Below, one piece after another: positions 1 through 37,730 of a DNA stretch of 37,730 nt. The stretch comes from a bacterium (lineage in GTDB: Bacteria; Patescibacteriota; Minisyncoccia; Portnoybacterales; GWB1-42-6). A model generated the notes under the pieces. That model was not told where the DNA came from. It saw only the letters and a program-made list of their open reading frames with translations, and searched no databases. Numbering within the stretch: the first letter of the stretch is position 1; each line of letters begins with the position of its first letter. Location of the stretch: the NCBI GenBank assembly GCA_043800535.1, contig JAZDMV010000009.1, positions 1-37,730 of the forward strand, read 5' to 3'. The translations under genes and the position numbers were made by a program.

Positions 1-118
1 ACTTAGTTGACTGCTCATCTCCGTTGTTGTGCTGGGAAAATCTGCGTTTTAGATCGTTTGTAGAACCGATATATAGCTTTTTGTCTTTGGAACTTTTTAG
101 TATGTAGACATAAAACAT
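1..118 (-). CDS. GIY-YIG nuclease family protein, N-terminal part (runs off window start); not in ORF track
   Basis: Manual translation from ATG at 118: MFYVYILKSSKDKKLYIGSTNDLKRRFSQHNNGDEQSTK, with the YVYIL..LYIG.T.DL.RR..QHN signature. Confidence 0.9.
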   Translation of the reverse strand, partial: MFYVYILKSSKDKKLYIGSTNDLKRRFSQHNNGDEQSTK

Positions 119-137
119 ATCCTTTTCAAGTGAGGGG

Positions 138-611
138 TCAATATTTTTTTGTGTGGGCAGCGCATATGGCAACAGCTAAAGCATCTGCTGCGTCATCGGG
201 CTTGGGAATTTCTTTGAGGCAAAGAAGCGCCTTGACCATTTTTTGGACCTGTTGTTTTTCGGCGCGGCCATAGCCCGTGATGGCTTGTTTGACCTGGAGC
301 GGGGTAAACTCACAGACCGGTAATTTTAGGTTGGCGGCCGCTAAAATAGCAACGCCGCGCGCCTGAGAAACGGCGATGACCGTCTTTGAGTTTTTAAAAA
401 AGAAAATCTGCTCAATGGCCAGGCAATCCGGCTTATGTTTTTTTATAATGTCGATAAGCCCGTCATAAATGATCTTAAGGCGCTGGTCAGGATTCTGGCC
501 TTTGTCCGTTTCCAAACAGCCAAAGGCAATAAGGCGGCTTTCGTTTTTTTCGATTTTAATTAGTCCGTAACCTAGGCGGGCGGTGCCAGGGTCGATGCCG
601 AGGATTACCAT
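138..611 (-). CDS. ruvC: Holliday junction resolvase RuvC
   Basis: ILGIDPG, AIEQIFF, QARGV, PKPDDAADALAVA motifs. Confidence 0.97.
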   Translation of the reverse strand: MVILGIDPGTARLGYGLIKIEKNESRLIAFGCLETDKGQNPDQRLKIIYDGLIDIIKKHKPDCLAIEQIFFFKNSKTVIAVSQARGVAILAAANLKLPVCEFTPLQVKQAITGYGRAEKQQVQKMVKALLCLKEIPKPDDAADALAVAICAAHTKKY

Positions 612-615
612 TTGA

Positions 616-699
616 TAGCAACTAGCGACTAGAGGTTAGCGACTAGTGAGAAGTAAAATTCTATTTATACTAGTGGCTATTCGCTAGTTGCTAGTCGCT
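616..699. repeat. Two oppositely oriented imperfect heptamer arrays
   Basis: tagcaac tagcgac tagaggt tagcgac tagtgag (616-650) and tagtggc tattcgc tagttgc tagtcgc (671-698); the second array supplies the yebC C-terminus SATSN*. Confidence 0.75.
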
Positions 700-1424
700 G
701 ATAAGTTTGAATATATTTCGTTGACGTCATCATTCTCATCCAGCGCCTCAAAGAGTTTTTCGAGCGTCTGCCTGAGTTTCTCGTCCGTGATCTCGATCTC
801 GGTTTTGGCGACCCAGTTAAGCTCGGCTGACTCGGCTTTTACTTTTTTTGCTTCCAGCGCCCGCTTAACTTTTTCTAATTCCTCGGGTTTTGTATAAACA
901 TCAAATTCTTCCTCATTCTGCCAGCGTAGGTCCTGTGCCCCGCAGTCAATGACTAAAAGTTCAAGGTCGTCTTTCGGGATCTGATTGTCCGGAAAGTTTA
1001 TCTGGATTACCCCTTTACGCTCAAACAGATAATTGACGCCGCCTGTCTCTGCCATTTTGCCGCCGTGTTGCGAAAGAAAATATTTTATTTCCGAGACCGT
1101 CCGGTTTTTGTTGTCGGTTATAGCTTCAATTATAAGCGCTACGCCAGCAGGGCCATACGCCTCAATAGTAAGTTCTTCAATTTTTGCTCCCTCAAGTTCG
1201 CCAGTTCCTTTTTTTATAGCCCGTTCAATATTTTCGTTGGGCATATTAAAGGAGCGGGCTTTTTCAGTGATCATTTTTAACTGCGGGTTGGCACTTGTGT
1301 CGCCGCCCTTTTGACGCGCCGCGATCGTGATCTGGTTTGAAAACTTGCTAAAAAGCTTGCCCTTTTTGACGTCATTAATTCCCTTCTTATGTTTTATCTG
1401 GCTCCATTTGGAATGCCCGGACAT
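684..1424 (-). CDS. yebC: YebC/PmpR family protein (start moved to MSGHSKW)
   Basis: MSGHSKW..IKHKK, EAYGPAG, TDNKNRT, DDVNEIYSN; adjacent to ruvC. Confidence 0.96.
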   Translation of the reverse strand: MSGHSKWSQIKHKKGINDVKKGKLFSKFSNQITIAARQKGGDTSANPQLKMITEKARSFNMPNENIERAIKKGTGELEGAKIEELTIEAYGPAGVALIIEAITDNKNRTVSEIKYFLSQHGGKMAETGGVNYLFERKGVIQINFPDNQIPKDDLELLVIDCGAQDLRWQNEEEFDVYTKPEELEKVKRALEAKKVKAESAELNWVAKTEIEITDEKLRQTLEKLFEALDENDDVNEIYSNLSATSN

Positions 1425-1433
1425 GACACGAAG

Positions 1434-1521
1434 TGTCATCCCGAGGAGTGTAACGACGAAGGGATCCCGTGAGACGCAGTTGTTGCACGGGATTGCTTCG
1501 GCCTTCGGCCTCGCAATGACA
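1434..1521. repeat. TGTCAT...ATGACA palindromic element (REP/RPE-like)
   Basis: tgtcatcccgagg...gggatcccgtg...cacgggattgcttcggccttcggcctcgcaatgaca; same ends as copies at 24296, 26800, 27965, 29707, 22703. Confidence 0.85.
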
Positions 1522-1544
1522 TACGTTTAAAATATCACCTTAGT

Positions 1545-2939
1545 TTATTTATTGTCAATGGATTTTTTATGCCTGAAATAGGCCAGGCCCAGGCCGGACG
1601 CAAGGGACAGAACAGTAACAATACCCAAAAGCAGGGCCAGCGGCGGAGAAGCGGATTTTTGGGGCTGGTTGGCGGCGGGAATATCATTTTGCTGCGCTAT
1701 AGGGCTGGCAAAAAGGTTGAGGGATGATGTTTTGTTCGTTTGGCTTGCCTCCTGTACAATGGGCGCGTTTTGGGCCGTAGCTTCTATCACTTGTTCGGAA
1801 AGAGCAACGGGATCGGCTGGCAGAGGCAGGGCAGCCTTTTGGGTCATTGAGGCGGTTGATTTTTTGTTTGGCTGGCCGGGCGTTGGCTGATTTGTCCAGA
1901 ACCAGAGGCCAGCTTCAAAGCGGGCTGATGAAAATCCCTTCTTGGCGTTTTTATAAGAAACAGAATGGACTATTTGCCCGTCTGGCCAGAGCAGCTGTAC
2001 TTGGTCGCCGCTGTTATTCAAAATATCTTTGTTTAACTCAATGACAAGAAGGTCGTTTGGCTCAATTAGCGTGCCTTCGGGAATTTTTTGGCTGGCGCTT
2101 CCTTCTGGCCCGTCATCGATCTGCCAGGCAGAAAGATCTATTGTGTTGCTGTCGGTGTTCGTTAATTCAATCCATTCTTTTCCGTCGCTCGGCCAGGGAA
2201 GAAACTCGTTGATTAGAATTTTGTCGGAGAAATTATTTATAGCGGGCTGGCTGGATGAGGCGTTATCTGCTTGCTCCTGGAGCACTTCATTCCCCAGTTG
2301 ATTTTCTTGTTGCGGGCTTGCGTTGCTGTTCGTATTTGCATTTGTAGAATTAGGATTGTTTAGCAACGGTAAATTATAGATTTCCCAATCGTTGACTGAG
2401 TTTGAATCTTGGCCGTCTTTTTTTAACCGAAGGGTCTGATTTTCTCCGGGAGCCGGCAAAAATTGCTCTTTCGGCCAAATGCCGGCTGAAGCCGCTGTTG
2501 CTTCAAGTGACTGGCCGGCTTTGCCGTATTCAACATAATCAATGATAGTGTCTTTATTGCGTTCGCCGGATTTAAAAAGAGCGATGAAGCCGGAGCTGTT
2601 GCCGATATTCGTATCAATGGCCGCGGCGCTGGTAAAAATTTCATTGGCCGTGTTTTGTCCGTCAGCGCGCCAGTGGATAAGTAAAAAAGAATTGGGTGGA
2701 AGAGAAAGAGAGGGGAGGGTGAAATATTTGCCCGACCCGTTGATCTGCCAGCCGGTCAGATCAGTTTCTTGGCTTGAAGAATTAAAAAGCTTGATCCATT
2801 CTTTGCCGGTGTCGTTTGAGCCGGCCGGGTCTGAAAAAAGTTCGTTTATCACGACTTGGGCATAAGAGTTTTCTGGCAAAATAAAAAAAATCGCAAAAAC
2901 TGCGATTACCAAAAATTTTTTAAGAGACGCGGTTGCCAT
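1545..2939 (-). CDS. Secreted/membrane-anchored protein with two lamin-tail domains (start likely MATASLKK)
   Basis: Signal peptide; VVINELFSDP..EWIKLFN..DLTGWQI and ILINEFLPWP..EWIELTN..DLSAWQI; C-terminal TM helix plus basic tail. The longer track start overlaps the upstream gene. Confidence 0.82.
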   Translation of the reverse strand: MATASLKKFLVIAVFAIFFILPENSYAQVVINELFSDPAGSNDTGKEWIKLFNSSSQETDLTGWQINGSGKYFTLPSLSLPPNSFLLIHWRADGQNTANEIFTSAAAIDTNIGNSSGFIALFKSGERNKDTIIDYVEYGKAGQSLEATAASAGIWPKEQFLPAPGENQTLRLKKDGQDSNSVNDWEIYNLPLLNNPNSTNANTNSNASPQQENQLGNEVLQEQADNASSSQPAINNFSDKILINEFLPWPSDGKEWIELTNTDSNTIDLSAWQIDDGPEGSASQKIPEGTLIEPNDLLVIELNKDILNNSGDQVQLLWPDGQIVHSVSYKNAKKGFSSARFEAGLWFWTNQPTPGQPNKKSTASMTQKAALPLPADPVALSEQVIEATAQNAPIVQEASQTNKTSSLNLFASPIAQQNDIPAANQPQKSASPPLALLLGIVTVLSLASGLGLAYFRHKKSIDNK

Positions 2940-2943
2940 CTTT

Positions 2944-3486
2944 TTAGGTATGATGAGCGATATTTTCAAAAAAATTGCGGTGCAGGCCCGAAAGAAGGTT
3001 CTGTGTCTGATAAGGGTCGGGAATGTCCTGAAAAATAAAGACATTGGTATCCTGCTGGGCCTCAAAAGTGCCGGCTGTGCGCACTTCAAGATCGCCATAA
3101 TTGATAAAAGTTTTAATGACGCCTTTTACCTTAACAGTTATATCCTGGACGCGGGAAAAGCTGAGTTCCGAAACTTCGCGCCTGAAAAGCGCTTTTTGCG
3201 AAGTGCTGATAATGCGCTGATTGGTGACCACCCAGAAGTCAAGATAATAATTCACCCATAAGACCGCCATGCCTCCCCAGACAAACAGCCACCAGAGGGA
3301 AGAAAGAAGCCAGAATAATTTTTGGGCAAACAGAACTGACATATCAAAACGCATAGAGAGGAAAAACCAGGCGATGGCAGGCAGGATAAAAAGTGGCACC
3401 AACCTTAAAAGTACCAGCGTCAAAACAAACCAATGGCGGCGTAGGCAGATAACGATTTTTTCGTCGGGTTTGAGTTCAAAAAACAT
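2944..3486 (-). CDS. Bacterial PH-domain membrane protein
   Basis: RRHWF, two TM helices, WVVTNQRII..LFRREVSEL..VQDITV..NYGDLEVRTAG. Confidence 0.85.
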   Translation of the reverse strand: MFFELKPDEKIVICLRRHWFVLTLVLLRLVPLFILPAIAWFFLSMRFDMSVLFAQKLFWLLSSLWWLFVWGGMAVLWVNYYLDFWVVTNQRIISTSQKALFRREVSELSFSRVQDITVKVKGVIKTFINYGDLEVRTAGTFEAQQDTNVFIFQDIPDPYQTQNLLSGLHRNFFENIAHHT

Positions 3487-3492
3487 ACATTT

Positions 3493-3696
3493 TTAAACAG
3501 TTGGTATCGGCAGGGACGTGAAAAAAGAAATCGACAGTATTATAAAAAACAGCGAGCCGGCGATAAAAAGAAGTGCGGATTCAACGTTCAGATCTCCCGG
3601 CCAGCGGTATTTTTTTAAGTGATATAAAATCGCCAGGCCAAATACGATATAGACGGTGATTAGGAAATTAAAAATGATCAGAGCGGCGGTTGCCAT
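3493..3696 (-). CDS. Small two-TM membrane protein
   Basis: Two hydrophobic segments; co-oriented and closely spaced with the PH gene. Confidence 0.7.
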   Translation of the reverse strand: MATAALIIFNFLITVYIVFGLAILYHLKKYRWPGDLNVESALLFIAGSLFFIILSISFFTSLPIPTV

Positions 3697-3706
3697 ATTT
3701 TTTTAA

Positions 3707-3896
3707 GCTACTTTTCTGGCAGCAGAAAAGTAGCCAAAAGACTGCTTGCAGCTGAAAATTTTGATAAAATCATAGCTCGTCTCACTAAAAATTACCTCGT
3801 AAACTTCTCGCTACGCTCGTCGCTCGGCAATTTTTCCCGCCAGCTGGCGGGACGCTTGCCTCGCCGCGATTTTCTGACAAAATTTTCAGATGCAAG
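3707..3896. repeat. ~190-bp structured dispersed element, copy 1 (with nested tcccgccagctggcggga palindrome)
   Basis: 39-bp core at 3795-3833 is identical to 21551-21589; similar hairpins and ends. Confidence 0.85.
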
Positions 3897-3912
3897 GATA
3901 AGAAAATATTTA

Positions 3913-4935
3913 TTAAAGAAGTTTTTTTTGATAATCTGTCGGACATTTGATGCCTAGATGCCCCCAGGCCTCGCGGGAAGCCATCCGTCCGCGGGTGGTG
4001 CGGAGCAAAAAGCCAAGCTGCATAAGATAAGGTTCGTAGACGTCTGTCAGCGTGTCTTCTTCTTCGTTCGTCGCCGCGGCGAGCGTCTGCAGACCAACAG
4101 GCCCGCCGTCAAACTTTTCAATTATGATTTTTAATATTTGCCGGTCAACCGGCTCAAGGCCGAGCTCGTCAACCTCGAGCATTTTTAAAGCCGCTTGAGC
4201 CAGCTCATTTGTTATTTTGCCATCTCCTTTAACCTGGGCAAAATCGCGCACGCGTTTCAATAGTCGGTTGGCCACGCGCGGGGTGAAACGGCAGCAGCGG
4301 GCGATTGTGGCAATGGAGTCTTTTTCAATCGCGGTTTTTAAAATTCTGGCCGAACGTTCAACTATTTTTTCCATGTCAGAAAAAGCGTAAAAATCCAAGC
4401 GGAAGCTTAGGCCGAAGCGCGAACGGAGCGGGGCTGAAAGCAGACCTGGCCGAGTCGTAGCGGCGATTAAAGTAAAGCGGGGGAGGTCCAGCTGAAGAGT
4501 TCTGGCCGATGGGCCTTTACCGATAACGATATCAAGCTTGTAGTCCTCCATAGCTGGATAAAGTACTTCTTCAATGAGTTTGTTTAAGCGGTGTGCTTCG
4601 TCAACAAAAAGAACGTCGCCGTCAGAAAGATTGGTCAAAATTGAGCCCAAATCGCCGACCCGTTCAATGGCCGGGCCGGAGGTGACTTTTAAGCCGACAT
4701 TCATCTCATAGGCGATAATATGTGCGAGTGTTGTTTTACCCAGGCCCGAAGCGCCCGATAAAAGAAGGTGTTCAATCGGCTCTTTTCGCTGCTTTGCCGC
4801 CTCAATCAGGATTTTAAGCGATTCTTTGGTCTTTTCCTGGCCTAAATAATCCTTGAAGGTCTTTGGCCTTAAGGTTTGGTCCAGGGATTGGTCTTCGCCG
4901 GTTAAATGGGGGTCGGTTAAGTGCGGGCTTGACAT
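3913..4935 (-). CDS. ruvB: Holliday junction branch migration helicase RuvB
   Basis: [57 protein letters not shown]. Confidence 0.98.
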
Positions 4936-4957
4936 TTAATTGAAGATATGATAGAAT
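4929..4957 (+). promoter_or_regulatory. Candidate sigma70 promoter facing the structured RNA candidate
   Basis: TTGACA-17 bp-TAGAAT with extended TG; caveat: TTGACA coincides with the ruvB ATG-TCA codons. Confidence 0.5.
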
Positions 4958-5014
4958 GACCTATTAATTACGGAATTTTGGCTCTGCTGTCAGCTTTTTT
5001 GATAAGCTATTTTT

Positions 5015-5180
5015 AGCCCTCATTAACCTGTAGGCAATCAGGATTCTCTTTATCTGGGATCTTATTGGGGTTTTCCTTAGCACCTCCGGACGGCCTGGCT
5101 TTGGCTCGGTCACTCCTCGGGAAAACTTTTTCCTCTCTGTTTAACAGAGAGAGATTGCCTGCAGATTAATGGGGGTTTTT
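5015..5180 (+). ncRNA. Candidate structured RNA (~165 nt, possibly 6S-like)
   Basis: ~25-bp closing stem (agccctcattaacctgtaggcaatc / gattgcctgcagattaatgggggtt), two side hairpins, apical stem gttttcc/ggaaaac; most mismatches read as G-U on +; followed by a T-run. Confidence 0.5.
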
Positions 5181-5257
5181 AGTTTGCTCAAAGGTTTTAT
5201 TTTGTATATTTTATCATTATATTCGTGGATATTATATAGCCAGATTTCAGTGCGGCG

Positions 5258-5587
5258 TTATGCTCCGATTCTGGCGGCGTAGTTAAAGGCATAAAAATAA
5301 TTATGCCATTTTTGATCGTTGGAGCCGTAAATGTTTTTAAATTGAAAATAATCGGCCAAGACCTCTCTTAGACGCAAAAGCTCTTTTAAGCGCGAACGAT
5401 TTTTTTCATCATCCGTGGTTAGGTCTAAAAGCTCAAGCGCCCTTTCAAAAGCCGCCTGGCTGTAAGAAGAATTTTTATCGCGCCATTTGATGGCTCGCTC
5501 CACTTCGCTGCCGATATTGGCCGCCTGCTCAAAAAAGGATAATTCTTTCCATCGCCCTTGTGCCAAATTTTTATGCTGGTAGTCCAT
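5258..5587 (-). CDS. Conserved hypothetical helical protein (partner of the DUF5674-like gene; start likely MDYQHK)
   Basis: GRW..LSF.EQ.ANIGSEVERA..AFERALELLDLT pattern; directly downstream of the DUF5674-like gene. Confidence 0.75.
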   Translation of the reverse strand: MDYQHKNLAQGRWKELSFFEQAANIGSEVERAIKWRDKNSSYSQAAFERALELLDLTTDDEKNRSRLKELLRLREVLADYFQFKNIYGSNDQKWHNYFYAFNYAARIGA

Positions 5588-5609
5588 TGTATCAATGCGT
5601 CCACGCAAA

Positions 5610-5969
5610 TCATTTCTTGACTAATTTATTTACGATTTGAATAATTTTTTTTCTTATTTCTTCGCTGTCCACGCCTCGGCCTCGGTTGTTAAATTGAGGC
5701 TTTAAATTAATCAGGGAATCAAATTCAATCCATTCTTCATCTGATATATCAGGATAAATATTGATGCCCCAGACATTTTCACGCTTTGAGCCTCTTTCGG
5801 TCAGAACAGCTTCTTCATCAGCGTGCAATTCTCCGTCAACTGCCATAATTTCCTTTTCAACGTCAACCACCGCCTTGATCAAATTGCCGAACATATTTTT
5901 TGCCATTTCTCTTAATTCTTCGATTGTAATTTGGTTTTCAACAATTTTCATGGGGATTATTTTATTCAA
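5610..5969 (-). CDS. DUF5674-like protein
   Basis: KAVVDV..AVDGELHADEE..GS..NVWGINIYP..EFDSLINLKP..N. Confidence 0.75.
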   Translation of the reverse strand: MNKIIPMKIVENQITIEELREMAKNMFGNLIKAVVDVEKEIMAVDGELHADEEAVLTERGSKRENVWGINIYPDISDEEWIEFDSLINLKPQFNNRGRGVDSEEIRKKIIQIVNKLVKK

Positions 5970-5988
5970 GGAGAAAATAATAATTGAA

Positions 5989-6070
5989 TGGCTCGGTCGC
6001 TCCTCGGGAAAACTTTTTCCTCTCTGTTTAACAGAGAGAGATTGCCTGCAGATTAATGGGGGTTTTTAGT
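5989..6070 (+). repeat. 82-bp direct repeat of 5102-5183 (81/82 identical)
   Basis: Direct comparison; single a/g difference. Confidence 0.95.
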
Positions 6071-6316
6071 CCCTGTTGCTATTTTATCTCGTCTGACTCT
6101 CGCGATAACATAGCCAATAAATCCGCCAACTAAGGCGTAAAATAACATAATCGTCATCCCTCCTTCGGATGGCGTTCCGCCGAGGCTCATCACTAAGTCA
6201 AACGGGAACAATATATCGTTTAATGGACGGATGAAAAATATAGCTACAATTATTAGCAGGGGCGCGATAAAAAAACCTAATATAAAATAGATAATTACTT
6301 TTTTATAGCTTTTCAT
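6053..6316 (-). CDS. Small AT-rich membrane protein; last codons and stop come from the 82-bp repeat
   Basis: Two TM segments; TKNPH* is encoded by the repeat. Confidence 0.65.
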   Translation of the reverse strand: MKSYKKVIIYFILGFFIAPLLIIVAIFFIRPLNDILFPFDLVMSLGGTPSEGGMTIMLFYALVGGFIGYVIARVRRDKIATGTKNPH

Positions 6317-6337
6317 AATTTATTAATTATTTGATAT

Positions 6338-9300
6338 TTAAATCTCTGCTTTTCCTAATTCTCCCGTCACTCTTTCTATCTCTTCGATCGTCGTCAATCC
6401 GTCCAGCGCTTTTAACAGTCCGTCCTGGCGCAGGGTTAACATGCCGGCCGCCTGGGCGGCTTTTTTAATTTCCAGGGTTTGGGCGCCTTTGGCAATGATC
6501 GTCTGTAAATTCTCGTCTTTCAATAAAATTTCATAAAGACCCATCTGGCCCCAGTAGCCGAAGTTCTTGCATTTTTTGCAGCCCTTTGGTTTGTATAAAG
6601 TGATGCTGGAAAGATTCGGCGTTTTGATGATTTTTGGCAGATTAGCCAGATTGGTTTTTATTGCTGTTGCAATTTTGGCGTCCGGCTTATATGTTTTTTT
6701 GCAGTCAGGGCATAATTTTCGCACGAGCCGTTGTGCCATAATCGCGTTGATGGCAGATGAAATATCGCCGGCAGAAATGCCAAGATTTATTAGCCGTTGC
6801 ACCGTGCTGGAAGCGTCATTTGTGTGGAGCGTGGAAATAACTAAGTGGCCGGTGAGCGAGGCCTGAATGGCGATTTTAGCTGTTTCTTCATCTCGAATTT
6901 CGCCAAGCATAATTATGTTGGGGTTCTGGCGCAGAAATGATTTTAGCGCCTTGCCAAAAGTATAGCCAGATGCTTCATCGATCTGCGTCTGGATGATGCC
7001 CGAAAGCCGGTATTCAATCGGGTCTTCAATCGTCATAATCTTGACGCCAGGCGCGTTGAGTTTTTGCAAAATGCCATAAAGCGTTGTCGTTTTGCCGGAA
7101 CCCGTTGGACCGGTGGTTAAAATAACGCCGGTTGGTTTACGGATCTCTTTTTCAAGCAGGGGATAGATTTCTTCTCTTATGCCCATAGCGCGCAAATCCA
7201 GACCCCCTTCTTTTGAAACAACGTCCTGGGACAAACCCAGAATTCTGATAACCGCTGTTTCGCCGTAACCGCCGGCAATGATCGAAAGGCGCACGTCAAG
7301 GTTGGCGCCGCCAAAGTCAATATTGAACCGGCCTTCCTGCACGCCTTTAAACTCCTTGGTTTTTAAGCCGGCCAGAATTTTTATTTCTCCAAGAAGCGGC
7401 AGGTGATAAATTTTTGGCAGTTTGGCAATATCCTGCAAAATTCCGTCAATCCGGCAGCGGACCATAAGGTCGCCGGCGGTTGGCTCAATATGTATATCGG
7501 TTGAGCGGAGAAGCAGGGAGAAAGCAAGAATGTCGTTAAAAATATCTTCCTGGTTGGCCGCAGACAAAACTTTTTCAACCTTTTCTTTTTCCGTGGCGAT
7601 CTTTTCGTATTTTTCTTTTTTCTCTTTGGTAATTGTGATGCCGCGCGTGAGCGACTGGGAAGAGGCGCGTTCATAAAGTTCTTCAAGGTATCCCGGTTTG
7701 CCGACTGCCCGTTCAACTTCTTCCAGATCGGTTATTCCTTCAAGGCATCTTAAGACACCGTCCTGATATAGAGTGAGCATGCCCGCGTCAACCGCGGAAA
7801 CCAGAATTTCAAAGGCCGAGGCGCGGCTTAAGATCAATTTTCTGATTTCTTCGTTCATGGTCAAGACCTCAAAAAGCGGCTGGCGGCCTTTGTAGCGCAG
7901 GCCAAAGCAGGCCGGACATCCTTTGCTCCGCCAAAGCTTACGGTCTTTTGGTATTTGGACTTTGGCACGGGGCGAAATAATAGAAAGAACCTTTTCGATT
8001 TTGAGCAGGGTTTCTTTGTCGGGTTCGTATTGTTCCTTGCATTCGGGACAGATCTTTCTGACCAAGCGTTGGGCAATAATGGCGTTTAGGGCGTCAGGCA
8101 AAGTTTTTATATCAACGCCCATGTCAATGATGCGAGAAATGGTGCTTGTAGCGTCGTTTGTGTGAAGTGTGGAAAAAACAAGATGGCCAGTCATCGCCGC
8201 CTGCAGGGTGATCTTGGCCGTTTCTTCATCTCTTATTTCGCCGACCATAACGACATTGGGATTCTGGCGCAGGATGGCGCGCAAGGCCTGGGCAAAAGAA
8301 TAATTTTTGCTGATCTGCGTCTGGACTATTCCGGCCAGGCGATACTCAACCGGGTCTTCGATCGTAATAATTTTGATCTTGGGATTATTAAGGTGGTTTA
8401 AAAACGCATAAAGCGTTGTCGTTTTGCCCGAGCCCGTCGGGCCGGTATTTAAAATAATGCCGTTTGGCTTCTGGACCTCCCGGACAAGAGAATTAAAAAC
8501 ATTTTCCCGCATGCCGATCTTTTCAATCTGCAATTTTTCAATGCCAGCGCCAAGAATTCTGATAACAACCGTTTCGGCGTTGCCTTCGGGCAGAATGGAA
8601 ACGCGGGTTTCCATTTCCTGTGTAATTTTTTTCTGGTCGCCTTCTTGTTGGGCTATTTGAATGGTGAAACGGCCGTCCTGGGCAACATCTTTGATGTTGA
8701 TCATCAGATCAGAAAGAAGTTTTATGCGGGTAAGCAGTGAGCTATAAACTTTTAAAGAAAAGCTTGCCACATCCTGCAGGACGCCGTCAATCCGGTAGCG
8801 CAGGCGGATTTCTTTGCCCGGCTCGATATGAATATCGCCAGCCCCAGTTTTTAGGGAGCCGGCGATAATAGTTTCCAAAATTTCAGTGGCTGAAAGCTTG
8901 ACGATGTGGTCTTTGAGTTCTGAAATATTTTTTACGCGCTGGTTAAATTCGTCAAGATATTGCTGGTCAATTCTGACGATGCCGACAAGCGGCACGTCTG
9001 AAACCTTGACGCGGTAGAATTTGAATGCCCGTTCCAGGCTCGAGAGGGAAATGACAAGTTGATTGATTTTGACACCCATTTTTTCGACCAGGGTTTTTAT
9101 GGCCGCCTGGGTGTCCGGGTCTTGCGGGTCAACGACACCGACAGTCACGCTGTCGGTTTGTTTTTTGAGAACAACGAGTTTGCCGGCCTTGGCATCTTTT
9201 TCTGACAAAGTGTAGAGAACCTCCCCGTCAATCGGAAAAATGCTCAAGTCCATGTAGGGGAGCGAGTATTTTTTGGCATGGCGTTCCGCTTCAGCCTCTT

Positions 9301-9361
9301 CCTGGCTGCGTTTCATTTCGCCCAATTTTTCGCTGATGCGGGTTATTTTTGAAATTGCCAT
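6338..9361 (-). CDS. GspE/PilB-family secretion ATPase with two complete ATPase modules
   Basis: Each motif occurs twice: DIHIEP, R.RIDG.LQD, GPTGSGKTTTLY, TIEDP.EY, GEIRDEET, TGHLV.STLHTND, AQRLVRK.CP.C...GC..C. Confidence 0.93.
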   Translation of the reverse strand: MAISKITRISEKLGEMKRSQEEAEAERHAKKYSLPYMDLSIFPIDGEVLYTLSEKDAKAGKLVVLKKQTDSVTVGVVDPQDPDTQAAIKTLVEKMGVKINQLVISLSSLERAFKFYRVKVSDVPLVGIVRIDQQYLDEFNQRVKNISELKDHIVKLSATEILETIIAGSLKTGAGDIHIEPGKEIRLRYRIDGVLQDVASFSLKVYSSLLTRIKLLSDLMINIKDVAQDGRFTIQIAQQEGDQKKITQEMETRVSILPEGNAETVVIRILGAGIEKLQIEKIGMRENVFNSLVREVQKPNGIILNTGPTGSGKTTTLYAFLNHLNNPKIKIITIEDPVEYRLAGIVQTQISKNYSFAQALRAILRQNPNVVMVGEIRDEETAKITLQAAMTGHLVFSTLHTNDATSTISRIIDMGVDIKTLPDALNAIIAQRLVRKICPECKEQYEPDKETLLKIEKVLSIISPRAKVQIPKDRKLWRSKGCPACFGLRYKGRQPLFEVLTMNEEIRKLILSRASAFEILVSAVDAGMLTLYQDGVLRCLEGITDLEEVERAVGKPGYLEELYERASSQSLTRGITITKEKKEKYEKIATEKEKVEKVLSAANQEDIFNDILAFSLLLRSTDIHIEPTAGDLMVRCRIDGILQDIAKLPKIYHLPLLGEIKILAGLKTKEFKGVQEGRFNIDFGGANLDVRLSIIAGGYGETAVIRILGLSQDVVSKEGGLDLRAMGIREEIYPLLEKEIRKPTGVILTTGPTGSGKTTTLYGILQKLNAPGVKIMTIEDPIEYRLSGIIQTQIDEASGYTFGKALKSFLRQNPNIIMLGEIRDEETAKIAIQASLTGHLVISTLHTNDASSTVQRLINLGISAGDISSAINAIMAQRLVRKLCPDCKKTYKPDAKIATAIKTNLANLPKIIKTPNLSSITLYKPKGCKKCKNFGYWGQMGLYEILLKDENLQTIIAKGAQTLEIKKAAQAAGMLTLRQDGLLKALDGLTTIEEIERVTGELGKAEI

Positions 9362-9435
9362 ACCGGGTAGTAGAAATTCGACATATAAAAATTAGCTTGC
9401 TGCCAGGTAACAGTCGAATCTTCACTACCTGGCAT
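9360..9435. repeat. Inverted-repeat element abutting the PilB start codon
   Basis: taccgggtagtagaaattcgac ... gtcgaatcttcactacctggca, plus an internal tgccaggta alternative partner. Confidence 0.7.
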
Positions 9436-9451
9436 AACTAAAAACCGTTTT

Positions 9452-9552
9452 ACCCCCACACCAAAGGATTCGCTCCTTTAGGTTGGGGATGAATGTATTT
9501 TAAAAATAGCCCCCTTAGGAATTTTCAGGTTTCTTGGCCGTGGTGTGGGGGT
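9452..9552. mobile_element. MITE-like element with perfect 12-bp terminal inverted repeats
   Basis: acccccacacca ... tggtgtgggggt. Confidence 0.6.
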
Positions 9553-9578
9553 TTACCAAGTTATATCCTTATCGTAAT

Positions 9579-10700
9579 CTATAAAAGAGAACTTATCAAG
9601 GTCAGAAGCTGGGATTTGGCAGAGGCCAGGTCAGGCGCAAGAATTTTGAAGAGAGAGCGGCCATTTTTGACCGAACCGCCCAGCTCCAGAGCCAGCCGGT
9701 TGAGGAGTTCTGGTCTTTCGGAGTGTACCAAGACCATTATTTCGCCCGGCTGCGACTGCCAGAAAATGGCGCTTGCGTAAAGTTGGGGCAGGAGTTCGTT
9801 AATTTCATCCGACACGGCTGGCAGGTCGTTTATAGAAGAGCTGGTTTCGGCAAGGTCCTCGGCCGTGACTTCGGCTGAAGCCAGATTTTTTTCACTGTCA
9901 TATTCAAGGCGGGCCAGAACTCGGCCCCAGAGGCGTAAGAGGTTAAGCGGCTTTGTTTTATAAAGCGCCTGGACGATTTTTTCTTTTTCCGCGCCGCGGC
10001 TGACTAGCAGGGAAGCAAGGTTGAATGTTTGCGGAACGGTATTTATTTTCTGGAAGCTATGGGTTTCGTCAATCAGGCCGGTCAAAAGGCAGGTAGCAAT
10101 GGATTCGGACAGCTGGCTTGGAAAAAAAGAATTAATAAAATCAGTGATAATTTCGGCCGAGGAGCTGGCGGTCGGCTCAACCATATTGATCTCGCCAAAA
10201 TATTCGTTTCCTGATTTGTGGTCAATGTTTAAAATCGGCTTTTCAAAGAAAAGTTCGGCATAATTTTCATAAAATTGGCCCAGCGTCTCAAGATCAGGCG
10301 TGTCAATTGTAATTAAGGCGTCGTAGACAAAAGGGCCGGGTTCCAGTTTTATGTCTTTTTGCTCAAGCTTATCCGGGCCGGCCAGATAAATTTTCAAAAC
10401 TGCGTCTTTATTTTCATAACGCAGCTGTTTTATTCTTTTTTGAGAGGTGTCAATTGAAATGATAAAATCGCGCAAGCTGGTTAATTCTGATTTGACATTT
10501 TCAAGGCCGGGAAGGAAAAGCAATTTTTCTGGAACAGGTTCATGAGCGATCAAATCAGCCTTTTTGCCGAGATTCTGTATGAGCATAAAAAGCGCCAGGC
10601 CCGAGCAGAGAGCGTCGGCACATAAGTCCTGTGGTAGGACAATCAAGACATTCTGACTTTTATTGATGAGTTCGGCGGCTTGTTGTTTGGGAGAGAGCAT
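9579..10700 (-). CDS. DHH/NrnA-like phosphoesterase homologue with degenerate motifs
   Basis: ILNIDHK.GNEYFG..N.V, ASSSAEI, ATCLLTGLIDETHSF; HxxPDxD and DHH motifs altered. Confidence 0.8.
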   Translation of the reverse strand: MLSPKQQAAELINKSQNVLIVLPQDLCADALCSGLALFMLIQNLGKKADLIAHEPVPEKLLFLPGLENVKSELTSLRDFIISIDTSQKRIKQLRYENKDAVLKIYLAGPDKLEQKDIKLEPGPFVYDALITIDTPDLETLGQFYENYAELFFEKPILNIDHKSGNEYFGEINMVEPTASSSAEIITDFINSFFPSQLSESIATCLLTGLIDETHSFQKINTVPQTFNLASLLVSRGAEKEKIVQALYKTKPLNLLRLWGRVLARLEYDSEKNLASAEVTAEDLAETSSSINDLPAVSDEINELLPQLYASAIFWQSQPGEIMVLVHSERPELLNRLALELGGSVKNGRSLFKILAPDLASAKSQLLTLISSLL

Positions 10701-10770
10701 ATAGATTATAAGATTAGAAAATAAGGACGTTGGTATAATCTATCGTATTGGCGATAGTAGGTCAAGAGGA

Positions 10771-10779
10771 TTATCCACA
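10771..10779 (+). promoter_or_regulatory. Perfect DnaA box between divergent DHH-like gene and tsaE-polA
   Basis: TTATCCACA; nearby TGnTAAAAT lies ~6 nt before the tsaE ATG. Confidence 0.55.
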
Positions 10780-10808
10780 ATTTTGCTTTCGCGTGTTAAA
10801 ATAAAGGC

Positions 10809-11261
10809 ATGGAGAGGCAGATATTTATCACCAAAAGCGCGGTTGAGACGCAGAAATTAGCGGCTGATATTATTAAACGTCTTACCGGCAAAAAGACGGG
10901 CAAAAACGCCCTGGTTTTGGCTTTGCAAGGCGAATTGGGCGGCGGCAAAACGACTTTTGTGCAGGGGATGGCCAAGGCGCTCGGCGTTAAAGAAAAAATC
11001 ACCAGCCCGACGTTTGTGATTCTGCGTCATTTTAACATTTTAGCATCCAGACATTTTAGCAATTTTTATCACATTGATTGTTATCGGTTGGACAATCCAA
11101 AGGATTTAGCCGACCTGGGTCTTGGCGAAATTTTAAAAGACCCAGAAAATCTGGTGGTCATTGAATGGGCAGATAAAGTAAAATCGCTCATCCCGAAAGG
11201 CGCGGTTTGGGTGAGGTTTGAGTGGGTTTCTGAAGAAGAGAGAAAATTAACGATTTCTTAA
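10809..11261 (+). CDS. tsaE: tRNA threonylcarbamoyladenosine biosynthesis ATPase TsaE
   Basis: LQGELGGGKTTF, ITSPTFVI, YHIDCYRL, VIEWAD. Confidence 0.96.
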   Translation: MERQIFITKSAVETQKLAADIIKRLTGKKTGKNALVLALQGELGGGKTTFVQGMAKALGVKEKITSPTFVILRHFNILASRHFSNFYHIDCYRLDNPKDLADLGLGEILKDPENLVVIEWADKVKSLIPKGAVWVRFEWVSEEERKLTIS

Positions 11262-11262
11262 A

Positions 11263-13551
11263 ATGGCTGACAAAAACTCAAAAACTTTAGTTTTGATTGA
11301 TTCTCACGCGCTCATTCACCGCGCGTTTCATGCCTTGCCGCCTTTGAGCACCCAAAGGGGGGAGAGAGTGAACGCGGTGTATGGGTTTATTTTGGTGTTG
11401 TTCAAGGTGTTAAAAGAATTGAAACCCGATTATGTGGCGGCGGCTTTTGATTTGCCGGGCCCGACATTTCGGCACAAAGAATTTGAAGAATATAAGGCCA
11501 CGCGGGTCAAAGCGCCCGATGAACTTTACGCGCAGATCGGGAGGGTCAAAGAAGTGGTTAGTGCGTTTGGGATTCCTATATATGAAAAGGCGGGGTTTGA
11601 GGCGGACGATGTTATCGGCACAGTTGCCGATAAAGTTAAAAGTGAAAAGTTAAGAGTTAAAAGTATTGTTGTTACAGGGGATTTGGATACTTTACAGCTG
11701 ATTGATGACAATACTAGAATTTATACTCTGCGCAAAGGAGTTAAAGACACGATTTTGTATGATGAAAAAATGGTGGTTGAACGCTATGGGTTGAAGCCTG
11801 AGCAGATGCCTGATTATAGGGGATTGAAAGGGGACCCATCGGACAATATTCCGGGAGTGCCGGGGATTGGGGAGAAGACGGCAACTGAATTGTTAAAAGA
11901 ATTTGGTACAGTGGAAAAGCTTTATGAGACACTGGAAAATTCAAAGTTCAAAGTTAAAAGTGCAAAGTCAAAGTTAAAAATTAAAAGTTTAGTGAATAAA
12001 CTAATAGAGAATAAAGATCAGGCGATATTCAGCAAATATCTGGCGACGATAAAAAGGGACGTGGCGCTGAAATTTAATTTAAAAGACGCCAAATTCGGCA
12101 AATATGATCTGGAAAAAATAAAGTCGCTTTTTAAAGAATTGGAGTTTTTCAGCTTGATCAACCGGCTGGGCGAAATAAGCGCGGGATCGGCAAACGTCAA
12201 GGAAGATAAAAAATCTCCCCCAGCCCCTCTTTTACAAAGAGGGGGGTTGCCGGAAGTTTTTGAAAAGATAGAACAGGCGCGGCAGGCCGGCATTTTATCG
12301 GATAAAGTTTACGAGATAGAAAAACAAGTTGCGCCGGTGATTGAGCAAATGGAAAAAGACGGCATAAAAGTTGACGCGGGAAAATTAAAGGAATTGGGCA
12401 AAAAAGTTGATGGCCGGCTGATCAGTTTGGAAAAAGAGATTCATAAACTGGCCGGCACAGAGTTTAACATCAGCTCTCCCCAGCAACTGGCCGAGATTCT
12501 GTTTGAAAAGCTAAAATTGGAAACCAAAGGGCTCAAAAAAACTCCCGGCAGGGTTATTTCAACTGCCGCGCCGGAGCTTATAAAGCTGAAAGGAAAGCAT
12601 AAAATAATTGACGAAATTTTGGAACACCGCGAGCTGGCCAAGCTGAAATCCACATATATTGACGCTTTGCCCGGTTTGATCGGCAAAGACGGCCGCCTGC
12701 ATACCCAATACGACCAGCTTGGCACTGCCACCGGCCGGCTTTCTTCAAAAAATCCAAACCTGCAAAACATTCCTGTCAAAACCGAGCTTGGAAACGAAAT
12801 CCGCAAGGCCTTTGTTGCCGAAAAAGGGTTTTTATTGCTGGCAGCTGATTATTCGCAGCTTGAATTAAGAATTGTCGCTTCTTTGGCCGAAGATAAAAAA
12901 ATGATAGATATTTTGAAAAAAGGGGAAGATATCCATTTGGCCACCGCCGCTGAGGTTTTTGAGGTATCGCTAAAAGACGTGACACCTAAAATGCGCAAAT
13001 CGGCCAAGGCGCTGAATTTCGGCGTGATTTATGGGATGAGCATGCATGGTTTCGCCCAGGCCGCCGGGATTGACTTTGAGAAAGCAAAGGCATTCATTAA
13101 AAAGTATTTTGAAGAGTTTGAAGGAGTGGCGCGTTATGTTGATAAAACAAAAAAGCAGGTTGCCAGAGACAGTTATGCGGAAACGCTTTTTGGCCGCAAA
13201 AGATTTTTGCCTGAAATTAATTCTTCGGCCTGGGATTTGCGAGCTTCGGCCGAACGTGCAGCCATTAATTTCCCGGTTCAGGGCACGGCGGCGGATCTCG
13301 TAAAAATGGCTATGGTGGGTATTAAATTAAAAATCAATCTGCCGGCCGAGGGGCAAAAATTGAAAATGCTGCTGCAGGTTCACGATGAACTGCTGTTTGA
13401 GGCGCCAGAAAATGAGATTGATGAGTTGGCGTCGCAAATTAAGGAAATTATGGAAAATGTTTATCAGCTTGAGGCGCCGTTGATTGTTAAAATAGAAATC
13501 GGGCCGAATTGGGGAGAACTTAGTTTTTTAAACGGTGGAGAACTTAAATGA
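11263..13551 (+). CDS. polA: DNA polymerase I (5'-3' exonuclease + polymerase; proofreading domain absent)
   Basis: HRAFHA, YKATR, EADDVIGT, GDPSDNIPGV, TGRLSS.NPNLQNIP, ADYSQLELR, K..NFGVIYG, LQVHDEL. Confidence 0.97.
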   Translation: MADKNSKTLVLIDSHALIHRAFHALPPLSTQRGERVNAVYGFILVLFKVLKELKPDYVAAAFDLPGPTFRHKEFEEYKATRVKAPDELYAQIGRVKEVVSAFGIPIYEKAGFEADDVIGTVADKVKSEKLRVKSIVVTGDLDTLQLIDDNTRIYTLRKGVKDTILYDEKMVVERYGLKPEQMPDYRGLKGDPSDNIPGVPGIGEKTATELLKEFGTVEKLYETLENSKFKVKSAKSKLKIKSLVNKLIENKDQAIFSKYLATIKRDVALKFNLKDAKFGKYDLEKIKSLFKELEFFSLINRLGEISAGSANVKEDKKSPPAPLLQRGGLPEVFEKIEQARQAGILSDKVYEIEKQVAPVIEQMEKDGIKVDAGKLKELGKKVDGRLISLEKEIHKLAGTEFNISSPQQLAEILFEKLKLETKGLKKTPGRVISTAAPELIKLKGKHKIIDEILEHRELAKLKSTYIDALPGLIGKDGRLHTQYDQLGTATGRLSSKNPNLQNIPVKTELGNEIRKAFVAEKGFLLLAADYSQLELRIVASLAEDKKMIDILKKGEDIHLATAAEVFEVSLKDVTPKMRKSAKALNFGVIYGMSMHGFAQAAGIDFEKAKAFIKKYFEEFEGVARYVDKTKKQVARDSYAETLFGRKRFLPEINSSAWDLRASAERAAINFPVQGTAADLVKMAMVGIKLKINLPAEGQKLKMLLQVHDELLFEAPENEIDELASQIKEIMENVYQLEAPLIVKIEIGPNWGELSFLNGGELK
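12211..12246. repeat. In-frame C/G-run hairpin element inside polA
   Basis: aaatctcccccagcccctcttttacaaagagggggg; matches murE 29157 and the reverse complement of intergenic 26114-26147. Confidence 0.85.
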
Positions 13552-13630
13552 GCCTTTTTTAAACTGTGGTATAATTAAAGAGGTCGGTAAAATTAATTTA
13601 ATATTTAATATAAGAAAGTTAAATAAAATT

Positions 13631-14815
13631 ATGCCTATTTATGCGGGCGTGGGGCGGAGTTCGTCCCCTGATCCAAAAGCAGCCGGCGATCAGGCGACTC
13701 AGGCCGCTTTGCGTCAATTGAACCAGAAGCCAAACATTTTGATAGTTTTTTCTTCTGTGGTCTACGACCAGCAGAAACTGATAGAGGGAATTAAGGGTGT
13801 CAGTCCGGATACTCCCATTGCCGGCTGTTCCGATGCCGGAGAGATTACGACCGATGGGCCAACAACAAAATCAGTCGCCGTTATGGCGCTGGCCTCACCG
13901 GATGTAAAATTTATCATCGGCATCGGCCACGGAGTCAAGGCCGACAGCAGAGGTGTCGGCAAAGCTGTTGCCGAAGACATTAAAAACAAGACAAGCGAAC
14001 CAATTTCGCTTTTTGTGATGTTCCCCGACGGCGTGAACGGAAACGGCGCTGACATTGTCAGGGGCGTGCAGGATGTTTTTGGGAAAAATTTTCCGATTAT
14101 GGGTGGATCGGCGGGCGACGATTTTGCGTTTAAAAAAACTTTCCAGTATTTTAACGGCGAAGTTCTGTCAGATTCGGTGGTAGCTGTCGGTTTCTCCGGT
14201 CAGTTTTCTTTTGGCGTCGGCGTGCGGCACGGCTGGGAGCCGATTGGCCTGCCGATGAAAGTGACAAAATCAGAAGGTGCGGTTTTAAAAGAATTGGACG
14301 GCAAGCCGGCGCTGAAGATCTATGAAGATTCTTTTGGCAAGCAGGCCGAGGATTTAATTAAGGAACCGTTGGCAAATTTGGCTTATACCTATCCTTTGGG
14401 AATGAGCGTTGAGGGAAGCGATGAATTTTTGATCAGAGATGCTGTTCTAGCCAACGAAAAAGGTGAAATTACTTGCGCGGCGGAAATTCCCGAGGGCAAA
14501 GAAGTTCGTCTGATGCTGGGGGATCGCGATAAAGCAATTGTCGCGGCCAAAGAGGCGGCCGAAAGCGCCAAGGAGCAGATTGGCGGCAAGAGACCGGATG
14601 CAATATTTGTTTTTAATTGCATCGCCAGATATAAATTGTTAGGCCCAAAAATTGGCGATGAGATCAAGGCAATCCAGAAAGTGTTTGGCGAAACCGTGCC
14701 GATGATAGGTTTTTATACCTATGGCGAACAGGCGCCGCTCGGCGGCAAGCTAGGGCCCGATTGCAATTCGTGTTTTCATAACGAAACAATAGCTCTTTTG
14801 GCTTTTAGCGATTAA
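13631..14815 (+). CDS. FIST-N/FIST-C signal transduction protein (start likely MPIYAG)
   Basis: GCSDAGEI, GGSAGD, HGWEPIG, ELDGKPA, CIARY, GFYTYGEQ, FHNET; TGgTATAAT upstream. Confidence 0.9.
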   Translation: MPIYAGVGRSSSPDPKAAGDQATQAALRQLNQKPNILIVFSSVVYDQQKLIEGIKGVSPDTPIAGCSDAGEITTDGPTTKSVAVMALASPDVKFIIGIGHGVKADSRGVGKAVAEDIKNKTSEPISLFVMFPDGVNGNGADIVRGVQDVFGKNFPIMGGSAGDDFAFKKTFQYFNGEVLSDSVVAVGFSGQFSFGVGVRHGWEPIGLPMKVTKSEGAVLKELDGKPALKIYEDSFGKQAEDLIKEPLANLAYTYPLGMSVEGSDEFLIRDAVLANEKGEITCAAEIPEGKEVRLMLGDRDKAIVAAKEAAESAKEQIGGKRPDAIFVFNCIARYKLLGPKIGDEIKAIQKVFGETVPMIGFYTYGEQAPLGGKLGPDCNSCFHNETIALLAFSD

Positions 14816-14820
14816 AATTA

Positions 14821-15744
14821 ATGGATATTTTTGAGAAACAGCAGGCGATTGAATCAATAAGAACCGTCATTAGGGCCAGGTGGTTTATTGGGTCTGCGGT
14901 TTTTATTCAGGGACTGATAATCAAATACTTTTTTAAAAGCGCTGTGCCACTGGCGGGCACCTCGGTTTTGACTTTTATTGTCCTGGGATATTTTGCGGGA
15001 AATTTATTTTTTTGGCTATATTTGCGCCGGCCAGCTGAAAAATTAGGAGAGGGGGCCATAAAAAGCTTAAAATTTCTTCAGGTGCCACTGGACCAAATGA
15101 CAATCACCGCGGTTATATATTTTTCAGGCACGGTTAATAAATTAATAATTCTTTTGTATCCGATGACGCTGATAATTGCCAGCAGCATTTACCGTAGGCG
15201 CGGCGTTTTTTTGGCTACTTTTTGGGCCATACTAATTCTTAGTGGTTTAACGGTCTTGGAATATATGGGTATTATGAGACCACAAGGGACGGTTGAGTCG
15301 CCTTTTACCCGTTTTGTGGCAGGCGACAGAATTTGGATGAGAGGTCAATTGGTCGGATACATTACTTATTTATTAGGAAGCGCTTTCATGGCGAGCTCCA
15401 TAGCCGATTTATTCCGGATGCGGGAAAAACGGCTGGAATTGCAGAAGCGGGAATTAACGGAAAAAACCGAACTTATGACTCATCGTTCCGAAGAATTGAC
15501 GCAAACAAAGAACTGGCTCCATGAGGCACTGACAAAATCCGATAAAACAAGGACAGAGCTGGCCAGCGCCAAGGAGCAGCTTGAAAAAGCCAACCAGGAG
15601 CTTAAAGCAAAAATTGATGAGCTGGAAAAATTTTCAAAGGCCACGGTCGGCCGGGAAATAAAAATGATGGAACTTAAGGGAGAGATAGAAACGTTGAAAA
15701 GCACTGTCGGCAATTTAAAAACGCAATCGGGAAAAAGCCAATAA
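14821..15744 (+). CDS. Multi-TM sensor-like protein with long coiled coil ending in VGREIKMMELK; no catalytic domain
   Basis: ~5-6 TM helices followed by a heptad-rich C-terminus. Confidence 0.75.
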   Translation: MDIFEKQQAIESIRTVIRARWFIGSAVFIQGLIIKYFFKSAVPLAGTSVLTFIVLGYFAGNLFFWLYLRRPAEKLGEGAIKSLKFLQVPLDQMTITAVIYFSGTVNKLIILLYPMTLIIASSIYRRRGVFLATFWAILILSGLTVLEYMGIMRPQGTVESPFTRFVAGDRIWMRGQLVGYITYLLGSAFMASSIADLFRMREKRLELQKRELTEKTELMTHRSEELTQTKNWLHEALTKSDKTRTELASAKEQLEKANQELKAKIDELEKFSKATVGREIKMMELKGEIETLKSTVGNLKTQSGKSQ

Positions 15745-15759
15745 CTTTTAAATTTTGGG

Positions 15760-15830
15760 TTATGCGTCCAGCAAAAATCAGATGTCGCGGCAGAGCCGGA
15801 TGGACCATCAGATTTTTGCGAGCCACATAA
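15760..15830. repeat. Imperfect inverted-repeat element
   Basis: ttatgcgtccagcaaaaatc ... gatttttgcgagccacataa. Confidence 0.55.
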
Positions 15831-15913
15831 TTAAAAACGCCAGGTATAAACGTTCAGTTAAATTAATTAGAAAACTTTAATTCTTTTGCCCGCCATGGGT
15901 AAAGGACATCAAT

Positions 15914-16918
15914 ATGAGTACTAAAAAAATTTTTTTCCTTGCGGTGATATTTTTGGTGGCGACAGGGTTGATCGTTTTTTACCTGACCCAGCCGGCAAAT
16001 AAAAAGGCACCCAGTAAAGTTTATGAGATCGGGCTTCTGCAGATGGCTTCGACTATCAATGCCAATATGGACGGACTAAAGGAAGGAATGAGAGAACTTG
16101 GTTATGAGGAAGGGAAGAACGTGAACTATCATTACTATAACGCAGAAGGCAATACTCAGCTTATTGGCGAATACGCAAAAAAACTGGTAGAGGCAAATAT
16201 GGATTTGATATTCACTAATAGCTCTCCTGCCGCGCAGGCAGCCAAAGACGCGACAGCTGCAAGCACCATCCCGGTTGTTTTTTCGATGGTGGCTGACCCG
16301 GTCAGGGCAGGTTTTGTGGCCAGTATTCAAAGCTCGCAGAATAATCTGACCGGCACAAGCTGCGCCTATATAGATATTGCGCCAAAACGCCTGGAAGTTT
16401 TGAAACAGACCGATCCCTCGGTCAAAAAGGTGATGGTTTTTTACAGGCCTGGCGACAAATCCGGCGAGCCGGCAGCAGAAAAAATTAAAAGTGCCGGTGA
16501 GAAACTAGATATCCAGGTTTTGTTAAAGCCAGTGACGAAATCAGACGAGATCAAGAGCATATTGAATAAATTAACGCCGGGCGAGGTTGATGCTTTAATG
16601 GATCCGGCTGATTCGATGGTGACAGCCAGTGTTGATTCGTTGGTGCAGGCGGCTCTGCGCCTGAAAGTTCCGCTTATGATGATGAGCGACCTGGAAGCAG
16701 AAAAAGGAGCCTTAATTACCTATGGAGTTGATTATTTTGATTTAGGCAAACAGTCGGCCAGATTGGTGGCCAAGGTTTTGGAAGGAAGCAAGCCGTCTGA
16801 AATTCCTACTGAAATGCCCCGGACGTTCCGCATGGTGGTAAATATGAAAACAGCCCAAGCCATCGGCTTGACTCCGACAGCCGATATTCTATCGAGAGCC
16901 AATCGTGTTATCCGTTAG
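15914..16918 (+). CDS. ABC-type substrate-binding protein (ABC_sub_bind-like), orphan
   Basis: LGYEEGKNV, IPVVF..VADPVRAGFV.S, NLTG, YGVDYFDLGKQ.A..VLEG.KPSEIP, VNMKTA..IGL. Confidence 0.88.
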   Translation: MSTKKIFFLAVIFLVATGLIVFYLTQPANKKAPSKVYEIGLLQMASTINANMDGLKEGMRELGYEEGKNVNYHYYNAEGNTQLIGEYAKKLVEANMDLIFTNSSPAAQAAKDATAASTIPVVFSMVADPVRAGFVASIQSSQNNLTGTSCAYIDIAPKRLEVLKQTDPSVKKVMVFYRPGDKSGEPAAEKIKSAGEKLDIQVLLKPVTKSDEIKSILNKLTPGEVDALMDPADSMVTASVDSLVQAALRLKVPLMMMSDLEAEKGALITYGVDYFDLGKQSARLVAKVLEGSKPSEIPTEMPRTFRMVVNMKTAQAIGLTPTADILSRANRVIR

Positions 16919-16924
16919 CAAAAC

Positions 16925-19285
16925 ATGCGACTACCGGCATTACGATTAAAGCTAGGCACAAAAGTTGCCCTAATTTACGCTATTTTAGGGTTTTTATCGT
17001 TGGCCGCGGCTAATCTTATTTGGTTGATCCCGTCTCTCACCGAAATTAAGCAAAATGCCGCCGCCATTCAGCTTGAAATCGCAAAAAGGGGAGCCAAGGA
17101 AATTGAATCCTTTGTTGCCTACAAGCTTGATTTATTGCAGCGGCTTACGTATTTTTTGGACTCCAAGAGTTCAGCAAGCAGCCAAAAAGCTGCTTTGGAG
17201 AATTTTTTACAAAAAGACCAGGCGTTTTTTGAAATGATTTTGATTGATGAGCTTGGCCGGGAGAAAGTTAAAATTTCGCAGTACGACATATTTACTTCTG
17301 CGGATCTTGTGAGTCGGTCTTTTGAGGACTATTTTGAAAAAGCAATTCAGGGCCAGACATTTATCAGCGAAGTTTTCTTTTCAGAAAAAGGCGAGCCATT
17401 TGTGATTGTGGCCATCCCGGTTTATTCATATCAGAGAGAATCAACAGGCGTCCTGACAGCAAAGCTGAATTTAAAGGAGACATGGCAGGTGGTTTCCGGG
17501 TTAAAGATAGGAACAGCCAGTCACGCTTTTTTGGTTGACGGAAAAGGCCGGCTGATTGCTGATCCTAACCCTTCGCTGGTTTTGAAGAATCCAGTTCTTA
17601 TGAATTTAGGCCCGGTGAAGACGATAGTCCAAGAGCGCAAGGTCGCCACGGGCCTGGAAAGCGAAGACAGATACCTTGATAGTAACAATCAATGGGTTCT
17701 GGCAGCAGGCGTGCCTTTGGAAACTTTATCGTGGGGCTTGATCATTGAGCGGCAGGAGTCAGAAGCATATGCCGGGCTGAACGGGAAAATCACGGCTTTT
17801 GTTCTCATAACTGTTCTGGGTTTATTTGGCATAGGCATAGTGGCGCGTTGGCTGGCGGGTTATTTAAGCAGTCCTTTGCGACGCCTTGGCGAAGGAGCAA
17901 AAATAATTGGCAGTGGAAATCTTGATTTCAGGCTTAACCTGACAACAGGAGACGAGATAGAAGAGCTGGCCCGTTCTTTCAATGAGATGGCTGACCAGCT
18001 TAAAGAATCATATGTGTATCTTGAAAAAAAAGTAGAGGAAAGAACGTGGGAAATCAGGGCCCAACGGGATCAGATTGACCAGGCGGCTAAGCGTCTGATA
18101 CAGCGGGATATTGCGTTAAGTCAAACCCGAGATCAACAGGAGCAGGCGTTAAAAGAGGCTAAAGAGGCGCGGGCAAGAGCAGAGGAAGCGCGTCTGGCGA
18201 CGCTGAATATACTGGGAGATATTGAAGAAGCAAGGCGGGCGCAGGAAGTGGAAAAAAATAAAGTTGAGGCAGTATTACGCAGCCTTACCGACGGGTTGAT
18301 AATGCTTGACCAGTTTGGTCATATACTTTTGATAAACGGGGAGGCAGAGAAATTGTTAAGCGTTGACAAAGAAGAGATTTTTTTTAAGCGGTTCGGCGAA
18401 ATAAACGACCCGGAATTCAAAATGATAGGGGCGTTGCTGGAAGAATCTTACGGCCAGCTTGAAAAAAAGGAAGTAACACTGGAAAACCCCGTGCACAGAG
18501 TGCTTGAAGTCAGCACGGTGCCGGTGGTGGATTCGGACAAGAAAGTGCTCGGGCAGCTCGTTATTATACACGACGTCACAAGAGAAAAAGAAATGGAAAG
18601 GATGAAATCAGAATTTGTGACAATTGCTGCCCATCAGCTGCGCACTCCTCTTTCGGCTGTTAAATGGACATTGCGCTTGATCCTTGATCGGGATTTGGGG
18701 CCGATTAGTGAAGAGCAAGAAGAAACACTGAAAAAGGGCTATCAGAGCAATGAGCGTATGATAAATTTAGTCAACGATCTCTTAAATGTGGCCAGAATTG
18801 AAGAAGGAAGATTTATCTACGGTTTTACGCCGATTGCATTTCCTGATTTTGTCGCAGAGACGCTTGATGGTTTTGCCTCACTTCTTAAAATGAAAGACAT
18901 AACTTTAAAATTCGAAAAACCAAAGGAGAACATAGAAGCGGCGGTGGACAAAGAGAAGATGAAGCTTGTTCTGCAGAATTTGGTTGAAAACGCGATAAAT
19001 TATTCGCCGGCTGGTTCAACCGTGACAATTTTGCTAAAAAGCGATAAGATTAATTTAACGTTGGCTGTCAAGGACCAGGGAATGGGAATCCCCAAAGCCC
19101 AGCAGAAAAGGGTTTTCGGCAAATTTTTCAGAGGAGACAATGCCGTCAAAATGGAAACAGAGGGGACCGGCCTCGGTTTGTTCCTGACTAAAAATGTTGT
19201 CGAGCGGCACGGCGGCAAAATCTGGTTTGAGACCGAAGAAAACAAAGGATCAACTTTTTATTTTACTTTACCACTAAAAAAATAA
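16925..19285 (+). CDS. Sensor histidine kinase (TM-Cache-TM-HAMP-coiled coil-PAS-HisKA-HATPase)
   Basis: DEIEELARSFNEM, AHQLRTPL, NLVENAINY, DQGMGI, GTGLGL, HGGKIW. Confidence 0.95.
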   Translation: MRLPALRLKLGTKVALIYAILGFLSLAAANLIWLIPSLTEIKQNAAAIQLEIAKRGAKEIESFVAYKLDLLQRLTYFLDSKSSASSQKAALENFLQKDQAFFEMILIDELGREKVKISQYDIFTSADLVSRSFEDYFEKAIQGQTFISEVFFSEKGEPFVIVAIPVYSYQRESTGVLTAKLNLKETWQVVSGLKIGTASHAFLVDGKGRLIADPNPSLVLKNPVLMNLGPVKTIVQERKVATGLESEDRYLDSNNQWVLAAGVPLETLSWGLIIERQESEAYAGLNGKITAFVLITVLGLFGIGIVARWLAGYLSSPLRRLGEGAKIIGSGNLDFRLNLTTGDEIEELARSFNEMADQLKESYVYLEKKVEERTWEIRAQRDQIDQAAKRLIQRDIALSQTRDQQEQALKEAKEARARAEEARLATLNILGDIEEARRAQEVEKNKVEAVLRSLTDGLIMLDQFGHILLINGEAEKLLSVDKEEIFFKRFGEINDPEFKMIGALLEESYGQLEKKEVTLENPVHRVLEVSTVPVVDSDKKVLGQLVIIHDVTREKEMERMKSEFVTIAAHQLRTPLSAVKWTLRLILDRDLGPISEEQEETLKKGYQSNERMINLVNDLLNVARIEEGRFIYGFTPIAFPDFVAETLDGFASLLKMKDITLKFEKPKENIEAAVDKEKMKLVLQNLVENAINYSPAGSTVTILLKSDKINLTLAVKDQGMGIPKAQQKRVFGKFFRGDNAVKMETEGTGLGLFLTKNVVERHGGKIWFETEENKGSTFYFTLPLKK

Positions 19286-19291
19286 AGTAGC

Positions 19292-19499
19292 TACGGAATA
19301 CAGATTAGTACGGATATACGGATAACCCTTCGACTCGCTCAGGGTAAAATAAATTCGTAAATCCGTATATCAGTAAAAAATCCGCCCGCCTGCCAAAGCC
19401 CAACAGCGATTAGACGGCGAATCAAACAAGCGGACTAAACAATTAAAATTCGGAATACCCATCCCGTCGCTTTGGCTGTTGGCGGGCAGGTAATCCGTA
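19292..19499. repeat. Composite repeat cluster: tacgga/atccgt short repeats with two embedded palindromic elements
   Basis: acccttcgactcgctcagggt (19325-19345); IR cccgcctgccaaagcccaacagcga / tcgctttggctgttggcgggcagg (19385-19490). Confidence 0.75.
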
Positions 19500-19507
19500 G
19501 AGAAATC

Positions 19508-20332
19508 ATGAAGAAAATATTAATAATTGAAGATGAAAAAGTTCTGCTGGAGGTGTTGCAGAAAAAACTGACAAGCGAAGGATTCCAGGTCGATATTGCG
19601 CAAGACGGCGATGAGGGGATTTTGAAAATGAAAGCAGATAAACCAGACCTGGTGTTGCTTGATATCATCATGCCGAAAAAAGACGGATTTGAGGTTTTGG
19701 CGGCCATGCAGCAGAGCGAGGAACTGTCGGACATACCGGTTGTCATTATTTCAAATTCCGGTCAGCCGGTAGAGATAGACAAAGCGCTGAAGATGGGCGT
19801 CAGAGACTATCTGGTTAAGACAGAATTTGATCCCGAGGAGGTTTCTGAAAAAGTTGTAAAAATTCTTGGTGAGGCGTCTGCTGCGCCAGGGAAAAAGATT
19901 GCTTACACAGAAACAAAACCGCAAGGGAAAAAACCAAACAATGGCACGCCAGGAAACAAGATTTTGATTGTTGAGGATGATAAGTTTTTGAGAGATCTTA
20001 TCATGAAAAAGCTGAAAACCGAGAATTTCGAAACGGTTTTTGCCGTTGACGGCGACGAGGCGCTCAAGAAAGTCAAGGAAGAAAAGCCGGCGCTTATTTT
20101 GCTTGATCTGATACTGCCGGGCATTGACGGCTTTGAAGTGCTTAAACGCTTGAAAAGTGATGTTTCAGAAAGCATAAAAAACATTCCGGTAATAATTTTG
20201 AGCAATCTTGGCCAGAGAGACGACGTTGAGAAGGGCATCAATCTTGGCGCTGTTGATTTTTTGATAAAGGCTCACTTTACGCCAAAAGAGATCATCGATA
20301 AGATAAAGCAGGTTCTGAAAGGCAAAAATTAA
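19508..20332 (+). CDS. Response regulator made of two receiver domains (start MKKILII)
   Basis: KILIIEDE..PDLVLLDIIMP..DGFEVL and KILIVEDD..LILLDLILP..DGFEVL; no output domain. Confidence 0.93.
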   Translation: MKKILIIEDEKVLLEVLQKKLTSEGFQVDIAQDGDEGILKMKADKPDLVLLDIIMPKKDGFEVLAAMQQSEELSDIPVVIISNSGQPVEIDKALKMGVRDYLVKTEFDPEEVSEKVVKILGEASAAPGKKIAYTETKPQGKKPNNGTPGNKILIVEDDKFLRDLIMKKLKTENFETVFAVDGDEALKKVKEEKPALILLDLILPGIDGFEVLKRLKSDVSESIKNIPVIILSNLGQRDDVEKGINLGAVDFLIKAHFTPKEIIDKIKQVLKGKN

Positions 20333-20368
20333 AGGCCTGTTAAGCGATTTTCTATTTAGCTCTATTTA

Positions 20369-21427
20369 ATGAAACGCAAAAAAAGGTGGTGGTTATTTTT
20401 ATATGCATTTTTGATTTTGGCCTTGGCAGCGGGCCTCTTTTTGGTTTGGCGAAAAAAAATGACTTTTAATGTTAGTCCGGGCGGAGAAGGAGAAAATGTT
20501 GGCGGACAGACGCAAGCAACGAACGAGTCTAATTTTGAAAAAAGCCCGATTTCTGGTGTTGCTTGTGAAAATGCCAATCGCCGGCCCCTGGCTGTTATGC
20601 TCAGCGGTGATCAGGAAACTAGACCTCTTTCGGGCTTAGGCCAGGCTGATATAGTTTTTGAAATGCAGGTGGTTGAAGGAAGTATAAATCGTTTTATGGC
20701 GGTTTTCGTCTGCGAAAGCCCAAGCCAGATTGGTTCGGTTAGAAGCGCCCGCCACGATTTTATCCCTTTGGCCGCTGGTCTTGACGCTATCTATGCCCAC
20801 TGGGGTGGCTCGCATTTTGCCCTGGATAAGCTAAATACAGGCATTATCAATAACCTCGATGCTTTGCCAAATCCCTACAATGCTTTTTACCGGCAAAGCG
20901 GCATTGTCGCTCCACACAACGGCTTTACTTCCATGAGCCGCTTGGTCAACGCTTCACAGAGGCTTGGTTATCGGATGGAAAATAAATTTGTCGGATATCC
21001 GCATCTGAATGAATCCGAGACAGTCGCTCATGGCCAGGAGAAAAAAATTTTGGCAGTTGAATACGCCGGTTCTTTCAGGGTCAGCTACCAATATGTTCCG
21101 GAAACCAATTCCTATCTTCGATACCGCGGCGGCACGAAAGAAATAGATGAAAACACAGGAAAGCAAGTTGAGGCAAAAAACATAGTCATAATGCGGGCAG
21201 GGTCGCAGCCATTGGAAGGGGACTATAACGATGTGCAGGTTGAAGGCGAAGGAAAAGCGGAATTTTATTTAAGCGGGCAGACGATAAAAGGCAGCTGGAA
21301 AAAAGATAAAAGCGATATAAAAAGCAGGCTGACTTTTTTGGATGGCAAAGGGGCGCAGATAAAATTTGTGCCCGGACAGATCTGGGTTGAGATTGTGGAT
21401 CCTGGGCAGGCGGTAACGTGGAAATAG
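20369..21427 (+). CDS. DUF3048 / YerB-like membrane-anchored protein
   Basis: RRPLAVM, SGL..ADIVFE..VEG.I.RFMA, IGSVRSAR, HWGGS, APHN, GQIWVEIV. Confidence 0.88.
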   Translation: MKRKKRWWLFLYAFLILALAAGLFLVWRKKMTFNVSPGGEGENVGGQTQATNESNFEKSPISGVACENANRRPLAVMLSGDQETRPLSGLGQADIVFEMQVVEGSINRFMAVFVCESPSQIGSVRSARHDFIPLAAGLDAIYAHWGGSHFALDKLNTGIINNLDALPNPYNAFYRQSGIVAPHNGFTSMSRLVNASQRLGYRMENKFVGYPHLNESETVAHGQEKKILAVEYAGSFRVSYQYVPETNSYLRYRGGTKEIDENTGKQVEAKNIVIMRAGSQPLEGDYNDVQVEGEGKAEFYLSGQTIKGSWKKDKSDIKSRLTFLDGKGAQIKFVPGQIWVEIVDPGQAVTWK

Positions 21428-21463
21428 GATTTTTCCATCGCCTTTATCCAAAGGCGTCAAAGA

Positions 21464-21718
21464 GTTACTTTTTTGATGGCAAAAAAGTAACCAAAAAACC
21501 ACTTGCAGGGCTCCAGTTTTAAGAAAATCGGGTTCGTTCAGCTAAAATTGCCTCGTAAACTTCTCGCTACGCTCGTCGCTCGGCAATTTCTTAGCGCTTC
21601 ACTCACCACGATTTTCTGATAAAACTTACGCCATGCAAGATCGGGCCAAATTTTTCACATGCGCGGTATGCAGAAATCCGTTTCTCCGCGATTTTCTGGC
21701 AAAATTTTCAGATGCAAG
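21464..21718. repeat. Structured dispersed element copy 2 (21464-21639) plus an extra 3'-end copy (21686-21718)
   Basis: Shared 39-bp core; 21686-21718 is 32/33 identical to 3864-3896. Confidence 0.85.
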
Positions 21719-21738
21719 TGAATAATCTTCAATCTCGT

Positions 21739-22692
21739 ATGATTATATTTCTATACGGGCCGGATAGTTATCGGTCCAGTCAAAAATTGAAAGAGATAAT
21801 TGCAGAATATAAGGCTAAACACAAAAGCGGGCTTAATTTTATGCAGCTTGAATGGGCTCCTGAAGTGCCTGACGAAATCAAGAGCGCTTTTTCTTCTTTT
21901 TCAATGTTTGACGAAAAAAAACTGATAGTAATAAAAGGCGCCTCCCAGGCGTCAAAGACAGACCAGGAAAATCTTATTGAACTGCTGACAGGTAAAAAAA
22001 ATGTCAAAGACGACAGCTCTATTGTCGTTTTTTATGAAGCGGGTAAAGCGGAAAAAAATGAGTTGGCAACTTGGCTGAAAAAGAATGCTAAAATGGTTGA
22101 ATGCTTTGAGGCGCTTTCCGGAGCCAATCTTTGTAATTGGATGAAAAAAGACGCCCAAAATTCGGGCGGTGAGATTTCTCCAGGCGCGGCGGAAAAATTA
22201 GCCGCTTTTGTCGGCTCTGACTTGTGGCAGGCGCATAACGAGATAGACAAGCTGGTAAGTTTTAGAGGAGGCAAATTAATTACGGATTCAGACGTTGACT
22301 TGCTCGTCAGATCAAAATATGACCCCAATATTTTTGCCACGATTGACGCTTTGGCAAACCGGAACAAAAATTTGGCTTATAAGCTTATTCATCAGCATCT
22401 TGAGCAGGGCGAGAATGAGATTTATATTTTAACGATGTTTGTGTATCAGTTCAGGAACCTGCTGCAGATAAAAAGCTTAATTGACACAGGAATACCTTCC
22501 GAGGCGCTGGCCAAAAAAACGGGATTGCACCCGTTTGTCATAAAAAAATCTTGGGGAATGTTGAGAAATTTTAGTTTGGATGTTTTGAAGAAGATTTACG
22601 AACGATTAATGAAGTTAGACATTGCCATCAAGCGCGGCAAAATTGAACCGGAAATCGCATTAGACCTAATAGTCGCGGAAATTGCAGGGTAG
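21739..22692 (+). CDS. holA: DNA polymerase III delta subunit (start MIIFLYG)
   Basis: MIIFLYG.D.Y, SMFDEKKLIVI, GSDLW..NEIDKL, GLHPFVIKK; convergent with rpsT. Confidence 0.92.
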   Translation: MIIFLYGPDSYRSSQKLKEIIAEYKAKHKSGLNFMQLEWAPEVPDEIKSAFSSFSMFDEKKLIVIKGASQASKTDQENLIELLTGKKNVKDDSSIVVFYEAGKAEKNELATWLKKNAKMVECFEALSGANLCNWMKKDAQNSGGEISPGAAEKLAAFVGSDLWQAHNEIDKLVSFRGGKLITDSDVDLLVRSKYDPNIFATIDALANRNKNLAYKLIHQHLEQGENEIYILTMFVYQFRNLLQIKSLIDTGIPSEALAKKTGLHPFVIKKSWGMLRNFSLDVLKKIYERLMKLDIAIKRGKIEPEIALDLIVAEIAG

Positions 22693-22702
22693 CCACCCAT
22701 AG

Positions 22703-22836
22703 TGTCATCCCGGGCTCCCGCCATGCTTCGCCTTGCGAAGCATGGCGGGCGGGTGACCCGGGATCCAGATGATTTAACCTGGATTCCCGCTTTCGCTCGC
22801 CTCGCTGGAGCTTCGGCGAAGCGGGCGGGAATGGCA
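22703..22836. repeat. TGTCAT-family element with two secondary palindromes nested in its hairpins
   Basis: Equals the 26800-type element plus inserts at 22717-22753 and 22797-22826. Confidence 0.85.
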
Positions 22837-22845
22837 GATTGAAAC

Positions 22846-22870
22846 AAAAAACCCGGCAGAGCCGGGTTTT
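22846..22870. terminator. Bidirectional intrinsic terminator between holA and rpsT
   Basis: aaaaaacccggc aga gccgggtttt. Confidence 0.8.
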
Positions 22871-22900
22871 GATATCCTAATTTCCTAATATCAATAATGT

Positions 22901-23158
22901 CTATTTATTCAGCATTTTCATTAAGCGAGACTTTTTACGGCCGGCCGTATTCTTTTTGATTATTCCTCTTTTGGCTGCCTTATCTATTGCCTGATAGGCG
23001 GAAGATATTATTTTTTTTGCTTCGTCCTTTTGGCCGACGGCAACCAGCCTCATTATTTTTTTTGTCGTGTCTTTGACCGCTTTGGCCCGCGCTAAATTAA
23101 GCACCCGGTGCTTTTTTGTCTGTCTTAAATACTTTTTGGCGGATTCTTTAATAGGCAT
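22901..23158 (-). CDS. rpsT: 30S ribosomal protein S20
   Basis: SAKK.LRQ..K....N, IDKAAKRGIIKKNTAGRKKSRL. Confidence 0.97.
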   Translation of the reverse strand: MPIKESAKKYLRQTKKHRVLNLARAKAVKDTTKKIMRLVAVGQKDEAKKIISSAYQAIDKAAKRGIIKKNTAGRKKSRLMKMLNK

Positions 23159-23230
23159 ATTTATTTAGTTTATCAGTTTGTCAGTTATCAGTTTTGCATT
23201 AAGAGCATATCAGATAATCGGTTTTTTGGC

Positions 23231-23260
23231 AAGAAAAAGGCACTCTTTTAATGAGTGCCC
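23231..23260 (-). terminator. Intrinsic terminator of the 59-aa gene
   Basis: Minus strand ggcactc-attaaaa-gagtgcc-tttttctt. Confidence 0.75.
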
Positions 23261-23288
23261 AAAAATAATGTGCATATTTCTCCCTTGG

Positions 23289-23468
23289 CTATTCTTTGTA
23301 GATTACTACCCGTGTTAATAGTGGAGTTTGGCCGAGCATGTGCACCGTGTCTTGAATGGAAAGAATATCTTCGGGCTTCAATTCGTTTATCTTCTTATCA
23401 AGCTCGTCTAGGGCGACATCAAGGCCCACCTTGGTCACTACCGCACAATAACTTTTTACCTTTGCCAT
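23289..23468 (-). CDS. 59-aa hypothetical protein (below the ORF-track cutoff)
   Basis: GAAAGGAGG SD; MAKVKSYCAVVTKVGLDVALDELDKKINELKPEDILSIQDTVHMLGQTPLLTRVVIYKE*; own terminator. Confidence 0.8.
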   Translation of the reverse strand: MAKVKSYCAVVTKVGLDVALDELDKKINELKPEDILSIQDTVHMLGQTPLLTRVVIYKE

Positions 23469-23531
23469 GCTGATTTCCTCCTTTCATGAGATTCAGATTT
23501 TTTTGTATCTTATCAGCGTATAAAAATAAAG

Positions 23532-25691
23532 TCAATGCTTTGATTTTTTGGCTGATATGTTTTTCAGTTTATTTATTTCCGCCTGTAACCTCATCGCCTC
23601 GTCAAATTGGAGATTGCGGTTGGCAAGGGACATTTTAAATTCAAGCTCTTTGATGTATTCGTCCAGATATTCTTTTTCGGTTCTGGGGTTAATGGCGGGC
23701 CTGGTAACCTCTACGATGCTCGGGCGAATTGGTTTTTTGATAGCTTGTGGTTGCAGGCCATGTTCTCTGTTGTGTTTTTCCTGAATTTTCCGGCGCCGGT
23801 TGGTTTCGTCAATCGCGCGGCGCATGGAGCCGGTGATTTTATCCGCATACATAATAACTCTGCCTTGCGGGTGGCGGGAGGCGCGGCCCATGGTCTGAAT
23901 AAGCGTTGTATCGTTTCTTAAAAATCCTTCTTTGTCAGCGTCTAGAATGGCGACGAGGCCGACTTCCGGTAGATCCAGACCTTCTCTTAATAAATTTATG
24001 CCTACCAAAACATCCACTTTTCCCATACGTAGATCTTTCAAGATTTCCGGTCGCTCAAGTGTTTTGATCTCTGAATGCAGGTATTGGGCTTTGATGCCTG
24101 CATCCTGAAGATACTCTGATAAGTCCTCGGCCATGCGCTTAGTCATAGTTGTGACTAGCACCCTGGCATCGCTTTTGACCGCCTCTTTTATCTGTTTGAT
24201 CAAATGTGGAATTTGGTTTTTGGTTGAACGGACTTCAATTTTCGGGTCAAGCAGGCCGGTGGGGCGGATGAGCTGCTGGACGACGCAAGTATCATTGTCA
24301 TTGCGAGCGAGTCCCGCTTTGCGAGACGAGCGCGGCAATCCCGAAGTATTACTACTGTCGCCGGCAACGGTTGTTTTCCACGGGATTGCTTCGCCCCGCA
24401 ATTGCGGGGCTCGCAACGACCCGCATTGACGGGTCGATTTTTTCAGTTCATACGCCCCAGGCGTGGCTGAAGTATAAATTATTTGGCCTGTTCGTTGCTC
24501 AAACTCCTTGAACTTCAGCGGTCGGTTATCAATGGCCGAGGGCAGGCGGAAGCCGTATTCAACCAGGATTTTTTTGCGCGCTTCGTCACCAGCCGACATG
24601 CCATTGAGCTGGGGAATAGTCATATGCGATTCGTCAATTATGATTAAGAAATCATTTGACGAATTTTGCGAATTGTTTACGAATTTATGCGAATGCGCGA
24701 AGTAGTCCAGTAATGTAAATGGTGGCTCGCCGGGCTTGCGAAATTCAAGATGGCGCGAATAATTTTCTATGCCGTGGCAAAAGCCGGTTTCTTTCATCAT
24801 CTCCAGGTCAAAATTGGTGCGGCGGGCAAGCCGTTCGGCTTCCAGGGGTTTTTTGTGGCGTCTGAACTTCGCTAATTGGCCTTCTAACTCAATTCTGATG
24901 TTTTTCATGGCCAGAACGACTTTTTGTTCCGGAGCCACCCAGTATTTGGCAGGAAAGACAAGGGCCGATTCAATTTCATTTTCCTTGCCGGCCTTTAGAA
25001 TATTATTTGGCAGATTAACTTCAATTATTTTTTCTATCTCGTTGCCAAAAAAATCAAATTTTAAGATCTGTTCGCCGGTGGCGTTCCAGACCTCAACCAG
25101 GTCGCCCAGAACCCGGAAAGTGCCGCGTTTAAAATCAATGTCCTGGCGCTGATATTGTAAACTGGTTAAATGGCGCAAAAATTTCTGACGGCTCAAAAAT
25201 TGGCCTTTTTTGAATTCTAGGCTCATCTCTCTGTATTCTTCCGGCGAGCCGATGTTATAGATGCAGGAAACCGAAGCGACAATTATCACGTCATCTCTTG
25301 AAAGCAGAGCTTGCGTGGCGGCGTGGCGTAGACGGTCAATCTCGTCGTTAATCTTGGAGTCCTTATCTATATATGTATCGGTCTGCGGGATATAGGCTTC
25401 GGGCTGGTAGTAATCATAATAAGACACAAAAAAATGCACCGAATTTTCAGGAAAAAATTCTTTGAACTCCTGATACAATTGGGCGGCCAGGGCTTTGTTA
25501 TGAGAAATAACAAGTGTAGGTTTCTGCACACGCTCAATTACATTCGCCATGGTAAAAGTTTTGCCTGAACCCGTCACGCCCAAAAGCGTCTGGTGTTTAG
25601 CGCCGGATTGTAAATTTTCTGTTAGTTTTTCAATTGCCGCCGGTTGGTCGCCGGTGGGCTTGAATGGGGCGTGAAGTTTGAAAGTTGACAT
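23532..25691 (-). CDS. uvrB: Excinuclease ABC subunit B, with two repeat-derived in-frame insertions
   Basis: PTGDQP, GVTGSGKTFT, FVSYYDYYQPEAY, IDESH, SATPG, RPTGLLDP, GINLLREGLD. Confidence 0.98.
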   Translation of the reverse strand: MSTFKLHAPFKPTGDQPAAIEKLTENLQSGAKHQTLLGVTGSGKTFTMANVIERVQKPTLVISHNKALAAQLYQEFKEFFPENSVHFFVSYYDYYQPEAYIPQTDTYIDKDSKINDEIDRLRHAATQALLSRDDVIIVASVSCIYNIGSPEEYREMSLEFKKGQFLSRQKFLRHLTSLQYQRQDIDFKRGTFRVLGDLVEVWNATGEQILKFDFFGNEIEKIIEVNLPNNILKAGKENEIESALVFPAKYWVAPEQKVVLAMKNIRIELEGQLAKFRRHKKPLEAERLARRTNFDLEMMKETGFCHGIENYSRHLEFRKPGEPPFTLLDYFAHSHKFVNNSQNSSNDFLIIIDESHMTIPQLNGMSAGDEARKKILVEYGFRLPSAIDNRPLKFKEFEQRTGQIIYTSATPGAYELKKSTRQCGSLRAPQLRGEAIPWKTTVAGDSSNTSGLPRSSRKAGLARNDNDTCVVQQLIRPTGLLDPKIEVRSTKNQIPHLIKQIKEAVKSDARVLVTTMTKRMAEDLSEYLQDAGIKAQYLHSEIKTLERPEILKDLRMGKVDVLVGINLLREGLDLPEVGLVAILDADKEGFLRNDTTLIQTMGRASRHPQGRVIMYADKITGSMRRAIDETNRRRKIQEKHNREHGLQPQAIKKPIRPSIVEVTRPAINPRTEKEYLDEYIKELEFKMSLANRNLQFDEAMRLQAEINKLKNISAKKSKH
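24296..24420. repeat. TGTCAT-family palindromic element in frame inside uvrB
   Basis: tgtcattgcgag...ggcaatcccg...cgggattgcttcg...ctcgcaacgac; resembles 1434-1521. Confidence 0.9.
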
Positions 25692-25746
25692 ATATTTCTA
25701 ATACTATATGATTAATGTAATAAAATATTGGTTAAGGAGGGAGAGT

Positions 25747-26013
25747 ATGAAAAGTCTAACAACGGAAGAAAAGTTTGCTTATGCAAATCAGTTGGCGATT
25801 ACTTTAGCGAATAAAGTCGGGGGAGGAAAAAGCTCATCTACCGAGAAGGAAAGCTTGATTGTTGGTTTCGTCGCGCATATTATGGGAAAAATTGCTGAAA
25901 AGGAAATAAGTTTTGAAGATTTAGAGCAGTGGGCAAGGGATATTGTATTCAAACTTGGGATAACCCTTGAAGAACCAATTTTCCTTAATGATCTTAACTG
26001 CGGGGAGGCATAA
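25747..26013 (+). CDS. Small helical hypothetical protein (start MKSLTT)
   Basis: TAAGGAGG SD; followed by a terminator. Confidence 0.72.
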   Translation: MKSLTTEEKFAYANQLAITLANKVGGGKSSSTEKESLIVGFVAHIMGKIAEKEISFEDLEQWARDIVFKLGITLEEPIFLNDLNCGEA

Positions 26014-26033
26014 ATATAGTAGCCGTGACCTCA

Positions 26034-26066
26034 GGGGCAAGACTGAAGAATGTCTTGCCCTTTTTT
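26034..26066 (+). terminator. Intrinsic terminator
   Basis: gggcaagac-loop-gtcttgccc-tttttt. Confidence 0.8.
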
Positions 26067-26113
26067 ATTTGAATTTCCCGGGGGCAAGGGGTATACTGGA
26101 AATATGATTTATA

Positions 26114-26201
26114 CCCCTCTTTTGTAAAGAGGGGCTAGGGGAGATTTATTTTTTACATAATGTCCGTAAATCCCTCTTACCCTCCCTTTACGAAAGGGAG
26201 G
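26114..26201. repeat. C/G-run double-hairpin element upstream of ruvA
   Basis: cccctcttttgtaaagaggggctaggggagattt ... aaatccctcttaccctccctttacgaaagggagg. Confidence 0.85.
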
Positions 26202-26211
26202 AACAAGAAAA

Positions 26212-26790
26212 ATGATCTCATCCTTAGAAGGTAAAATCGCGCTAAAGACAGAAAAATACTTTATTCTGGAAGCTAACAGTGTTGGCTATAAGGTTTTTTG
26301 TTCCGAGAAAACCCTAGGTAAAATACCACAGGTTGGTGGTTCTGTAAAATTATACACCTATCTTTCGGTTAAGGAAACGGGCTGGGATCTGTTCGGATTT
26401 CTGACTTTTGAGGAGCTGGACTTGTTTGAGCTTCTGATAACTATTCCAGGCATCGGGCCAAAGACAGCGATGAATATTCTTGGCGTGGCTTCGGTGGCTG
26501 ACCTGCAGGAAGCAATAGTTTTGGGAGATGAAACAATTTTGGGCAAGGTTTCTGGCATCGGTAAAAAAATGGCGCAAAAGATTGTTTTGGAGCTAAAATC
26601 AAAAGTCAAAAAAATATCAAAGGGTGATGGTTCCGGCGTGGCCGGCGACATAGAAGTGATTGATGCTTTGGTCTCGCTTGGCTACCGGGTTTATGAAGTC
26701 AGAGAAGTGTTGCAAAAATTGCCGGCTGAAATCAGGGGGGTTGAAAATAGGGTCAAAGAAACTTTGAAGAGATTAGGCAAGACAAAATGA
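26212..26790 (+). CDS. ruvA: Holliday junction branch migration protein RuvA
   Basis: MI..LEG, VGY.V, LFGF...E..LFELL..IPGIGPKTA, VSGIGKK.AQKIVLELK, ALVSLGY. Confidence 0.97.
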   Translation: MISSLEGKIALKTEKYFILEANSVGYKVFCSEKTLGKIPQVGGSVKLYTYLSVKETGWDLFGFLTFEELDLFELLITIPGIGPKTAMNILGVASVADLQEAIVLGDETILGKVSGIGKKMAQKIVLELKSKVKKISKGDGSGVAGDIEVIDALVSLGYRVYEVREVLQKLPAEIRGVENRVKETLKRLGKTK

Positions 26791-26799
26791 CACAACTTG

Positions 26800-26863
26800 T
26801 GTCATCCCGGGCTTGACCCGGGATCCAGATCTAACCTGGATTCCGGCTTCCGCCGGAATGACA
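26800..26863. repeat. Minimal TGTCAT-family element
   Basis: tgtcatcccgggcttgacccgggatccag...ctggattccggcttccgccggaatgaca. Confidence 0.9.
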
Positions 26864-26873
26864 ATATGGAAGA

Positions 26874-27956
26874 ATGGTAGAAATTGGAGCTGATAATATT
26901 AGAAAACGCGATTGGAACCGTTTTGTGATGGAGCAAAACGGTAGTTTTTTACAATCTTATGAATGGGGCGAATTTCAGAGATTGCTTGGCCGCGAGGTAT
27001 TTTTTTTGCGGGATATAAACTGGCAAGCGCTAATCGTTAAGTACCAGATGCCTCTTGGCAAAAATTATCTTTATTGCCCGCACGGCCCGGTCTTGGCGGC
27101 TAACATAAAAATATGCGGGTTTTTGGAACAGTTGCAGGATTTGGCAAAAAAAGAGAAGTCGGTTTTTTTGAGAGTTGAGCCCCTCACAAATCCCTCCGGG
27201 ATTGTTCGGGGTAAACTAGCGAATTGCACGAAGGAAGACTTATCGGAATTATGTTTTGTAAAGTCCAAAGACATTCAACCACATAAAACCCTGGTTTTGG
27301 ATCTGAATTTGAGTGAAGGAGAATTGTTGGCAGAGATGCACGAGAAAACGAGGTATAACATAGGGTTGGCGCGGCGGCGTGGAGTTACGGTAAAAACTGC
27401 CAAATACAACGGGGAGGATTTTAATAATTTTTGGGATTTATTGAATCAGACGGCGCGTAGGCAGAAAATCAGGTTGTTTGGAGAAGAATATTATAGAAAG
27501 CAGTTGGAAATAGGAAATAACGCCCCCCACCCCCCTCTTAATTTAAGAGGGGGAGGGAATACGAGTGCAATTCCCTCTCTTATTTTAAGAGAGGGTGAGG
27601 GTGAGTTAAATTTTCAGGACTTGCTTTTTATTGCCGAATTTCAAGATAAACCAATCGCTGCAAATATGGTAAATATATTTGGTGGCCGCGCGACTTATCT
27701 GCACGGCGGGTTGGATAATGAATACAGAAGCTTAATGTCCCCGCACTTGTTGCAGTGGGAGCAGATAAAATACACCAAAAATATTGGCTGCAAAATCTAT
27801 GATTTCTGGGGCTGTGACGAACAGAAATGGCCGGGAGTCAGCCGTTTCAAGCGCGGCTTTGGGGGTCGTGAAATTGAATGGTGCGGCACGCATGATTATA
27901 TCTTTGATAAATTCTGGTATAAGATTTATAAAGTGGCAAGGATTATTTTAAGATAA
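26874..27956 (+). CDS. FemABX-family peptidoglycan aminoacyltransferase with two repeat-derived insertions
   Basis: FLQSYEWGEF, YCPHGP, FLRVEP, KTRYNI.LA.R.GV, LLQWE.I, YDFWG, GV.RFKRGFGG. Confidence 0.93.
   Translation: MVEIGADNIRKRDWNRFVMEQNGSFLQSYEWGEFQRLLGREVFFLRDINWQALIVKYQMPLGKNYLYCPHGPVLAANIKICGFLEQLQDLAKKEKSVFLRVEPLTNPSGIVRGKLANCTKEDLSELCFVKSKDIQPHKTLVLDLNLSEGELLAEMHEKTRYNIGLARRRGVTVKTAKYNGEDFNNFWDLLNQTARRQKIRLFGEEYYRKQLEIGNNAPHPPLNLRGGGNTSAIPSLILREGEGELNFQDLLFIAEFQDKPIAANMVNIFGGRATYLHGGLDNEYRSLMSPHLLQWEQIKYTKNIGCKIYDFWGCDEQKWPGVSRFKRGFGGREIEWCGTHDYIFDKFWYKIYKVARIILR
27518..27608. repeat. C/G-run double-hairpin element in frame inside femABX
   Basis: ccccctcttaatttaagaggggg ... ccctctcttattttaagagaggg; encodes NAPHPPLNLRGGGNTSAIPSLILREGEGEL. 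Confidence 0.88.
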
Positions 27957-27964
27957 AAATTTTC

Positions 27965-28052
27965 TGTCATTCCGAGCGTAGCGAGGAATCTCCCGCGGAT
28001 GCGGGGCCGACATAAAGTCGGAGATTCTTCGGCCTTTGGCCTCAGAATGACA
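27965..28052. repeat. TGTCAT-family element
   Basis: tgtcattccgagcgtagcgaggaatctcc...ggagattcttcggcctttggcctcagaatgaca. Confidence 0.88.
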
Positions 28053-28055
28053 ATT

Positions 28056-28592
28056 ATGGGTATGCCTGAAAAATTTGAGAAAAATGCAGAGCAGGAGGGC
28101 ATGTCAGAAGCAAAAAGGGAATTATTGCGGTTTGAAATGGACGGGAAATATGTTTTTCACGGTTCACCTTTGAATCTTAATAAATTGGAACCAAGGCAGG
28201 CATTCGATTTTGACAAAGAAAAAGGAGGATTGGCGGAAGATGGAAAACCGGCAGTCTGCGCTACTGATAGGGCGGAAGTCGCTATTGCCAAAGCGATTTT
28301 TTGGCAACGTCCGGAGTTCGCTGGCATTTTTCATTGGTTATGGGGGTACGAAGTTAACGAGAAAGGAGAAAAATCTATTGTTTTTGAAGCTTCACGAAAT
28401 ACGTTAGAACAGCTGAAGGCAATCAAAGATAAGCTTAGAGGGTATATTCATGTTTTTTCTAAAAGCGGATTTGAACAATACAGGAATGATGAGTGGAGAA
28501 CCTATAAAGAAGTTAATCCAGAAAAAGTCATTGAGGTTAGATTTGAGGACTTGCCCGACATAAAAATTATTGAAGATGAAAAACCTGATTAA
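28056..28592 (+). CDS. Hypothetical protein (FHGS..LEPRQ motif); start after the repeat
   Basis: Coding-like ORF between femABX and murE; the track's first 19 aa are repeat-derived. Confidence 0.75.
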   Translation: MGMPEKFEKNAEQEGMSEAKRELLRFEMDGKYVFHGSPLNLNKLEPRQAFDFDKEKGGLAEDGKPAVCATDRAEVAIAKAIFWQRPEFAGIFHWLWGYEVNEKGEKSIVFEASRNTLEQLKAIKDKLRGYIHVFSKSGFEQYRNDEWRTYKEVNPEKVIEVRFEDLPDIKIIEDEKPD

Positions 28593-29988
28593 AAAATTCA
28601 TCCCAGATTTTATTTTATACTGGTACCATTGGAAAATGGCGGTTTTGGGTGCGTTGATTTATGGTTTTCCGAGCAAAAAATTGATTGTCATTGGTGTGAC
28701 AGGGACAAAAGGCAAAACAACTACTTGCAATTTAATAGCCCAGATTTTAAACGGGGCAGGGCTAAAAACCGGCATGGCGACAACCGTCAATTTCAGAATC
28801 GGCGAAAAGGAATGGGTAAACGAATCAAAGATGACCATGCTGGGCCGGTTTGGATTGCAGAAACTTTTGCGGCAGATGGTTCGCGAAGGATGTAAGTATG
28901 CGGTGATTGAAACTTCTTCGGAAGGCATTTTGCAGCATAGGCATCGGTTTATTGATTATTCTGTCGCGGTTTTTACGAATTTGTCGCCGGAGCATATTGA
29001 GCGGCACGGCAGTTTTGAAAAATATCGGGAGGCAAAATTAAAATTGTTTGAGGCGGTGGCAAGGAAAAAGAACGGAACGGGGGTATACAATTTGGACGAT
29101 GAGAATGCGGGGCATTTTTTGGAAATTCCTGTTGCGAAAAGATATGGGTATTCTTTAAATCTCCCCCAGCCCCTCCTAAAGGAGGGGGGCTCCCTCCCTT
29201 TAGGGAGGGTTAGGGAGGATTTTAGACAATTTCAAATTTCAAATATTAAATTATCCCCCAGCAAAACAGAATTTGATTTTGATAATGCGCACTTTGAAAT
29301 GCCGTTGATTGGCGAGTTTAATGTTTTTAACGTGGCGGCCGCGATTTGTGTCGGAGTTTCGCAGGGAATAGACCCCAACAAAATCAAAGAGATTTTAAAA
29401 AACGTTAAGTCCACGCCAGGCCGCCTTGAAGTTGTTGATTGTGGTCAGCCGTTTACTGTCATAGTTGATTACGCGCACGAGCCGGCTTCGCTGGAAGCGG
29501 TTTATAAGGCAATCAAAGTTTTTAATCCGCGAAAGATAATCGCGGTTTTGGGGGCGCAGGGAGGTGGAAGAGACAAGCGCAAACGTCCGGAATTGGGGAG
29601 GATAGCGGGGGAGTATGCGGATACGATAATAGTCACGAATGAGGATCCATACGATGAAAGTCCGGAGCAGATAATTGAGGATGTGGCGGCAGGGGTCGCT
29701 CCTCCGTGTCATCCCGGGCTTGACCCGGGATCCAGATGTCGTCCCTGCGAAAGCAGGGATCAAAACCTGGATTCCCGCTTCCGCGGGGATGACAGAAAGT
29801 GTGAGATTTTTAAGATTGTTGACAGAAAAGAAGCGATAAAAAAGGCGTTAAGTTTGGCTGAGACGGGGGATGTGGTGATTTTGACAGGCAAAGGAGGAGA
29901 GGTTTGGATGTGTGTTGAAAATGGCAAGAAAATCCCCTGGAATGAGCGCAAAATTGTTGAGGAAGAGCTAGCAAAACTTCGTCCTTGA
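28570..29988 (+). CDS. murE: UDP-N-acetylmuramyl-tripeptide synthetase (MurE-type ligase) with two repeat insertions
   Basis: GVTGTKGKTTT, ETSSEG, FTNLSPEH, GEFNVFN, PGRLE, VDYAHEP, RDKRKRP, TNEDP, GKG. Confidence 0.93.
   Translation: MKMKNLIKKFIPDFILYWYHWKMAVLGALIYGFPSKKLIVIGVTGTKGKTTTCNLIAQILNGAGLKTGMATTVNFRIGEKEWVNESKMTMLGRFGLQKLLRQMVREGCKYAVIETSSEGILQHRHRFIDYSVAVFTNLSPEHIERHGSFEKYREAKLKLFEAVARKKNGTGVYNLDDENAGHFLEIPVAKRYGYSLNLPQPLLKEGGSLPLGRVREDFRQFQISNIKLSPSKTEFDFDNAHFEMPLIGEFNVFNVAAAICVGVSQGIDPNKIKEILKNVKSTPGRLEVVDCGQPFTVIVDYAHEPASLEAVYKAIKVFNPRKIIAVLGAQGGGRDKRKRPELGRIAGEYADTIIVTNEDPYDESPEQIIEDVAAGVAPPCHPGLDPGSRCRPCESRDQNLDSRFRGDDRKCEIFKIVDRKEAIKKALSLAETGDVVILTGKGGEVWMCVENGKKIPWNERKIVEEELAKLRP
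29157..29222. repeat. C/G-run element in frame inside murE
   Basis: aaatctcccccagcccctcctaaaggagggg...cctccctttagggagggttagggaggattt; first 19 bp identical to the polA copy. Confidence 0.88.
29707..29794. repeat. TGTCAT-family element in frame inside murE
   Basis: First ~30 bp identical to intergenic 26800; encodes CHPGLDPGSRCRPCESRDQNLDSRFRGDD. Confidence 0.92.
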
Positions 29989-30013
29989 CTTTGGTCTTTG
30001 GATATGTTATCAT
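29985..30013 (+). promoter_or_regulatory. Candidate sigma70 promoter for the Zn-finger genes
   Basis: TTGACT-17 bp-TATCAT with extended TG. Confidence 0.6.
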
Positions 30014-30061
30014 TTTGACAATCAAATAAGCCAAAAATTTCCTCATAAAAGGAGGGGGATT

Positions 30062-30307
30062 ATGAATAATGTGGAGCCGAGGGTGGTTAAAGGAAATCTG
30101 GTTGACATAGCGAAGTTCAGGGAGTGGAAAGAAAGGCGTCAGAAGAAGGTAATCCAGATAAGGAAAGGAAAGGCGGTTGACACTTTTGCGTCTCCTGTCA
30201 TTGACCGCCGCAGGAAGACCTGCTGGAATTGCAGAACTGTTCTGGAAGAGAACGAGAAGATCTGTCCGAATTGCAATCGTTTTGTGGCAGGGGACTTCAG
30301 CCCTTAA
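30062..30307 (+). CDS. Small zinc-ribbon protein
   Basis: CWNC-x10-CPNC; AAGGAGG SD. Confidence 0.78.
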   Translation: MNNVEPRVVKGNLVDIAKFREWKERRQKKVIQIRKGKAVDTFASPVIDRRRKTCWNCRTVLEENEKICPNCNRFVAGDFSP

Positions 30308-30364
30308 TAGTTTTTTCAAAATTCAGATTTTATATGATTTTTAAACACGAAAGGAGAGTGGCAA

Positions 30365-30577
30365 ATGAGCGTCACGATGGACAAGGGCAAAGAGCTTCTG
30401 GTTTGTGTCCCCTGCGGGGCGGCAATTGTTATCGAGTCTGCCGCGAATAAGGCGCCAAAGTGGGAAAGCAATCTTGCTTCTCATGAGGAACTGGTTGAGG
30501 TCAATAACCAGGATGACTTCAGTGCGTTCACGCTGACGCACAAGAGCCATAACGTCATAACCGCCCGACTGGGGTAA
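30365..30577 (+). CDS. Small putative C2H2-type zinc-binding protein
   Basis: CVPC...HKSH; GAAAGGAG SD; terminator follows. Confidence 0.72.
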   Translation: MSVTMDKGKELLVCVPCGAAIVIESAANKAPKWESNLASHEELVEVNNQDDFSAFTLTHKSHNVITARLG

Positions 30578-30587
30578 AAACAGCATG

Positions 30588-30625
30588 AAGGTCAGAAACC
30601 AAAATTCGGTTTCTGACCTTTTTTT
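30588..30625 (+). terminator. Terminator of the Zn-finger pair
   Basis: aaggtcagaaacc-loop-ggtttctgacctt-ttttt. Confidence 0.85.
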
Positions 30626-30627
30626 CA

Positions 30628-30664
30628 TAAAAAAGCCCCTGCTCGTTTTTAGGCGAACAGGGGT
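30628..30664 (-). terminator. Terminator of the nuclease-primase gene
   Basis: Minus strand cccctgttcg-loop-cgagcagggg-cttttt. Confidence 0.78.
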
Positions 30665-30704
30665 AATTTGTTTCAGAAGGTACAATTGTCAGATAAGTGC
30701 GGCT

Positions 30705-33599
30705 TTATCTGCGGTTCTGCTTTTTCCACCCGATCCATGTTTCATTGAAATCCTTTGCCATATCTGGGTGTTCAGCCATGAACTGGGCAGTGAAATCTCT
30801 GACCGCAAGGCCGCGGCGAGTCAGATTTTGAGTCAGGCGTTTTGTTGCTTCCTGGCCTGGACGCATTTCTGTCCCGGGTTTTGGCGGGTCATTGTTCAGA
30901 GCAATGGCCACGCTTTTTTGGGCGTTGGCAATAGTTTCAATGAGCAGAGAATTATCTATGCCGATTATTGCCATTGATGAAGGATAGCCCATCTGAATTA
31001 AAGTCAATGCTTCCATTACTGCTTCGGCCACTATTACTTCTTCGTGCTCGGAATAGAGAACGTCAGCATTGAAAGCGCCGTGAGGGACATTTGTTCTTTG
31101 GGTCGAGAGTTTGTAGTGACGGAATTCTTTGTCACAGGCATAAGTGGCTCGGCCATAGAAACTGGTTGTCATATTTGTGAGCACCAAAGGAAAAGTCACG
31201 CGGTCTCGCAATGTCGAATAAGGATAGCCAAATTGTTTCTGCATTTTTTTTCTCTCTTCCCGCGAAAGCAGCATGACATCAATTTCCCGGCGTATCTGAT
31301 TTTCGTCAAGCCCGCGTCTTTTAAGAAGCGGCCCAAGACCTCTGCCAGACGTGATGTTTTCAGAAACACCCACAAAGCCATAGAAGATCAGATCGTCCAG
31401 AGAATAGCCGCTGTCAAGCATTTCGTTGATGAAGCGGTCGTTGCCAAATCCGGCACCATATTTGAATGCCAGCTCTGGGTCCAGATATCTTTCTTTGCTG
31501 ATATACTGCTCTGCTTTGCTGCTTTTAAATTGGGCACGCAGAATTTCCTGGGCCGATGACATTATCCGGCTGTGTTCGGCAGGGATGACAATTTCACTTG
31601 TGGCTTGGCCGCTCCATTTTTCCGCTTTTTCAAGATCAAACGAAGCAGGAATTTGCAGTTCTCCCAGCAGATCTTTTGGGATAGACCTTGAATCTATCTG
31701 GCCGTGTATCCCGCAAGCAAAGCACTTGAAACCGCCTTTATAGAACGAGTTGGCGGCTGGATCAAAACGAGGCATCCAGATGTAAAGAGTAGGATGGATA
31801 TCGGCGTGGTATTTGGGATGTTCTGGAGGGACTAAACTATAGACGCAGCGGATGAAACCGCCTTTGGCCCTGATGCCTTTGGTTGGCATTTGGCCCTGTT
31901 CAATCGCGGCAAAAAGCCTATCAAGATGCATGATATATTTTTCTTCACCGTCTCGCTTAGATACGATTTCTTCAACGATTTTGAGTGGGTCAAGAAACTT
32001 TCTCTCTTTTTCAAGGGGCGTGAATTCTTTGTCATACAGCGCCAATGTTTTTGCCGGGACCAAGGAGCCGGCTTGGGTTATTTGATCTTGGATCATTTCG
32101 TCTATGGTTTTTTCGCGCTCGGATTTGTGTCCAGAAATGATCTTTTTGGCCGACACTTCAGGGAACAACGATGTCTGGCCATTTTTGTCATGTCCGTTCT
32201 TGCCGTTTTTGCCATTTTGGCTGGTTTGAACGGGCTGGTTCTTTGACACTTTTTTGTTCTCCAGCCGGCGGATAATGTGTCTGACAATACCGTTGGTCAG
32301 TTTTCTCATGGTGGCGCGTCTTTCCGCCTCGTCGAGCTTATTAAGGACCTGTGAAGCATAGGCGCGTTGTTTGTCGGACTGGCCAAGCGCTACCTGGTGT
32401 AAAAACGGGGAAGAAGTCGGCAGCAGATATGTCAGTTCGCCGCAGTTGAATCCGGACCAAAAATCCGGGCATCTGTTGGGCTCGGCCAACTTATTGCCAA
32501 AAGAGCAGAAGACAAGGTATCTTGCCAGTTGTTCTATATGCTTTTTTTGCGGCAGATCCTGAGCCAGAAGGAGATTATTTTTCCCGCCGCAATCGCCGAC
32601 AAAGAATTTCCAATCGCTGACGTTTAGCCCAAAATCTTTGCTGCCCAACACAAGCTCTATGTTCTTTAAAAGCTGAGGAAGAGAACCGGATCGGTATTTG
32701 GCCAGTTCGCGAAGAGATCTCTTCTGTTTTTTTGATGGTGGTCTGCCGTTTATGTCGGTCACTTCAACAGCATCAAGCCGTCCGCCGTGGATATCATCGC
32801 CATAGCGCAAAACAGGAATTTCGGGAAAAATAATCCTTGGGGCGGTTTTGCGAAAATGCGTGACAGCGGCCGCCCAGGTTAAGATGCTTAGGCTGATAAA
32901 TTCCCGGTCTGCTGGGTTGTTATATCTGAGCAGTCTTTGCGTGTGATTTCCAAGAAGCGGGGATAGAAGCAGAAACAGGTCGTCTATTATCCTCTTGCAT
33001 CCCCAGTACCAATCGGGCCATAGGGAATTATTTTTTTCAATGATCTCCAGAGCCCTTAGCCATTTTTTTTCAATCCTTCTGCCGTCGATAAAATCGCTTG
33101 TGATTGCTTCCTGTCCGCTTAAAAACGCAGTTTTGAAAGGACCATTGAAAAGAGATAATTGTTTTTCAGTGAAGTCGAAACTTAACTGCATCAGTTGGCC
33201 GGGTGTTGTTTTGGGCAGATGTTTCAGGGGTTTGAATATTTCTCCCATAACCAGGCGTGGCATGATCGAATGACCGATCTGGCCGCAAATAAAATTTACG
33301 TTCTTTTCCGTTTTTTGTTTCAGCGCTTTTCTGAGCTCGGCCATTTTGCCTTTTGCTACCTTGTCTGACTTAAAATCAGCGCAGGCAAGCTTCAGGTCCG
33401 CCAGGTCTTGCTCTTCGCTTAACTCCTGAAGAAAATTCAATGCTTTTTGGGGATCGGCGTATTCTTTGTCCGCTATGCCCAAAGCTTCAATAATTAGTTT
33501 CAAAAACCCGTCTTTCTGCATTTCCAAAACCCAATCCTGAAATTCAGGAGAAGGGTCTTGGGGTGCGGCAGGATCATCTATCAGAATCCCGTTTTTCAT
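30705..33599 (-). CDS. PD-(D/E)xK nuclease / beta-clamp-motif / DnaG-like Zn-finger-TOPRIM fusion protein
   Basis: E260, GRLD276, D329-W-K331, Q357xxxY361; QLSFDF, QLSLF, QTSLF; C585..H598..C626xxC629; RDRVTFPL..FYGRA; VIVAEAVME, ALNND, KDFNE; AAGGAGG SD. Confidence 0.8.
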   Translation of the reverse strand: MKNGILIDDPAAPQDPSPEFQDWVLEMQKDGFLKLIIEALGIADKEYADPQKALNFLQELSEEQDLADLKLACADFKSDKVAKGKMAELRKALKQKTEKNVNFICGQIGHSIMPRLVMGEIFKPLKHLPKTTPGQLMQLSFDFTEKQLSLFNGPFKTAFLSGQEAITSDFIDGRRIEKKWLRALEIIEKNNSLWPDWYWGCKRIIDDLFLLLSPLLGNHTQRLLRYNNPADREFISLSILTWAAAVTHFRKTAPRIIFPEIPVLRYGDDIHGGRLDAVEVTDINGRPPSKKQKRSLRELAKYRSGSLPQLLKNIELVLGSKDFGLNVSDWKFFVGDCGGKNNLLLAQDLPQKKHIEQLARYLVFCSFGNKLAEPNRCPDFWSGFNCGELTYLLPTSSPFLHQVALGQSDKQRAYASQVLNKLDEAERRATMRKLTNGIVRHIIRRLENKKVSKNQPVQTSQNGKNGKNGHDKNGQTSLFPEVSAKKIISGHKSEREKTIDEMIQDQITQAGSLVPAKTLALYDKEFTPLEKERKFLDPLKIVEEIVSKRDGEEKYIMHLDRLFAAIEQGQMPTKGIRAKGGFIRCVYSLVPPEHPKYHADIHPTLYIWMPRFDPAANSFYKGGFKCFACGIHGQIDSRSIPKDLLGELQIPASFDLEKAEKWSGQATSEIVIPAEHSRIMSSAQEILRAQFKSSKAEQYISKERYLDPELAFKYGAGFGNDRFINEMLDSGYSLDDLIFYGFVGVSENITSGRGLGPLLKRRGLDENQIRREIDVMLLSREERKKMQKQFGYPYSTLRDRVTFPLVLTNMTTSFYGRATYACDKEFRHYKLSTQRTNVPHGAFNADVLYSEHEEVIVAEAVMEALTLIQMGYPSSMAIIGIDNSLLIETIANAQKSVAIALNNDPPKPGTEMRPGQEATKRLTQNLTRRGLAVRDFTAQFMAEHPDMAKDFNETWIGWKKQNRR

Positions 33600-33614
33600 A
33601 TTCCCTCCTCCTTT

Positions 33615-33654
33615 GCCCTGCCATAGCCCCGCACTTTGCGGGACGACGGCGGGC
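33615..33654. repeat. gcccgcc-type palindrome directly upstream of the nuclease-primase SD
   Basis: gccctgccatagccccgcactttgcgggacgacggcgggc; resembles 37260-37319. Confidence 0.6.
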
Positions 33655-33773
33655 TTTCTTTGGATTCGTTAAGTTTCTTTGAAGCCGATTTTTTGTGTTT
33701 TAAAAGGACAAGCCGTTTTGCCGTCCTCCTGTCTATATAATAGATTGGTCAGTAAATTTGTGCCAATAAGGAT

Positions 33774-33782
33774 TGTGGATAA
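33774..33782 (-). promoter_or_regulatory. Perfect DnaA box upstream of the nuclease-primase gene
   Basis: TTATCCACA on the minus strand, just upstream of TTGGCA-18-TATTAT. Confidence 0.5.
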
Positions 33783-33802
33783 CAAGCACAAAACGCGGGG
33801 AT

Positions 33803-33834
33803 AAAAAATCCCCTGACCCGGTTAGGTCAGGGGA
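33803..33834 (-). terminator. Terminator after the Ku-like gene
   Basis: Minus strand tcccctgacc-taaccg-ggtcagggga-tttttt. Confidence 0.82.
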
Positions 33835-33848
33835 GGTAGATCCGGTTT

Positions 33849-34661
33849 CTATCTTTTCAAGGAACGGGCGACAGCCGCGTTGATGATGGCTTTTATCTTC
33901 GCGCGGCGGGGACTAACGCATCGCTCGGGATCAAGGGGCTTGGCATTTTTCATTGTATCGGCCATGGGTTGCGCCAGACGCTTGAAATCCGGCACGGCGG
34001 CTATAGGGGTAAAATCAGGAAATTCGGCCGGGTCGCGGAGACGATCTGTGTCATTTAATATATCCACGACTAGACACAGCCGTTTTTGCCCGAAGATAAC
34101 AGCGGGAATCTCAAGAGGCCTTATCACCGCGACATTGGGAACCCGTTTTATGACAATGAGCGGGATAAAACCTAGAGAATTGCTGTCGCGGAGCAGGTGA
34201 AAGATGTTAAAGTATGAGTCAACCGAGGCGGGTTTGGGATAGACATGGAGGCGCCGGCTGAAACCGATGGTTTCCAGGGTCGGGTCATTATCAGGGATAA
34301 ATTGGGAAAATACGCGTTTGGTCGGCTCAAACTTTAAGCTCGCAATTTCCGCATCTGTAATCTGCACGACCCCAGAAGCCATATCAATCCCGCAGCCGAT
34401 CTCGTCAGTTTTGAGCGGCCTTTGGCATTTCGGACAGAAGATCTGTTCGCGGACGCAGACCGCTTCTGTGTCTTTCTCTTCTTGGGCTTCCGCTCCCGCC
34501 TCTTTTGTCTTAGGCGGCGTCAGGACCGTGTGGCATCCAAAGTGTACTTCAACAATTGGCAAGGGTTTGACCCTGCCAATCGCCGGAGTGAGGCGGCAGT
34601 CAAGTTCAAATGGATCGACTGCTATCACTCCCGTCCATTCGGCTTTTATTTTTGTAGCCAT
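33849..34661 (-). CDS. Divergent Ku (DNA end-binding) homologue, 270 aa (start MATKIK)
   Basis: WTGVIAV, VREQIFCPKCQRPL..DEIGCG, VQITDAEIASL..EPTK, YP, AVIRP, LDPERCVSPRRAKIKAII line up with the prokaryotic Ku consensus (W.G.I, DEIVKGY, ITDEE, FDP..Y.D.Y..L..LI); AGAAAGGAGGT SD. Confidence 0.8.
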   Translation of the reverse strand: MATKIKAEWTGVIAVDPFELDCRLTPAIGRVKPLPIVEVHFGCHTVLTPPKTKEAGAEAQEEKDTEAVCVREQIFCPKCQRPLKTDEIGCGIDMASGVVQITDAEIASLKFEPTKRVFSQFIPDNDPTLETIGFSRRLHVYPKPASVDSYFNIFHLLRDSNSLGFIPLIVIKRVPNVAVIRPLEIPAVIFGQKRLCLVVDILNDTDRLRDPAEFPDFTPIAAVPDFKRLAQPMADTMKNAKPLDPERCVSPRRAKIKAIINAAVARSLKR

Positions 34662-34806
34662 GTTCTGTACCTCCTTTCTGCTATAACCGTTCGTTGTATT
34701 GTGAAAGGGCAAATGCTCAGTTCTGATAAAATACCACGAAGAAAGCTATTTGTAAAGGTAATTGAGAATTTCTTTTTGAGCGCCTAAAATGATATAATAA
34801 AATAGC

Positions 34807-34959
34807 ATGAAAGGATATTCGTCAGCGCGGGCAGGAAAGGGCAAGACGGCTTATCGGACGCCGAGCGGCTTTAAGTATCGGTATTTCCGTGAGGTCCAAA
34901 AAAGGAAAATTAACGAGACAAATAACCGCAAATACGCGGTTAAAGCAAAAGGAATATAA
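34807..34959 (+). CDS. 50-aa highly basic small protein (not in ORF track)
   Basis: MKGYSSARAGKGKTAYRTPSGFKYRYFREVQKRKINETNNRKYAVKAKGI*; TGaTATAAT 8 nt upstream; stop is 2 nt before the next ATG. Confidence 0.62.
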   Translation: MKGYSSARAGKGKTAYRTPSGFKYRYFREVQKRKINETNNRKYAVKAKGI

Positions 34960-34961
34960 AT

Positions 34962-36365
34962 ATGAGATTACATTTTTTAGGCGGGACAAGAATTGCTTCG
35001 GGCAACAGCTATCTGCTTGAAGTTAATGATAAAAAGATCCTGATTGATTGCGGGATGTATCAGGGCAACAAAAAACTGGAGAATAAAAATTTCGGCCCTT
35101 TTGATTTTGCGCCGCAGGAAATTGATTTTGTCATAGTGACACATTCTCACCTTGACCATATCGGCCGCCTGCCGATGCTCATAAAAGAAGGATTTCGAGG
35201 CAAAATTTTTGCTACGCCCCCGACCATTGAGTTTACACGAGTAATGCTGGAAGACACACGGCGGGTTTTGCAGGAAAAGGCGCAGAAGGCCGGCCGCCTG
35301 CCCCTTTTTGCCGAAAAAGAAATAGATGAAATGATGAATTTTTTTGAGGCCATTGAGTATCATGAAAAAAAAGAATTGGCTCCGGGAATATCATTTGAAT
35401 TTTTTGAGGCGGGCCATATTCTGGGCTCGGCATTTGTCAAGTTAGAAGTTAAAAGTTTACCCCGTGGGAGCGAAACGACTTTACGGGATGAAAAGTTAAA
35501 AGTTGGCCGGACGATTGTGTTTTCAGGGGATTTGGGCAATACGCCTGTGCCGATCTTGCGGCCGCTTGAAACAATCCAGGAAGCTGATTATGTTCTGGTG
35601 GAATCGGTCTACGGAGACCGCCTGCACGAAACAAACAAGGAAGCGAAGGAAACGGTGGAGGACGCGGTTGAGGATGCGATTTCCAAAAAAGGCGTGCTTA
35701 TGATACCCAGTTTTGCCATGGAGCGGGCCCAGCAGCTTTTGTATCATTTAAATGAATTGGTGGAAAACAAGCGCATTCCGGCCGTGCCGATATTTTTTGA
35801 CAGCCCCTTGGCAATTCGCATCACAAAGATCTATGAAAAGTTTCCGCAGTATTTTAATAAAGAAGCGCAGGGGTTGATAAAATCAGGCGATGATATTTTT
35901 AAGTTTCCTGGTTTAAGGATAACCTCTTCAGTTAAAGAATCAAAAGGAATAAATGATATCCCGGCGCCAAAAATTATTATTGCCGGCTCGGGAATGTCAC
36001 AGGGCGGCAGGATACTGCATCATGAGGCCCGATACCTGCCAGATGCAAAAAATACGCTTTTGATGGTCACTTATCAGGCGGCAGGCACGCTTGGCCGTCA
36101 AATTCTTGAGGGCGAAAATGAGGTTGAGATTTTAGACCAAAAAATTCCGGTTCGGGCAGCAATTAAGAGCATCAGCGGCTATTCTGCGCATGCGGACCAA
36201 AAAGGACTGGTTGAGTGGCTGGAAGCAATACGCAAGCCAATTAAAAAGATTTTTGTTGTGCAGGGCGAGGAAAAACCGGCGCTGGCGCTGGTGCAGATAA
36301 TTAAAGACCGGATGGGAATTGTGGCCGAAGCGCCGGAGATGGGGGATGTGGTGGAATTGGAATGA
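34962..36365 (+). CDS. MBL-fold beta-CASP ribonuclease-like hydrolase
   Basis: LIDCG, THSHLDHIG, AGHILGS, FSGDLG, ESVYG, GSGM..GGR, YSAHAD. Confidence 0.93.
   Translation: MRLHFLGGTRIASGNSYLLEVNDKKILIDCGMYQGNKKLENKNFGPFDFAPQEIDFVIVTHSHLDHIGRLPMLIKEGFRGKIFATPPTIEFTRVMLEDTRRVLQEKAQKAGRLPLFAEKEIDEMMNFFEAIEYHEKKELAPGISFEFFEAGHILGSAFVKLEVKSLPRGSETTLRDEKLKVGRTIVFSGDLGNTPVPILRPLETIQEADYVLVESVYGDRLHETNKEAKETVEDAVEDAISKKGVLMIPSFAMERAQQLLYHLNELVENKRIPAVPIFFDSPLAIRITKIYEKFPQYFNKEAQGLIKSGDDIFKFPGLRITSSVKESKGINDIPAPKIIIAGSGMSQGGRILHHEARYLPDAKNTLLMVTYQAAGTLGRQILEGENEVEILDQKIPVRAAIKSISGYSAHADQKGLVEWLEAIRKPIKKIFVVQGEEKPALALVQIIKDRMGIVAEAPEMGDVVELE
35439..35504. repeat. In-frame aaagtt repeats with an embedded palindrome in the beta-CASP gene
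   Basis: aagttagaagttaaaagttt-accccgt...acgggat-gaaaagttaaaagtt. Confidence 0.7.
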
Positions 36366-36433
36366 GTGATAAATAGAGAAGAATCAAGGCGTTGGACTTT
36401 TGTGAACGGCTGAGATAAAATATAAACAGATTA

Positions 36434-36589
36434 TGACCCGCGCACCAATTTTGGAAACAATATAGGCGGCGGTCTGCTTCGTCCATAAAGGGATGGCCTA
36501 TTCGGCCACGCATACCGCAAAAGCAAAGCCGACTTAATCTATTTGATAATTTTTTTTAAAAAAAAGCGGCAAAATTAGTGCGGGGTTCA
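36434..36589. mobile_element. MITE-like element with imperfect terminal inverted repeats
   Basis: tgacccgcgcaccaatttt ... aaaattagtgcggggttca. Confidence 0.55.
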
Positions 36590-36645
36590 CATTTTCTAGC
36601 TAAAATTTCTACGCTGTTGCGCAGCTTGAAATTTTAGAGAAAATT

Positions 36646-37254
36646 ATGAAGAAACTTGCTTCCAGTTATCTAAAATATAAAATTTGTGTCTCCGGCGCGG
36701 CCGAAACCGATTGTTGCGCGCCGGGCGCGCTTGAAAAAGCCAAAGAAGTGGGGCGGGAAATTGTCCGGCACAATGGCGTTTTGGTAACCGGCGCCACTAC
36801 CGGCATTCCTTATTGGGCGGCTATTGGCGCCAAAGAAGAAGGCGGAATTTCTATCGGTCTTTCGCCCGCTGCTTCGGAAATCGCCCATGTTAAAACATAC
36901 CATCTGCCGGTTGATTATTTTGACATGATTATTTATACAGGTTTTGAATATGCAGGCAGAAATCTTTTGCTGACCAGGTCTTCGGATGCCGTCATTGTTG
37001 TCTGCGGAAGGATGGGCACGCTTAACGAATTCACTATTGCCTTTGAAGACCAGAAACCCATCGGAATCCTGACAGAAACCGGCGGCATGTCAGATTTTAT
37101 AGATGATATAGTTGAAAAGGCCAATCGCGGGCCAGGAAAGATCATCTATGATTCTGACCCGAAAAGATTAGTAGAAAAGGTGATTGAGCTGGTTGAGAAA
37201 GAGAAAGTAGTAAGAATAGAGAAGAGGCCGAAGATAGATAAAAGCGAGTCATAA
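36646..37254 (+). CDS. LOG/SLOG family nucleotide-binding protein
   Basis: ICVSG, LVTGATTG, GA.EEGG.SIGLSP, TG...GRN.LL.RSSDAVI..G..GTLNE. Confidence 0.85.
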   Translation: MKKLASSYLKYKICVSGAAETDCCAPGALEKAKEVGREIVRHNGVLVTGATTGIPYWAAIGAKEEGGISIGLSPAASEIAHVKTYHLPVDYFDMIIYTGFEYAGRNLLLTRSSDAVIVVCGRMGTLNEFTIAFEDQKPIGILTETGGMSDFIDDIVEKANRGPGKIIYDSDPKRLVEKVIELVEKEKVVRIEKRPKIDKSES

Positions 37255-37259
37255 AGGAA

Positions 37260-37319
37260 GCCCGCCTTCGCCCATCCTTTGCGTAAAGCTTCGGATGGCA
37301 CGGCAAGGCTACGGCGGGC
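37260..37319. repeat. Nested gcccgccttcgcc...aaggctacggcgggc palindrome
   Basis: Outer element interrupted by catcctttgcgtaaagcttcggatggcacggc (37273-37304). Confidence 0.75.
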
Positions 37320-37385
37320 GCTGACCGAAGCACATAGGTTTAAATAATTAATTTATGTGCTTGGTCGCGAAAGGGGGTGTCAAAT

Positions 37386-37643
37386 ATGGCAGAAGAAAAA
37401 TTAGTCGGCAAGATCGTGCATTTCTACACCAATATCGGTGTGGGAATAATTGAGCTGACTGATGAATTAAAAGTCGGCGATAAAATTCACATAAAAGGCC
37501 ACACCAGCGATTTTGAGCAGACAGTTGATTCAATGCAGATCGAACACGAAAACGTGCAGGCCGCCAAAGCTGGCGACTCCGTCGGTTTAAAAGCTAGCAA
37601 TAACGTGAAGGAAGGCGATGAAGTGTTTAAGGTTTTAGAATAA
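37386..37643 (+). CDS. Small EF-Tu domain-2-like beta-barrel protein (start MAEEK)
   Basis: VGKI.HFY..IGVGII.L...LKVGDKIHIKG..DFEQ.V.SMQIEH..A.AGD.VG.K...V.EGD.VFKV. Confidence 0.82.
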   Translation: MAEEKLVGKIVHFYTNIGVGIIELTDELKVGDKIHIKGHTSDFEQTVDSMQIEHENVQAAKAGDSVGLKASNNVKEGDEVFKVLE

Positions 37644-37659
37644 GGCAAGGATCATTTTT

Positions 37660-37730
37660 ATGCGTAATAGGAGCTTTCTTTACGCGCTATCAACGCTGGT
37701 TGGTATGATTATTGGTGTGGGAATTTTTGG
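37660..37730 (+). CDS. Amino-acid permease family protein, N-terminus (runs off window end)
   Basis: MRNRSFLYALSTLVGMIIGVGIF matches the first TM helix (G.IIG.GIF) of APC/aromatic amino-acid permeases. Confidence 0.65.
   Translation, partial: MRNRSFLYALSTLVGMIIGVGIF

What the first reader, a model, noticed from the sequence alone, without database searches (positions are those of the whole stretch)
30705..33599. RecB/Cas4-type nuclease fused N-terminally to a DnaG-like core
Seen: GxxxH (G106-H110), E260, GRLD276, DWK331 and QxxxY361, which form the complete RecB-family motif series, with a ~45-aa insert between motifs II and III. A low-complexity linker follows, then a CHC2-like finger (C585, H598, C626, C629), DnaG RNA-polymerase-domain motifs and TOPRIM, with no helicase-binding domain. 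Known: DnaG-type primases are usually stand-alone or fused to helicases. Inference: a nuclease is steered to ssDNA or priming sites by a primase scaffold.
Basis: partly seen in the sequence, partly recalled or inferred. Interest (0 to 1): 0.82.

Follow-up and report, generated by a model that had tools for sequence, protein, structure and literature searches.

The report
Nuclease-primase fusion protein of Patescibacteria
A rare 964-residue protein of ultra-small (Patescibacteria) bacteria joins a RecB-like DNA-cutting domain to a DnaG-like primer-making enzyme that lacks the usual helicase dock, an apparently undescribed combination that most likely works on broken or gapped DNA.

Summary
It belongs to an unannotated family: 187 cluster representatives at E<=1e-30, and all 21 genome loci are Patescibacteria. 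In 119 full-length members the RecB motif series, the CHC2 finger and the DnaG/Toprim acidic residues are 95-100% conserved, at a median 24-35% identity to the query. The N-terminal model (pLDDT 81.8) has a PD-(D/E)xK topology. Its best fold matches are RecB-type exonucleases, but weakly (E>=0.014). No sequence profile detects the nuclease. The C-terminal half matches DnaG structures and ends about 14 aa after Toprim, so it has no helicase-binding domain. The protein is an accessory paralogue: 21 of 23 bearer genomes also have canonical DnaG. It is rare, found in 2 of 401 phylum genomes and 3 of 59 in its order. Here it sits in a variable hot spot. A Ku or Mu-Gam end-binding gene lies directly upstream in 3 of 23 loci. 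I read it as a helicase-independent enzyme that cuts and then primes at DNA ends or gaps; this function is inferred. It is a new variant of known kinds.

The parts
30705..33599 (-). Whole gene, 964 aa (P0001): nuclease-primase fusion
   Evidence: Open frame. Full-length homologues at 31-48% identity. 187 cluster representatives at E<=1e-30.
32250..33599 (-). N-terminal domain, aa 1-450. It has a helical N-terminal part (aa 18-117) carrying motif I (G106..H110), a disordered loop (aa 125-168), then helices and the PD-(D/E)xK core.
   Evidence: AlphaFold model from a 20-sequence alignment: pLDDT 81.8, pTM 0.79. Foldseek top hits are MGME1 and EXO5 in PDB, and RecB/PD-(D/E)XK/Cas4-like exonucleases in BFVD.
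33270..33284 (-). Motif I, GxxxH (G106-H110)
   Evidence: G106 and H110 are each 119/119.
32388..32915 (-). PD-(D/E)xK catalytic core, aa 229-404: helix 229-252, strand 257-262 (E260), strand 274-283 (GGRLD276), two-helix insert 290-318, strand 323-332 (D329-W-K331, then G335-D336), helix 352-372 (Q357..Y361), strands 386-392 and 399-404
   Evidence: Secondary structure of the model. Conservation counts.
32010..32249 (-). Low-complexity, variable-length linker, aa 451-530
   Evidence: pLDDT below 50 over aa 450-531. Length varies in the alignments.
31680..32009 (-). Zinc-binding domain, aa 531-640, with CHC2-like ligands C585, H598, C626, C629
   Evidence: The family profile aligns to the zinc-binding domain of Aquifex aeolicus DnaG 2au3, E 5.9e-11. 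The three Cys are 119/119 and the His 111/119.
30708..31586 (-). DnaG-type RNA-polymerase domain, aa 672-964, including Toprim (aa 853-954, nt 30738-31043); it ends 12 aa after the last conserved Toprim motif
   Evidence: TIGR01391 matches aa 621-934 at 29 bits. Pfam Toprim_3 matches aa 855-954. Foldseek matches DnaG RNA-polymerase domains 5guj, 4edg, 2au3 and 1dd9 at E about 1e-6, prob 1.0.
33849..34712 (-). Upstream neighbour on the same strand: Ku-type DNA-end-binding protein, 287 aa. A possible functional partner, but not part of the fusion.
   Evidence: Pfam Ku 22.5 bits and TIGR02772 28 bits, both below cut-off. PDB Ku 9vnq at E 7.4e-5. ESM Atlas: 30/30 feature hits are Ku clusters, and TM is 0.76 to bacterial Ku models.
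33737..33834 (-). Intergenic signals between Ku and the fusion gene: terminator-like hairpin 33834-33809 and promoter-like site 33766-33737
   Evidence: Consensus scan only.
30588..30663 (-). Two terminator-like hairpins just after the fusion gene's stop codon (30663-30636, 30620-30588)
   Evidence: Consensus scan only. They lie inside the 114-aa ORF 30341-30685, which makes that ORF doubtful.

Best explanation
The gene encodes an accessory two-enzyme protein found so far only in Patescibacteria. The N-terminal domain is a RecB/MGME1-like metal-dependent PD-(D/E)xK nuclease without an Fe-S cluster. After a flexible linker come a CHC2 zinc finger and a DnaG-type RNA-polymerase/Toprim core, with no DnaB-binding domain. 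So it cannot be loaded at a fork by the replicative helicase, and it is not the cell's replicative primase. Proposed mechanism (inferred): the nuclease cuts or resects a DNA end, flap or gap and exposes single-stranded DNA. The tethered zinc finger and primase then lay an RNA primer on that strand, so that PolA or Pol III can fill in or restart synthesis. That would make it a helicase-independent 'resect-and-prime' repair or restart enzyme. In a minority of lineages, including this window, it is encoded directly behind a Ku or Mu-Gam DNA-end-binding protein, which points to double-strand ends as the substrate. Shown here: the architecture, conservation of both active sites, accessory status, rarity, and the Ku/Gam adjacency. 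Inferred: both activities, their order, and the substrate. My confidence is about 0.85 in the architecture and accessory status and about 0.3 in the mechanism; the score given is for the whole statement.
For: Both catalytic sets are 95-100% conserved in 119 members at 24-35% median identity to the query. The N-terminal model has PD-(D/E)xK topology with D276 at the start of strand 2, D329-x-K331 in strand 3 and QxxxY in the next helix. The best PDB fold hits are MGME1 (prob 0.97) and EXO5. All 20 named rows among the top 30 BFVD hits are exonuclease, PD-(D/E)XK, RecB, Cas4-like or YqaJ names. The C-terminal half matches DnaG by profile (2au3, E 5.9e-11) and by fold (E about 1e-6). No helicase-binding tail exists in any of the 119 members. 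Canonical DnaG over the curated cut-off co-occurs in 21 of 23 bearer genomes, and in L006 and L007 it lies in the same locus. In the window's genome the canonical dnaG-rpoD locus is missing together with the essential rpoD, which indicates an assembly gap. A Ku/Gam-superfamily gene sits immediately upstream on the same strand in 3 of 23 genes with upstream context: Ku in the window and Mu Gam in L031 and L004 (E 1.6e-27 and 1.7e-26). The three fusion proteins are mutually divergent (19-29% N-terminal identity). The two Gam proteins do not hit each other at E 1e-3. Gam occurs in only 17 of 401 phylum genomes. No ATP-dependent ligase (PF01068) was found in G000, G037 or G444, so Ku/Gam there has no LigD partner.
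Against: No activity has been measured. The nuclease assignment has no significant sequence-profile support: no PDDEXK family matched in any of the 20 members scanned, the PF12705 genome search does not ring this ORF, and hhalign against canonical PDDEXK_1 proteins gives probability 2-3%. Foldseek E-values are all 0.014 or weaker. Ku/Gam adjacency is absent in 20 of 23 genes, and other neighbourhoods are unrelated. A terminator-like hairpin and a promoter-like site separate Ku from the fusion gene, so co-transcription is not indicated. The window's own protein has Asn at Toprim position 902, which may weaken its primase activity. The rare, patchy distribution and hot-spot location fit a defence or mobile gene as well as a repair gene.
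Confidence: 0.4

Rival explanations
1. It is a single-gene anti-phage or anti-plasmid defence effector. The zinc finger and primase module recognises or primes on invading or replicating foreign ssDNA, and the nuclease degrades it. Ku/Gam neighbours would protect the host's own DNA ends or come from the same defence island.
For: Distribution is rare and patchy: 2 of 401 phylum genomes, 3 of 59 in the order, 0 of 15 in the own family, and absent from both same-genus genomes. In the window it sits in a variable hot spot that is nearly empty in G006 and G010 and holds archease-RtcB in G001. Some loci have defence-like neighbours: a Pycsar-effector-like TM protein in L007 and patatin in L003. There is a weak PADLOC hit to an RT-associated DnaG-like protein (E 1.8e-4).
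Against: No PADLOC family matches the whole protein. Most neighbours are housekeeping genes. In one clade the gene keeps stable synteny across 5 loci (L010, L013, L014, L016, L021). No sensor or ATPase module is present.
Confidence: 0.25
2. It is a replication or recombination protein inherited from a phage or other mobile element of Patescibacteria: a primase plus a recombination exonuclease, as phage replication modules encode separately. It would now be a domesticated remnant together with a phage-type Ku or Gam.
For: The window's Ku resembles clusters that are 86-96% viral. Mu Gam is a phage family. BFVD fold hits for the nuclease are phage exonucleases. The gene sits in an insertion hot spot.
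Against: No family member was found in IMG/VR viral contigs, in 50,697 phage records or in 72,556 plasmid records. No integrase, capsid or conjugation genes, no tRNA and no flanking repeats occur near the window's gene. Phages of these bacteria are poorly sampled, so the blanks are weak evidence.
Confidence: 0.15
3. It is this organism's replicative primase, having replaced canonical DnaG.
For: It is the only TIGR01391 match in the window's genome (20.4 bits).
Against: The genome also lacks rpoD, which lies next to dnaG in both same-genus genomes, and none of that contig's genes has a counterpart. This indicates an assembly gap in a 95.6%-complete genome. 21 of 23 bearer genomes keep canonical DnaG. 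There is no DnaB-binding domain.
Confidence: 0.03
4. The N-terminal domain is not a nuclease but a structural or DNA-binding module whose conserved residues serve another role. The protein would then be only a specialised primase.
For: There is no significant profile match to any PDDEXK family. Fold E-values are weak.
Against: The complete, ordered RecB motif series is near-invariant: H110, E260, D276, D/E329, K331, Q357, Y361. These residues fall on the expected secondary-structure elements. The named top fold hits are consistently RecB-type nucleases.
Confidence: 0.07

Closest known systems
Bacterial DnaG primase (e.g. Aquifex aeolicus 2au3; TIGR01391)
   Same: CHC2-type zinc-binding domain followed by an RNA-polymerase domain with Toprim.
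   Different: It scores 29 bits against a cut-off of 283.6. It has no C-terminal DnaB-binding domain (compare the canonical 610-aa DnaG of a same-genus genome, which has DnaB_bind). It carries a 450-aa N-terminal nuclease-like domain. The Cys-to-His spacing in the finger is longer. It is an accessory paralogue, not the housekeeping gene.
RecB-family PD-(D/E)xK nucleases (RecB nuclease domain, MGME1, EXO5, phage RecB/Cas4-like exonucleases; Pfam PDDEXK_1)
   Same: The ordered motifs GxxxH, E, GxhD, (D/E)xK and QxxxY lie on an alpha-beta-beta-beta-alpha-beta core. The best fold hits are MGME1, EXO5 and phage exonucleases. The role of the motif-I histidine as a metal ligand in RecB is recalled from the literature and was not checked here.
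   Different: No Pfam or hhalign match. A two-helix insert of roughly 35-45 aa lies between motifs II and III. There is a large helical N-terminal extension with a disordered loop. No cysteines are conserved, so it has no Cas4/AddB/EXO5-type Fe-S cluster. A near-invariant G335-D336 follows the DxK motif.
Bacterial NHEJ enzyme LigD with Ku
   Same: A multidomain end-processing protein that combines a primase-type polymerase and a nuclease-type module and is encoded next to Ku. Here Ku or Gam lies directly upstream in 3 of 23 loci.
   Different: LigD uses an archaeo-eukaryotic (AEP) primase-polymerase, a phosphoesterase domain and an ATP-dependent ligase; this is recalled knowledge. The protein here has a DnaG/Toprim primase, a PD-(D/E)xK nuclease and no ligase, and PF01068 is not found in the three genomes concerned. 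Most family members have no Ku or Gam.
Primase fusions to other replication modules (T7 gp4 and Twinkle primase-helicase; RSF1010 MobA relaxase-primase)
   Same: A primase is tethered to a second DNA enzyme. T7 gp4 and Twinkle appear as weaker fold hits (ranks 7-10).
   Different: The partner there is a helicase or a HUH relaxase (recalled), not a PD-(D/E)xK nuclease. No conjugation or helicase genes are linked here.
Toprim nucleases of defence systems (OLD family, Gabija GajA, PARIS AriB)
   Same: A Toprim domain in a rare accessory protein.
   Different: Those proteins use Toprim itself as the nuclease and pair it with an ABC-type ATPase. I saw this only in the search listing and abstracts. 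The protein here has the full DnaG zinc finger and RNA-polymerase subdomain, a separate nuclease domain and no ATPase. PADLOC gives no such hit.

Membership tests
RecB-family PD-(D/E)xK nuclease | Restriction-endonuclease-like alpha-beta-beta-beta-alpha-beta core | tested here: met
   The model (pLDDT 81.8) has helix 229-252, strands 257-262, 274-283 and 323-332, helix 352-372, and strands 386-392 and 399-404. Top fold hits are MGME1 (prob 0.97), EXO5 and phage RecB/PD-(D/E)XK exonucleases, but at E 0.014-0.5 only. This rests on a predicted model, not an experimental structure.
RecB-family PD-(D/E)xK nuclease | Catalytic D ... (D/E)xK | tested here: met
   D276 119/119, D/E329 117/119, K331 118/119.
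RecB-family PD-(D/E)xK nuclease | RecB-specific motif I (GxxxH) and QxxxY | tested here: met
   G106 and H110 119/119, Q357 115/119, Y361 117/119.
RecB-family PD-(D/E)xK nuclease | Significant match to a curated PDDEXK profile | tested here: not met
   No PDDEXK family matched in any of 20 N-terminal domains at E<=1. PF12705 finds two other ORFs in the genome but not this one. hhalign gives probability 2-3% and aligns only motif II.
Cas4 / AddB / EXO5 subgroup | Four conserved cysteines of an Fe-S cluster | tested here: not met
   No column of the N-terminal domain has Cys in 30% or more of the 119 members.
RecB-family PD-(D/E)xK nuclease | Metal-dependent nuclease activity | not testable with these tools
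   Needs a biochemical assay.
DnaG-type primase (TIGR01391) | CHC2 zinc finger | tested here: met
   C585, C626 and C629 119/119, H598 111/119. The family profile aligns to the 2au3 zinc-binding domain. Pfam PF01807 does not reach E 0.1 on the query itself, but it is precomputed for homologue P0005.
DnaG-type primase (TIGR01391) | RNA-polymerase domain fold with Toprim | tested here: met
   Foldseek matches 5guj, 4edg, 2au3 and 1dd9 at E 1.3e-6 to 2.8e-5, prob 1.0.
DnaG-type primase (TIGR01391) | Toprim acidic residues (E, DxD, D) | tested here: inconclusive
   The family keeps them: E859 116/119, D902 100/119, D904 114/119, D950 115/119. The window's own protein has N902.
DnaG-type primase (TIGR01391) | Score above the curated cut-off | tested here: not met
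   29 bits against 283.6.
DnaG-type primase (TIGR01391) | C-terminal DnaB-binding domain and a role as the sole replicative primase | tested here: not met
   The tail after Toprim has a median of 14 aa and a maximum of 49. Canonical DnaG is also present in 21 of 23 bearer genomes.
Bacterial Ku-LigD NHEJ system | Ku homologue | tested here: met
   The window ORF 33849-34712 is Ku-like. Ku was found in only 1 of the 23 bearer genomes.
Bacterial Ku-LigD NHEJ system | ATP-dependent ligase (LigD) | tested here: not met
   PF01068 was not found in G000 (95.6% complete), G037 or G444.
Bacterial Ku-LigD NHEJ system | AEP-type primase-polymerase domain | not tested
   No AEP family search was run.
Known anti-phage defence systems (PADLOC-DB 2.0) | Match to a system protein model | tested here: not met
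   The only hit is an RT-associated DnaG-like model, E 1.8e-4, 18 bits, over aa 800-956.

The most novel reading that the evidence does not exclude
This family is the end-processing enzyme of a LigD-independent, Ku- or Gam-linked double-strand-break pathway in ultra-small bacteria. The end-binding protein holds the break, the RecB-like domain trims or resects it, and a DnaG-type primase (not an AEP-type one) primes fill-in synthesis before sealing by the NAD-dependent ligase. That would be a bacterial analogue of primase-dependent fill-in at resected breaks, built from a replicative-type primase.
Probability: 0.15. Interest if true: 0.8.

Novelty: new variant of a known kind. Interest (0 to 1): 0.6.

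Why it matters
DnaG-type primases are known as helicase-coupled replication enzymes. A conserved family that tethers one to a RecB-like nuclease and drops the helicase dock implies that RNA priming is used outside the replication fork, in repair, restart or conflict with foreign DNA. Patescibacteria have minimal genomes and sparse repair repertoires, so an accessory enzyme of this size is unlikely to be idle. The repeated pairing with two different Ku-superfamily end binders, in genomes where no LigD was found, gives a concrete and testable lead to a new kind of break processing. The N-terminal domain is also a PD-(D/E)xK lineage that current profile libraries miss. A family model built from the roughly 190 clusters would improve annotation.

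Tried and rejected
1. Sole replicative primase. This was rejected. The window's genome lacks dnaG together with the adjacent essential rpoD, and the whole contig seen in same-genus genomes has no counterpart. 21 of 23 bearer genomes have canonical DnaG.

2. Conserved operon partner. All-against-all clustering of ORFs from 23 loci found no neighbour shared beyond close relatives. Pfam scans of the ORFs next to the gene in 15 loci and around the G470 and G155 copies found Gam only in L031. L004's Gam was found by the genome search and confirmed.

3. Sequence-profile proof of the nuclease. The following all failed: PDB profile search, Pfam on 20 members, hhalign against 20 canonical PDDEXK_1 proteins in local, low-mact and global modes, and a word-index search for stand-alone or otherwise fused N-terminal domains.

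4. VIA-align structural searches. They were not available.

5. Phage or plasmid origin. No member was found in IMG/VR, INPHARED or PLSDB.

6. Mobile-element borders. There is no tRNA and no convincing flanking repeats.

7. Expression. No RNA holder was listed for the locus.

8. The 289-aa ORF upstream of the G470 copy. It has no similarity to the window's Ku, no Pfam family and no usable Atlas hit.

9. Literature. Four full-text searches found no description of a DnaG-PD-(D/E)xK fusion. I read only passages of PMC7824862 and PMC7886860, and both describe separate genes, not a fusion. Subscription journals and supplementary files were not searched.


Full report
**What is there.** The minus-strand ORF 30705-33599 is open for 964 codons. 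Curated libraries see little. Pfam gives only sub-threshold Toprim_3 (23.3 bits) and Toprim_2 hits at aa 855-954. NCBIfam gives dnaG TIGR01391 at 29 bits over aa 621-934, against a cut-off of 283.6. PADLOC gives a weak RT-associated DnaG-like hit.

**A real, sizeable, unannotated family.**
- A word-index search found 5 full-length homologues at 31-48% identity. Where a source name was given, it was 'hypothetical protein'.
- An exhaustive profile search of 1.84 billion cluster representatives found 187 at E<=1e-30. All 150 listed are at E<=1.7e-53.
- A scan of one genome per GTDB species returned 21 loci, all titled Patescibacteria/CPR: Saccharibacteria, Paceibacterota, Parcubacteria, Nomurabacteria, Yanofskybacteria and Minisyncoccia.

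**Conservation.** I aligned 119 full-length members. Their median identity to the query is 24% in the N-terminal half and 35% in the C-terminal half. Only 27 columns are 95% or more conserved. Most are the predicted functional residues of both halves; the remainder are M1 and a few conserved Gly, Pro, Tyr and Arg.
- Nuclease half: G106, H110, E260, D276, K331, G335, D336, Q357, Y361.
- Zinc finger: C585, C626, C629.
- Primase half: R817, E859, D904, D950 and several glycines.
- Position 329 is D or E in 117/119, and H598 is H in 111/119.
- No cysteine is conserved in the N-terminal domain, so a Cas4-type Fe-S cluster is excluded.
- Position 902, the first Asp of the Toprim DxD, is D in 100/119 and N in 16, including the window's protein.

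**Folds.**
- A full-length AlphaFold model built from 6 sequences was mediocre (pLDDT 62.3). Its C-terminal half still matched DnaG RNA-polymerase domains: 5guj, 4edg, 2au3, 5w35 and 1dd9 at E 1.3e-6 to 2.8e-5, prob 1.0.
- The family profile also aligns to Aquifex DnaG, including its zinc-binding domain (E 5.9e-11).
- For the N-terminal 455 aa I built a 20-sequence alignment from genome loci and obtained a good model (pLDDT 81.8, pTM 0.79). Its core runs helix 229-252, strand 257-262 (E260), strand 274-283 (D276), strand 323-332 (D329, K331), helix 352-372 (Q357, Y361), then strands 386-392 and 399-404. This is the PD-(D/E)xK arrangement.
- A two-helix insert (290-318) lies between strands 2 and 3.
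- No Foldseek match reached E<=0.001. The best PDB rows are human MGME1 (E 0.03, prob 0.97) and EXO5. In BFVD, all 20 named rows among the top 30 are RecB-family, PD-(D/E)XK, Cas4-like, RecE-like or YqaJ-type exonucleases, at E 0.014-0.34.
- Sequence profiles do not confirm the assignment: no PDDEXK Pfam hit in 20 members, no PDB hit, and hhalign probability 2-3% with only motif II aligned.
- The nuclease call therefore rests on invariant motifs plus a consistent but statistically weak fold signal.

**It is not the replicative primase.**
- In the window's own 0.79-Mb, 95.6%-complete genome, this ORF is the only dnaG-like match.
- 38 of the 41 genomes in that search (40 relatives plus G000) have a canonical DnaG of about 600 aa over the cut-off, including both same-genus genomes.
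- In those two genomes, dnaG lies next to rpoD on short contigs.
- Apart from a short repeated 100-aa ORF, no ORF of 100 aa or more on those two contigs has a counterpart in the window's genome. rpoD is also missing, apart from a 36-bit region-4 match in another ORF.
- The simplest reading is an assembly gap.
- Across 23 genomes that carry the family, 21 also have canonical DnaG over the cut-off. In L006 and L007 it lies a few kb away in the same locus.
- No member has room for a DnaB-binding domain: the tail is a median 14 aa and at most 49 aa.

**Distribution and context.**
- The N-terminal profile found the family in 2 of 401 Patescibacteria genomes sampled, counting the own genome.
- It found it in 3 of 59 genomes of the own order. 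It was in none of the 15 other genomes of the own family, which include both same-genus genomes.
- The window is otherwise core chromosome: RuvC, YebC, RuvB, PolA, HolA, UvrB, RuvA, FemAB and a Mur ligase.
- DNA comparison with five relatives shows that window positions about 29970-35029 have no counterpart. This block holds a 169-aa ORF, a 114-aa ORF, the fusion gene and Ku. The flanking Mur-ligase and beta-CASP genes are conserved.
- In G006 and G010 the two flanks lie 0.9-1.4 kb apart. G001 carries archease, RtcB and three unknown ORFs there. This is a variable hot spot.
- No tRNA, no convincing flanking repeats and no mobile-element genes were seen. No member was found in viral contigs, phage records or plasmid records.

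**The Ku/Gam link.**
- Neighbourhoods are otherwise unrelated.
- The gene directly upstream on the same strand is a Ku-type protein in the window. The evidence is Pfam and NCBIfam hits below cut-off, PDB Ku 9vnq at E 7.4e-5, 30 of 30 Atlas feature hits in Ku clusters, and TM 0.76 to bacterial Ku models.
- In L031 (G037) and L004 (G444) the upstream gene is a Mu Gam-like protein (E 1.6e-27 and 1.7e-26). Ku and Mu Gam are related end binders; this is recalled knowledge.
- That makes 3 of 23 genes for which upstream sequence is available.
- The three fusion proteins are mutually divergent. The two Gam proteins do not detect each other at E 1e-3.
- Gam is present in only 17 of 401 phylum genomes and in 3 of the 23 bearer genomes. 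Ku is in 1 of 23.
- No ATP-dependent ligase was found in the three genomes concerned.
- Against tight coupling, a terminator-like hairpin and a promoter-like site lie between Ku and the fusion gene, and two terminator-like hairpins follow the fusion gene (consensus scans only).

**Mechanism.**
- Shown: two domains whose catalytic residues are both under strong constraint, a flexible tether, no helicase dock, accessory status, and recurrent adjacency to DNA-end binders.
- Inferred: the nuclease exposes or trims single-stranded DNA at an end, flap or gap, and the tethered zinc finger and primase prime on it for fill-in or restart.
- I put about 0.3 on this mechanism. Rivals are a defence effector (0.25), a domesticated phage or mobile-element replication and recombination protein (0.15), a non-catalytic N-terminal domain (0.07) and replacement of DnaG (0.03).
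It stays possible for the 16 members with N902, including this one.

**Novelty.** The domains are known and the combination is not. Four full-text searches found no description of it, and the two papers whose passages I read describe separate genes. I class it as a new variant of known kinds, of moderate to high interest. The highest-value lead is a LigD-independent, Ku/Gam-linked break-processing role for a DnaG-type primase.

Noticed in passing
window 33849-34712 (-): A Ku-type end-binding protein (287 aa) whose nearest Atlas clusters are 86-96% viral. It is the only Ku match in the genome, and no ATP-dependent ligase (PF01068) was found there, so this is a Ku with no LigD found in this assembly.
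   Followed up: partly
window ~29970-35029; L077 (G001), L078 (G006): A variable hot spot between a Mur-ligase-family gene and a beta-CASP nuclease gene. It is nearly empty in G006 and G010. G001 has archease, RtcB and three unknown ORFs there. The window has Ku, the nuclease-primase and two doubtful small ORFs.
   Followed up: partly
window 26099-26209, 26793-26868, 27515-27614, 27965-28056, 29149-29224, 29707-29802: G+C-rich palindromic short repeats with 2-15 blastn-short matches each (the query's own copy included) in the own genome, and many short matches in relatives. Three lie inside open frames (FemAB, and twice in the Mur ligase) without breaking them. G001's Mur-ligase alignment skips the 29149-29224 element. 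They are reminiscent of in-frame palindromic elements such as the Rickettsia RPEs (recalled).
   Followed up: partly
G000 as a whole; L029 and L030: The dnaG-rpoD locus, syntenic in both same-genus genomes, is absent from the window's assembly. Neither canonical DnaG nor the housekeeping sigma factor is found. This is probably an unassembled region.
   Followed up: yes
window 30341-30685 (-) and 29810-30319 (-): Two small ORFs downstream of the fusion gene have no family and no homologue in the 21 related loci. The 114-aa ORF contains both terminator-like hairpins that follow the fusion gene. The 169-aa ORF overlaps the convergent Mur-ligase ORF by 179 nt. Both are doubtful genes.
   Followed up: partly
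window 34962-36365 (+) and 36646-37254 (+): A beta-CASP metallo-beta-lactamase nuclease scores 402.6 bits on the NCBIfam 'type VII CRISPR Cas14' model (cut-off 800) and 304.2 bits on aCPSF1. It is followed by a SLOG cluster-4 protein. The pair is conserved in relatives and in L008, so it is probably housekeeping.
   Followed up: no
L018 220-1746 (+); compare L005: A 508-aa ORF consisting only of the N-terminal nuclease-like domain, followed by the same downstream gene that follows the gene's 3' end in L005, where only the C-terminal 573 aa lie on the contig. This is a natural stand-alone or truncated form of the domain. Several roughly 500-aa representatives (P0145, P0151, P0152) may be the same.
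   Followed up: no
L006 and L007: In two genomes the nuclease-primase gene lies about 4 kb from the canonical dnaG-rpoD pair.
   Followed up: no
window 6338-9361 (-): A 1007-aa type II/IV secretion ATPase (T2SSE) with two matched stretches, apparently a tandem-duplicated ATPase in one polypeptide.
   Followed up: no
L010 7105-8028, and the homologous downstream ORFs in L013, L014, L016 and L021: An uncharacterised 280-307-aa protein with no Pfam family lies directly downstream of the fusion gene in 5 related loci. This is either lineage synteny or a lineage-specific partner.
   Followed up: no
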